Assembly (NCBI RefSeq): GCF_000143415.4
Contig: NW_003314262.1
Span: forward strand, 2,363,046 to 2,427,045
Source: Selaginella moellendorffii
Lineage: Eukaryota > Plantae > Lycopodiophyta
Length of the DNA stretch: 64,000 nt
Direction: 5' to 3'
Positions within the stretch are counted from its first letter, which is position 1. Each line of letters opens with the position of its first letter. Both the position numbers and the translations under genes were made by a program. The notes under the pieces are model-generated. The model saw only the letters and a list, made by a program, of their open reading frames with translations, searched no databases and had not been told where the DNA came from. Below are positions 1 to 64,000 of the stretch, piece by piece.

Positions 1-599
1 TTTGTACATATATGAATTTTTCAAATGCTACCTTCTGTAAAATCCATATCAATATCACATATGACTTTTTTAGTGTTGTGTAAAGTGGGAATCCTATCAA
101 TTTATTTTGCATATCAATAGACTTTAAGCATTGGGTATAGGCATGATATTTTTGTAGTGCACAAGCTAGATTTTGAGCACTTTTTAGTCGACTTGAGAGA
201 GAGGAAGACTTTCATAATTGAGATGGAGGATATGTCATTTTAATTGTTGAAGACATTTTTAGCATATCTCTATAACAACACTAATTGACCAATGTTTTGC
301 AAGCACCAAATAACTCTCCTTGCCATATTTCATAAGTATGATATCAATCTCAAGGAAATAAGCAAGGAAAGTTTGATAAAAGATATAACCTTGAATAACA
401 TCCTAAAGAGACTATACAATGAACTCAAATAATTAAATCCAAAGTTACCCTTTCTATATTCCACACACTCATACATACCTTAGTCAAATTTGGAAGGTAA
501 AACATTCATTTACTTTCTTATTTGGGATTCTACTTATAGTAAAGGTCAATACATGGTTATATAGCTATTCTATTGATATGTTGCTTACTTATCTAGTTA

Positions 600-1200
600 A
601 TTATATACTTCTACCATGGCTCCACTATAATTGTACTTGATTAAAGAGTTCATGAAAAGCTTTAAAGTTCTTTCCAAGAGGTTTCCTCATTGGTGTATAG
701 ATGTTAATTATCCCCACCTGTCCAAAGTGGAGATGAAGGACGAGCAACTAAGCCTTAAAGACATTATATATACAAGTGGTTCTAACACTATTATAATTTT
801 AAAGTCCCATTTTCGAGATTGACAATTTAGACTTTCATGTAGAGCTAAATATGTCGGAGCGGATCAAGCTAATTTTTCCAAGTTAATATCATAAATTCGT
901 GGAAGAAAGGAGAAAAGAGTGCTAGTACTTCTAGGTTTATATCATAAGTTCTTAGAACGGATGGGATCATACTACTTTGAGATCAATACTAAGGAGCCCA
1001 AGGTGATCAAGTCAACATTGCCTGCTAAAAAATTTACACTCTACCTCAACAGTTTTAATTACCAAGTATTCTTCTATGTCGATATATTGTTAGTTTACAA
1101 TATTGGTCATAGGGAGTATAACATCCAACCAAAGAACCTAAATGATGATCTTCATGATGGCAAAAGAGCTATGATCAAGAAGCTCTATAAAGAGTAAAGT
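600..1200 (+). pseudogene. Possible degenerate DNA-transposon (CACTA-like) transposase remnant
   Basis: Broken AT-rich frames read KYVG/RIKLIF...YQVFFYVD, which loosely recalls the C-terminal YYGRI...QVFYV region of CACTA transposases. Many stops and frameshifts; no termini seen. Confidence 0.25.
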
Positions 1201-2479
1201 GTTGGAACTTATAACTCATGCAAAGAAATGTGAGAAATTTAGATTGTAAAAGCAGAAAAACAAGGACTTAGAGAAGGGGAGAATTGTTCATTCACTACTT
1301 TCAATCTGCTATTAAGTCACCAACTCAAATTAAGGAAAATTAAGAACAATAAAGACCTTCAAATGTTATCATTTTGACAACTTAGTCTCATGTGTGATAA
1401 AACCAAAGGAAATTTGTTAACCATTCACCACTTTAATATAAGTTAAACATTATGCTAGTCAAAAGAGAATATAATGAGAAAGTACAAAATCTTGAAATTT
1501 CTATTAACACTTTTATCACTTAAAACTTAAAAGAGAAGTTAGATATAGTGGACTGAAAGTGAGTAATAATATAAAAAGCTTAAAGATTTTAAAGCCAAAA
1601 TAAGAAGGAGGTATGACTTATCCAATTGAACTCTTATATGGATTAGATGTTATAGCATACCCTATCTCTCTTTCTAGAAAAAGGGTAATTACTTAATGAA
1701 AAACCCCTTAATAACTATTTTATCTTTATTGATTCCCAAAGGTCTTAAAGACCTATAGTTCCATAGTGATAATGATTGTTATTATCACATGCACTACTGT
1801 CCGCCCCCCCCCCGTAAAGATGTCAATATCTCCATTGATTATTGATTAACAACCTTTACTGAGCCAAGAGGAACTAACATCTCCATTTCCACATTAAATC
1901 TATTAATTTTTTTTATTATATAGATTAATTATTCTAAATTTATCAACTTTTTGTAGCACACCTTATCTCTCTCCCTTTAAGCCAACTGGAAAAGGGGCAA
2001 TTGCTTGATGAGAGAGCCCTTAGTGGCTATTTTATCCCCATTTATCTCCCAAGGTTCTAAAGATCCACGGTGACAGTATATCCAAATCTCATCCCATGAT
2101 CACATGCGCTACACTCACCCCCCCTTCAGAGATGTCAATGTCCTCATTGACTATTGACTAACAACCCCTACTAAGCCAAGGGGAACCAACACCTCCATTT
2201 CCGCACTTAATCTACCAATCCTTCTATTGTGTAGACTAGCTATTCCATGTGAGGCAACTCGTCATGCACCCGTACCGCAGTCCCACGGTGGATACCTTCG
2301 TCCGTGGATACTCCACACAAGAGGAAGGACGTACGCATGGATGCCCAAAACGTACGATTTCAAATTTTAGGGGTAGGAATATACTTTGCTCAAGGGTATA
2401 TTATACTTTTAAGTAGCCACTAATCAATGGGAATCGAACCCGTGCCATTTGCTCCTATACCAACTGCAGCGCGCTTTAT

Positions 2480-5231
2480 TGTAAGCCACAAATTTTTCCT
2501 TTCCAATTTGCCAGCTTACCTCGTCTATCCGTCCAACACTGCCTTGGCTTTTGCTAAGTTCCCTTGCCAAGGTTTTCGCCTATGGTACCAGCTCCTACTT
2601 GGTTTCAGCTACTCACTGCACTAGCAACGGAGTGTTAGCCATCCTTCCATGGATTCCCAAATCACTCTCAATCCCCCTCCCCGGGTTAGGCTAGACTTAA
2701 GGTTCGGCTACACTCCCCGCAAGCACAAGCAGCCAAGCACACCAAGCTTCCAGGTTCCTAACATCCCTTGGTACCACAAGACTTGATCATGGGACCCTCT
2801 AAATCCCAAGTCTTGAGTGCAACACTTGCTTCGGGACGCCGGGGCGAAACACCGTGGCCTAGCAGCCCGGTATGGGTACCTCTCGCCCCCCACTTCCATC
2901 CCGAAGGAAGGCCCAAGCCCCTAGGAAGGGCGAGGACCAATGAGCCGCATGGTACTCAAGTGGGGCACCACTCCACATGAGCCGGGAGCACCGCAATCGG
3001 TTTCCCTTTCGGGAGTGGGAGCTGCTCTTGAGCACTTCCTTGGATGGCCCCTCCGGCACCAGCCAAGTCCATGCTCACTCCCACCCAAGGCCCCTCGGTC
3101 CCAGTCCCAACCTCAAGTCGGTTTGGAAGCCCAACTGGAGAGTCCCTTCAAAACTGGTTCCTGGACCTCACTATCCCTACTATACTTTTGGAACCCCCTG
3201 CAGCCCCCCCCCCCCCCCCCCCTGGGAAACGCACGCTTTGGGCTTTCCCCCCTTGACCCGGATTAATATTTGGACTTAGCCTCTGGCTCGATCTTGGACC
3301 CGATTTCGGATCCGACTTCGGATTCGGGTTCGGAATCGATCTCGGACTCGATCTTGGACCCGATCTCAGACCCGACCTCGGACTCGACCTCGGACTCGGT
3401 CTCGGACCCGATTTCGGATCTCGGACTCCGTCTCGAACTCGGTCTCGAACTCGGACTCAAACTCGGTCCCCGAGTCGGTCTCGGACTCGATTCCGGACTC
3501 TATCTCGAACTCGGTCCTAGAGTCGGTCTTGGACTCGATCTTCGACTTGGTCCCATCCGATGAACTCTTTGTCATTTTGGTCATGCTTTCGGGGTTCCTT
3601 TAGCCTANNNNNNNNNNNNNNNNNNNNNNNNNNNNNNNNNNNNNNNNNNNNNNNNNNNNNNNNNNNNNNNNNNNNNNNNNNNNNNNNNNNNNNNNNNNNN
3701 NNNNNNNCGAAGGAAGGCCCAAGCCCCTAGGAAGGGCGAGGACCAATGAGCCGCATGGTACTCAAGTGGGGCACCACTCCACATGAGCCGGGAGCACCGC
3801 AATCGGTTTCCCTTTCGGGAGTGGGAGCTGCTCTTGAGCACTTCCTTGGATGGCCCCTCCGGCACCAGCCAAGTCCATGCTCACTCCCACCCAAGGCCCC
3901 TCGGTCCCAGTCCCAACCTCAAGTCGGTTTGGAAGCCCAACTGGAGAGTCCCTTCAAAACTGGTTCCTGGACCTCACTATCCCTACTATACTTTTGGAAC
4001 CCCCTGCAGCCCCCCCCCCCCCCCCCCCTGGGAGACGCACGCTTTGGGCTTTCACCCCTTGACCCGTATTAGTATTTGGACTTAGTCTCTGGCTCGATCT
4101 TGGACCCGATTTCGGATCCCACTTCGGATTCGGGTTCGGACTCGATCTCGGACTCGATCTTGGACCCGATCTCAGACCCGACCTCGGACTCGACCTCTGA
4201 CTCGGTCTCCGACCCGATTTCGGATCTCGGACTCCATCTCGAACTCGGTCTCGAACTCAGTCTCGGACTCGGTCCCCGAGTCGGTCTCGGACTCGATTCC
4301 GGACTCTATTTCGAACTCGGTCCTAGAGTCGGTCTTGGACTCGATCTTCGACTTGGTCCCATCCAATGAACTCTTTGTCATTTTGGTCATGCTTTCGAGG
4401 TTCCTNNNNNNNNNNNNNNNNNNNNNNNNNNNNNNNNNNNNNNNNNNNNNNNNNNNNNNNNNNNNNNNNNNNNNNNNNNNNNNNNNNNNNNNNNNNNNNN
4501 NNNNNNNNNNNNNNNNNNNNNNNNNNNNNNNNNNNNNNNNNNNNNNNNNNNNNNNNNNNNNNNNNNNNNNNNNNNNNNNNNNNNNNNNNNNNNNNNNNNN
4601 NNNNNNNNNNNNNNNNNNNNNNNNNNNNNNNNNNNNNNNNNNNNNNNNNNNNNNNNNNNNNNNNNNNNNNNNNNNNNNNNNNNNNNNNNNNNNNNNNNNN
4701 NNNNNNNNNNNNNNNNNNNNNNNNNNNNNNNNNNNNNNNNNNNNNNNNNNNNNNNNNNNNNNNNNNNNNNNNNNNNNNNNNNNNNNNNNNNNNNNNNNNN
4801 CCTGCAGCCCCCCCCCCCCTGGGAGACGCACGCTTTGGGCTTTCACCCCTTGACCCGTATTAGTATTTGGACTTAGTCTCTGGCTCGATCTTGGACCCGA
4901 TTTCGGATCCGACTTCGGATTCGGGTTCGGACTCGATCTCGGACTCGATCTTGGACCCGATCTCAGACCCGACCTCGGACTCGACCTCGGACTCGGTCTC
5001 GGACCCGATTTCGGATCTCGGACTCCGTCTCGAACTCGGTCTCGAACTCGGACTCGAACTCGGTCCCCGAGTCGGTCTCGGACTCGATTCCGGACTCTAT
5101 CTCGAACTCGGTCCTAGAGTCGGTCTTGGACTCAATCTCGACTTGGTCCCATCCGATGAACTCTTTGTCATTTTGGTCATGCTTTCGGGGTTCCTTTAGC
5201 CTACGACACCTCGGCGAGTTGGTTCCTTACA
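2480..5231 (-). repeat. 3' LTR of family 1, assembled as three overlapping or tandem partial copies separated by N gaps
   Basis: Segments 2480-3607, 3708-4405 and 4801-5231 each match parts of 10461-11609 almost identically. Confidence 0.9.
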
Positions 5232-6016
5232 ACTCCACCACCCATAGAAGAAGTTCGATGCCCACATCGAACGTCTCATTTTATCCTACGACTTGTTGAC
5301 CATGTCTCCGGGGGCATCCCCCCACTTAGCGGTGTGCCTAAGTTAGCCTCCCCGGCCAAGAGCCCATGACAACGGAATATAGGTGTCCCTATACTCCTCA
5401 CCTCACCACGCCCTAGTATGGGGTCGGAACTTGAACCCAGCCTTGCTTTACTAGGGGGTTGGGACTCGAACCCAACCTCCGTAGAATACGTCTACGGATT
5501 CGACATCCCCGCGGGGAGTCGGGCGTAGTGCCCTACGCCTGGTCGACCTATCCAACCCATGCTAATTAGCTTACCTTTGGCGCGCCTTTGGGTCCCAACA
5601 TATGCCACTTGCTCAACTTTGCAAATTGATATTTTTAATTGAATTTTGCATAAGTACATAGAGTTCTGCCTTGCAGAAATTCCTCCACTAGATCTCGCGC
5701 GTTCGCTAGGTTCTCCTCCGGTTCCCATGTTGCTTCACAGTGTGGAAATCCTTTCCATTTCACATGGAACTCTCTCACCTCGCGTCCTTGTCGCTTGCTC
5801 TTGCGCGCATTGAGGATGGCCTCGACTTCGTATTCCTCTTCCCCTTGGATAACCTCAAGTAAAGGTCTCACTTGGTCCTTGCGAAGCGGATCCTCAAAGT
5901 ACGGCTTGAGTAAGTTCACGTGGAACACTGGGGGCATCTTCCCCATCTCTCGAGGAAGTCAAAGTCGGTAAGCCACTTTACCGATTCGTGCCTCAATTTC
6001 ATAAGGCCCCGCGAAC

Positions 6017-6068
6017 CTGCTTAAGGAACTCAAGATCAATTCATTTACAGGAATACATGCATCTTTAC
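6017..6068 (-). other. 52-nt GT-AG spliceosomal-type intron immediately before the integrase GPY motif
   Basis: CCAAAG|GTAAAG...TTCCTTAAGCAG|GTTCGCG. Removal restores KLTQRFAGPY exactly. Confidence 0.85.
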
Positions 6069-6486
6069 CTTTGGGTCAACTTTCGGCTGATCCCACTTGG
6101 TAGTCTGAGGTTCTTGGTGTTCAGCCACACCTTCTCCCCAGCTTGGAACTCCACATCCCGACGCTTTTGGTTCGCGTACTTAGTTTGCCTTTGTTGAGCC
6201 CGTTCCAAGGAATCCCTCACTAGATTCCAAATGTTGAGTCTTTCCGCCGTGAATGCCTCCACTGCAGGTAACTCTCCATGATACTCGGCCACGCCGAGTT
6301 CCACAGGACCTTCAATAGCTCGCCCATTGATGACTTCCCATGGACTCACCCCGATGCTTGAGTGTGGTGAGTTGTTATAACACATTTCCGCAAGTCCCAA
6401 ATGACTTACCCAGTCGGTCTGGTCTCCCGAGACATAGCATCGCAAATAATCCTCCAGCTGCCTATTCACCCTTTCCGTTTGTCCGT

Positions 6487-6533
6487 CTGTCAAGAAGTGT
6501 TAGTGCCATCAATCTTGACTTAATACCCATTAC
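6487..6533 (-). other. 47-nt GT-AG spliceosomal-type intron in the integrase core
   Basis: CAGACAG|GTAATG...CACTAAC ACTTCTTGACAG|ACGGA. Removal restores HPQTDGQTERVN exactly. Confidence 0.85.
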
Positions 6534-8601
6534 CTGTCTGTGGGTGATAAGCTGTGCTGAATTTCAATTTGGTGCGATACTGTTCTAGGAGTGTCCTCCA
6601 GAACCTACTAGTGAAGATCTTATCTTGATCTGAGATAATCTCTTCCGGCCTTCCCCGCACTCGAACCACTTGTTCGAAGAACAGCTTCGCCACACCTTCC
6701 GCATCCACGTCCGTTGTGGTGGGTATGAAATGTGCCATCTTTGAAAATCGGTCCACCACCATGAATATCGCATCGAACCCCTCGCTTGGGGGTAGTCCCG
6801 TAATGAAGTCCATCGTAAGACATTTCCACGGGCGATCTGGAATTGGGATGCTTTGCAACAAGCCCCCACTAACCTTAATCATGGCTTTGACCTGCTGATA
6901 TGTTGGACATGTCTTTACATAGTCTTGGATGTCCTTAGCCATATCTGGCCAATGGTACTTCCTCTTGAGTAAGCCCATCGTCTTGGGCCCGTGTCCCGCA
7001 AGAGGTCCGTCATGACACTCTTCTAAGGCTACCTTCCTTAGTCCCCCTTCTGGAACATACACCCTCGTTTGCTTGTAATAAATGAGTCCGTTGCGTTCCG
7101 CATAGCCCGTTTTCTCTTCCGTTGGCAACTCACCTCTCTGGTGAGCTTCCCGCGCCTCCAGATTCCTCAACAACACTTCTTGTGCTAGACCATCATTCTC
7201 ATATGCTGTCCGCACATCGTCCCAGAAGGTTGCTGTTGCGCTGGAGATCGCCAACCTCAAGCTCGCTTTTCGACTTAGCACATCTGCCACGATGTTGCTC
7301 TTCCCAGGCTTGTACAGAATCTCGCAATCAAACTCGGCCAAGGCATTGGCCCACCGACCTTGTTTCCCTCTTAGGTCGGGTTGTGACAAGAAGTGTTTCG
7401 TTGCCACATTGTTCGTGTAAACCTTGAAGTGTCTCCCAAGGTAGTGTCGCCACTCCTTGAGCGCCTTGACCACCGCAAACAATTCCTTCTCGTGGGCAGG
7501 CCACTTCCGTTGAGCCTTGTCCAGCTTCTTCGAGAAGAACGCTACTGGATGGTTGTTTTGCTTCAAAACTGCGCCCAACGCAAAGTCCGAAGCATCCATG
7601 TCTACCTCAAAGTCCTTACCAAAGTCTGGTAATGCCAATACCGGAGCCTTCCTCAACTTCCCTTTGAGGTGGACGAATGCCGCCTCGCATTCCGCTGTCC
7701 ATACCATCTTCCCTTTTCCCGTTTGATCTGTTAAGGGCAAAGCTACTCTCGAATAGTGTCTGATAAACTTTTGATAGTAGTTGCATAGCCCCAAGAACGC
7801 CCTCAACTCATGTACATTCGATGGTCGCTCCCATTCCTGGATCGCTTGGACCTTCTCCGGGTCCACCTTGAGCCCGTCCTGGCCCACCACATGCCCGAGA
7901 AACTTTACCTCTTGCTGAGCAAAGTCACATTTGCTCTCTTTAGCATACAGTTTATGTTCCCTTAGTTTCTCAAACACCTTCGCCAAGTGTTTGGCATGCT
8001 CCTCTAGCATCTCTCTATAGATCAGGATGTCGTCAATATAGACGACCACGAAGTGATCCAGATAGGGTACAAAGATGTGGTTCATCAACGCCGAAAACAT
8101 TGCCGGCGCATTGCACAGCCCAAAGGGCATCACCAAAAACTCAAAGCTCCCATACCTCGTTCGACAGGTTGTCTTCTCGACATCTTCCTCGGCTACCCTG
8201 ATCTGGTAGTATCCTGACCTTAGGTCAATCCTCAAGAAGTATTTTGCCTTTCCCAACCTATCGAACAGGTCCTCAATCCTTGGCAACGGGTACTTGTTCT
8301 TCTTGGTATACTTGTTGAGCAACCGGTAATCTATGCACATGCGCATAGATCCATCTTTCTTTTTCACAAATAATACCGGCGCCCCATACGGCGACTTGCT
8401 CAACCTAACATACCCTTTGCCCACCAACTCCTCTAGTTGGCACTTGAGCTCCTTGAGTTCTTTTTCGTTCAAACGATAGAGGGGACGAACCACCGCCTCA
8501 ACACCCTCGACCAGCTCAATCTTATGTTCTATCGGTCGTGCGGGGGGTAACCCCGCCGGTAGCTCCTCTGGCATGGTATTCTGGAATTGGTCCAACACCC
8601 G

Positions 8602-10401
8602 CTAGATCACTAAAGGTACTTCTTCCGTTCCTGTCTTTTTGTCACTCTTCACCGAGAGTAAGCACAAAAAGGCTGCCTTAGTTCCTTTAGTGAGTTGTCC
8701 TCTCGTGGACACCAGGTTTAAGCAAGATTCTTTGGCCTTGCTTTGCCCTACCTTTAGATCCTGGGCCTCCACCCTAGATCTTCTTCCTTGGGCATTCACC
8801 AGTACCACAAGGTTCCTACCTTGTCCATGCAGGGCTACCACGAACCGATTGAACCAATCCATTCCGAAGATCACGTCAAATCCCGCCATGTCCAACACGG
8901 TGAAATCCATGTCTACTTTCCATGTCCCTACTTCGACTCTCGCTTGTCGAAGTACCTCATCGGTGCTTTGGCTACCTTGAACAAACTCTATAGTCCTTGG
9001 TTCGCCTAGCCGCTGCACCGTTAGTCCGGCTTGCCAGACTATGTCTGCAGCCACAAAATTATCCGAAGCACCCGTGTCAATAAGGATCTTAACAAAGCTA
9101 CCTCTGAGCTTCCCTCGGAGGGCTAGTAGATGTCGCGAACGACTCTCTACCAAAGTTGCTCGTGTAATGAGCAACTTTGAGTTAAGGACTGGATCACATA
9201 TCTCAGTTTGGACTTCACCCGACTTGATGGCCATATTGGCTCTGGCCTTCTTCGGGTAGGGACATTCCCTCGAGAAGTGTCCCGCTTCACCGCAGTTGTA
9301 GCATACGTTATTTCCCACGCTGCTATATGACTTGACCTTCTTATCCGTGGGTTTGTCTCTTTTCGCTTGACTCCCCCACGTACTTGCTCGCTGGCCACCG
9401 GATTTGCCTTTTCGAAACCCAGAGGACTCATTCTTAGAGAAACTCTTCTTGAATTTCCCCCTGCTATATGTTCCCCTTGGTTTGGCCCCTTTGCTGAACG
9501 TGGATCCCGACCCCGTCGTGTTCCCCTTTCGCAGGTTATCGTTGAAATGCACCTTGATGGTCGCATCCAACGCTTCCTTGTAGTTGGTCAGGTTCCAGCA
9601 CATCACCTCACCGCGAGCCCAGGTTTGCAAACCTGATATGAAGGCATGGAACGCATCCATATCCCCCATGTCCATGACAAGTATCCTCTTTGCCATGAAC
9701 CCATTCACATATTCCTGGATGGTTCTAGTCTGCTTCAGCCTACTCAGTTCATCCCTCAGATGCAGAGTGGCATTCAGAGGAACATATGTTGCGCGGATCC
9801 TCGCCTTCATCATGTCCCAAGTGACCACCGGTCCTTCGTTGGCCTCCGTTGTTCTCCACCAAGACTTGGCATTATCTGCCAAGTATGGTTTTGCACATGG
9901 GACCTTCTCCGAGCTCGGTAACCGCAACGCTCGGAAGTAGTCCTCCATATCGTAAAACCAATCCTCCACCACCTTATAGTCATTCACTCCCTTGAAGACC
10001 GGTGGGGGCTTTGGTTTGTACTTGGGAACTACCTGAGGGACTGATTCCACTTCAGTCTGTTCGACCTTGTCTGGTTTTGCCTCAGTCCCTGCCGAAGGGT
10101 CCGCACCTTCTGCGCTGCCAGCATCCGCAGTCTTTCGCCTTTTCTTCCGCTTCTCGTCACGCTTTAGCTTGCGTACGAGAGTCTCCAGCAGGGCATTGGT
10201 CTGCGCCAATTGACCTTCTAGAACGTCCAATCGAGCCTTGGACGACCGAACCTCGCCACCGGACTCCTGTTTGGAAGTTTCCTCACTAGAGTCCTCCTCA
10301 TGCAAGGATTCCTCATCCATAGCCTCTTGTTCGACCGGAGGCTCCAGCTCTGGCGGAGGTTCTGTCTCCGCCTGGGTTCGCTTACGCCCTGCCCTTGCCA
10401 T
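8602..10401 (-). CDS. gag: Family 1 Gag-protease
   Basis: Retrotransposon gag core (VEDWFYDMEDYF...), zinc knuckle CYNCGEAGHFSREC, aspartic protease LIDTGAS. Ends at an in-frame TAG (8602-8604) that continues into pol. Confidence 0.95.
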   Translation of the reverse strand: MARAGRKRTQAETEPPPELEPPVEQEAMDEESLHEEDSSEETSKQESGGEVRSSKARLDVLEGQLAQTNALLETLVRKLKRDEKRKKRRKTADAGSAEGADPSAGTEAKPDKVEQTEVESVPQVVPKYKPKPPPVFKGVNDYKVVEDWFYDMEDYFRALRLPSSEKVPCAKPYLADNAKSWWRTTEANEGPVVTWDMMKARIRATYVPLNATLHLRDELSRLKQTRTIQEYVNGFMAKRILVMDMGDMDAFHAFISGLQTWARGEVMCWNLTNYKEALDATIKVHFNDNLRKGNTTGSGSTFSKGAKPRGTYSRGKFKKSFSKNESSGFRKGKSGGQRASTWGSQAKRDKPTDKKVKSYSSVGNNVCYNCGEAGHFSRECPYPKKARANMAIKSGEVQTEICDPVLNSKLLITRATLVESRSRHLLALRGKLRGSFVKILIDTGASDNFVAADIVWQAGLTVQRLGEPRTIEFVQGSQSTDEVLRQARVEVGTWKVDMDFTVLDMAGFDVIFGMDWFNRFVVALHGQGRNLVVLVNAQGRRSRVEAQDLKVGQSKAKESCLNLVSTRGQLTKGTKAAFLCLLSVKSDKKTGTEEVPLVI

Positions 10402-10460
10402 CTCCCAGCAATCCGCCTCTATCCTTCGCTAGAACTGAGGAGAAGGCTCCGATACCAAAT

Positions 10461-11609
10461 TGTAAGCCACAAATTTTTCCTTTCCAATTTGCCAGCTTAC
10501 CTCGTCTATCCGTCCAACACTGCCTTGGCTTTTGCTAAGTTCCCTTGCCAAGGTTTTCGCCTATGGTACCAGCTCCTACTTGGTTTCAGCTACTCACTGC
10601 ACGAGCAACGGAGTGTTAGCCATCCTTCCACGGATTCCCAAATCACTCTCAATCCCCCTCCCCGGGTTAGGCTGGACTTAAGGTTCGGCTACACTCCCCG
10701 CAAGCACAAGCAGCCAAGCACACCAAGCTTCCAGGTTCCTAACATCCCTTGGTACCACAAGACTTGATCATGGGACCCTCTAAATCCCAAGTCTTGAGTG
10801 CAACACTTGCTTCGGGACGCCGGGGCGAAACACCGTGGCCTAGCGGCCCGGTATGGGTACCTCTCGCCCCCCACTTCCATCCCGAAGGAAGGCCCAAGCC
10901 CCTAGGAAGGGCGAGGACCAATGAGCCGCATGGTACTCAAGTGGGGCACCACTCCACATGAGCCGGGAGCACCGCAATCGGTTTCCCTTTCGGGAGTGGG
11001 AGCTGCTCTTGAGCACTTCCTTGGATGGCCCCTCGGCACCAGCCAAGTCCATGCTCACTCCCACCCAAGGCCCCTCGGTCCCAGTCCCAACCTCAAGTCG
11101 GTTTGGAAGCCCAACTAGAGAGTCCCTTCAAAACTGGTTCCTGGACCTCACTATCCCTACTATACTTTGGAACCCCCTGCAGCCCCCCCCCCCCCCCTGG
11201 GAGACGCACGCTTTGGGCTTTCACCCCTTGACCCGTATTAGTATTTGGACTTAGTCTCTGGCTCGATCTCGGACCCGATTTCAGATCCGACTTCGGATTC
11301 GGGTTCGGACTCGATCTCGGACTCGATCTCGGACCCGATCTCGGACCCGACCTCGGACTCGACCTCGGACTCGGTCTCGGACCCGATTTCGGATCTCGGA
11401 CTCCGTCTCGAACTCGGTCTCGAACTCGGACTCGAACTCAGTCCCCGAGTCGGTCTCGGACTCGATTCCGGACTCTATCTCGAACTCGGTCCTAGAGTCG
11501 GTCTTGGACTCGATCTCGACTTGGTCCCATCCGATGAACTCTTTGTCATTTTGGTCATGCTTTCGGGGTTCCTTTAGCCTACGACACCTCGGCGAGTTGG
11601 TTCCTTACA
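10461..11609 (-). repeat. 5' LTR of family 1 (1149 bp)
   Basis: Starts tgtaagcc and ends ccttaca; adjacent PBS; near-identical to the 3' LTR. Confidence 0.95.
11255..11525. repeat. CpG-rich hexamer minisatellite (CTCGRN)n in the U3 part of the family 1 LTR; also at about 3280-3550, 4088-4355 and 4878-5145
   Basis: Continuous 6-bp period: ctcgga/ctcgat/ctcgaa/ctcggt/cccgat. Confidence 0.9.
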
Positions 11610-13384
11610 TTTATCTCTCTCCCCTTAAGCCAACTGGAAAAGGGGCAATTGCTTGATGAGAGAGCCCTTAGTGGCTATTTTATCCCCATTTATCTCCCAA
11701 GGTTCCAAAGATCCACGGTGACAGTATATCCAAATCTCATCCCATGATCACATGCGCTACACTTTTCCATTATATAAATTAGTTATTTATTTTGAGGCAA
11801 CTAATTATCCACTTGTATTGTAGTCTTACAGTGGATACCTTCATCTATGGATGTCCTACAAAATGCCATAAGTTGTCATAAAGGTTAAGAATTGCATCAT
11901 CCCATGAAATATCAATAGTGATTATATGGAACTTTGATGCATAAATAGATACAAACTTGAAGCCTTAGCACAATTGCTACATTTTATTGATGGTAGTGTA
12001 CTCTTGATCAATATTGTTGAACATGCTGGTGAAAGTGTTGAACAAAGAGATCAAAATCCTGAAAAATATGACCACTCCTTTCAAAAAGGGTGAAAAACGA
12101 AGAAAGAGGTGTTTTAGATATTTGAGTAAGCCTACATAGGACAAAATGGAATATTAATAGGCTATATAGCAATTCAAAGCCTTACTTGGTTGAGGAAGAT
12201 ATAGCATATCATCAAACTTTGTTGGCATACTAATCTTTGGCTCTAAATTAGAAAGTTGGTGCTAAATAAATTTGCTAAAATTGTGAATGAAGTATTATAT
12301 TAAATTGCTCTATATAACTTCTGTAGAGTATCAAGACCTAATTGGAGCTAAAGAAAAGGATCTAAGAAAACTATTGATATTAGAGTGTTCAAATTGTCAA
12401 AAGCTCATCATAGAGAAAAAGAGAGACCTAGGAGTTTACAACTTTTAAAGAAGATCTAAGTTTGAATAAGTTTGATAAAGGTTGGTTGGCACATTGTTCT
12501 TGATTGGCAATTTAAATTTAAAGAATGAGGACTACTTTAAGAAACTTGGAGAGATGTCAATAAGGTACTAAACCCTATCTACATGAAATGCATAGCCCAC
12601 TCAAATATATGTTTGTTTATATTCATTATGTATGCTTTTGGATATGCTTTTGGTAAAATTTTACAATAAATAACTTTTCATTTCTATTGTAACAAAGATT
12701 TTATTTAATGAATACTTTTAGAATATCTAAGTATATTTTAGAGTATTCTTCTACTTTTGACAATTGTACACCAAAACAATCAATTCATCAAACCCATATC
12801 ATATCAATCTGTAATATAAACTTTATATATGTAAAACATTTATGTAATCCTGGTGTTATTGCTGAGTGTAGCATATTAATATAAGGTTTGAGTGTAACCT
12901 AAATATATATTTACTGTCCATTGTTACTACTGAATTGCAAATTAATGTGGAGTTCTATAACTCCCAACCAGAATCTAGGTCATAATATAATCTTGAGAAA
13001 CGTCTCTCCAAGTTTCCTGAAATAGTCCTCACTCAAATTTAACTTGCCAATCAAAGCAGGAACTCCGTAAACTTGTCTATGAAACTCCAGCGGCCTTGCG
13101 TAAGATCTTCCTCAGAAGTTGAATCTCCGTTTTTGGTTTTGAACTACACTAAAGATTTGTTTGATTGTTCCAAAGTGCCAACTCGGAGCCAGACGAAAGA
13201 GACTTGCGAGAAAGTAAGAAAAGAAAATGGATGCCGCTTAAATGTGCTCGACTCTATGTCTCCTTTCCATAGGCCGCAGCCGTCTAGTGGGCATCTCTTG
13301 CTTTGCTACTCTCACTCCCTTTCTTACGAAGAGTAAAAGGCAAAGCTCTCTTTACGAATTCCCCCAAAAGTGTGATTGGTTCCA

Positions 13385-15314
13385 ATGCAAGCTTTGAGGA
13401 TTCAGGACGCTCCAACTTGGGCCATTGCCGCTGTGTGCTCTGTCATTGTTCTTCTGGCCCTCGCCATCAAGAATGTGGTCCATTTTACTACCATGGTTTG
13501 TTCTAAAGCCGGTCTAAAGCTCTCTTGGAGGTAATAACACAATGCCATATAAATTCCATGATTTGTTTTCCAGTGGTTCAAGCAACGCAAATGGATCCAA
13601 GTAGATGCTGCATTGCAAGGATTGAAAGAAGGTAAATGGCATTGTCTATTGTCTAGTAAGTTTCTAACTTATATCAATCGATAGAGTTAATGCTGCTTGG
13701 CTCCATCTCGCTTCTTCTCGGAGCTTTCCAATTGCTGGGGGAACTCTTTTGTGTCTCATCGACTCTTGGGGTCAGTGCGCGCATCACTCCATGCCGTGAA
13801 AGCTATAGAAGACACAGCCGTTCGAAGAACACTTGCGAAAGAAATGTTCGTATATACATAAAGTCCCATTTGGTTACTTTGGTTTTTCTACTTTTGGTGC
13901 TGTCTTTTCGCAGGGCAAAGTTACACTGATCGAGAGCGAAGATATCCATTACCTTCACATTTTGATATTCCTTTTGGGAGCTCTTCATCTCTTGTGCTGT
14001 TGCTTGACCCTGCTACTAAGTAGAGCAAAGGTACAAACGTTTATTTTTGTTCTTCCAAGTATGTCTATCAGATGTGGTCATGGTGGAAGTGGGAGAAAGA
14101 ATTTAGCAAATGCAGTGATGACACAAGTGAGACATCACCTCCAGCTTCCCTAAGCCACCTGTGTTTCTCAACCATGACTGCTGTCACTGTGGGTTTCTGT
14201 TCAGAACTTTATCAAAGAATTCTCATTTGTCCCAAGCTTACAGGTTTGTTGCTTCCGGCAACTTGGAATCTCTGTGACTAAGTCAGACTACCAAGCCATC
14301 CGTCAAGCTTTCATCCGAGTATTGCAAAGCTTCAAATATAACACTCTCCAGAAGATCTAACGCGTTTTTAACTTTTAGAAACATGGATTGATCCCGCAGT
14401 TCAATTTTCACAAGTACTTATGCATGGTACTGGGTGATGACTTTCGAACGGTCATTGGAATCAGGTTCTTAGAAATCGCTGGGTTTGATTTTGGTTCTCA
14501 CTCTCGTAATCGATGGCAGTGCCTATTTTTGGATTTGTGTAATCTTGTTTCTCCTTCTAAACATCAATGGTAAGCCCCATTTGCATGTTGCAATACAATT
14601 TTCTCATAGTATTTGTTCAGGGTGGCACACGTTCGTGTGGATGGCATTCATACCATTGGGAGTTAAGCATGACTTCTATACTAATTTGCTAGCTAATTCG
14701 TTGAAATGCAGCTTCTTTTGATCATGGGCACTAAACTCCAGCTTGAATTACGTAATGCCAAGTTCGACGAGGAAATGCAACCGAAGTCCCAGTCCTTCCT
14801 TTACGTCTTTCATTTCATTATCTTCCAGGTATTTTGGAATAAAATGAAAAAAAGTGAGCAAAAACTGTGGACATGCAGAACTCGTTTGGCTTGACTTTAT
14901 TTTTCTGGATCTGGGTAATGTCGTCGTCACCTATGCTTTTTTGATATTTTCATTTGTGTTATAGCTAGAGTTTGGGATCGATTCATGTCTTTTAGGTAAC
15001 AAAATAGCGGTGATAGTTCATGTTGTTATCGGGTAAAGTAATTTATCTTCTTTAAATATTTAACTTGCTCAGTTTTCAGGATCTTTGTCCAAGTTCTTTG
15101 CAGCTATAACACACTACCACTCTACACGCTTGTCTCGCAGCTGGTTAGGACAGTACTCATTTTCCAAATAAACGATTTTGAAAACCATTTTTTCCTTACA
15201 TTACAGATGATGTGTGACGATCGCAGCAAGGACTTACTCTCGCGGATGTGTAACTCAAATCGTTTGACGCGCAAGAAGCTGCAAATCCATCACTCGATGC
15301 GGCACAGTTTTTGA
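13385..15314 (+). CDS. MLO: MLO family membrane protein, multi-exon and divergent (3' end approximate; may be degenerate)
   Basis: Exons read DAPTWAIAAVC, ELMLLGSISLLL, IHYLHILIFLLG, WWKWEKE, FNFHKY...DDFRTVIGIS, LLLIMGTKLQ, FHFIIFQ and VQVLCSYNTLPLYTLVSQ, all MLO hallmarks. Confidence 0.85.
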
Positions 15315-15437
15315 AAACAATCGTATGAATGTGGTGAATGATATTCCCGGAAGTAGAATATGCTCTATGTTACTGCAAATGCATCATTGGGACAAGTACG
15401 TATCACTCCCAAACTCTACCAGGTATATTCGCTGAGA

Positions 15438-16635
15438 ATGACAGACCTAAAGAAGAGCTTGTTGGCTATGGCGGAACACGAGGATGGTAAGTAGCTCCTC
15501 TAACTCTTTCCATAGCATGCTAAACACCAAGCCTAGCTTTACTTGGATTTGCATCCATCTAGGTCGCAGCAGCCGCGCAGCAGTGCAATCAAAATTCTCC
15601 GCGCTATGGGCCGTCTACTCGAGAATGTCCGCGAGCTTCTGGATCCTACTCGTGCTAAGCACGCTCACAATGCTCGTGGCTTTTCCGGTGTCGAGCATCC
15701 TCTTCCGGCTCTACTACGTCAATGGCGGCTCCCATCGCTGGCTCCTTACATGGGTGGGATCAGCCGGGTGGCCTCTCCCGGCTATCATCCTCTTGCTCGT
15801 CTATCCAGTCCGCGGCATCGCCCCAACACGCCCGACCTGGACGCTCCTCCTCGCCTACGCGGTCATTGGCTTCCTCAGCGCCGCCGATAACTTCATGTTC
15901 GCCTGGAGCTACGCCTACTTGCCGGCATCCACGTCCACGCTGCTGGCCTCCAGCTCGCTCGCCTTCACCGCCATCTTTGCGTGGCTGCTCGTCCACAAGA
16001 AGCTCAATGCGTCCAGCGTCAACTCCATCGCGATCATGACGGCCGGGGCCGTCATCCTCGGCCTCGACTCGAGCTCCGACAGGCCGCCGGGGACGACGAG
16101 CCGGCAGTACCTCATCGGCTTCGTGCTCGACGTTGCTGGATCAGCGCTCCACGGCCTCATTTTTGTTCTCTCGGAGCTCGTCTTTGTCAAGCTCCTGGAC
16201 AGGAGGGTTGGGTCCGCTGTGCACTTGGTGCTCGAGCTCCAGGTGGTCACCTCGATATTTGCGTGCCTGTTCACGGTGGTGGGAGTGATCGCCAGTGGTG
16301 ACTTTGGAGACATGGGTGGCGAGTCCCAGGCGTTCAAGCATGGCCCCGTGGCTTACTATATGGTGCTCGTTTGGGCTTCGGTGAGTAATCAGCTGGGGGT
16401 TCTTGCCGGGGTGGCAGTGCTCTACTTGACGTCGGCTTTGTTTGCTGGAGTTCTGAATGCGGCTAGAGTTCCATTGACAGCGGTGGCGGCAGTGCTGTGT
16501 TTTGGGGACAACATGAGCGGCTTTAAGGTAATGTCAATCCTTCTTACGATTTGGAGCTTTGGATCCTACGTGTATGGAGGGTTTGTGGAAGAAGCAGCAC
16601 AGCAACACAAGCAAAATGAAAATGACTCACTATGA
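15438..16635 (+). CDS. PUP: Purine permease (PUP family, PUP5-like); intron 15487-15562
   Basis: LFRLYYVNGGSHRWLLTWVGSAGWP, DNFMFAWSYAYLPASTSTLL and about 10 TM segments. A GTAAGT...CTAG intron joins MTDLKK...EDG to RSSRAA. Confidence 0.9.
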
Positions 16636-16998
16636 TTTATAATATAATGATTAGGACATTAGTTCCTATCTCCGCTGCTGGCTCGCCACTAATTTATTCT
16701 CTTCACGTTTTATAGCTTCTCTTTCAAGTATAATTCATTCTGTCCCCCCTCCCACCAACAAGGAGCATGAGACTCAAAGGTTCAAATAGGTGTCTAGCGG
16801 CTGAAATCCTCTTCGCCTTCTCCTCTGTCTGCCCCCCATAAGAATATTGGTTTCAAATAAGTTGTGACACTTTCTCCAAAATTATGATTTAACTTAACAA
16901 TTGGTTAGAAAAGGAAAAACTTATTGCAAGAAAATTTAAAAGAATATTCTGTGAAAAACTTTATAGGTAGTTATTAAGATAGTAAGAATGTTATTTTC

Positions 16999-17238
16999 AA
17001 TTACTGTACAGAAAATACATGATACACTGGTACAAAAACATGAGTAAATTGATCAAAACTTTTAAAATTTATTCATGACCAACTACTTTTGCGCAAAAAA
17101 TAAAATTTTACAATTAAAAATAGTTTTGATCCTCGAAAAAATAAAATAGAAAAGTATTAGAATATTTTCATTTTAATGTAATTTTTTTTTTATCACTTTG
17201 ATGTACCACTGTATTATGTATTTTCCATACATCCAATT
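16999..17238. repeat. MITE-like fold-back element
   Basis: Imperfect terminal inverted repeats of about 30 bp (gtacagaaaatacatgatacactggtac / gtaccactgtattatgtattttccatac) around an AT-rich core. Confidence 0.5.
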
Positions 17239-17489
17239 TTTTATATTTTAAAATAAATATAGAGTAAGCTTATTTAATACCAAGTTTCATTTAGAAACTA
17301 TAAATTAATTTTCTATCTACATATATAAAAGTTTCATTTAAATTTACCTTGCTTGACGAGTGAAAATTATTTATAAGGTGCTTCTACTCCAGAAACACCC
17401 ATCTCATCATCCTGAAAAATATAAATATAAAAAGACTTTTGAGCTTTCATCAAATATAACTTTTAATATCTATGAAAAATTTAATTGTG

Positions 17490-18984
17490 AGTGCATGAAA
17501 TATGGAAATGGAATATAGAAATGTGGAATATCAATTAGTTAAAAAACCCTAGATTATATATAAGAGCGAGTGCTCCGGCATAAATTTGTGGTCTAACTTG
17601 TTGCAATACTTGATATGGTTGCTTCCGCTAAGCAAGGATCCCCTTAGATAAACCATATACCATAAGATTGGGAAAACAGATTAACACCAAGTCATCCACT
17701 TTATACTTTGCAAGTGGACAAAAATGGGAGTTTTAGTGCCATTGTTGTCCCACTTGTATGTAGCTCAGATGTTTAACAAACTCTACTCAGACTAGTGGAG
17801 GAATACTCATTAAATACTGACCTAGCATCGGCAACTTGTGGCAATCATGAAAGTAAACTCAACTCATTAGTAGTATCGGATCATAACCATATAGGAGTTT
17901 ATATGGTGAAGTAATAATAGAAATCTATGCCCTTATAATATACACATATCAAAAAGATGGCAAATAACCATTCTCATTTGAATGCTAAAAATTCATGTAC
18001 TTTTTAATCATGCCTTTGAAAGTCTGAATAAGCCATTCCATCAAATCATTTGACTGTGGATGATAAGCACTTGTGAAAGTGTGGCATATCCCTAATTGAG
18101 ACGTTAAAACATAAAATGTTTTAGCCATAAATGCGGGACTATTATCTAAAAGAATTCACTTCGGATAGAAATGCTGGAACACCATTCGATAGAGGAAGAA
18201 GTATCCAACAACAATTGAAGACACACTAATAAGAGCACTGACTTCCACCAAATGAGTCAAATAGTTAAAAGTAATAATGACATATTTATTGCCAATAGTC
18301 AACTGTGAAAAATACTCCATTAGATCAAACACCACCAACTTAAGCAAATGGGAAATTGCAATTGACTCCAACTGTCTTTTTGCAATATGAGGGGGAATAT
18401 TATAAGCTTGGCACCAAATACAACACGTATATATTAGATAACATCATGTCGCATCTCCGATTAATAGAAAAACCTCCACAACTTTTTAGTCACACAATGA
18501 TGTCCCATATACCAGCCTAAAATAGAAGAATCATGGTACACATGGAGAAAGCGTGGAATAAATATAGAAAGTACCACTATAAATTCTCATCAGGATTAGT
18601 CCTTACAAAATAAACAAGATCGTCCTCAAGACGATATTAAGAATGTAAAAGCTAAAATTGTAAATCATTAGCAAGTGATGCAAGATTCTCAAACCCATCA
18701 CAAAGCCTTTAAATTGACAGCTCAACCTTTTGAACATCATGAACCTCATAAAAAAAAGGTAAATCTTGCTTTGCACTTTATGGACATTGAATATTAAGTA
18801 CAACAACTGTTGATAGTATGAAATCTTTGTCCAAAAAATCCACAGATGCTGAAACAACAACCTTGTTAAAAACATAATAAAAAATTGAAAAAGAAAGAAG
18901 AACTCAAAAAAGGGCATTAACATTAGCCATAGAACTCCTCAGGCAATGAACAACATCAAAATCATATATTTGAAACTTCAAAAC
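17490..18984 (-). mobile_element. Old degenerate Ty3/gypsy element, 3' part (RNase H end, integrase, LTR remnant)
   Basis: Minus strand reads VLKFQIYDFDVVH...NVNAL and TSAYHPQSN. 17495-17555 resembles 31033-31090 (LTR remnants). Confidence 0.7.
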
Positions 18985-21097
18985 TGTAGCGCACTTGAAT
19001 TTGGAGCTGGACTCCAAGCCCGTTGCGCTACAAAACGAGGGTCCAATACAATCCCATGAGCACCAGCTCCTCGTATCCAGCACTTACATGCAAAATGGTG
19101 TCAGATAAAGTCTGGCACAATTTTGGTATACTAGTAGCCTAACGCGAGGAGGAGGGTACCCCACCGACTAGAGTAGCGTGGAGCTTGGGCTTAGACCCAA
19201 GTTAGATGCAAAACAAGGAGTGACACAGCCCAATAGGAGCCAAACTAATGTCTCAGGTGGTCGAACATGCAATCCAACCACTATCCCTATTATACATTTG
19301 GAACCCCCCATAACCCCCCCACACACGCTTTGGGCTTTCACCCCAAGCCTCCCTTAGTACCAAGAGTTAGTATCTGGGACAAACTCAAAACTTACTAAAT
19401 ATGGAATATCTTTAGATTGCGAATTTGGATACGGGATGAACACCATTGTGTTCAGGCTGATCTCTACATTCTGTAAATATGCCAAATGAGTGAATCTAGA
19501 CAAACAGCATTTGGGACCAAAATGAGACTAACACAAAGGGCATGATAGCGAAGGTGTTTGGCAGACACAGTAAGCTATCATCCAACGATATTAAGGGACT
19601 AGTCTTAATATGCAAGGGTTCTTGTCACTAGCCAGTGCAAGACATAATGAGATAGGAACTCCTTACCAGACTAAGTATGCTTAGTTAATAGCACGTAGGA
19701 ATTCCATCCTTATGCTCGTCCAGTCCAAGTATACTTGAAATGCCTAGTTAACTCCACTAGCATAAAAGGGGCTACCAAAGGGATCCAACTGTACCGACCT
19801 CTTGTCGTCATGGTAGTAAAGAAAGAGTGTCCGTAAGGAAAGGACTGGCCGACAAATATCTTTCGATACCTGAAGTCATATTTGCGACACTCTCCCTCCC
19901 TTAGGGAAGATCAATGTCCTCATCGATGCATATCCAAGTCTAGCAAACCATCAAGGAATCAACTTCGAAAGTTAACAAAAAGAACACTATGTGGGAAACA
20001 CACCGACTTAAATGAGTTATGGAATGACCTCTCATCAACATCCAAAGATATTAAAACTCAGACACCCTCTGGCTGTCACTAACAAGGAAATGATTAACGG
20101 AGTTAGCCACTCTTGCTACTTTGAGTACCACTTGGCTTACAAGGGAATGATACATCATTGCCCGCAGGGACATAAGGAGAAGGCAAGAAGCCCAACTTCC
20201 CCTAAGCAAGAAATCAACCCCATCAATTATTATAAATTAGACAATTATTATAAATTGGCAGATTAAATTGTTTACATGACCACGCCCCTTTTTAAAATGA
20301 GTCATCGAGAGAGAGGCGGGGAGTTGTGATCAGTCTATAATAGTTATCCCCATGGTTATGGATTGAACCCATGCACCGAAGTGCAGAAGTCAACCTGCCA
20401 AAACTGACCCAAGTACTAACGAATGAGAGAAATGACACTTGATTTATAAAAATATATTACTTTATTGATTTGCAAGATTTATTATAAAGTTTATAAAAGC
20501 TAGTCTTTATTACTATTCTCATACTCCATGACAAACTCACGAGTATGTGTAAGATTCTTAAGAGGTTCCAAGTTGATTCACAAGTCAGGTAACCTTTCCA
20601 CTTAACTAGATATTCCTTCACATGAGCCCATCTCCGAAACTGCGAATCCAAGATAGTTTCAACTTCATATTCTGGTTTACTGTCCACAACGTGCAACATC
20701 CATAGTGTAAGGAGCCAATAGGTTGGCATGAAATACATTATGAACATTGGACATCTCCGTAGGTAGATCCAACTGATAGTATACATCACCAATGCGTTTT
20801 AACACCCGATAGGGTCCAACATATCTCGGCAAGAGCTTCCAAGACAAAGAACCCTTAATATTCAAATTTCGGGAAGATAGCCACACCTGATCTCCCACTT
20901 GATAGGATACATTCAGACAATGCGGATCCTTATTATGTCGATATCTATCTTGAGCTTTGCCCATTGCCTCAGTAGCTCTAGACCAACCTTGGCGTAGCTG
21001 CTCTGCATAAGTCTCAATGGCTGGGACCAACACTTTGGACATTAGTTTTGGTACAACAATCTGTTGAGGCACTCCGGGAACATTCCTTTGCAGCATC
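18985..21097 (-). mobile_element. Chromovirus family 2, 5'-truncated copy (integrase end, chromodomain, 3' UTR, PPT, 3' LTR 18985-19889)
   Basis: KLLPRYVGPY...HNVFHANLL, YEVETILD...YLVKWKGY. PPT AGGGAGGGAGAG. The LTR is the reverse complement of 21103-22379. Confidence 0.9.
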
Positions 21098-21442
21098 TGA
21101 AATGTTGCGAATGTGACTTTGGGTATCGAAAGATACTTGTCAGCTAGTCCTTACGGACACTCTTTCCTTACTACCATGATGGCAGGAGGTCGGTACAGTT
21201 GGATCCCTTTGGTAGCCCCTCTTGTGCTAGTGGAGTTAACTGAGCATTTTAAGTGTATTTAGACCGGACGAGCATAAGGATGGAATTCCTACGTGCTATT
21301 AGCTAAGCATACTTAACCTAGTAAGAAGTTCCTATTTTGTTATGTCTTGCACTGGCTAGTGACAAGAACCCTCACGTATTGAGACTAGTCCCTCAACATT
21401 GCTAGATGATAGGTTACCGTGTCTGCCAAACACCTTCGTTAT

Positions 21443-21633
21443 TGTAAGCAACCAAAGGGAACGACTTGAGAGACGATCCATGGGGTTTAAATATAAAGGG
21501 AAAGGGCCTATAAATAAGAGTGCACCCCCTTTTCCAATTGGTTAAGGGTCTTAGAATAGTTAGAGTTAAGCGTCCTTGGGTTTGAGTAATATTGGGCTGG
21601 GTGACCTAGGAAGTCCAAACTTAGGAGCTTACA
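21443..21633 (+). mobile_element. Cassandra-type TRIM solo LTR with a 5S rRNA domain (21564-21617)
   Basis: TGTAAGC...GCTTACA; TSD GTTAT. AGTTAAGCGTCCTTGGGTTTGAGTAATATTGGGCTGGGTGACC matches the A-box/IE/C-box region of plant 5S rRNA. Confidence 0.9.
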
Positions 21634-21820
21634 GTTATCATGCCCTTTGTGTTAGTTTCATTTCGGTCCAAACTCAGGAGCTTACAGTTATCATGCCCTT
21701 TGTGTTAGTTTCATTTCGGTCCAAACTCAGGAGCTTACAGTTATCATGGTGACCTCCCGGGAAGTCCAAACTCAGGAGCTTACAGTTATCATGCCCTTTG
21801 TGTTAGTTTCATTTCGGTCT
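21614..21820 (+). repeat. Tandem reiterations (about 50 bp) of the Cassandra LTR end plus host-LTR flank
   Basis: Four copies of ggagcttacagttatcatg; one retains ggtgacctcccgggaagtcc. Confidence 0.85.
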
Positions 21821-22570
21821 TAAATGTTTATGGAAAGTGTCTAGATTCACTCATTTGGCATATCTACATAACGTAGAGATCGGCTTGAACACAATGATGT
21901 TTGTCCCGTGTCCAAATTCGCAATCTAAAGACATTCCATATTTAGTAAATTTCGAGCTTGTCCCAGATACCAACTCTTGGTACTAAGGGAGGCTTGGGGT
22001 GAAAGCCCAAAGCGTGTGTTTCTCAAGGGGTGGTGGGGGGGGGGGGGTGGCTATGGGGGGTTCCAAATGTATAGTAGGGATAGTGGTTGGATTGCATATT
22101 CGACCATCTGAGACATTAGTTTGCCTCCTATTGGGCTATATCGCTCCTTTTTTTGCTTTCGGCTTGGGTCTAAACTCAAGCTCCACGCTACTTTAGTCGG
22201 TAGGGTACCCTCCTCCTCGCGTTAGGCCACCGGTATGCCAAAATTGTGCCAGACTTTGTTTGACACCATTTTGCGTGTAGGTGCTGGATATGGGGAGCTG
22301 GTGCTTATGGGATTGTGCCGGACCCTCATTTCATAGCGCAACGGGCTTGGAGTCTGGCTCCAAATTCAAGTGTGCTACATTTGGTATCAGAGCAATTGTC
22401 CTAGCAATTTCTATTCAACTTTTGTTAGATTTTCTGACTCAAGTTACATACGTAGAGACTTTTCTAGTAGATCCAAAGTGATCTGTGTAGGATTAGTTGG
22501 ATTGCACCATTCGGTAACAATGTTGTATGCATGTTTGGTTACTGATAGAGGCATGCATGCAGTTAGTGGG

Positions 22571-25500
22571 ATGGTGAAAAAGAACCGTGCTGATGATGCT
22601 GAAACTTCTAAACGGGCAAATCAAGAGGAGGAAACTCCTACTAGAGATGTTGTGGAAGAGGCTGAGACTGAGTCAAAAAAGGAAGAGCCAGATGCTATGG
22701 CACTGCAACGTACGGCTTAGGAAATCGAGATCGAGAATTTGTGAAGGGAGATTCGCAAATTAAAGAAGGAGAACAAGAAGAGGAAGAAAGAAGCTGAGGC
22801 AATTAAACCAACTAAACCTAAGCAACCAAATTCCTCTTCAAGTTTTGAGGATGATGAAGTTTTGCAACTGCCCCCGGTTGTACGAGTTTCAAAGTTCAAG
22901 CCTCCGAAACCACCCAACTTTAGAGGCATGCAAGACTATCAGGTTTTGGAAAATTGGGTCTACGATATGGAAAACTATTTCATAGCGGCAGATGTAGATG
23001 ATCATATGAAAGTTGCATGCACGCAATCCTTTCTCACCGATCATGCCAAAACTTGGTGGTGCCAGGCGTGTGTTGAAAAAGGGCAGGCTAGAAGTTGGAC
23101 TAAGATGCGGTCTCGTATCCATAAGGAATACTTGCCGGATGATCTTGGTCTAAGACTTCATGTGGAGTTGTGGTGGTTAAAGCAGCAAGGGGACCTTATG
23201 CATTACGTTAATGAGTTTGCTTAGAAGCATATTATGATTGCAAATATGAGTGATGAAGATGCTCGAAGTTATTTCCTGGAAGGTTTAAGTTCACTTTCTT
23301 GCAATGAGATTTTGAAGTTTAAGCTAAAGACATACCTAGAGTGTAAGGAGGTAGTGCAACAAGTTGCCTTTAGTCACTCGCTTATGGAACAATATCAGCA
23401 ACCGTATGCTAGTACCTCAGATAAGAATAAAAATTCTGGGAATAAACAAGGTGATTGGAAATAGAGGGTGGAAAGCAAGTTCCACCATGGAGGCTCACAA
23501 GCAACGGTTAACAAAGGTGGTGGTGGTTGGAGACCACCAGCAACTTCTTTTGGTCCTAGGCCCTGTGTTCCTCCTCCTGGTGGGTACAAGCAGTAGCAAT
23601 TTGCAAAACCTGCTCCTAGCGGAACAGGTAGTGTGGGTCATTGCTTCCATTGTGGAGAGTCAGGATATAGGTCAGAATGTCCTAACAATCATAAGACAAG
23701 GTCTCGAGTTAATGTCATGAGGGACAGTTGGTCAATGCAGACTATGAGGAAGAGGAGGTGAGTTACTTTCATTGTTTTCCTTAAGCTTTTCTCGCAGTCA
23801 ATGCAAACATTGATCTGTTGATGTATCTGGTAGGCTTTGTCCGTGGACACCGAATCTGAGTGATGATTGACACGGGAGCTATGCACAGCGTGATATTTGA
23901 AGACTTAGTTAAGTTGTTAGGATTGAATATTGAGCAAATGTCGCCTACGCACTTCTGGTTTGTAGAAGATGGGCAAATAGCTAGAAAATTTATGAGTGAT
24001 GTTCCAATAAAAATATCCAAGTGGAAAGAAAGAGTGGACTTGGTAGTGTTGAAGATACCATATTTTCAGATGGTGTTTGGTATGGACTTCTTCAACAAAT
24101 ATATAAAAAGGATTTATGGTGCTAGACAAAATCGTATCACATTGAAGTCAGAAGGACATTCCAATGTGTCCTTCAAGTTGTAAAAGTGCTCTTGAAAGAA
24201 TTGGGATGCAAAGTTCTTGATTGTGAGAGCTGCTCAAAAAGTAGCTAAGAAGGGATGTCGGATCTTTTGGGTTCAAGTGATGGAAGCTGGGGTGTCGGTG
24301 ACTCAGTTCGAATCAGCAACAGAGTTGATCTTATACCAGAGAAGATATTGGAGTTGTTGGCATGGAATCAGGATATCTTCCCGAAGGATTTGCCACCAAG
24401 GCTACCTCCTAGCCATGAGGTTGATTATTAGATTGAGGTTATTCTACCTACAAAAGCTTCATATGAATTGAACATCAAGGAGATGGCTAAACTCAAGAAA
24501 CAACTTATGGAGTTTCTTGATAAAGGTCATATCCGACCAAGCAAGTCACCTTATAGAGCATCTATCCTTTTTGTTATGAAAAAGGATGGAACCATGAGGA
24601 TGTGTATTGACTATCGGGCACTCAATAAGATCATGGTCACAAACAATTATCCTTTGCCTTGCATTGATGATTTGTCTGACCAGCTCTTAAAGGCTAAGTA
24701 TTTTATGCGACTTGATTTGTGGTCCGGGTATCATCAGATATGGGTGGCTGATCAGGATGTGGAGAAGATAGCCTTTAAGACTCGGTATGGATCTTATGAG
24801 TTCCTGGTCATGCAATTTGGGTTATGCAATGCTCCGACAATGTTCAACACTATGATGGATAGAATATTCGGAGATTATTTGGACACATTTGTTGTCTTAT
24901 ATATCGACGATGTTCTAGTCTTCAGTGAAACGTTGGAGGATCATTTGAAACACTTGAAGCTGGTGTTTCAGAAATTGCGTGAACACCAATTGTATGCTAA
25001 GGAAAGTAAATGCACTTTTGGACAATTGCGCATAAACTTTCTCAGACATATAGTTGGTGGTGGCATAATTGAGGTCGATCCAAAGAAGGTGGAAGCGGTG
25101 AAGTCTTGGGAAGGCCCGACCATTGTATCAGATGTTCGTTCCTTTCTCGGTTTGGCGGGATACTATCGTAAGTTTGTCTACAATTTTGCAAGAATTGCTC
25201 TTCTGTTGACTAAGTTGATGAAGAGTAGTATACCATTTCATTGGACACTAGCTTGTCAGCGTGCTTTTGTACGGTTGAAGGAAATCTTGACTACGGCTCC
25301 TGTTCTCAGGATCCAAAATCTTGATAAACCCTTCAAGTGCATTGTGATGCATCTGGCTATGCTGTTGGTGCTGTGTTGCAGCAAGATTGTGACAAAGTTG
25401 TTGGTGTTACGCTAAGATGACATAGTTGTCCCGTTGCATTTTATTCCAAGAAATTGGATAAACTCAACGAAGATGGCCAACGCATGAGAAAAAAATGTTT

Positions 25501-27492
25501 GCTATAGTGTCGGCCCTAGAACACTGGAGACACTACTTGGGTGGACATACCAAGGTTTATATAGATAGTAATACATTGAGCTACTTTGCTATGCAGCCTA
25601 AGTTTATGCTGAAACATGCTCATTGGTAAGAGAAGTTTGCTAGATATAATATTAAAATCATATATAAATTTGGTAAAGACAATATTGTTCCGGATGCATT
25701 GAGTCATCAGGCTCAATTTTGGGCAATATTGGCAATCAGTTCAGACTGGTTAGAGGACGTTCGGGCTTCGTATGGAAGTGATCGATTAGCGAAGGCAATC
25801 TTGCATCATGCAGAGTTGTTGAAGCAAGATGTTGGTAGCGAAGCAGCAAAAGTTGCTAGTCAAACCAATGTGAAGCTTCACTTCTCAGTTTGGGATGGGC
25901 TTATATTCTATAAGCAAGAAAGATTGTATCTTCCCTCTAAGAATCTGTAGCAGTTGTTTTTGCGGGAACATCATGATGTTCCAGCAGTAGGACATGGTGG
26001 AAAGTGGAAGACTCTAGCTTTGTTGAAAAAGGGATTTTTCTGGTTTGGTATGGAAGGTGATGTAGTAGATTATGTCCGTTCCTACCTTATATGCCAGCAA
26101 TGTAAGCAAAGAATTGAGAAGCAGGTTGGGAAGTTGCAATGCATTCCAGCACCAACATGGCCATTTTAGAGTGCGACACTTGATTTCGTCAAACTAAGGG
26201 TTATGATACTTTGATGGTGGTTGTGGATCAATTGTCGAAGATTGCACACTTCATTTCAACTGTGGAAACAGTGAATGTGAAGCAAGCAACAAAGCTCTTT
26301 TCCATGAAGTAGTGCAGGTTCGTGGTCTTCCTGAAGAGATGATCTCGAATAGAGATTCAAGGTTTACAGGGAAGTTTTGGGGCACACTATTCCAGCTATT
26401 TGGTACCAAGTTGAAGTTTAGTATGGCTTATCATCCTCAAACTGATGGGCAGACTAAACATGTGAATGCTCAAGTTGAGGATTATCTGCGGTACTATGTC
26501 GTGGTAGACCAACGTGACTGGGTGGAGCATTTGGATATAGCAGAAATCTATTATAACAACACATTTCATAGCACTATTGGCTGTTCTCCATGGGAGATGC
26601 TGCAAGGAAATGCTCACAGATTGCCTCAACAAATTATTGTACCGAAATCAATATCCAAAGTGTTGGTCCCAGCCATTGAGACTTATGCAGAGCTGCTATG
26701 CCAAGGTTGGTCTAAAGCTACTAAGGTGATGGGCAAAGCTCAGGATAGGTATCGATGTGATAAGGATCCACATCACCAGAATGTATCCTATTAAGTGGGA
26801 GATCAGGTGTGGCTATCTTCCCAGAATTTGAACATTAAGGGTTCTTTGTCTTGGAAGCTCTTGCAGAGGTATGTTGGACCCTATCGGGTGTTAAAAATGC
26901 ATTGGTGATATATCCTATCAGTTGGATTTGCATGCAGAGATGTCTAATTTTCATAATGTATTTCATGCCAACCTATTGGCTCCTTACACTATGGATGTTG
27001 CACGTCAAGGGAAGATTTCTCCACCACCAGATATTGTGGAAAAAGAACCAGAATACAAAGTTGAAACTATCTTGGATTCCTGGTTTCGGAGACGGGCTCG
27101 TGCCACCAGATATTGTGGACAGTGAACCAGAATACAAAGTTGAAACTATCTTGGATTCCTGGTTTCGAAGACGGGCTCGTGTGAAGGAATTGTAAGCTCC
27201 TGAGTTTGGACTTCTCGGGAGGTCACCCAGCCCAGTACTATTCAAACCCAAGGACACTTAACTCTAAGTATCCCAAGACTCTTAACTGATTGGAAAAGGG
27301 GGTGCACTTTTGTTCATGGGCTCTTTCCCTCTATATTTGAACCCCTATGGATCGTCTCTCAAGTCGTTCTCTTTGGTTGCTTACAGGAATATTTAGTTAA
27401 TTGGAAAGGTTACCCGACTTGTGAATCAACTTGGGAACCTCTTAAAAATCTTACACATGCTCGTAAGCTTGTCACAGAATATGAGAATAGTA
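22571..27492 (+). pseudogene. Family 2 gag-pol with many stops and frameshifts
   Basis: VLENWVYDMENYF, CFHCGESG, IDTGA, YIDD, HHDVPAVGHGG...CQQC, HPQTDGQT, RYVGPY. The chromodomain has a 79-bp tandem duplication (27024-27181) and a Cassandra insertion. Confidence 0.92.
27191..27385 (-). mobile_element. Cassandra-type TRIM solo LTR with a 5S rRNA domain (27208-27263)
   Basis: TG...CA; TSD GGAAT (27186-27190 and 27386-27390). Minus strand AGTTAAGTGTCCTTGGGTTTGAATAGTACTGGGCTGGGTGACCTCCCGAGAAGTCC. Confidence 0.92.
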
Positions 27493-28717
27493 ATAAAGAC
27501 TAACTTTTATAAACTTTGTAATAAATCTTGCAAATCCATAAAGTAATATATTTTTATAAATCAAAGTGTCGTTTCTCTTGTTCGTTAGTACTTGGGTCAG
27601 TTTTGGTAGGCTGAATTTTGCACTTCGGTGCATGGGTTTAATCCATAACCATGGGGATAACTATTATAGACTGATCACAAGTCCTGGCCTCTCTCTCGAT
27701 GACTCGTTTTTGAAAAGGGGCGTGGTTGTGTAAACAATTTAATCTACCAGTTTATAATAATTGTTTAAATCTTCCCGACATAGTTGATTTCTTGCTCAAG
27801 GGAAGTTGGGCCTCTAGCCTTCTCCTTATGTCCCTGCGGGCAGGGATGTATCATTTTTTTGTAAGGCGAGTGGTACTCAGAGTAGCAAGGGTGGCTAACT
27901 CCGTTAGTCATTTCCTTGTCGGCGACGGCTGGAGGGTGTCTGAGTTTTAATGTCTTTGGACGTAGAGGAGAGGTCATTCCATAACTCATTTAAGTCCGTG
28001 TGTTTCCCACATAGTGTGCTTTCCATTAACTTTCAAAGTTGTTTCCTTAACAGTTTGCTAAACTCGGGTATACATCGACAAGGACATCGATCTTCCCTAA
28101 GGGGGGGAGAGTGTTGCGAATGTGACTTCAGGTATCGAAAGATACTTGTCGGCCAGTCCTTACAGACACTCTTTCCTTACTGCCATGACAGGAAAAAGTT
28201 GGTATTGCTGGACCCTTTATCAGTCCCTCTTGTGCTAATGGAGTTAACTAAGCATTTCGAGTGTACTTAGACTAGATGAGCATAAGGACATAATTCCTAT
28301 GTATTATTAGCTAAGCATACTTAGCCCCATATGGAGTTTCCATCTTGTTATGTCTTGCACTGGCTAGTGACAAAAACCCTCATGTATTGAGACTAGTCCC
28401 TCAATATTTCTAGATGATACCTTACCGTGTTTGCCAAACACCCTCACTATCATACCTTTTGTGTTAGTTTCATTTCGGTCCCAAATGCTCATAGATTTGC
28501 TCATTTGGCATATCTATGGAATGTAAAGATTATCTTAAACACAGTGGTGTTCATCCTATGTCCAAATTTGCAATCTAAGGACATTCCATATTTAGTGAGT
28601 TTCGAACTTGTCCCAGAAACTAACTCTTGATACTAAGGGACACTTGGGGTGAAAGCCCAAAGCGTGTGTTCCTCAAGGAGGCGGGGGGGGGGGGGGGGGG
28701 GGGCCAAAAGGGTTTTG

Positions 28718-31572
28718 GGGGGTTCCAAATGTATAGAAGGGAAAGGGGGTAAATCGGGTATAGTTAAAAAACTTGGGGCAAAGCCCAACTTTTGCTTGTT
28801 TGCCCTTATTTTGCCCCGGGGTGGGGCCTAACCCTAAGTTCTATTCTATGCTAGGGGGGGGAGACCCCATATCCTTGGGTTAGGCCCCTGGAATGCTAAA
28901 AAAANNNNNNNNNNNNNNNNNNNNNNNNNNNNNNNNNNNNNNNNNNNNNNNNNNNNNNNNNNNNNNNNNNNNNNNNNNNNNNNNNNNNNNNNNNNNNNNN
29001 NNNNTGGGGGGTTCCAAATGTATAGTAGGGATAGTGGGTAGATCGGGTATAGTTGACAAACTTGAGGCATAGTCTAACTTTTGCTTGTTTGTCCTTATTT
29101 TGCATCTGGCTTGGGTCTAAGCCTAAGTTCTATTCTATGCTAGCTGGTGGAGTACCCATATCCTTGTGTTAGGCCACTGGTATGCTAAAATAACACTAGA
29201 CTTCGTTTGGTTCCATTTTGTGTGTTGGTCCTAGCATTGGGATGTTAATTGCTCTAAGACTGATCCAAGTTGCTCCGTGCTCCTATCCCTTCACTCCTTG
29301 GGTTGTATACTCACGAGTAATAAAACCCTAGTGATTTGGATTACAACTAATCTTAAATCCCACTATGTTAATAATAGTATATGGCATTGTACCCATACAC
29401 TTCAATGTCACAATATGTATTATAAATATATTATTTTGTTATCAGATTTTGTGGGGTTGTGGGGGGTTCCAAATGTATAGTAGGGATAGTGGGTAGATCG
29501 GGCATAGTTGACAAACTTGAGGCATAGTCCAACTTTTGCTTGTTTGTCCTTATTTTGCGTCTGGCTTGGGTCTAAGCCCAAGTTCCATTCTATGCTAGCT
29601 GGTAGAGTACCCATATCCTTGTGTTAGGCCACTGGTATGCTAAAATAACACTAGACTCCATTTGGTTCCATTTTGTGTGTTGGTCCTAGCATTGGGATGT
29701 TAATTGCTCTAAGACTGATCCAAGTTGCTCCATGCTCCTATCCCTTCACTCCTTGGGTTGTATACTCACGAGTTGTTCCGGTGCTCTAGTGCTATTGCTC
29801 CTTGGCTCCATGCTTGGGAGTTTGGCACCGTTCCTTCGTTCAATGGCCCAAGATCCTGAAACTTGAGTACCACTCCACTGTTCTTTGGACATGTGGGATA
29901 TGGAGGGTTTAGGTTCCGCTTCGTGGTTATCCTATGGTAAAACACCATAGGATAAAGGGTGCAAACCATGTGCGCTACATCACTAGAGCATTATTCAAAT
30001 TGAACGGCATCACCAAAAACTCATACAAACCAAATTGTATATATAAAGCAATTTTGGGAATATTTTCCTCAACCATTAGCACTTATTAATACCCAAAGCA
30101 AAATCTAATTTAATGAATTAATGACTTCTCCCTAGATGATCTAGAAGATTAGCAGTGTGAGGAAAAAGGGTACATATCTAGAATCATCACTTTGTTTAAC
30201 AAACAATAGTCGATGCAAAAACACTTATCAGCCCAAACAATTTGAATAACACTATTTTCCAACATCTCTTTGATATTTGTATATAAAATCTTGATCTATT
30301 TTAGTAACTGACGAAGAATAAGAATTGTGATTAAACGAGCATCCCTAGTTGGAATAGAATGACGTGTTGCAATCTTGGCCTTAAATTACAAGTCAAATTC
30401 AAAGAGATCAGTATACTCCTTCATAAGCCGGTCAACCGCTACAACACAAAGACCATCAGAAGGATATAAAAAAGGAATAGAGGAACAAAACAAAAATATA
30501 GAAGGAAGTAAGGGGGAGACAAAGGTAATGAAAATAAAGGTAAAAGCAAAAGGAAAAAAAGGAATAAAAGTGAGAAGAATGGAAGAAATATAAAGAAGTA
30601 TGAAATAAGAGTTCAAAGTCATATTTGATATAATTGTACTACAATCAATCCATACTAAGGATAAGGGCAAAAGTTTAATTTGGCACCACCTATAATAACT
30701 ATAACTCAAGTTTGAGATCCCCCACATGCACAATTAAGTTCACTTCATCTTGTATACATCCTTGTATATGGCCATTGCCATAATGAATAAAAATTAACTC
30801 TACCATATAACACAAATGTAGATGGCAATATGTGGTAATAAGCCAATCAATAGAAGATAAATTTGTGTATGTATCAACTAACACAGAGAGAAAAATAAAA
30901 GAGAAAAAATTGAAAAAGTTACAAAAAAAGTAAAATTTAGATAATGTAAAAGTTAGATCTAAACCAGAATCCTAAATCCAATCACTTGTTAGGGACAATT
31001 AAAGCTACCTTCATCTTCACTAATGTGAATATATGAAATATAGAAATAAAATATAGAAATATATATATCAATTAGCCCAAAAACCCTAGTGATTTGGATT
31101 ACAACTAATCTTAAATCCCACTATGTTAATAATAGTATATGGCATTGTACTCATACACTTCAATGTCACAATATATATTATAAATATATTATTTTGTTGT
31201 CAGATATTTTGGGGTTGTGGGGGGTTCCAAATGTATAATAGGGATAGTGGGTAGATCAGGTATAGTTGACAAACTTGAGGCATAGTCTAACTTTTGCTTG
31301 TTTGTCCTTATTTTGCGTCTAGCTTGGGTCTAAGCCTAAGTTCTATTCTATGTTAGCTGGTGGAGTACCCATATCCTTGTGTTAGGCCACTGGTATGCTA
31401 AAATAACACTAGACTCCGTTTGGTTCCATTTTGTGTGTTGGTCCTAGCATTGGGATGTTAATTGCTCTAAGACTGATCCAAGTTGCTCCGTGCTCCTATC
31501 CCTTCATTCCTTGGGTTGTATACTCACGAGTAATAAAACCCTAGTGATTTGGATTACAACTAATCTTAAATC
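28718..31572 (+). repeat. Mosaic direct repeats of a ~300-bp family 2 LTR segment (A) and a ~140-bp AT-rich segment (B)
   Basis: Order A,A,B,A at 28718-29773 and B,A,B(partial) at 31081-31572. Copies are nearly identical. Confidence 0.85.
29980..31572 (-). mobile_element. Old degenerate Ty3/gypsy element, 5' part (RT N-half, LTR remnant)
   Basis: Minus strand reads YEFLVMPFNLNNA and FCIDYCLLNKV-like RT motifs. Same orientation as 17490-18984. Confidence 0.7.
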
Positions 31573-31856
31573 TTAGATATTGAGAAGTCTCTTTTATCAT
31601 AATGTTTAAATATGGTTTTTAAATTGTAAAAATGAAATAATAGAATTCCTCAAATATTTGTTATGCCTTAAAATATTCTAACAGTAGAATAGAAATATTT
31701 TACTCAATTATTTACACTTTTTTCAACAAAATTTATGTATATTAATATTATTTTTATGCTATATATATTGTTTTATTATCATATTAATAATTTTATATCA
31801 ATTATTATATTCTTTCATGCAAATCATTTGAAGTTTTTAAATAAATTTTTATACAT

Positions 31857-33404
31857 TTACTGAACAAAAGTTAGAAACTGATACTTATCTTTCCTGGTAA
31901 GGGCAGTGGGCTTAAGACCAGAAGCTCTAGCAAGCTCCTCCTGCACGTAGTTGGCCACCTCCACACTCGTTCTCTTGCCCCTCCCGCACGTCCTCTCATC
32001 TGGCAAAGCCTCGAGAAACTCCAGAGTGTAGGATGGCTGGACGTTCATGCAAAAGAAGAATGGATCCATCCATTTCCAGCCACGAGCAGTGGTTCCATAG
32101 AACAATCCCATCTCCGCGTACATCCCAACAGGCACGATGTTGTCCGAGACCTCGGCAAACAAAGGACTAAACCTCAGCAAGTATGGCTCCCGGCAAGTCG
32201 TCCCTTCCGGACACACCACCACGTCTTCGCTAGAGAGGAGGCGACGCATCGTTTGGCTGTCGCTGGCTCGGTTGCGGCTCAAGCGCACCGTCTTGATGCT
32301 GGAGAGGAGCTCCGAGAGCCGGCTGATGCTGTAGGTGACGGCCGTCACTTTCCGGCCGAGGACCCCCGAGAGAACCACGGGGTCGAGGAGTGTCCTGTGA
32401 GAGGTGGCGAAGAGGAGCTTCCCTGGAGCTGCGGGATCCTTCGGTGGGAATGAGCCTTTGATGCGGAGTTTGATGCCGAGGAGCGCCGCCAGGGGGAGCA
32501 TCACGCTGTATGGTGTGTGCGGGACGAGGATCCGGAGCAGTGCCAGGACGATGGCGAGAGGTGTCCACAGGAAAATGGCGAGAGCCATTGCTGGAGTCGG
32601 GAGGACTGCCAGGCGGCCGTCGTGGAACACGAGAGGTTTGATGCGTTCTTGAGCCGAGGAAGGGAGGACGATCTCTTCACTCTTCTGGATGGCTTTGTAG
32701 GCTTCCTGTGGAGAAGAGAGTTAGAACACGAGAAAGACAAGAGCTTTCACCTTGCACCAAGACATGAATGGATAATCCGAGTCGCTGCTGCCGAATCCAG
32801 CGTCGGGGCATGAGACGTGGATCGTTTCAAAGAAGTTTTTCAAAGCTTCCAGCTTCCTTCTCCCGCTGAGCAGCAGGCTTCCGGATTGAATGAGTCCAGT
32901 GCAGTAACCGTTGCTTAGAACTTGGAGCTCGGTCCCAACCACGGACTCAACCCCGAGATACTCTTTCAGAAATGGCTCCACCATGATCCTGGGAGCTGCC
33001 GTGACCATGTACTTCTTCCCGAAAGAAACCAGTGCCGAGAGTGTCCGCGGGTTCATGTCGCGAAAGTAGGACTTCGCGAGCACGGCCTTGGACAGGAACT
33101 CTACAGTGGAAGCCTTGAGGCCGGAGAAGGTGATAAAAACCAGCATCTGCATGGCTGCCTCGTTAGATACCAGGAATCTAAGCAGTAAGGAAACTGGGAA
33201 TGCAGCTAGGAGCATGAATGCCCGGGCTAGAGAACCTGATTCGAATGCCAAGAGCATGAAGTACGCAAATGGATAAGTCGATGTGATCAAAGTACCGTCG
33301 AGGCTGCACAGTGCTATCTTCTGCTCGCGTCCATCAGTTCTACACCTGGAAATATCGTCGAAGTAGAGTGGGAGTTTCTTCTCTGGCTCTCGAGTGTGGA
33401 GCAT
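31857..33404 (-). CDS. GPAT: sn-2 glycerol-3-phosphate acyltransferase (land-plant cutin/suberin GPAT family); intron 32706-32750; start approximate
   Basis: N-terminal HAD-like domain (SLDGTL, FAYFMLLAFE, PRIMVEPFLKEYLG) and acyltransferase motifs HRTLLDP and CPEGTTCREPYLLRFS. Confidence 0.93.
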
Positions 33405-33868
33405 GGTGCGGAGCCTTGCGTGGAGAGACCGACCGGGAGAGGCACCTGGATCTGGGGGCAAGGATGTAAGTCAAGTGACGCGTTAAATGCTGGCGAGGAC
33501 AACCGGAGTGATCCTGTGGTGTGAAATTCTTCGAACATAAATGGTGCACTCACGAAAGAGGTAGTGGAATAGCAGCAGTATTTTAATCTGTCGTTTGATT
33601 CATCAACATTTCCGAGCCTGCTAGCTCAAAAGGTGGTAAATATTCCGCATGGTCCGCGAGAAAGAGGAAATTCCTGCAAAAGACGCAAGCTTTACGCTCC
33701 AAAACAAAGAAAAAGTGGAAGATTCCAAGGACAAGCAAAATGGTCACCAGGGACAAGGCACTTGCCTTCGCCCGAAAAAGGTGGTGGACCTGCTGAGAAA
33801 ACTGTCAGCAAGGATCGATTTGAAAGCCGCTGGTGCTTCGAGAAAATAAACGAGCGATTACTCACATA

Positions 33869-36800
33869 TCATAGGCCCGGACCGCCTTGGAGATGCTGCT
33901 TTGTATATTCCCAAACGGCAATAGCTCCACTTACATGTACGTTCAACGAGCGAATCATTCCTAGCTGCGGGATTTCGAGACAAGCATCTAGTGTTTGGAT
34001 TAAATTCACGGGAATCCCATCCTTTTCTCGCCCCAGAACTAGGACCTATAGCCACGTTCAGTATACAACAGCACCGACAGGAAAAATCACTTACGACTCT
34101 CGAAGGGAAGGAATAGTTGTTCACAGCAACACTATTAGCCGTTTGCTCCAGTCCCAGTACAGCGTAACCTTCATCTTTCATTCTTTCTAAATATCGTATT
34201 AGAGCCCCTTCCTTTACTTCTAGGATTGGAACCCACTGTTCGGCCGTTACACTGACAAGTTTCAAGAATACAGGTGCTTAAAAAGAAAATATTCACGACC
34301 GAGACATACCTGATCAACTTAAACTGTCTGTCTTCGAGTATTTTCTTGTCAGCTACGGTAAGTGCAGAGGCTTTAAACACCTGTGGAACAGCTAAGCAGC
34401 AAGACTACAAGGTACAGTTTTACACTTACCTCACAGGTTCGAGCTAAGCCTGCCAAGTTGGGAATTCGTTCGACTAAAGACGCTACAACTATCAGATCTT
34501 GACGCCCTTCATAAGCTTTTGCAAGTTCCCTGCCCTTCTTGTCAATCAGAGAGAAGAGCAAACTGTCTTCATACTCCACATCTAAAGATACATGCTTAGT
34601 TAATTGAAACTCAGAGGAAAAGTACCTGTCAAACGAGCTTCTGCATCCTCTGTCTTATCCTTGTAAGGAATGACTTTCTTTTGGTAATCTCCGCGATTAG
34701 TTTCAATCTTGTCGTCAATTTTCTCATCTCCAAAGTTCAGATAAACTGCATTAGCGGCCATAGACCCTCGTAACTCCTCCCTTGTCTCCTGTAAAGACAA
34801 CGTCAAAACGATGTTCAAACAAACTACTAATACCTACTTTGAGGAGCTCCGCAACCTTATCTAGCACGGCTACGGGGACGCATTCAAAAGGTCGGTCTTC
34901 CAATATCTGCAACAATAATTAGACACTTGAATAAATAAATAAAACAGGATTCGTACTTTCGTGCCGTCATCTGCCGTGTTACAGAAAAGGCCCCTGGGTT
35001 TGGAAGCTGCAGAAGGCTCAAGCTTAAAAAGAAATTGGTCCACAGACTCCCGCAGCCTGAAAATTGTACCATTAGCAGTCATATATGCTTTAAGGACTAG
35101 GAAAACAAGCCTTGTGCAGTCCGTATTCATCTCCAAATAGGAAGAGATTTTAGTCAAACACGACAATCCCAAATTTTCGCTCAACACTGGATTGTTCCGA
35201 TAAATAGAGAAAACATGGAAAAAGAGAACCTGAAAGCACACAGAAAACATTTTGAAGGCTGTACAACGTGTGCATACCTGTGTGAAAGTACGCAGGTTAT
35301 GATGATGGCTTGTCATGTGAGGTAGAACAACGGGTAGCAAATGCTGCAAAACGGCCTCCTTGTGCTCTGGAGATATGAACCTTAAAACATTCGCTGCTAT
35401 GTACACATATGAAGATAGTGCCTACAGAACAAATGCCGTGTTTTAGAGTCCACAATGATAGACCCAAATACCTGGGTTTTCATGTTCACATCAGAAAGAC
35501 GACGAGCTAAATGCTCCTTCACCTTCAACAACAGTAAACAGAAATTTAGCAACTAAAGTGAAGTTATGCGTCGCTTACAAGTGCCGGAAAACGCAGATAA
35601 AGTTGAACAGCAAATATTTCTATGTACTGCCGCACCGAGGGCATATTATTCCTCTGGGAAGAGAAAAGGACGAAATGTCACTAAAGCTCTACTCACAACC
35701 ACATTACTTACATACACGCATTGTTCCAGACGTAAAATCACGTCCTCCAGCATGGATTCATCGACAAAGCGTGTTAATATGCACAGCATCTGCCACAGCC
35801 TCACTTTTCGCCTGTGGAGCTAAAAAGAAACACGAAATTATAGTTTGCCAGATTGACATCAAATAGCTTACTGCACTGTTTTTTTTGTAGAGCTCCTTTG
35901 CCAAGTCCAAATCATGTACCTAAAAGAAAGTGTTATGCCCATCCAGACAGCGAAATAAATGGCATACAGCAGCATTTAAAAGTTGAAACAACAAGCTTCG
36001 GCCACAATTTAGTACTGCTGGAATGGAGATCCTAAGTTCATAACTATGTGTTGCTCCCTTCTCAACCAGCTGCGCAAACTTATCCATCATTATAGCTATA
36101 GCAACTCGGACAAACATTTCAGAGTTCGAAAAGGCCTACAAAACATAGCGAATATTTCAAAAACCATCATAAAGATAGTGGTTGTCACCTCTTGTAATTC
36201 CGGATCGGAGCTTTTTATCAACGCAGAAAATTCTCGCGATGACGGCTCTTTGTCGAAAATTTCACCATCGAACTCTTCATCTATGGCTTCTGAATTCCCA
36301 AATGGACTGTAATGCAGGCATGCCAACACGTAAAATGACTCTTACCTCCACCGTACAAACACATGAATTGTATCTCTTTCATGTAGAAGGTTGTAGTTTC
36401 TGGAAATTTCAACCAAAGCCCACTCACATGTAAGGCAGTAAGACGCATCGTGCGAGGACTACGAGATCCGAGTTCGATCAGCCTCCCTAGAAGCTACAGA
36501 AATCGTCAATCAGCATCTGAAGGAGATATATTGTTACCCATTTTAGAGGTCCCTCTTCATTGTCATTTGTGTTGTGCATATCAGCAATTGGGAAAAGCCT
36601 TGGATGGAAGAAAGATGACAAAAATGCTGCAAAAAGAGCTACTTTCCGCTTATTACAATCTGCAATACAGGTCCACCCAGAGCGAACAAGCTCCCACACC
36701 ACCTGAATATAGAGAGAATTTTGTAAGTGCAAATAGTCGAAGGATCAATGTACCTGGTGCGGATCTTCTTGCAGATCCAGTAAACCCCAGTGAAAGAGCC

Positions 36801-39800
36801 ATCGGACACACCTAAAGATTGGTATCACGTAGTCTTCACCAGCGCTTGCAATGCTAAAAGATAACTAGAACACTTACAATACCAAGATGAAACCAGAACA
36901 ATTACCTTTCCAGAGCATCCTGCATTATCCTAAGAAGCGTAAGTTCAGAAATAGCACTCATGATTTTGATGTCGTCTCCTAAGTTCTTAAGAGAAAGAAA
37001 TCCATCTAGGCAAGACCACTGCAGAAAAAACGGGACGCTAAATTAGATAGTATGAATTAGCCAGTTACCTTGTGGCGGCTTAAAACAGCGCATCGACTTC
37101 TGGTCAGCCTCACTTTTGTATCTTCGAAGGCTTTAAGCAGCTTTGCCACTAGATTGTCCACAAACAGTGCAGGATCCGAACAACTTTCTGCAAGGCCTTC
37201 TTCAGTCGCATTATGAATCATTCTCTTGTTGTTTGCAACAGGCAAGGCTTTACAAAGAGATGCTACAGCCTCCAGCCCGGCTAGCTGAAATTCTCCTCGC
37301 AACTGCCAATATCAACCAGTAGAGTCAGTTCCTTAAGCATTAGCGAAACAGGAAACATACGTCCTCCTGCACGTTGTAAGCTTCTAAGAGTTTCCACGAA
37401 ATTTTCCACAAAAACTTTCCAGTGGAGTCCTGGAGGCCCCTGGGATCGTTCACAGAAATCCAAACCGAGCATTCAGCAAGCGTCTCCACAGCCAACACCT
37501 GCTTGTGAAATGTTACCAATGAAACACGAGGACGAACCACAGCGCGGACTTACCGCTTTAACCACAACCAAAGCAGCCCGAGGTGGCAACCGTCGCAGAC
37601 TTGGACCGCCTAATCTTCCACTAGCTGCTGCTAATTGTATTGAACTGTCCAATTCAAACTCCCACAATGCGACTGCGGACTTCTCTGCGTAGGGTACCAA
37701 TTCATCCTGCAAGCATTATGTTAATCATTGTTATAGAGAAAACATGTTACCATTATGTTCCGAAAAAGGTTCGTCAGGCGAGCTTGTAAGAATGAACCAG
37801 TAGCAGAAATTGCCCATTCTCTGATAAGGCTTTGAAGAACTAGGAGAACCTTTTCTGGTACTGTTACAGGCATGTACACCCGACCATAGATATCCGCGGC
37901 ATACTGTTCCAGTAGCTGTCATGCAAACAAAATTTAAAAGAGAAAGAAAATTAGCGAAGGTATGGAGTAAAATGTGACAAACCAGCAGCAGTTCAGCTTG
38001 ATGTTGCTCAGTATGAACTCCAATAAACAGAACTCTGGCCCATCTGTCAGCAATCTCCCGCCAAGAGTCGATATCACCTTCGGTGATAGTATATGACTGC
38101 TCTTTACTATCAGGACATTTTAGAAATGCCACGAGTTGAGATTGGAGCCCATTAAATATATGCTCTGGTCCCTTCTCTCCGGAGTGCTTTAGCCAGTGAT
38201 CAAAACTGGAACGAAGTGGTCCTATAGAATTATGAATATTTAATTATGATGAGCTATAAAGAATCAAAATTGGTATACCACCTGCCGAGGCGAGAAATTC
38301 ACGAGGGAATGACCCCAGAAAAATTGATAGCAAGCCAAAATCCAGCTCCGTAATGGAGAATAGACTGCTTAGCGCTTTGAGAGCATAACTACATACTGCA
38401 CCAACGTAAGTCCAACACAAACTATAAACACAAAGTGTACCTTGGCAACGGTATCGTGGATTGAAATGATGCTTGGAGCTTTCGACTATGAATCTTAAAG
38501 AATCCAGCAACCGTGTACTCTCGCAGGAGTCATGTAGCAAAGCATTGTCAAAACCCGTGGCAGCCACAACTTCTACACATGAAGTGAGGGTCATTAATCC
38601 GGCTCGACACAAAGGCTCCTTAATCATTGTGTCACAAAAATTGATAACAAAGTTGACTCGAGTGCTGAAAAGAAAATTAGAATTGTAAAATTCATCTAGT
38701 TGTAAGAAAATGACATACTTAAAATTCATCGAAGAGGTAAAGAATCTAAAAAATTGGTTCGCTAGCTTTCCAGTGTTTGATATATAAATACCATTTACAC
38801 CTGCAATATATAATAGTAAAATCAAGAAAAAATTTAAAGAATTATGTTTACCAAAATCTTTGTGGTGCACCGGATCGTTTAGTGCACACAGTAAAGGCCC
38901 AAGAACAAACTCACGAGAAATGCTGATTTTCGTGCCCCATTCTATTTTGAAAAAGGATTGAAAAACATGCCGTCTCACTACAAAAGCCAAAAGATTATCC
39001 CCAAGAAACATGTATGTAAGATTTCACCTTGCGGGTTTCCATGCTTAAATCCACGCTCGAAAAGCAGTAAAATCCATGGTGAATCCAAACGTTTAACAAG
39101 AGTTTTCTCCTCGATAGAAACACTTTGTACGAGCGCAATTATCTAGAACACTCAAAATTACCACAGAGAACTGGATCAAAGCATGATAAAATTACCTGCT
39201 TTTCCCATGCAGCCTCGACAAGATGAATACCATACTCTTCAAGTGTGTCATACAGGAGAAGGAAGGATGTCCATTGTTGACATTCACTCATGAGCAACAC
39301 TTCTGAGCTCCAGGACTCCACTCCTAAAGATTTCGCTTCTTCATTGGCCCATTGTTCACGTTTTGAGCCATTTTTTCGGGATGCTTCCACAGACTCTGCA
39401 GTGCTATTGTTGCCCATCAGAACCTCAACGGACTTCAAGAAATGCTTCAGCACGTGTAGTGCTCTTTTCCTTGTCAGAGAATCGCCATCTACCTGAAGAA
39501 TGCCAAAGGGTTGAATCATAATACGAAAGCTCGTTATTACGTACAAGTCCAGCGCGAAGTTCGTCCCAAATTTGTGGTTCCCTTATTCCCAAGTCTCCGA
39601 AGTCATCAATCATGCTAAGAATTCTGTATGCGTCCCGGCGCTGGGACTTGTTCGAAGAGAGCAAAACCTGACAGCATTGCCAAACATTGTCCAGGCCACT
39701 GCAGAAGAATAACCTTGTAAGTGATGAAGGAGAAAACAAAACAGATACCTTTTCAGCTGACAGAGTTTGCAGGCTCTCAAAAGAGAAGGCAGTAATGTTT

Positions 39801-40551
39801 GCAAGACCAAGCTTCGGAGTGAGTCGTCCATAGACTCCGACAATAACCGGAGACATGGAGACCAAAACTGATCCATCATGCTCGCACAAAAATCGTTGAC
39901 CATCACGTCGCTCGCAACGAGGAGCAGCTGACTCACGACCTGGCAAGTGGCTGGCAAAGATAGAACAACCTGGGCACCATTCACCACGGCTTCTTTTCCA
40001 TCTAGAGCAGCGGACATAGCTCGTGAGCAACTTGGAACCAATGTAGCTAAGGCATAGTCCCAGTTACACTTTATAGCAATCGCTTCAGCGAAAAGTCGAG
40101 ATCCCTGAAGAAAAAAAAAACGAGGGAGTGAACAACCAGTGAAAACACTAAACAATGAGAACCTTTGTAGAATCTGTGGAAAGCAATGGAAGACACACGG
40201 CACGAACCAATTCATCGAGAACGTCTGAAGCATCTTCTGGATAGTAAGAAACACATGAACAAAGAAATATTTCCAGAATACGATCAATCGTACCTGACAA
40301 CAACAAGAGATGTAGCGCCGCTGCCTTGAAAGCTTCGAAGAGCTCTATAATTTCCTGCCCAAGAAACAAAGAGATTTAGCCCAAAAATCAACCTGAATTA
40401 CCTGGAGCTCGAGAATCCTCAGGAGATCGCGAAACACCACCGATGACGACGCTCCAGTCACCAGCAGCAAGGCATCGATCACTCCAGGCATCGCAGGCGC
40501 TGGCATTGTCCTCATGGCGCTCGCGAGCGCCACTGGGACGCTCGTCGACAT
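33869..40551 (-). CDS. TARBP1/Trm3-like tRNA (Gm18) 2'-O-methyltransferase, long N-terminus plus C-terminal SpoU domain, many short introns
   Basis: C-terminal [36 protein letters not shown] and [19 protein letters not shown] (SPOUT motifs). Confidence 0.9.
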
Positions 40552-40605
40552 AGCTCCGAGCTCCAAAACCCTTATTTTCTTTATTTTAGGGTTCTTAAGA
40601 GAGCC

Positions 40606-43107
40606 ATGCAAGCTTTGCCGCTGGGCGGCAATTCCTGGAGCTTCTACGCGCAGCTAATCAAGCGCTGCGGAGCATCGGAAGATTGCGCCGCTGGAAGAGC
40701 GGCTCACAGAGAGCTCCAGCGCCTCGGCATCGATCAAGACACATATCTAGGTAATCTCCTCGTCCAGATGTATGGAAAATGCGGGTATGTGGAAGAGGCC
40801 ATGGCGGTGTTCCAGAGAATAAAGGACAGGAACGTCTTCTCGTGGACGATCCTCATGGACGCGTGCACAGAGAATGGATTGAGCGAGCTCACGCTGGAGC
40901 TGTTTAGAAGAATGCTGCTAGAAGGCATCCGTCCGGATAGAGTGGCGTATCTGGGCGTTCTGAAGGCTTGTTCCGAGCTGAGATATCTGGAAGAAGGCCG
41001 AGAAGTGGAGAACCTTTTGGTAAGCGGTTCTTGTTTTCCTTCTTCTCTCGATCCAGCCGTGCTCACTTCTTTGCTCAATCTGTATGCCAGCTGTGGCAGC
41101 TTGGAAAATGCGAGAAGGGTGTTCGAGAGTTTCCATGAGAAAGATTTGGTTTGCTGGAACTCGATGCTAGCAGCTTACGCTAAACACGAGAAAACTGGCC
41201 GGCAAACTCTGGAGTTCTTTCAAAAGATGCTACTGGAAGGTGTGGCAGCCAATGTAGTGAGCTTTACCTGCGTAGTGGGAGCTTGCTCGAGGCCAGAGCT
41301 TTCAGAACAGGGCACTGTGGTCCACGAACAGATAACTTGCAGTGGATTGGTTGCGGATAGCTTCTTGGCTGCTGCACTCGTCAACATGTACAGCAAATGT
41401 GGACGTCTTGGCTCTGCCTGGGAACTTTTCCAAAGAGTTGATGTGAAGATGAGTTTGGTTTCGTGGAACTCCATTCTAGCAGCGCATGCTCAACGAGCTG
41501 ATCTCACGAAAGTTCTGGAGATTTTTGGGATGCTTCAACTTGAAGGCTTGAAACCGTCTGGAGTAACTCTGATCAGTGTCCTTGGAGCTTGCTGTTCTAC
41601 GCAAGCGCTTCGAATCGTGGAGCATATTTACGAGCGGGTAGCACAAGTGGGTGAGCTTTCTCATGATTTATTCCTAGGTACTGCTTTGATGACCTCCTTT
41701 TGTGATTGTGGAAAGCTGGCTGATGCTGAGTCTCTTTTTTACAGGTTAAACCGTTGGAACGCTGCGTCCTGGAACACGATGATAGCAGGCTACGTTCAAC
41801 ATGGTTTTGACCTTCAGGCCCTTCACTTGCTTTATGAAATGGACTTGGAAGGCATCAAGCCCAACGTCGTAACTTTCCTGGGTATTGTTGATGCGTGCTC
41901 TTCTTTGGCTGTTCTTGGGAATGCTAAAGCTGTGCACGAACGTATTTCAGCTTCCAAGGTCGGCCTAGACACCGTTTTAGGAACCGCCATCGTGAGTATG
42001 TACGCAAATTGTGATAGCTTGGAGGACTCAAGGCGAGTATTTGAATCATTGGATTTAAGAGACACCGTTTCATGGAATGCTGTGATTGCGTGCCACAGTG
42101 ATTTGGAGGCAGCTTCCTGGTTCGTCAAAATGGATCTTGAAGGTGTCAAACCAGACAAGAACACATTCACTGCCATGTTTGCTGCATCCACAACTCTGCA
42201 ACAAGGTGAGATGTTCTTACAGCGATTTATGAACGTTGGTTATGAGCTCGATGATGTTGCAGTGTTGTCTCTGATCGAACTCTATGGCAGATTTGGAAAT
42301 GTAACTGCTGCTACAGACGTATTCAACGCCCTGAAGAATAAGAATGTGGTGTCCTGGACTGCAATGGTAACGGCGTGCATGAACAACGAGACTGGAGTTG
42401 AAGAGGCCTGGCTTCTCTTTCAAAGGATGCAGTTGGAAGGCATCAAGCCCAACAGTGTAACTTTCATCAGCTTGCTTGGATGCAATTGTAGCTTCATACA
42501 AGGCAAGAGGCTTCACGAGCTTATTTCAACCTCAGCTGAACTGACGTTAGATCCTCTCATTGCGGCAGCGCTGATGAACACGTATGCAAGGACTGGCAAC
42601 CTGCATCGCACAAGAGATGTGTTCGAAGAACTTCAATGGAGCGAACTTTGCTGGAACTCCCTGCTCAGGGCTTACGCAGAACAAGGACACGCCTATCAGG
42701 TACTGGAGTCTTTTCGGTGCATGATTCACCAAGGCCTCAAGCCAGACAACGACACATTTATCTTTGTTCTTCATGCCTGCAGCCATGCCGGGAGCGTCGA
42801 GCAAGCTTGCGACTTGTTCAACTCAATCACCAGAGATCACAACTTGCATCCCGCAATCCAGCACTACGTCTGCGTCATTGACCTTCTGGGCCGAGCGGGC
42901 TGGCTAGAAAATGCTCACGAGCTTATCAACAGGATGCCGTACCAGCCAAACTCTTTGGCATGGAGCACGCTGCTTGGTGCGTGTGGAATGTATGGGGATA
43001 CGGACAGAGGTACCCATGCCGCCGGACAAGTGACTACGATTGAGCAAGGTCAGCATGGAGCTTCTTACGTATTGCTTTCCAACATTCTCAGCGGTAGGCA
43101 AGTCTAG
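40606..43107 (+). CDS. PLS-class PPR protein with E domain, no DYW
   Basis: Intronless 833 aa with repeated LVQMYGKCG/VSWN motifs; ends HYVCVIDLLGRAG...WSTLLGAC...YVLLSNI. Confidence 0.95.
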   Translation: MQALPLGGNSWSFYAQLIKRCGASEDCAAGRAAHRELQRLGIDQDTYLGNLLVQMYGKCGYVEEAMAVFQRIKDRNVFSWTILMDACTENGLSELTLELFRRMLLEGIRPDRVAYLGVLKACSELRYLEEGREVENLLVSGSCFPSSLDPAVLTSLLNLYASCGSLENARRVFESFHEKDLVCWNSMLAAYAKHEKTGRQTLEFFQKMLLEGVAANVVSFTCVVGACSRPELSEQGTVVHEQITCSGLVADSFLAAALVNMYSKCGRLGSAWELFQRVDVKMSLVSWNSILAAHAQRADLTKVLEIFGMLQLEGLKPSGVTLISVLGACCSTQALRIVEHIYERVAQVGELSHDLFLGTALMTSFCDCGKLADAESLFYRLNRWNAASWNTMIAGYVQHGFDLQALHLLYEMDLEGIKPNVVTFLGIVDACSSLAVLGNAKAVHERISASKVGLDTVLGTAIVSMYANCDSLEDSRRVFESLDLRDTVSWNAVIACHSDLEAASWFVKMDLEGVKPDKNTFTAMFAASTTLQQGEMFLQRFMNVGYELDDVAVLSLIELYGRFGNVTAATDVFNALKNKNVVSWTAMVTACMNNETGVEEAWLLFQRMQLEGIKPNSVTFISLLGCNCSFIQGKRLHELISTSAELTLDPLIAAALMNTYARTGNLHRTRDVFEELQWSELCWNSLLRAYAEQGHAYQVLESFRCMIHQGLKPDNDTFIFVLHACSHAGSVEQACDLFNSITRDHNLHPAIQHYVCVIDLLGRAGWLENAHELINRMPYQPNSLAWSTLLGACGMYGDTDRGTHAAGQVTTIEQGQHGASYVLLSNILSGRQV

Positions 43108-43210
43108 AGGTCGAGCTTCTTGAATCAAGAAAGCACCGTGATCAGGTACTTGTTTACCTTTGTTATTCTAATAGTTATTCTAGAAAGCGGGGCGTTCCTC
43201 CGCGACAACT

Positions 43211-45116
43211 TTAGTAGAAGACGGTCCAGTTGGTGATGGTGAGGAAGAAGACGTCCTGGTCCAGAGGGAACGACTCGTTCGAATAGAGTGTAGTGGTGCG
43301 GGACATGAGCATCGGTCGCATCATCTCGTTGTCTTCGTGCTCCAGAAGGTGGCAGTGGTGAGTGTAGCCGGGATAAGCAGTGGGATCGATCCGGTACTGC
43401 GGCAAAAGGTTGGGAGCAAACTTGACAAAGATCCGGGTGACGTAAAACGGCAGCGACACGGTGGTGTCCTTGAATCCCACTTGGTCCGCGTCCGGCCCCG
43501 TTGGGTAGGCCGTGTAGCAGCTCTCCGGACGTCCGAACGGCGAGCCGAAGGTACAGGACCCGTTCGCCACACGGTCGGGATCAAACGGCTGCTGCTCCAG
43601 GACGAAGAAGTTGACGAGGTGGAGATGCATGAAGTGAGCCACCGGGACGAAGTTGATGAAGGACCAGACCTCGGTGGAGTAGAGCCGGATGATCTCGCGG
43701 ACCTGATCGTCGAAGAGGAGGTGGTCGTCCTGGGACAAGGCCAGATCGGTCATGCGCTGCTCCAGGCCCCGGCTGTAGATGGCGGCCCACGGCACGAAGG
43801 AGAGGTTGACGCCGGTGGTGGCTCCGATGAGATCCACCGGAGCCATGTAGCGGAAGCGCGATGGATCCAGCGGCGTTGGGATGAGATGAGAGCCGGAGGA
43901 CCCCCGGTCCGGGGCTCGTGAGACGACGCGGAAGAGCATGACGGACTGGTTGGCCGGGGGTCCGATTGGAAACGGTGCCTGACCGACGTTCCAGAGCTCG
44001 ATCTCGTCGCCCGGCTCGAAGCTGCTAAAGTCGAAGAGCCAGTCCACTCGCTCCGCGGGGCCGACTCGCATTTGCTGCTGCTGGACCGGCTGGTGCAGCA
44101 TTGCACCATCGGTTCCAATCTTGATGAAGCTCATGCGCTGGCCCCGTGTCTCCAAGACAAAGGTCCGCGCGTTCGCAGCGTTCACGAGCCGGAAGCGATA
44201 GATGGCTGGCTCAACCTCCATGAACGGCCAGACGACACCATTGACGAGGACAACGTCTCCGAGGTACTCGACGCACCACTGCGGATGGACGTCCGGGTCC
44301 AAGCCCACGGTGGGATACTTGATGGAGCCATCGTCGTAGAAGGCCTTGTCCTGGACGACTAGGACGCGGTAGTCTCTCGGCACCCACGACGGCTCCGCCA
44401 TCTCTGATGAAGGCTCGATCACGTAAGCTCCGGCCAGACCAGCGGCGACGTTGAGCCTGGTGATGCCCAAGGTGTGATCGTGGTACCACAGCATGGTTGG
44501 ACGCTGGTCGTTCGGGTAGACGTAGTCCTGCGTCACGTAGGTGTCACCGTGCTCGCCGGCGACGGTGAACCAGGCCTCGGGGTGACCGTCCGACCATCCT
44601 TCGGTCTCTTGGCCGTGGTTGTGGACGACGACCGGGACGAAGCCGTGGCGGGGATTGGCCCAGTGCAGCGTTCTGTCCACTGGAAGCATGTGTTCGTAGT
44701 CGCGGATGTGGTTCTCCCAGCGGACAGTCGCGGTGACGCCTTGGCGAGCTACGAGCGTTGGACCGGGATAGGATGCCGTGCTCTGGCTCGTTCCAAACGC
44801 GTACAAGGGAGTCGCAGGTAAGTCCCTGTGGAGTTTCTGGAAGAAAACTCATCACGGTTTGAAGAAGTTACAGGAAGACACAGACTACCTGGTAGATCTT
44901 GTAAGCTCCCATAGTGAGGCGGGGATACCGGACCAAGGATATGGTGGGCAGTCTCGGCAGGCGATCGACGAACTTTTCCAGAGTTGGAGATGGCGTTAAG
45001 TTGAGGCAGACTTCCGGAGGTCGTGAATTGGAGGAGAAGACATGCTGCTGCTGCTGCTGCGTTGCTTGCACAGCATGCGAGAGGAGCAGAACCAGCAGCT
45101 GGATTGCGAGGATCAT
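43211..45116 (-). CDS. LPR: Multicopper oxidase, LPR1/CotA/bilirubin-oxidase type; intron 44837-44888
   Basis: Signal peptide, LEKFVDRLP, and all four copper motifs: HNHG, WYHDH, HFMHLH, HCHLLEHEDNEMM. Confidence 0.93.
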
Positions 45117-45712
45117 GACGAGCAAAGAAGACGAGTTTGAGAGAGAAAACGCAGGAGATAGTCAGTTGGAGCGAAAGAACTTTAAAAGGAGTGAAAATTC
45201 TTACGTACACTTCGCTTGGAGCACAGCAAGAGTGTCCTGAAAAGCAGCCATATGTTGGAGTCGATTAGGTGCGGTGCTGATTATCGTAGTTTTTGCTTTG
45301 ACGAAGATCCTGTGATCCACGAAGACCCTCACTCTCAGTCATGGCCAGTTGCCTTCGAAAACAACACAAGGAACATGTTGACAAGCTCGTAGACCACAAG
45401 ATCAATGATGTTAGTGCTAGATTTTGGAAACTAAGTTGTGACTGATTATGGAAGCTTTCAAGATAAGAGAGTAAGGTACTTTCAGGAAAAATAAGTCTTT
45501 CTCTTCCCCATGGATGAAGGTTTGAACGTGTGAAAATACTATCTATGTGAAATTGGAGGACTCGTGAATTTTGTATGGTTACGTGGAGATGCCAGGAATG
45601 TCAGTGTTTGCTATAATGAGCCAATCGTGCAAGCAAACAGGCCTTCAATTCCTATCCCCGCTTGTTTGTATCTATAAAGCCTCCACACGGAATCATTGGA
45701 TGCGTCTAAGTG

Positions 45713-45994
45713 ATGAGCTTCACCAAATTTATTTTAATGGTTTGTTTTATGCCTTTCTATGTTACTAAAGCAGGAAAATGCGGGTATTTCTGCGATGCGT
45801 ATAACGATTGTAATGGTAAACTTGCATGTGTAGATCGTATATGCGATGACGATCCAGATCTAGGCACTCATTTTTGCACGGTTGGGAAGTGTAATGCTAA
45901 ATGTGTAACTGATATTGATGCTTTGGGAGATTTGGGATATATTCCACAATTTGGAACTTCTTATTGTCCTGGTAGTGGTAATCAAGGCCAATAA
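45713..45994 (+). CDS. Small secreted Cys-rich protein with one full and one degenerate kissper-like module
   Basis: Hydrophobic signal, then CGYFCDAYNDCNGKLACVDRICDDDPDLGTHFC. TATA box ctataaa about 40 nt upstream. Confidence 0.75.
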   Translation: MSFTKFILMVCFMPFYVTKAGKCGYFCDAYNDCNGKLACVDRICDDDPDLGTHFCTVGKCNAKCVTDIDALGDLGYIPQFGTSYCPGSGNQGQ

Positions 45995-46326
45995 GGATGC
46001 CAATGCTTTGGCTGCAAAGGAGAGCAGGCCATGGAACTAAACAAAAGGATCACTTGTTTACTAAATATGCCCATTAATAAATACATTTTTAGATTAACTT
46101 CACAAGTTACGGCCATGATGTGTGGATTGGGCTGGCTCTTGAAAGATCTTTTGTGACTCAAAGCCTTAACTCATGCTATCTTGGAATTTGATCTTGTGGA
46201 GCGCCTTCTTTTCTTGCTCTAAGCTTAGCTCAAACGAAGTTAAGCCCATTGAACTTCCGGAATAACGAAGAATCTGGAGAGGCATATTCACGCGGACACG
46301 TGGAGCCATGGGGGTTTCTTGTGGCC

Positions 46327-47110
46327 ATGGCAGCAACGGCAGCATTGGTGCCCTGTTTGGCGGCACTTCCACGTCTTGCATCGTCGCCCTCGTCTCCACT
46401 CCGGCACCGTGATCGAGCGGGCATCTTGGGGGATTCGGCTCGGGTTCTTCAGCCGCAGCTCATCATTTGGGGCCAGAGAGCTTCCCAAGGAATTGTGGAG
46501 AGCAGCGGCAGGTGTTTTTGCGGCACCAGAAGCCCCATTGATGAATCATTCACGAAACAGGGAAATGTTGTGCTCTTTGATGAACAAGGTGAGTTTTCTC
46601 TAGTTGATATTGTTTTTACCTTTGGTGATTGTAGCCTCCGAGCTCGAGGAGTTCATCAGGAATGTGCGAGATAAGCTTGTAAGTTCATGTTCTTACTCCT
46701 ACTACTACTCTCTCTCTCTCTCTCCCTCTCTCTCTCTTATTTATCACAAGCTTTCGATCATGATTGCTCCTAGGTTGTTCTTGATATCTCAACCAAGACT
46801 TGTGGACCTTGCAAGTTCATATTTCCCAAGCTTGTCAAGATGAGTGAGGATTATCCTGATGCTGTGTTCTTGAAGATAAATGGGGACTATGACAGTGAAA
46901 CACGAGTAAGACTTTCTACTTACGTTTTCTAATTGCTAGAACGATGCGTATACTAAACAGGCTTTGATGAGGAAATGGAAGATTCGTGCTGTGCCAACAT
47001 TTAGATTCTTTAAAAATGGTGAAATGGTTCACTCTCATTCTGGAGCCAAGGAAGATGACTTGAGAGGTCACTTTATAGCACACTACCATTCAGAAACGGT
47101 GTCTATTTAA
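46327..47110 (+). CDS. Plastid-targeted thioredoxin-like protein (TCGPC active site), 4 exons
   Basis: Ala/Ser/Arg-rich transit peptide. Spliced product VVLDISTKTCGPCKFIFPKL...FLKI...IRAVPTFRFFKNGE. Confidence 0.88.
46708..46737. repeat. (CT)n microsatellite in the thioredoxin intron
   Basis: ctctctctctctctccctctctctctct. Confidence 0.9.
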
Positions 47111-47324
47111 CTATGTACATTGCTTTATTAAAAATTAATTAATCATAGGACGTATCTAAAGCTAGTTCACAGCCAGCTAGAATTTAGTTTTGGATACTGC
47201 CAAACTTTACAGCTGGGATTGTTGTCGAATTTGTAAAAAACAGAATAAAATGTTATATATAAGGCTGATTTTAGAAGTGTTTGCTCATCCCCTCTTTCTT
47301 TCAATAGTTTCTAATAGTAAAATT

Positions 47325-47852
47325 ATGAGTTTTAGTAAATTTATTTGCATGGTCTTTCTTATGTATTTCTCTGCTATAGAAGCAAAAACATGTGGGCAGT
47401 CTTGCAAAAAGAATGAAGATTGTGATGGTAAAATTGCATGTATGCATCATAAATGTGCTGATGACCCAGACCTACGAACTCATATTTGTGGTGGAACTCG
47501 AAAGGATGGACCACCAAAAGATGATGATGGTGGTGATGGCAAGCTTGGAAATTGTAATGATAGTTGTTCCAATAACGATCAATGCTTGGGAAAACTAGCT
47601 TGTATGGGTACTACTTGTGGAGATGATCCAGATGTGGGAACTTCTATTTGTGGTGGTGGTGGTGGTGGCAGTGGTGGTGGTGGCACAGCTGAACCACCAA
47701 GTGAAGATTTACCAGGCACTCCAAGTGATTCTTCACCATTCCCTGATGCTCCAGGATCCCCTATTCCATCACCAAAACCAAATGCCCCTCCATCGGGGAA
47801 GAAAAAAAGTCCTCCCCCTCCCAGGAAAAAATCACCTCCTCCAGCTGAGTGA
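47325..47852 (+). CDS. Secreted protein with two kissper-like modules and a Gly linker plus Pro/Ser/Lys-rich tail
   Basis: Signal MSFSKFICMVFLMYFSAIEA, two C-x3-C-x5-C-x5-C-x4-C-xDDP-x6-C modules, tail with SPPPP. TATA at 47254-47262. Confidence 0.88.
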   Translation: MSFSKFICMVFLMYFSAIEAKTCGQSCKKNEDCDGKIACMHHKCADDPDLRTHICGGTRKDGPPKDDDGGDGKLGNCNDSCSNNDQCLGKLACMGTTCGDDPDVGTSICGGGGGGSGGGGTAEPPSEDLPGTPSDSSPFPDAPGSPIPSPKPNAPPSGKKKSPPPPRKKSPPPAE

Positions 47853-50800
47853 GTTTTATTAATTCTTTCTTAATAAAAAGAATCTTAAGTTTAATTTGTA
47901 ATAAATTTCTCTTGAAATTTTTTAAATAAAAAAGTAAAAATTACAATTTTAAAAGAAATAGACTACAAATTAAGTTAATATTATTTTGTGACTTTTCACA
48001 TGAAAATATATCAATTGAAACACCATATCACATCCAATCAAATTGCCTGCTCAAGGGCAGGGTGAATCACTGCACTGTTCCACAGCTCATTCACTTCAAT
48101 AGCTAGAAGGGTTCCAATTGTCAACTTCTCATATACATAGATGACTCTTAGATGGGTATCCATAATGGAAACCATGAGTTAAGTTATATAATGTATGCAT
48201 AGATGCCACATGTGTATGTGAGATGCTAGGTGAGGAGGTAAATAACATTTTGTCCTCTTTCAGTTTTGCTTCCAAAAGTTTCTAGTGTGGAAGAAGTGAA
48301 GACAATGTTACACCCATAAGAAAAAAATTTGAACATTCAAGACTTTTTGGTTTGCTTAAGCAAAATTTGTAGAGGTGGTAGTGGATATACCTAAGATACT
48401 TGGATATTCTAGGATATTCTACCATCTAACGATTGTTATTTATTTAGTATTCTTGTATTTATAATTTACAAACATGTTTATAATTTAAAAGCTTTCCACT
48501 TTCTAGTATATTCTTATTTATTCTAATGGTAGATATGCAATAATATTAATCTTGATTTATAAATTATAAACATATTTATAATTATCGATCAATTAAATTA
48601 TGAATGACACTAAAACCAAGTGTTGCTACATGAAATGTGCAGCAAATTATTGTAAACAAGAGGATTTGCTAGTCTAGTCTCCACCTAATTACACCTCAAA
48701 ATTCTTGAGATGAAAACTACAGGATATCTAACAATCTACCTCCAAATTATAAAGCAAACATTATTATTCAATGTGGTGGGGTGTATACAGAAAAGTACCA
48801 ACAAAAGAGGTATTGAGTTAGGTTTGGAATAATGTAGTTATGAATTGTGTTAGCACAAACTAGAGTACCATTAACTCATGCTTCAATAGGATAAAAATTC
48901 TGTTGATAGGAAGTTTGTGAAGCATTGGCAATGCATGATCTCACAAGGCTATAGTAGAAGCATATGCTTATAATTCAAAGATGGATTTACACTAATGTAG
49001 AGCCTTACATACTATGCCATATGAACTATGAGTAAATTTTGTTGTAATTATCCAAGACTTAAACATTCCCTATGGTAGCATACTGCAACTTATATCATAT
49101 GAATTTTACGTTCATGCTTTGATATATGGGGCAACTCATTATATAGTCATTTGTGAGTTGTCAACCACCAAACAAACACATGCAATTTTCAACATATACA
49201 TGTGGGCTGTACATAAATTTGGTCAGCCTAGACACATTAGAAGTGACAATGCTCCTAAACATAATGTAATAGAGAATGCTATAGTATCTTGTTAGGGTCC
49301 TTAAGGTAGGAACTTTATTCATGGGATGTCGACAAGAAGCCAATTTTGCCCCTAATATTTTATTATGCATATTCATCACCACCAACCTCCCTATTTCCTA
49401 GCACATTGAGCACTTTTGGCATAAATTCTATAAGTGTGTGGTGTGATTCTATAATATTCAAATGTATGGAGGATATTGGAATATTAAATATTTCTAACAC
49501 GTGGCACAAGCAAAGTCTACAATGTGTTTTTGCACCATCTCTTACGAAAGACATATCTTGCTGGGTTGCCATGTGGAATTTACATGAGGTGCATCCATAT
49601 CATTGAGTTCTTCAAGTTGTCTGATGATCTATTAAACTTGTTCAAGCCATGATATGCATAAACATTATATAATCATTCTTTAAGATTTATAAATGTTGAA
49701 GGTATGACTCTTTTGGTCTATATTGACACTGCTCTTCCTTCTACAACATCAATCAAGAGGCAAGCACTTTAGAAAGTGCAAGTAACATTGTTTCAAACAA
49801 ACTAACAACTAAGCCTTTTTATTAATTAAGATTCTTTTTTTTTAGTTTCCACATGTTTGCTTGGCTGAAACACATGTCCAAATTGTACCCAACCAGGCCT
49901 TAATATTGATTCTCTTGGTTTTGAATTATAGGGATTGCAATTGCATGAGCTTGATGGATATCCCACCTGTGTGGATCATTGTATTGAAACTTTATTATGA
50001 TTTTGAAAGAAACCTAGCATGGCCATTATTCTAGAGTTTACCAATCAAATCAATTTTTCTCTAGTAGTGATTTAATGCATCTTGGAATTTGTGATCAATT
50101 GCAAAAATTATTAGGAAATAATTCCCTCCTGCCTCAACCAAAAATATTTCAGCTTTCTCTAGTGTTTGAATTATCATATATTTATTTTTATAAAGAAAGT
50201 GGAGCTTCAATCTTGCATTTCAATCACAACACTACATGATAAACTTTTTGCACTTCCTCTCCTCTCCATAACAAGCCTACATAAATAAAGACCTAATGAG
50301 AATAAATGGAGGTAGAGGTAATTTGACTCTAAACAATGCCAAGAACAATATTTTAGATGATTCTAGCAATCCTCTCAATCTTCCCTCCATCTCCAATTTA
50401 CAAATTACACATGCAGGCTTGGTTCTAATGGTCTTGTTTATATATGAGCATATAGAGTGTAGTTTGCTGATGCATCAACTTAAACAGGTAATAACCTTCC
50501 ACCAAGTCTCTCTTTCAATCAAATCATAAGTCGCTCTCCACAGGATCTGGATGTAAGTTCCAAGGATTGAGCACTCTACTAACCCAATGAACTCAATAAT
50601 TTTTTAGTGGCACTTGTAGCACCCCAACACAATTGCTAGATATGCAATAAATGCCACCACTGGCAAGTATAGATAACCCCAACATGACTGTTACAAATGC
50701 AATGAATACCACCACTAGGTTAACAAGGCCATATTGCACTAGGTAGTAGCAATTCCTTTGTAGTCTGGATGACTCAATCTGTGTTGGTAGGAGCTTGGAA

Positions 50801-53737
50801 TTACCATGCCATCCTCTTGGTATTCCAGATGCCTGATTTTATTTGCTCCCAATCTGGCTTAAGTGGAGAACCAACTTTATGGTGTCTCAAAGAGGATTCA
50901 AACTATATTCTTCCTTAAAGAGAGTTGCTAATGTAAATGTTTTCCAATTTTTTTGGATTTTTAATTCTTAATTGCATCTTGGTTTGCAAGAACCTTTGGC
51001 CATCCCACCCCAACTATTAGTACAAAAAGATATTGTTTGCTCAATACATATAATTATTTTTTTTATATTTATTAAGTGTTATCTTCTTTAGTTCTTGCCA
51101 TGTAGACATATGCATGGGAGGTCTAAATACCTATCCAAGTTCTTGGGAGTTTATAATGGTGTCAAGTGCACTAATTTCTCGTCCTGTGAAAATGAATCTT
51201 ATAGAGGAAAATGTTGTTATTTCTACGGCCTAGACTTTGCAACTCTATGGGAAACAAAGGTAGCCAATAAAGAAAATTTTGAAACTCAAATATTAAAGCA
51301 TTTGTCTAGCAATTAAAAAAATTTAGTAGGCCATTTAGATGCAATAAAATATGGGTTTACCTCATACAAGCTATGATATTTGTCTCCATTTGCAACTTGA
51401 TCATTGATTTGCAACAAGTCAAGCCACCACAAATCCACTAATAACATTAGATTGCTTACTAAAAGTAAACACGTTCTCTAATGAAGAAGGAAAAACAACT
51501 AAAAGATAAGAATCAAAATCAAAATTATTTATATTATTTATCACCCATTGCAATGCATGTTTTTTTAGGGGTTAAGAGCCCATGATAAATATTAAGCCCC
51601 CACCACTAACTCCTAAAGAGCAATTACCACTAATGGACATAATCAAAGCACTAGTAGTGGAGAGGCTCAAGTTTATTGTTGCCAATGATAAAGATAATGA
51701 GCAAAAGGAAAAAAAAATAGATTATATAAAACATAAATACACAAAGAGCATGATGAAACAAAATTTTCCTATCTCAAACATTCCCACCTTCAGAAGCTAA
51801 TATCAGTAAGTTTTTCTTTCCTTCCTCACCCAAGTCCTCACTAAAAGCATTTTTTACTCTTGTGGTGGTCTTGAATAGTGATGACTATTTTGTATTAGAA
51901 AATCTTACACCACCTTTTGGCAATGAAAACCACTAAACATCATTCCCACTACCAAAAATGTTTCACTCAATAACAACTTAAGTATAAGTAGTTTAGTTAT
52001 GGAGCACTTAATATGTAATGTTGTTAATTCATGTAGTTTTGAGTCGATAAACACTACCATGGGTTGCAACAACACATTAGAGCTTGCCATACAACCTGAG
52101 GCTATTGACAACATGGGTAATTTCCAAGAAACGTGAGTTATAGATTATGCACTGTCAATTTGGAGCTTGTAGTAGTGAATGATTTTGACTTCATGGCACG
52201 TATATGTTAGCTGAAGCACAATGTGCTTGAAACATATTGCATGTCAACACAAGAAAGCGAAGATCAGTTGGAAATACTAAGAGACCATAAAGAGTTCAAG
52301 TGGCTTGGTGGGGGAATAATTCCTCTAATGTATTGTTAATACCAATTCTATGCTATATTAGCAAGAATGGAAATTGGTTCTCAATTGGCTTAGAGTGGAT
52401 GAGGGTAAGTTTGAAGACTTGTTTTACTCATGAGTTATAAAGCTACTTTTACCTCAAACTAGACACAATATTATGACTTCAATATTGGAGATGAGTGCTA
52501 TATAATTCTATGAGTGAAGGTAAACCATTACTTTTTTGCCTTATTATGATAGTTAGTTTATATATTTATAGGCTCCACCATTGCAATAAGGACAAGGTTG
52601 ATAAGTTTTGAGAACTATATAAAAATACTGACACTCTATACTACTAATTCTCAAGGTTTTTAATGCAAAACGTGATGAGCATAGACCATATAAAAGAGCA
52701 TAGGGAAAATTAAAATCTACAGATCTATTGATGAGATTTACAAATAAAAAATGGAAACTAGCCTCATACAATTCAAATTTGTAGATAGCTCCCTAGAATG
52801 AGTTTAAATATTTCCAATTTGCCTTTAAGTCAAAATTGCAAAGTCTCAACTCAAAGGTGGTATATGCTTATAAACTTTATGGAGCCTTGGTTTGGGAAAT
52901 GATAACTATCAAAGCAAGGGGGCCATAAAAGAATGTTGTTTGTGAAGTAATGCTATAAAAATGAAAATGCATTGCTCATGGCTTTGCTGCCACCCTCTTC
53001 CCACAAGTTGGTTACCTACTTAAAATGAAGTCATAATTTGGGACATTTGAAGCTATAAGTAGTCTAACCATAAAATTTAGGCATAACTAAAGTTATAGCA
53101 TCAATAATCACAATCAATCTTTACAATTAAACCGAGATATAAAGGTTTAAAAGATATATTCTATTTAAAGTATCTTTAAATAAATATATGGGAGAAAAAC
53201 ATTATTAGTAAATTAAATTTTTCTCTTTTTAAGTTATAATAGTTTAATTTAAAGGAAGAGTTTCCCACAAAAAACTAAGACTATGAAAATGAATTAAACT
53301 AATAAAAATTACTTCACAATGTTGTGCTGGTGCCAAAGTTTCTCTGCTTGACATTGTTATAACATGATTGAGTGGTGAGAGTCACTACTTATTAAAGGCA
53401 CTAAATATAATAAATTCATACATTTAGCTAATAATATAGAAACTGAATTTTTTTAAATGATCCATTTAGCACTAATTTAAAAGACTCTTGCATTAACTAA
53501 AGCCATTAATTAGCTGTGAAGTGTAATTTATCTGTGTGAAGTGCCCAATATTGTATATTATAAATGTCCAAATTAGGCTTCTTTAATTCTGGTCAAAGTC
53601 AATAGTCATATCTAAAAGGTATTCAAACATGGAAGCTAATGCAGAATTTGGCATGATTGCAAATATAAAATAAATTAACTCTATATAAAAGGCTATGTAT
53701 GAGGGCTCTAAACAAGTCTTCAAACATAACATTTGCA

Positions 53738-54268
53738 ATGAGATATACAATCTTGGTTGCATCTTTTCTTCTCACCTGTCTCTACACTGTTGTGGATGCT
53801 AAAAAATGTGGAGCTTCATGTAACAAAGATGATGATTGCGATGGTAAGATTGCATGCATGGATAATGTTTGTGCAGATGACCCAAATATGAACACTCACA
53901 TATGTGGTGGTAGTCGCAAAGAAGGGCCAGCAAAAAGTGGTAGTGGTGGCAATGGTGCTAGCCTTGGCAAATGTGGCACATCATGTTCCAGTAACGACGA
54001 ATGTTCTGGAAAACTAGCATGCATGAGCAGCTTTTGTGGGGATGATCCTGATGTGGGAACTTCCATCTGTGGCAGCAATGGCAATGATAATAGTGGCAGT
54101 AACACTGGCAATAAGAACCCAACTCCTCCAGACACTCCATTCCCTAATATTCCTGATCCAGATATGCCACTCCCCAGTTCTCCCAATGAAGGTCCATCTA
54201 CTAGTGACTCTCCATCTCTTCCAAAGAAACCCCCTCCAGGGAAACCCAAGTATCCAGTGCCATATTAG
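53738..54268 (+). CDS. Secreted protein with two kissper-like modules and a Pro-rich tail (paralog of 47325-47852)
   Basis: Signal MRYTILVASFLLTCLYTVVDA, CGASCNKDDDCDGKIACMDNVCADDP...HIC and a second module, tail ending KPKYPVPY. TATA at 53682-53690. Confidence 0.88.
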   Translation: MRYTILVASFLLTCLYTVVDAKKCGASCNKDDDCDGKIACMDNVCADDPNMNTHICGGSRKEGPAKSGSGGNGASLGKCGTSCSSNDECSGKLACMSSFCGDDPDVGTSICGSNGNDNSGSNTGNKNPTPPDTPFPNIPDPDMPLPSSPNEGPSTSDSPSLPKKPPPGKPKYPVPY

Positions 54269-54353
54269 TTTTGATCTGTTCCTATTGAAATAAAAAAAAG
54301 AGTGGGGTTTTGATTAAAAATATGTTGTTGTGAAATGCTAATAAACACACCTG

Positions 54354-56300
54354 TTACATGCCAAGCCGGGCTAGCGCATCACTAATGGTACTCATGTCCC
54401 AAATCACCACCTTCCCATCCATGCCTGCATAAAACAAATGCCAGGGGTTACATTAGCAACGCTTTGAGCTTGATCTACAGTTGCTTCGTACCAGAAGTGC
54501 TAAATTTTCGTATCTCCTGCTCTCCAGGTGGAGCTAGTGGATTAAGAAGTCTGCACATGAAACAACACTCGGTACCAGTAACTACAAAAGCCGAGTGATA
54601 CTCACGTAATGCAATTGTTGTGATAAGTTCCTGGAGCACTCGAGGGAGATTCAGCGGCAACACCACGCTTAGCTTGCCCATAGAATTTCCCAAACGCTTC
54701 AGAAAACTGCCAAAATCAATCCGTCGGTTTACAATAAACCAAAACTGACCCGTCTTACTTGTGTCGAAGCTTTAACGTCTGATGCGGGTGTCTTCCCTTC
54801 ATCCAGAAAACGAACAAAGTTCCTAAAAAATATGTAGCTTCAAAATTGTATCAAATTCTCTCAATACTAACCATGTTCCTGTATCATCAGACGCAAAAAG
54901 CATTGGGTTGCAATCAAAACCACCAGCGACTAGACGTTTCTCTGATAGAAACAAAACCTGAAAGAAAAATGGAAAGAGAGAGTTAGAAACAAAAACGCTT
55001 CAGACATAAACCCGCATACATCACGTAGAGGTAGGTCCCTGAGTGCTAATGTCTGAGCGATTGGTGAAGGACCAACGTCATCTATAAAATGAATAGTTGA
55101 ATCGTGGCCTAGAACATAAAAATTAGAAGAGGCATTCAAAGCTAGAAGCATGCTTCTCCTTACCAACATATGCCAAACTCCTCCCACTGGGTGACCATTT
55201 AACTCCGAAAGCCCACCCCAATGCCAAATCCAGCTGCACCAATTGCTGCAATAAAACCGCAAAGAATAAACTTCTAAACACCTTTATCCTGAATAAAGCT
55301 CCTACCTCCCCAAACCGAATCTCTCCAAACGTTGTAGTTGCAGCGCTCCTACAGTTGATAGAGTCATTACAAAAGAAAACAAAGCGAAACGGAGAGCGGA
55401 CCTGGAATCAACACCCTTGATGTACGCAGAAAAAATCCTGCACTTGCAGTCAGTAGATGTCGTAGCTAGTAGCACCTGCAATCTAAACGAACGTTTGGCA
55501 TAAGGTTCTTACAGCTGAAAACAAAAGAAAACAACATTATTGGGATGCCATGCGACACCAGTCACTGTGGAGCCGTGCTTCTTCCTGATTATCTTGCTCA
55601 CCCACCTGGGAAAAGTTGTGTTACAAAACTAGAATTCAAAACAGACAAAGACAGCAGACCAGTTATTATCTTCCTCGTAGTAGCAAACGCAGACGCTCTT
55701 CGCACCACTAGCAACAGCAAATTTGTTCTCTGGGAACATCGAACCCCGTTTAAGTAACGAAAACTAGCAAAGCCTCTTACCTCTGGGGCTCCACTTCACA
55801 GATATAGCAGCACGATTTATCCGCAATATAACCAGCGTGGGCTGCCATACATTCTCTTCTAGCTTCCAGACGTAGCTGCAGAAGAGGTGAAAAACATCAG
55901 AAAAAGGGACAAAGAAAAACCCGAAGTACGCATCAACTTACGAATTCCTATCGTGAGAAACAGTGACAATGTAGTTCGAGACAGGTGCCCAATCAACTCC
56001 TGAAACGAGCTGATCGTGCTAAAGCCACAAAAGAGAATGAGATAGCAAGAGCGAGATTTCCACCTCGTTACTTACCTTTTGAAGGACGTGGAGTCGCTGC
56101 CACACAGCGCTTGGAGCTGGCGAGGCATTGTAAATGTGGACTTCGTTATTCGTGCAAACCGCGATCACTGCGAAGAACACACATTGTTTGATGTAAAATT
56201 AAAACGCGCAAGAGGAGGAAGAATTCTTACTTGTCAGATCCACATTCCAGGCGTGGCCGCTGATGCATTGCGCCAATTGATGCGACGCCACAGCAACCAT
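54354..56300 (-). CDS. ARPC1: Arp2/3 complex subunit 1 (WD40, p41)
   Basis: [30 protein letters not shown]-type exon, [40 protein letters not shown]. Confidence 0.92.
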
Positions 56301-56619
56301 ATCTGCAGAGCGCAAAATCTCACCCATTGTGATCACGCGCGTTGAGCAGAGAAAGAATTGAGAGAAGGAATGCCGAGACCTAAGAGATCTAACACTATTT
56401 CCTGGCAAGTTCTAGAGCAATATTTTATCAGCGCGAAGCAAGCGATCTTCCCACTAAACAAATGCGCTAGCTAGCTAGCGATCATACCTGACAGCGATCA
56501 GCAATCTTCCAGATCGAGACAAAATCCGTGCGTGCGCGCTGTCGCCTTGCGCTGTCCCAGCCCTATCTAGAACCAAAAACCCTAGCAAAGTACTTGGAGA
56601 GTTCCTAATAGAAAGACCT

Positions 56620-57941
56620 TTAGTATTCTTCCAGATCGTCATCCTCGAAAACCGGCCTTCCCCACACGATTAATTCCGGGCGAAGGCGGCGAAAGAACTC
56701 CTCGTCTTCTTCGTCGCGAAAGAATTCCTCGACCTCCTCCTCTTCTTTCTCTTCTTCTATCGGTTTCGAGAGGCTCTTGAGCACGAAGCTTTTGGGATCT
56801 TTGATCTCGAAGTCGTACCGCTGGAGCGATCTGCCTTGCGCCGATACGTGACAGATGCTGCCACGAAGAGGAGAAGATCAGATCATCAGCGTGACACGAA
56901 ACGAGAAACGGAGAAAGGACGAGAAAAAAGAAATGCTAGAGCTTACCAGATGTAATAGAGCTGATCCGTGGATTGTTTTTGGACACGCCCGATGAGCTCC
57001 ACCTGGAAGATTCCACCGATGCACACGACCGGCCTTGGAAGACGAAATGTCTGCAGTGAATCAGCCTGTTCACGCAAAAACAAGAGAGAAGCTTAAAACC
57101 TTCTATATATCACAACACTAGTCCATACCTGTTCCACGGGATACATCGGCGAAACATACTTCCAAACGTAGTTCCCATCGGGGTGAGGATTGCTCCAAGA
57201 GTGTCCACCAGGAGCACGGCAAGCCTGGTATCCAAAGTAGAATCGAACGAATTTCGGCGAGTAGATTGGGCTGCCGTATTGAAAGAAAGCTGCAGCGCAT
57301 ATTGCAAAGTTAGAACTTTGAAAAGAGAAAGAAAGGAAGTACAAGCACACCTTCAAAAGGTCTCAACTTTATCTCCTCCACGACACACAGAGGTGTGACC
57401 ATCCGGTAAGTCAAGAACTCTGGAACAGTTTCCAATTTCTGGCCTGTGCTAGACCAGTACGACGGCGAGCCTGACGAGAGCCGCTTCGGGTGTGGATAGA
57501 GCGTCTGAATTACCTCCTCATTGGGATTGTCGGTGCTCGAAGCATGCAGTGCATTCCAGATGTAGCTGCTCCTCGTCGACGATGTCCTCATCAGGGAGTA
57601 GTAGAAGTCACAGAACACCTTGTGCTCGCGTCTCAGAATGTCCTCCTCAGACCGCGATTTAGAAAGCTCTACAGTAGTACAGTCGACACCGCTGGATTGC
57701 TCAGCCACCTCCCGAAACACTTCCAGCTCTGGAAATCGGATCATGCACAGCCGCCTCCAAAGTCGGCCATCAACAACTGCGGCACGACAATTAGCCAAAA
57801 CTCGAGCGCCTCAAGGGACAAGATCCTACCGAGTCTGTGCCACGAGCGGCACACTGCACCGGCACGGGCGACATCCTCGTCGGTATCCAAGCACCCAAGA
57901 ATCTGTAACATCGTGTCGTCATCCAGCCGCTTCACATCCAT
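56620..57941 (-). CDS. F-box protein (At4g00755-like)
   Basis: N-terminal F-box (LDDDTMLQILGCL...VCRSW), ASSTDNPNE...SYWSSTGQ, PIYSPKFVRF, FRLPRPVVCIGGIFQVELIGRVQK; acidic tail. Confidence 0.88.
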
Positions 57942-58047
57942 AGCTCAATGCCCTGGAAAGCTGAATTCTAAATTCCGAGCCCCGAAAGGCGAGAAAACCT
58001 CATACCTGTAGCGTACGACGATTTTATTGTCGCAAACCGACCAGCGT

Positions 58048-59292
58048 CTACGTACGGATCTCCTTCTTTGGGTTCCTCAGTGCTGCGAGCATGTACAAAG
58101 CACCCGCGAGATTCACAACTCCAACCTAAAGACGAAAGAAAAATAAAAAACCCTTTTGTGATTGTACGTAATGGTAAAAGACTTACAATGAGAAGAGGCG
58201 GTGGACAGGCACCGCGGCTGACAAGCCACGAAAAGCTGAGGAAGAGGAACTGCGAGAGGCATACCAAGTTGGTTAGTCAGTTACTTTGAGAATAACTTCC
58301 TTTTCATCTTTCGAGGTCGAGAAAAACTCACGATGCGTCCGGCGACAGTGGAAGCATAAAAGGCCGAGGATCCATGGAAGCCAAGGCTGTCACCAAGCGA
58401 AGTTCCCAAGTAATAGATACCAAAAACCTTGAAAGTCACAAATTGTAAGCGGCACATACCATTCCTTGTTTGCTTACCACTGCCAGAATTCCTGTTGCTT
58501 GAATCCATCCCCGTGCTACAGGTTCCAGCCTGAAAAGAAGACCTGCATGTAGCATGATCAAAATCACGACACGAGATTGATATACTTGTCTCACCAAAGA
58601 GCGTCTCTGGGAAAACGAAGAAACAAATCCCAGCTATGGAGATGTAGATCCCGGTGAAAAAAGCAGCTCGGGCAGGCCTCGACAAGCGAGCAAAGATACT
58701 TTTAACGTGATCCCGTTCTACGCTGCACAGGCACAAGGTTTTCTCAAAAGCAAAAAATCTGCACAAACTTTGAGACCTTGTCGAAGCCATCGCTATGAAT
58801 GCCTCTCCACCGCCGGGCTTACGCACACAAACGTCTGGATTGTTGGCGATCTCGATCGCAGAAGAAAATCCCCGGCCAAGAGAGAAAACAATCGACTCCT
58901 TGCCATTTCGTCCAGCTTGGCAAATCCCTTCCAAGCTTCCCAGAACGATCACATCCCCGTCCGCACGAACAGCGCCTCCTCTTTCGATGTTTCCAAACAC
59001 CTGAAGTCCAGCCAAGAACAAGAAGAGAAAATTCCAACTTAGCCAAGAACAAGAAGAGAAAGAAAATCCATACCACCACACCACCCGAATGCTCGACGAT
59101 CTCGCCGCGATTCACCGATCTCCTGACGAACAGGCAATGCTCCAGCGAAGAATCGAGCAAGGAGCTGCCGCCGGCAGCCGCAGCACAAGAAATCCGCGAA
59201 AAATCTCGAGAATTCGTCCCCTTATGCGATAATCCATGCCAGAAGCTCGATCGCGGCGGAGCGCAGCACGGCCGCCCCAAGAGAAGCGCCAT
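58048..59292 (-). CDS. Plastid-targeted protein with a MinC C-terminal-like domain fused to a multi-pass membrane domain
   Basis: Transit peptide, then spliced FVRRSVNRGEIVEHSGGVVVFGNIERGGAVRADGDVIVLGSLEGICQAG (MinC_C beta-helix pattern), then about 4-5 hydrophobic segments ending LAALRNPKKEIRT*. Confidence 0.8.
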
Positions 59293-59561
59293 AGCCCTAG
59301 ATTCAAAAACATGGTTCATGGATCGATCATACGAGTCTAGACGCATCCAGGCCGTCCGTTGGGCCTTAGGGTAGAGAGGGCTGTTTCGTCGCCGCGAGGG
59401 TTTTGGCGAGGGTTTTCAAGGCGCCTCCGCGCGGATCGCTCGATCACGGCACTGCTGAGGTGAGTAGAATCGACAGCGCAATGTGTGGATGATCGCAAAT
59501 TTTGGCTGCTTTTCTCCACGGCTTTCTCAGATCTGGCGGTTTTCTTGATTCTAGGGGTGAA

Positions 59562-61333
59562 ATGGCGACAGCGAATGCTACTCCAGCGTCTGCTAATCTG
59601 GTAAGCACCATAGCTTCTCGAAACTTGGAAGATACTGATTTTTCTTTTTTCTTTCCCTCTTTGTGCCAAGGTCGGGAATGCATTCATCAATCAGTACTAC
59701 AACGTCCTACATCAATCTCCAGCGGTGGTTCATCGCTTCTACACCGATCAAAGCCAGCTTACGCGAGACTCTGGTGGCGCAGATGGTCCTGTGGAGACGG
59801 TCTCCACTCAACAGGTAAATTCTCGTGTTTTTTCTTTTTCTTGTGTGCTACTTGTTGATCTACTCTGCTCCAGGATATCCACGCGAAGATCATGTCGATG
59901 GATCTCACCGACTTTAAGGCCGAAATTAAGTCTGTGGTCTCTCAGAACTCTCTCGGAGGTGGAGTTCTTGTCATGGTGACTGGCTCCCTCTCGTGTAAGT
60001 CGACCGGGAAACGCAACTTTGTGCAGACGTTCTTCCTCGCTCCACAAGAGAAGGGATACTTTGTCCTGAACGACGTGCTGCGCTACGTTGACGAAGCACC
60101 AGCGGCGAAGACACTGCCATACAGCATGGCCAATGGGGTCGCCGAGTCCACAGTCTCCTCGATCCCAGAGCCAGGTCAGTGTCATTACGCTTTGAGATCA
60201 GTGACTGACTCGCGTGTCTCTCTCTGAATCAGACGAGCAGCTGGAAGGCGAAGGACTCGTGCCAGAGGAAACTTTCCAATCCGAAGAGTATGTGGTGCTG
60301 GAGAAGCCCGAGGACAAGGCACCCGATGAGCCTGAAGTAGAGGCTGTGGAGGAGCCCGCGGTGGTGGAGGTGGAGACGATCACCCAAGAGACAACTGTGA
60401 CTCAAACTCAACCTGAGGAGTTTCAAGAGCAGGTGAAGACGACTACGGTGAAGATGTCGTATGCTTCCATTCTCGCTCAGAGTAGGGCCGCTCAACCAAG
60501 GCCTGTGGCTCCGAGACCAGCGCCAGTGAGCGCCCCTCCGCAGCCTGCCACTGTGGTTCCTCCTCCGGCTGCCAGCACAGTAGAAGAGCCTCCCAGCGAC
60601 AAGGACAAGGAGGGTATGTTCTTCGTTTTTCTCTCTACTGTGTAATAACCATTGTTTGTCTCAGGTGTCTACATTTCCAACTTGCCTTTGAACGCTACCG
60701 AGCAAGAGATTGAATCCAAGTTTGAGAAGTTTGGACCAGTCAAGCCTGGCTCCGTTCAGGTCCGGTCTATGAAGGTAAACGTTCCTTTTCTTCGATCCAG
60801 CTCGCAGCGATGGTGACCATCTCTCTGCAGGCACAAGGATATTGCTTCGCTTTCCTGGATTTCGAAGACCAACTGTCCGCGTCCAGCGCTGTGGAGGTAA
60901 AGAAACGTTTAGAATTATGCTTTGCATCTTCTGATCCTTATCCCTTGCTTTTCGAAGGCATCCAATAGCATTGAGATTGGTGGCCGGTTTGTAAAGGTGG
61001 AGTACAAGAGGGCCCATGGTACGTCCTTAATGAGCATTTCTTCTGTCACTTCCTAACAAGCATTTCGTTTCTTTGCCAAAAGGCTCTGGTCGAGGACGTG
61101 GACGGGACTTCCGCGGTGAAGGACGAGGCTATGGTGATCGAGAGGGTGGAGCAAGGGGAGGCTACGGCGACCGTGAAAGAGGCGGCGGCTATGGCGATCG
61201 CGATGGTGGTGGTCGAGGATACAACCGACGAGTGGAGAGCACTGACGAGGCAGGCTTTCGCCGCTACGACTCTCAAAGATCAAACAGGCGTGGTGGTGGC
61301 AACAGAGGTGGTCGTAGCAACGCCGCGGAATAG
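59562..61333 (+). CDS. G3BP: G3BP-like protein (NTF2-RRM-RGG)
   Basis: VGNAFINQYYNVLHQSP...FVQTFFLAPQEKGYFVLND, acidic and Pro-rich linker, RRM (VYISNLP...FAFLDFED), RGG tail. Confidence 0.93.
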
Positions 61334-61562
61334 CATAGCGCAGTCCATAGCCTAGCATAGCTAGCGAGAGCTTCTTCTAACAGATTGAAAGGAAAGAAAG
61401 GTATTAATGGATGAAGAATTTTTGTGAGCTACTACTATTCGCAGAAACTTACATTGTATCTTCGTGTTCTTCACAGCTTATCAAAATCTCGAGAAGAAAG
61501 TGGTGTACGAAGTTCTCCACTGTGGTCTACGACCTTCCACGATGGATGATCTTCACAGTGGT

Positions 61563-63074
61563 CTACGAAGGCTCGGGAGCTTCCGCTTTCGTGCTTTGTC
61601 GAACAGTAGCAAGCTGAGATCTCACAAACTTGCCGTAGGCTTGGAGAGCTTCGTCCCCGCCGAGAAATCTCCTCGTGAACCTTTCCGACGAGAGCATGAT
61701 CATGTAAGGCTGCGAGAACTCCTTCCTGGCCAGGCCGCTCATGTAGAGCCAGTGCTGGAACGTCGTCCGCGGCACCACCTTTGCCTCCATGCTGAACGTG
61801 AGATACGACGAGAAGTGGCAAAGGCTGCTGAGCGGCTGCTTCATCACCCGGGTGTAGTACGCCAGCTTCTTGCTCAGGAGCTCGTCCCCGAGGTTGAAGA
61901 TGCTGGGCTTCTTGCGCAGCAGCAGCGAGCACTCGTCGCGCGACAATCCATGGCGGAGGAGGAGATTGAGCCGGCCTTCCATCGCCTGGCTGTTTCTCGT
62001 CAACACTCCCGAGTGCGCGGACAGGAGGTAGTCGAGATCGTCGCCTTTGAAGTCGAGGCTGGCCAGGAACTCGAGCTTCGGTTTCACTCCTCGCTCGATG
62101 TTGAGCCCGACCATGGATGGATTCTTCCGCAGCATCAGCCGGACCTTGCTCCTTTGCATGCCCAAGCTCACGAAGTAGTCCACTTTCCCGGAGATCACCT
62201 TGAGCTTGCTGGTGGAGAAGCGAGGGAAGATGGTGATCACCCGGCACGCCTGATCGCTGGAGAAGCCCAGCTCCTCGGTGAGATAGCCCACCACTGCGGT
62301 GAGACGCTCCGGGGTGACGGTGAGGATCTTTGGGAACTGGTAGATGATCTTGGTGATTTGCTCGCGGGAGAATCCCAAGCTCTCCATCGTCGTGATCCGG
62401 GGCTGGAGGTGTTTCTCCACGTCGTACTGGAGCACCATGGGAACGCACTGGACGACCTTGCAGAAGGCCTTCTCGCTGCCGGCCTGCTCGAGCAAGAAGT
62501 TCGTCGTCTCCTCGAGAGTTTCCTTGTCGCTGGGACGCATCTGGACGATCCACTTGCTGAGATCCACCTTGAATCGCTGGAAGGATAGCACCAGCGAGCA
62601 GAGGTTGGCGAGATTCTGCTGGAACTCGCTGGCATCCACTGCGAAGATCCAGCGCTTGTGCTGGCTCACAATCGTCGCCCAGATCTCCCTGTCCACGCGC
62701 AGCGCTGCCAGCGCCGCCGTGAGCTCCTGGAGGCGCTGCTCCACGTCCACGGCACTGCCGGCATTCGCGATTGGGCCCCAGAAGAGCATGCCCTTGAGAT
62801 CATCGCCCTGGTAGCCGATTCTTTCCAGCGCGTCCAATCGCCGTGCGGCCTGCTCGCCGCTAAGCGCTGAGAGCTTGCCCGCGGTTGCGATGGGGATTCC
62901 CCGCGCTTGCAAGGCTCTGCAAAGCTCTGGATCTGGCGCCGGCGATGGCGCTGCTGCTGCTGTTGCAGCTCCCAGTGACGATGATTTTTCCGCGCATTTC
63001 GCGAGCTGGCCTACCGTCGACGAGGATCGCTTCTTCGTTCTGGCCACGGACAAGACGATCCGGCGGATCACCAT
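61563..63074 (-). CDS. mTERF: mTERF family protein, organelle-targeted
   Basis: Intronless; repeated mTERF motifs (LQYDVEKHLQPRI, PKLEFLASL, YLTFSMEAKVVPR); basic N-terminal presequence. Confidence 0.92.
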   Translation of the reverse strand: MVIRRIVLSVARTKKRSSSTVGQLAKCAEKSSSLGAATAAAAPSPAPDPELCRALQARGIPIATAGKLSALSGEQAARRLDALERIGYQGDDLKGMLFWGPIANAGSAVDVEQRLQELTAALAALRVDREIWATIVSQHKRWIFAVDASEFQQNLANLCSLVLSFQRFKVDLSKWIVQMRPSDKETLEETTNFLLEQAGSEKAFCKVVQCVPMVLQYDVEKHLQPRITTMESLGFSREQITKIIYQFPKILTVTPERLTAVVGYLTEELGFSSDQACRVITIFPRFSTSKLKVISGKVDYFVSLGMQRSKVRLMLRKNPSMVGLNIERGVKPKLEFLASLDFKGDDLDYLLSAHSGVLTRNSQAMEGRLNLLLRHGLSRDECSLLLRKKPSIFNLGDELLSKKLAYYTRVMKQPLSSLCHFSSYLTFSMEAKVVPRTTFQHWLYMSGLARKEFSQPYMIMLSSERFTRRFLGGDEALQAYGKFVRSQLATVRQSTKAEAPEPS

Positions 63075-63086
63075 TCCATTCTTCAC

Positions 63087-63112
63087 AAACCCTAAATGTG
63101 AATTTAGGGTTT
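63087..63112. promoter_or_regulatory. Perfect inverted pair of telo-boxes upstream of mTERF
   Basis: AAACCCTAAAT-GTGA-ATTTAGGGTTT, 12 nt upstream of the ATG. Confidence 0.6.
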
Positions 63113-64000
63113 CGACTCCGCATGCATTTCATGGCAATTTTGATTAATTTTTCAGATTCCAAGGAAATCAATATACCAATTATACTCTCTACGTGATTGC
63201 ACAAAAAAATCTCTTGATGTAGCCAAGCACTAGAAGCTACAGGTTTATCATTCACTTGTTTGCATCCCTCCATTCACTAGGCATGATTGATCTTGTGGAC
63301 AGTCGATATATGAACTAAATGTCTTAGTAGACATTATCCATTACATGGGCATATTTTTTTTCCTGTTATATAAATAATAAAAAAAATTGTTAAAAATACA
63401 CTTGAGAGTATTTTTTTGCAATATTAACCATAATATTTGTGTGTTTTCATTTTTATCTTTACCATCTTGAAAAGTACTTGATGTTGCACTGTTGTATAAA
63501 AGTATATATCATTATACTGATTATTGCCCTTATTTCAGCCAAAAAACAAATATAAGGTAATTCACAGTCTAAAAACTTTCAATATGAAAAAAACTTTTAT
63601 GAAAGTTCATAATATTAAAATTTTCTAAGACAAACAAAAGGGCATTTTCTCCATTATATTTTTCTCTACCATTAAGTTAACTGTATTACTTGTGTGGTGT
63701 ATCAAATTAGTTCTAACATTTGAATCTTGACATATATGTAATAAATGTTTTCTTAATTATTAACTTGATCAACTAGTTTATATGCTTAGAGTGGGGGGAC
63801 TTGAGAAAATTCCCAAGTTCTCTTATGTTGTATATATGTAGTTGAGGCTTAGAATTCATGTGGGTTGACCAAGGAGCACCTTGGGCACCAATTTTAAGCC
63901 TGGAATCCTTCAAGACGAGCCTTGGCCATACATGTAGCAACCTAAAATAATTTTTTTAGGTTTGGCAGGAAATGAAGCAATAATACAATTAGCGTGCCTA

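Follow-up and report, generated by a model that had tools for sequence, protein, structure and literature searches.

Whether the kissper knot can exist as a protein of its own, and not only as the N-terminal part of a kiwellin, is the question raised by three small, neighbouring, intron-free ORFs (g1, g2, and g3) on the + strand of Selaginella moellendorffii DNA. They were analysed in a 64-kb window, which is the whole stretch of DNA studied here. Kiwifruit kissper is released by proteolysis and forms voltage-gated ion channels in lipid bilayers, its biological role is stated as unknown, and kissper has been reviewed solely as an appendage of Kwl1-type kiwellins (PMC9813671). Our analysis makes it reasonably probable that g1-g3 are three members of a family of kissper (knottin-type) cysteine-rich proteins that S. 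moellendorffii secretes as stand-alone products.

Gene models at the locus

The following features were located in the window.

45673..45679, + strand, TATA-like box TATAAAG, 40 nt upstream of the g1 ATG, read from the sequence
45713..45994, + strand, g1 ORF, 93 aa, with a signal-peptide-like N-terminus and one intact kissper module
45773-45883, + strand, g1 intact kissper module (regex span 45779-45877)
47254..47262, + strand, TATA box TATATAAGG, 71 nt upstream of the g2 ATG
47325..47852, + strand, g2 ORF, 175 aa
47325-47384, + strand, g2 predicted signal peptide
47385-47495, + strand, g2 kissper module 1 (regex span 47391-47489)
47496-47546, + strand, g2 Gly/Asp linker
47547-47657, + strand, g2 kissper module 2 (regex span 47553-47651)
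47658-47849, + strand, g2 tail, Gly- and then Pro-rich, with the stop codon at 47850-47852
53682..53692, + strand, TATA box TATATAAAAGG, 56 nt upstream of the g3 ATG at 53738
53738..54268, + strand, g3 ORF, 176 aa
53738-53800, + strand, g3 predicted signal peptide
53801-53911, + strand, g3 kissper module 1 (regex span 53807-53905)
53912-53965, + strand, g3 linker
53966-54076, + strand, g3 kissper module 2 (regex span 53972-54070)
54077-54265, + strand, g3 tail, Asn/Gly- and then Pro-rich, with the stop codon at 54266-54268

When all six frames of the 64 kb were searched with a regular expression, five intact 6-Cys kissper modules were found and none lay outside g1-g3. All five had the Cys spacing C-x3-C-x5-C-x5-C-x4-C-x10-C together with D-D-P ... 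G-T-x-I-C, by which a kissper domain is recognized, and 13 positions of their alignment were invariant (six Cys, G-K, A, D-D-P, and T). The original prediction of three paralogs with 6-Cys modules behind a signal-peptide-like leader was thus borne out, the hydrophobic N-termini being judged signal-peptide-like solely by hydropathy and small residues at -1/-3. Tandem modules with a Pro-rich tail, predicted for two of the paralogs, were found in g2 and g3, which consist of a hydrophobic leader, two 37-aa knots, a flexible linker of 17-18 aa, and a Pro-rich tail of 63-64 aa that is predicted to be disordered; no transmembrane segment or GPI signal was found in either. The modules were acidic (pI 4.0-4.5) with the exception of g2 module 1 (pI about 7). 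All three frames close in stop codons, and a TATA box 40-71 nt 5′ and an AATAAA 20-82 nt 3′ (20 nt after the g2 stop and 21 nt after the g3 stop) accompany every one of the genes. GC3 was low, 0.20-0.31, which was counted against the stand-alone reading. The start of g3 is likely the ATG at 53738 instead of the upstream in-frame ATG at 53699, which is only about 10 nt past the TATA box starting at 53682 and therefore unlikely to be transcribed.

In the public record, g3 is present only as a shortened 136-aa model (P0002), which equals 53858-54265 at 100% and begins at an internal Met within module 1, and g1 and g2 are unannotated. Two genes missing and a third shortened is typical for small cysteine-rich peptide genes. 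The exact g1 and g2 proteins, and full-length g3 with either candidate start, were absent from a public collection of 15 billion proteins, transcriptome assemblies included. A single-sequence word search with g2 among 5.8 billion proteins gave no match at E<=0.01, g2 itself included; g2 lacks an annotation, and so short a knot is beyond the reach of such a search. The sole match to g3 in the ESM Atlas was 'hirudin' (0.76), which was treated as noise. Coding fragments were also observed on the minus strand 3′ of g3, from about 54.4 kb; single-exon searches gave no identification of this gene, whose fragments look as if they may be ARPC1-like.

Kissper homology and the missing kiwellin barrel

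The g2 protein matched residues 3-45 of the PDB kiwellin 4x9u with E=1.5e-5, and g3 matched PDB kiwellin with E=0.009. A five-module profile searched against 1.84e9 proteins gave 35 matches at E<=1e-3, to kissper-kiwellins and other kissper proteins, and a profile of the tandem proteins gave 171 matches, with PF24300 in nearly all among the 120 matches listed. Well over a hundred PF24300 kissper-kiwellins were retrieved by the profiles, aligned over the N-terminal module only. With E=1.5e-5 for g2 and profile matches as strong as E=1e-24 in the 1.84 billion proteins searched, the module pattern is, on these search statistics, far beyond chance. In the AlphaFold model of g2, both modules reached pLDDT 85-90 and the linker and tail had low pLDDT. 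The best Foldseek match in the PDB was kiwellin 4x9u_A (probability 1.00, 38 columns, rmsd 2.2 Å, 47% identity), with an E no better than 0.05 owing to the very small size of the domain. These findings indicate that, by alignment and predicted fold, the g1-g3 modules are true kissper homologues, as had been proposed from the cysteine pattern.

Pfam gave nothing above threshold in g1-g3, with sub-threshold EB, DUF7107, WAP, and Dumpy only and no kissper family. For DUF7107 (PF23416, threshold 24.6 bits), g3 reached 13.5 bits and g2 had no match. Since the relative P0004 scored 24.8 bits and P0047-P0049 have precomputed matches, the kissper and DUF7107 families seem to be related.

The KWL1 family (PF24300) was not matched by g1-g3, and the controls P0010 and P0020 were matched at 1e-49 and 8e-55, respectively. 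When four full kissper-kiwellins, as well as one receptor kinase with tandem kissper modules, were run by tblastn against the 64 kb at E<=1, neither a barrel nor a kinase was detected, and the full kiwellins aligned in the window to kissper parts only. The g1-g3 proteins are not kiwellins, because the barwin-like double-psi beta-barrel is missing. The predicted lack of an attached barrel was confirmed, as the frames end in stops and barrel similarity was nil in the 64 kb. Because tblastn was negative for barrel and kinase alike, no barrel exon is available for splicing within 9.7 kb 3′ of g3 or 16 kb 3′ of g2.

Selection, decay, and alternative readings

When the modules of g2 and g3 were compared, pS and pN were 0.62 and 0.21, respectively, a gap of about 5.8 SE by hand calculation, and dN/dS was 0.18 overall and 0.12 and 0.17 for the individual modules. 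Similarity between the paralogs at the DNA level was limited to coding sequence. Together with the TATA and AATAAA signals, these results favour genuine genes over ORFs that arose by chance. With a dS of 1.3-1.8, g2 and g3 are, by these substitution estimates, old duplicates whose knots are under strong purifying selection.

The g1 gene had been predicted to have a collapsed second module and no tail, and this was found to be so: three of the six Cys are lost from module 2 (3 are left), about 7 codons are gone, and the Pro-rich tail is absent. Compared to g2, g1 module 1 had a dN/dS of 0.51 and what is left of g1 module 2 had one of about 1.5; an in-frame stop at 45707 lies 5′ of the g1 ATG. 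Thus g1 looks like a degenerate copy rather than a designed short form. It is nearer to g2 by a smaller dS. In a module tree, which has only 37 columns and does not root kissper evolution or order free kissper relative to kiwellins, g1 module 1 came out among the second modules, with a very long branch; we read this placement as artefactual, since the DNA of g1 is collinear with that of g2 from the leader through module 1.

The state of g1 bears on the alternative that survives best, itself improbable, in which the ORFs are silent relics, i.e. unexpressed 5′ fragments of genes for kissper-kiwellins or kissper-kinases from which the downstream exon is gone. The decay of g1, the scant public annotation of all three genes, tails that start like kissper-barrel linkers, and the resemblance of some angiosperm 'barrel-less' kissper proteins to shortened gene models all agree with it. 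However, at a dS of 1.3-1.8 and with a knot dN/dS of 0.12-0.17, g2 and g3 still have frames open over 175-176 codons, the full set of 12 Cys, the two DDP motifs, and the leaders. They also have TATA boxes and poly(A) signals, and the design of two knots and a tail is repeated at other Selaginella loci.

A slightly less probable alternative, drawn by analogy, is that the proteins would act in signalling and not in direct antimicrobial action, as secreted ligands, decoys, or co-factors of receptors with kissper or kiwellin ectodomains. Kissper does serve as a receptor ectodomain in Apiaceae kinases of 525-529 aa, but the window is without a receptor gene and the argument is purely one from domain sharing.

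It is doubtful that the proteins are knottin-type protease inhibitors, similar to carboxypeptidase or squash inhibitors, that guard the apoplast against microbial or herbivore proteases. After kiwellin, the next Foldseek matches were knottins, namely squash trypsin inhibitors, with a TM to target of 0.6-0.72, and spider toxins; the relatives P0003 and P0021 scored 21.6-21.7 bits against CarbpepA_inh (cut-off 25), and a cotton relative in UniRef is named 'Carboxypeptidase A inhibitor-like domain-containing protein'. On the other hand, none of g1-g3 matched CarbpepA_inh (PF02977) at E<=1, the Foldseek E for these knottins was 0.45 or worse, and no reactive-site loop could be recognized. The inhibitory tail of potato carboxypeptidase inhibitor comes immediately after the last Cys, whereas 63 residues follow that Cys here.

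The reading of the ORFs as first exons of larger genes, with barrel or kinase exons downstream, is very improbable and already largely refuted: such artefacts do exist, since Apiaceae 115-aa proteins part from the receptor kinases directly after module 2 and look like exon-1 read-through, but here the window has no barrel or kinase similarity at E<=1, a thioredoxin gene comes next 3′ of g1 (a neighbour searched with one exon reference only), the 5.8 kb 3′ of g2 hold no ORF above 86 aa, g3 is followed by the minus-strand fragments, and stops and then AATAAA end all three frames.

If g1-g3 are a stand-alone family, the proteins would enter the secretory pathway and reach the apoplast, and three disulfides would form per knot. 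By analogy with what has been proposed for kiwifruit kissper, the paired knots would probably be binding or membrane-active heads in defence. Classical cationic antimicrobial peptides were considered and rejected because the modules are acidic.

The tail, kissper origins, and known systems

The original prediction placed the knots on an HRGP-like stalk, a claim that was reduced to a likeness in composition. AGP-like or chimeric HRGP regions are recognized by a PAST (Pro/Ala/Ser/Thr) content of about 45-50% or more with scattered [AST]-P dipeptides. PAST residues made up 56% and 49% of the g2 and g3 tails, respectively, with 8 and 4 [AST]P dipeptides, but only 34-36% of the whole mature proteins, and the Pro-biased region was about 50 aa. 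SPPPP and SPPP occur once each in the g2 tail, which lacks Tyr; the g3 tail has a KPPPGKPKYP stretch, no SP3+ motif, and two Tyr at its extreme end. Neither tail has the repeated Ser-Pro3-5 and Tyr cross-linking motifs of extensins. A GPI-anchored AGP was rejected because the C-terminus is hydrophilic (mean Kyte-Doolittle of the last 20 residues -2.06 in g2 and -1.43 in g3). Both tails finish in a Lys/Pro-rich patch, and conservation of the tail sequence between the two paralogs is poor. The linker between kissper and barrel in 103 kissper-kiwellins had a median of 14 aa and was 31% Gly, 22% Ser, and 20% Pro, a composition that the beginning of the g2 and g3 tails resembles. The tail may therefore be a lengthened version of this Gly/Ser/Pro linker; it probably serves as a spacer glycosylated on hydroxyproline and may be held at the acidic cell wall by its basic end.

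In land plants kissper is found by itself, in doubled form, on a Pro-rich tail, and in front of either a barrel or a kinase, and these several contexts show that it behaves as a mobile extracellular module. That kissper-only genes keep their knots under purifying selection through long divergence argues for a function of the knot itself, and g2 and g3 are a natural construct for testing channel formation, protease inhibition, and effector or receptor binding. A free-standing kissper on a Gly/Ser/Pro tail could be ancestral, present in early vascular plants as a functional double-knot protein associated with the wall, with the knot and linker fused later to a barwin-like barrel, yielding kissper-kiwellins, and separately to kinases, yielding receptor ectodomains. 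We regard this as unlikely, but if true, g2 and g3 would be extant representatives of the module before fusion, and kissper function would be directly testable without the kiwellin body.

Among known systems, chimeric HRGPs, in which extensin-, AGP-, or PRP-like regions are joined to a folded domain, share with g2 and g3 predicted secretion and a PAST-rich tail (with SPPPP/SPPP in g2 and an end rich in Lys, Pro, and Tyr in g3), but the tail here is short, non-repetitive, and unconserved between paralogs, with no YXY and no GPI signal. Knottins, or inhibitor cystine-knot peptides (squash trypsin inhibitors, potato carboxypeptidase inhibitor, and spider toxins), are likewise small three-disulfide modules with a beta-hairpin, but do not match g2 or g3 significantly in sequence, and no reactive loop is evident in g2 and g3.

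The closest profile matches (E=1e-24 to 5e-20) were other Selaginella proteins, SELMODRAFT_430105/431140 and the C-terminal half of SELMODRAFT_406856/431322, which share with g2 and g3 the leader, two kissper modules, a Pro-rich tail, and the lack of a barrel. They differ in having tails of 20-29 aa and inter-module linkers of 4-5 aa compared to 17-18 in g2 and g3, to which they are 33-44% identical. One of these models is wrongly fused to an Eaf7 gene. Whether the architecture was already an annotated, widespread family thus received a divided answer: the same design is public at other Selaginella loci, but only as 'hypothetical protein', and no published description of Selaginella double-kissper proteins with a tail was found in the literature searched.

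The Apiaceae receptor kinases (Daucus XP_017235062.1 and Apium XP_074325755.1), annotated as G-type lectin S-receptor-like kinase B120, also have a signal peptide and two kissper modules, here with a Pro-rich linker between them, and are barrel-less like g2 and g3, but a TM segment and a kinase follow the modules. Their duplication fell within the seed-plant kissper clade of the module tree, apart from the Selaginella duplication.

The kissper of kiwifruit, a peptide of 39 residues from the N-terminus of kiwellin (Act d 5; PDB 4x9u/4pmk), and the kissper domain of Kwl1-type kiwellins share with g2 and g3 the six-Cys spacing, DDP..GT.IC, a significant sequence match (E=1.5e-5 for g2), the predicted fold, and a Gly/Ser/Pro-rich segment that comes next. 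In contrast, kiwifruit kissper is cut from kiwellin, whereas the g2 and g3 knots come in tandem from genes of their own, and where kiwellins continue with a 14-aa linker and a double-psi beta-barrel, g2 and g3 continue with a 63-aa Pro-rich tail and a stop.

Three kissper genes

Three neighbouring small ORFs on the + strand were found to encode six-Cys kissper modules.

45713-45994, + strand: g1, intron-free ORF of 93 aa
47325-47852, + strand: g2, intron-free ORF of 175 aa from the first ATG past the TATA box
53738-54268, + strand: g3, intron-free ORF of 176 aa

A six-frame search of the entire 64-kb window with the module pattern gave exactly five intact six-Cys modules, each within g1, g2 or g3. 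Aligned with one another, the five are identical at 13 positions, namely all six Cys, G-K, A, D-D-P and T, as in the pattern originally noted, and the three-gene cluster was likewise confirmed. A TATA box lies 40-71 nt 5' of the ATG and an AATAAA 20-82 nt 3' of the stop codon in each gene. The g3 ORF stood as first described, with a different start: the ATG initially chosen, 53699, is only about 10 nt past the TATA box beginning at 53682, which makes 53738 the likelier start.

The g2 and g3 proteins share a common plan of a hydrophobic leader of 20-21 aa whose -1 and -3 positions are small residues, module 1, a Gly/charged linker (17-18 aa), module 2, and a tail of 63-64 aa that runs from a Gly/Asn-rich start through a Pro-rich stretch to a Lys/Pro patch at the end. 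In g1 the leader is followed by module 1 and then by a second module that is missing three Cys and approximately seven codons, and the stop codon precedes any tail.

The g2 protein matched residues 3-45 of kiwifruit kiwellin in the PDB (4x9u) at E=1.5e-5, its next PDB match being at E=0.11, and g3 matched the same structure at E=0.009 with no other PDB match at E<=10. A five-module profile gave 35 matches at E<=1e-3 among 1.84 billion representative proteins: Selaginella double-module proteins, many kissper-kiwellins and a few other kissper-bearing proteins. A profile of the tandem proteins gave 171 matches, and among the 120 listed nearly all carry PF24300 (Kiwellin-1) after the matched module. 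In the AlphaFold model of mature g2, both modules were predicted confidently (pLDDT 85-90), each with a beta-hairpin, with pLDDT falling to 40-60 in the linker and over most of the tail. The top Foldseek PDB match of this model was again kiwellin 4x9u (38 columns, rmsd 2.2 Å, 47% identity), followed by squash trypsin inhibitors and spider-toxin knottins; a rival reading is that g1-g3 are knottin protease inhibitors. Foldseek E-values were weak because the domain is tiny, and homology was therefore rested on sequence. These findings indicate that the modules are kissper, the N-terminal peptide of kiwellin, as originally proposed.

Similarity among the paralogs was confined within the coding-sequence borders. 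Between g2 and g3, synonymous sites were near saturation (dS 1.3-1.8), and dN/dS was 0.12 and 0.17 in the modules, where by our own calculation pS (0.62) and pN (0.21) were approximately 5.8 standard errors apart. In the tail, whose alignment is uncertain, pN was 0.52 and pS was 0.74. The g1 gene is nearer to g2 (dS about 0.6-0.7) than g3 is; compared with g2, its module 1 gave a dN/dS of 0.51 and its module 2 remnant one of about 1.5. Two members, g2 and g3, are intact; g1 is decayed and is a derivative that is either still decaying or, at best, reduced to one knot. A less likely rival reading is that g1-g3 are silent relics. The exact g1, g2 and g3 proteins were not found in a collection of 15 billion proteins.

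Absence of a barrel and neighbouring features

When the full kissper-kiwellins P0010, P0012, P0020 and P0030 were used as tblastn queries, no barrel, the barwin-like domain that follows kissper in kiwellins, was found anywhere in the window at E<=1, and the queries matched through their first ~75 residues only. No kinase was found near g1-g3 by tblastn with Apiaceae tandem-kissper receptor kinases, and no Pfam family was above threshold in the three proteins. The barrel-less architecture was thus borne out, with no downstream barrel exon in the window by tblastn. Within the window, the reading of g1-g3 as first exons of longer genes is all but ruled out by these searches and by what follows each gene: a thioredoxin gene after g1, an AT-rich spacer after g2 (47853-53680; 5.8 kb, ~33% GC, no ORF >86 aa) and minus-strand fragments after g3.

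43211-44806, - strand: uninterrupted multicopper oxidase ORF of 531 aa, from its match to solved relatives
~46250-47100, + strand: thioredoxin gene between g1 and g2 (exon 46774-46905 matches PF00085)
~54400-57800, - strand: coding fragments convergent to g3
57310-57941, - strand: F-box-like ORF 3' of g3

Single-exon searches with the minus-strand fragments gave no match; we take them to resemble an ARPC1-type WD40 gene. The introns of the thioredoxin gene are very short, about 45-75 nt. GC3 of the three kissper genes is only 0.20-0.31, and the neighbouring genes lie in ~50% GC DNA. Among solved structures, the multicopper oxidase is closest to the bacterial spore-coat protein A (CotA) laccases (E=8e-79) and not to plant laccases, which is unusual for an enzyme encoded by a plant. 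For the g2 module 2/tail region, tblastn gave a weak match at 15575-15973 (+ strand; E=8e-6, 27% identity) in a retroelement area; this is probably low-complexity Pro/Gly sequence, since the kissper Cys pattern was not found there.

Kissper proteins in Selaginella and other plants

The sole public g3 model, P0002 (NCBI/UniRef, 136 aa, 6.18-Mb contig), is 100% identical to positions 53858-54265 (+ strand) and lacks a leader because it begins at an internal Met within module 1. No public protein model was found for g1 or g2. The nearest relatives of g2 and g3 are S. moellendorffii hypothetical proteins with two modules and a short Pro-rich tail, namely SELMODRAFT_430105/431140 and the C-terminal half of SELMODRAFT_406856/431322. 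The latter (P0001/P0036) are older models in which a tandem-kissper ORF is joined to an Eaf7 chromatin domain; RefSeq models clustering with them (P0037/P0038) retain Eaf7 only, so that the kissper gene at this locus is probably unannotated now.

The search of plant proteins for barrel-less architectures found few outside Selaginella among the profile matches, and some of these are likely truncated models. Those found include a 101-aa Gossypium protein that has one module ahead of a Pro-rich tail (UniRef name 'Carboxypeptidase A inhibitor-like domain-containing protein') and a 108-aa Ginkgo protein. Two kissper modules make up the entire ectodomain of the receptor kinases P0007, P0040 and P0042 from Apium graveolens and Daucus carota, which carry the annotation G-type lectin S-receptor-like kinase B120 yet have no lectin domain. 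Three 115-aa Apiaceae proteins (P0006, P0041, P0043) part from these kinases immediately after module 2 and therefore look like exon-1 read-through. One rival reading would make g1-g3 ligands or decoys for kissper/kiwellin-type receptors. Module duplication occurs in barrel-linked forms too, as in the kiwellin P0049 of Oldenlandia corymbosa, with two kissper modules ahead of the barrel.

In a rough, unrooted module tree of 37 columns, module 1 of g2 paired with module 1 of g3, and module 2 with module 2, indicating that the internal duplication is older than the g2/g3 split. All Selaginella modules fell outside a supported fern and seed-plant clade, and the Apiaceae, Oldenlandia and P0004 duplications were each of separate origin. 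Because the tree is unrooted and comprises no Selaginella barrel-linked modules, the order of free and barrel-linked kissper is beyond its reach.

The tail and possible function

The g2 and g3 proteins are composed of a leader, two conserved knots and a Pro-rich tail, disordered in the g2 model, with no further domain. They would be secreted to the apoplast, with three disulfides forming within each knot. The tail may act as a spacer, possibly Hyp-glycosylated, whose basic end could bind acidic wall polymers, and the knots may serve as binding or membrane-active heads. The sole known kissper activity is lipid-bilayer channel formation after proteolytic release from kiwellin, and the role of kissper in the plant is stated as unknown (PMC9813671). 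A classical cationic antimicrobial peptide was disfavoured, since the g1-g3 modules are acidic (pI 4.0-4.5, with g2 module 1 the exception at about 7).

The originally proposed HRGP-like stalk amounts to a resemblance in composition. The tails contain 30-31% Pro and 49-56% Pro+Ala+Ser+Thr, and this AGP-like bias is limited to the tail. The tails do not qualify as extensins (one SPPPP, one SPPP and no Tyr in g2; no SP3+ motif in g3), and no GPI signal was found in g2 or g3. This leaves wall tethering as a plausible guess, not something that was observed. Taken together, the observation was confirmed and its interpretation partly supported.

The kiwellin family review distinguishes two groups, with and without a kissper domain, and catalogues duplications and larger fusions, with no mention of kissper-only genes or kinase fusions (PMC9813671). 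Literature searches on kiwellin in Selaginella, as a knottin or as a receptor kinase ectodomain, with most subscription journals outside their scope, returned nothing relevant. We provisionally regard the kissper-only tandem architecture as undescribed; what sets it apart is that a lycophyte has the kissper knot in a protein family that stands alone, is doubled and tailed, and is predicted to be secreted. In 103 kissper-kiwellins, the segment from kissper to the next Cys has a median of 14 aa (31% Gly, 22% Ser, 20% Pro). Compared to this linker, the g2 and g3 tails start alike and then simply continue longer, and they are as close to an extended linker as to an HRGP.
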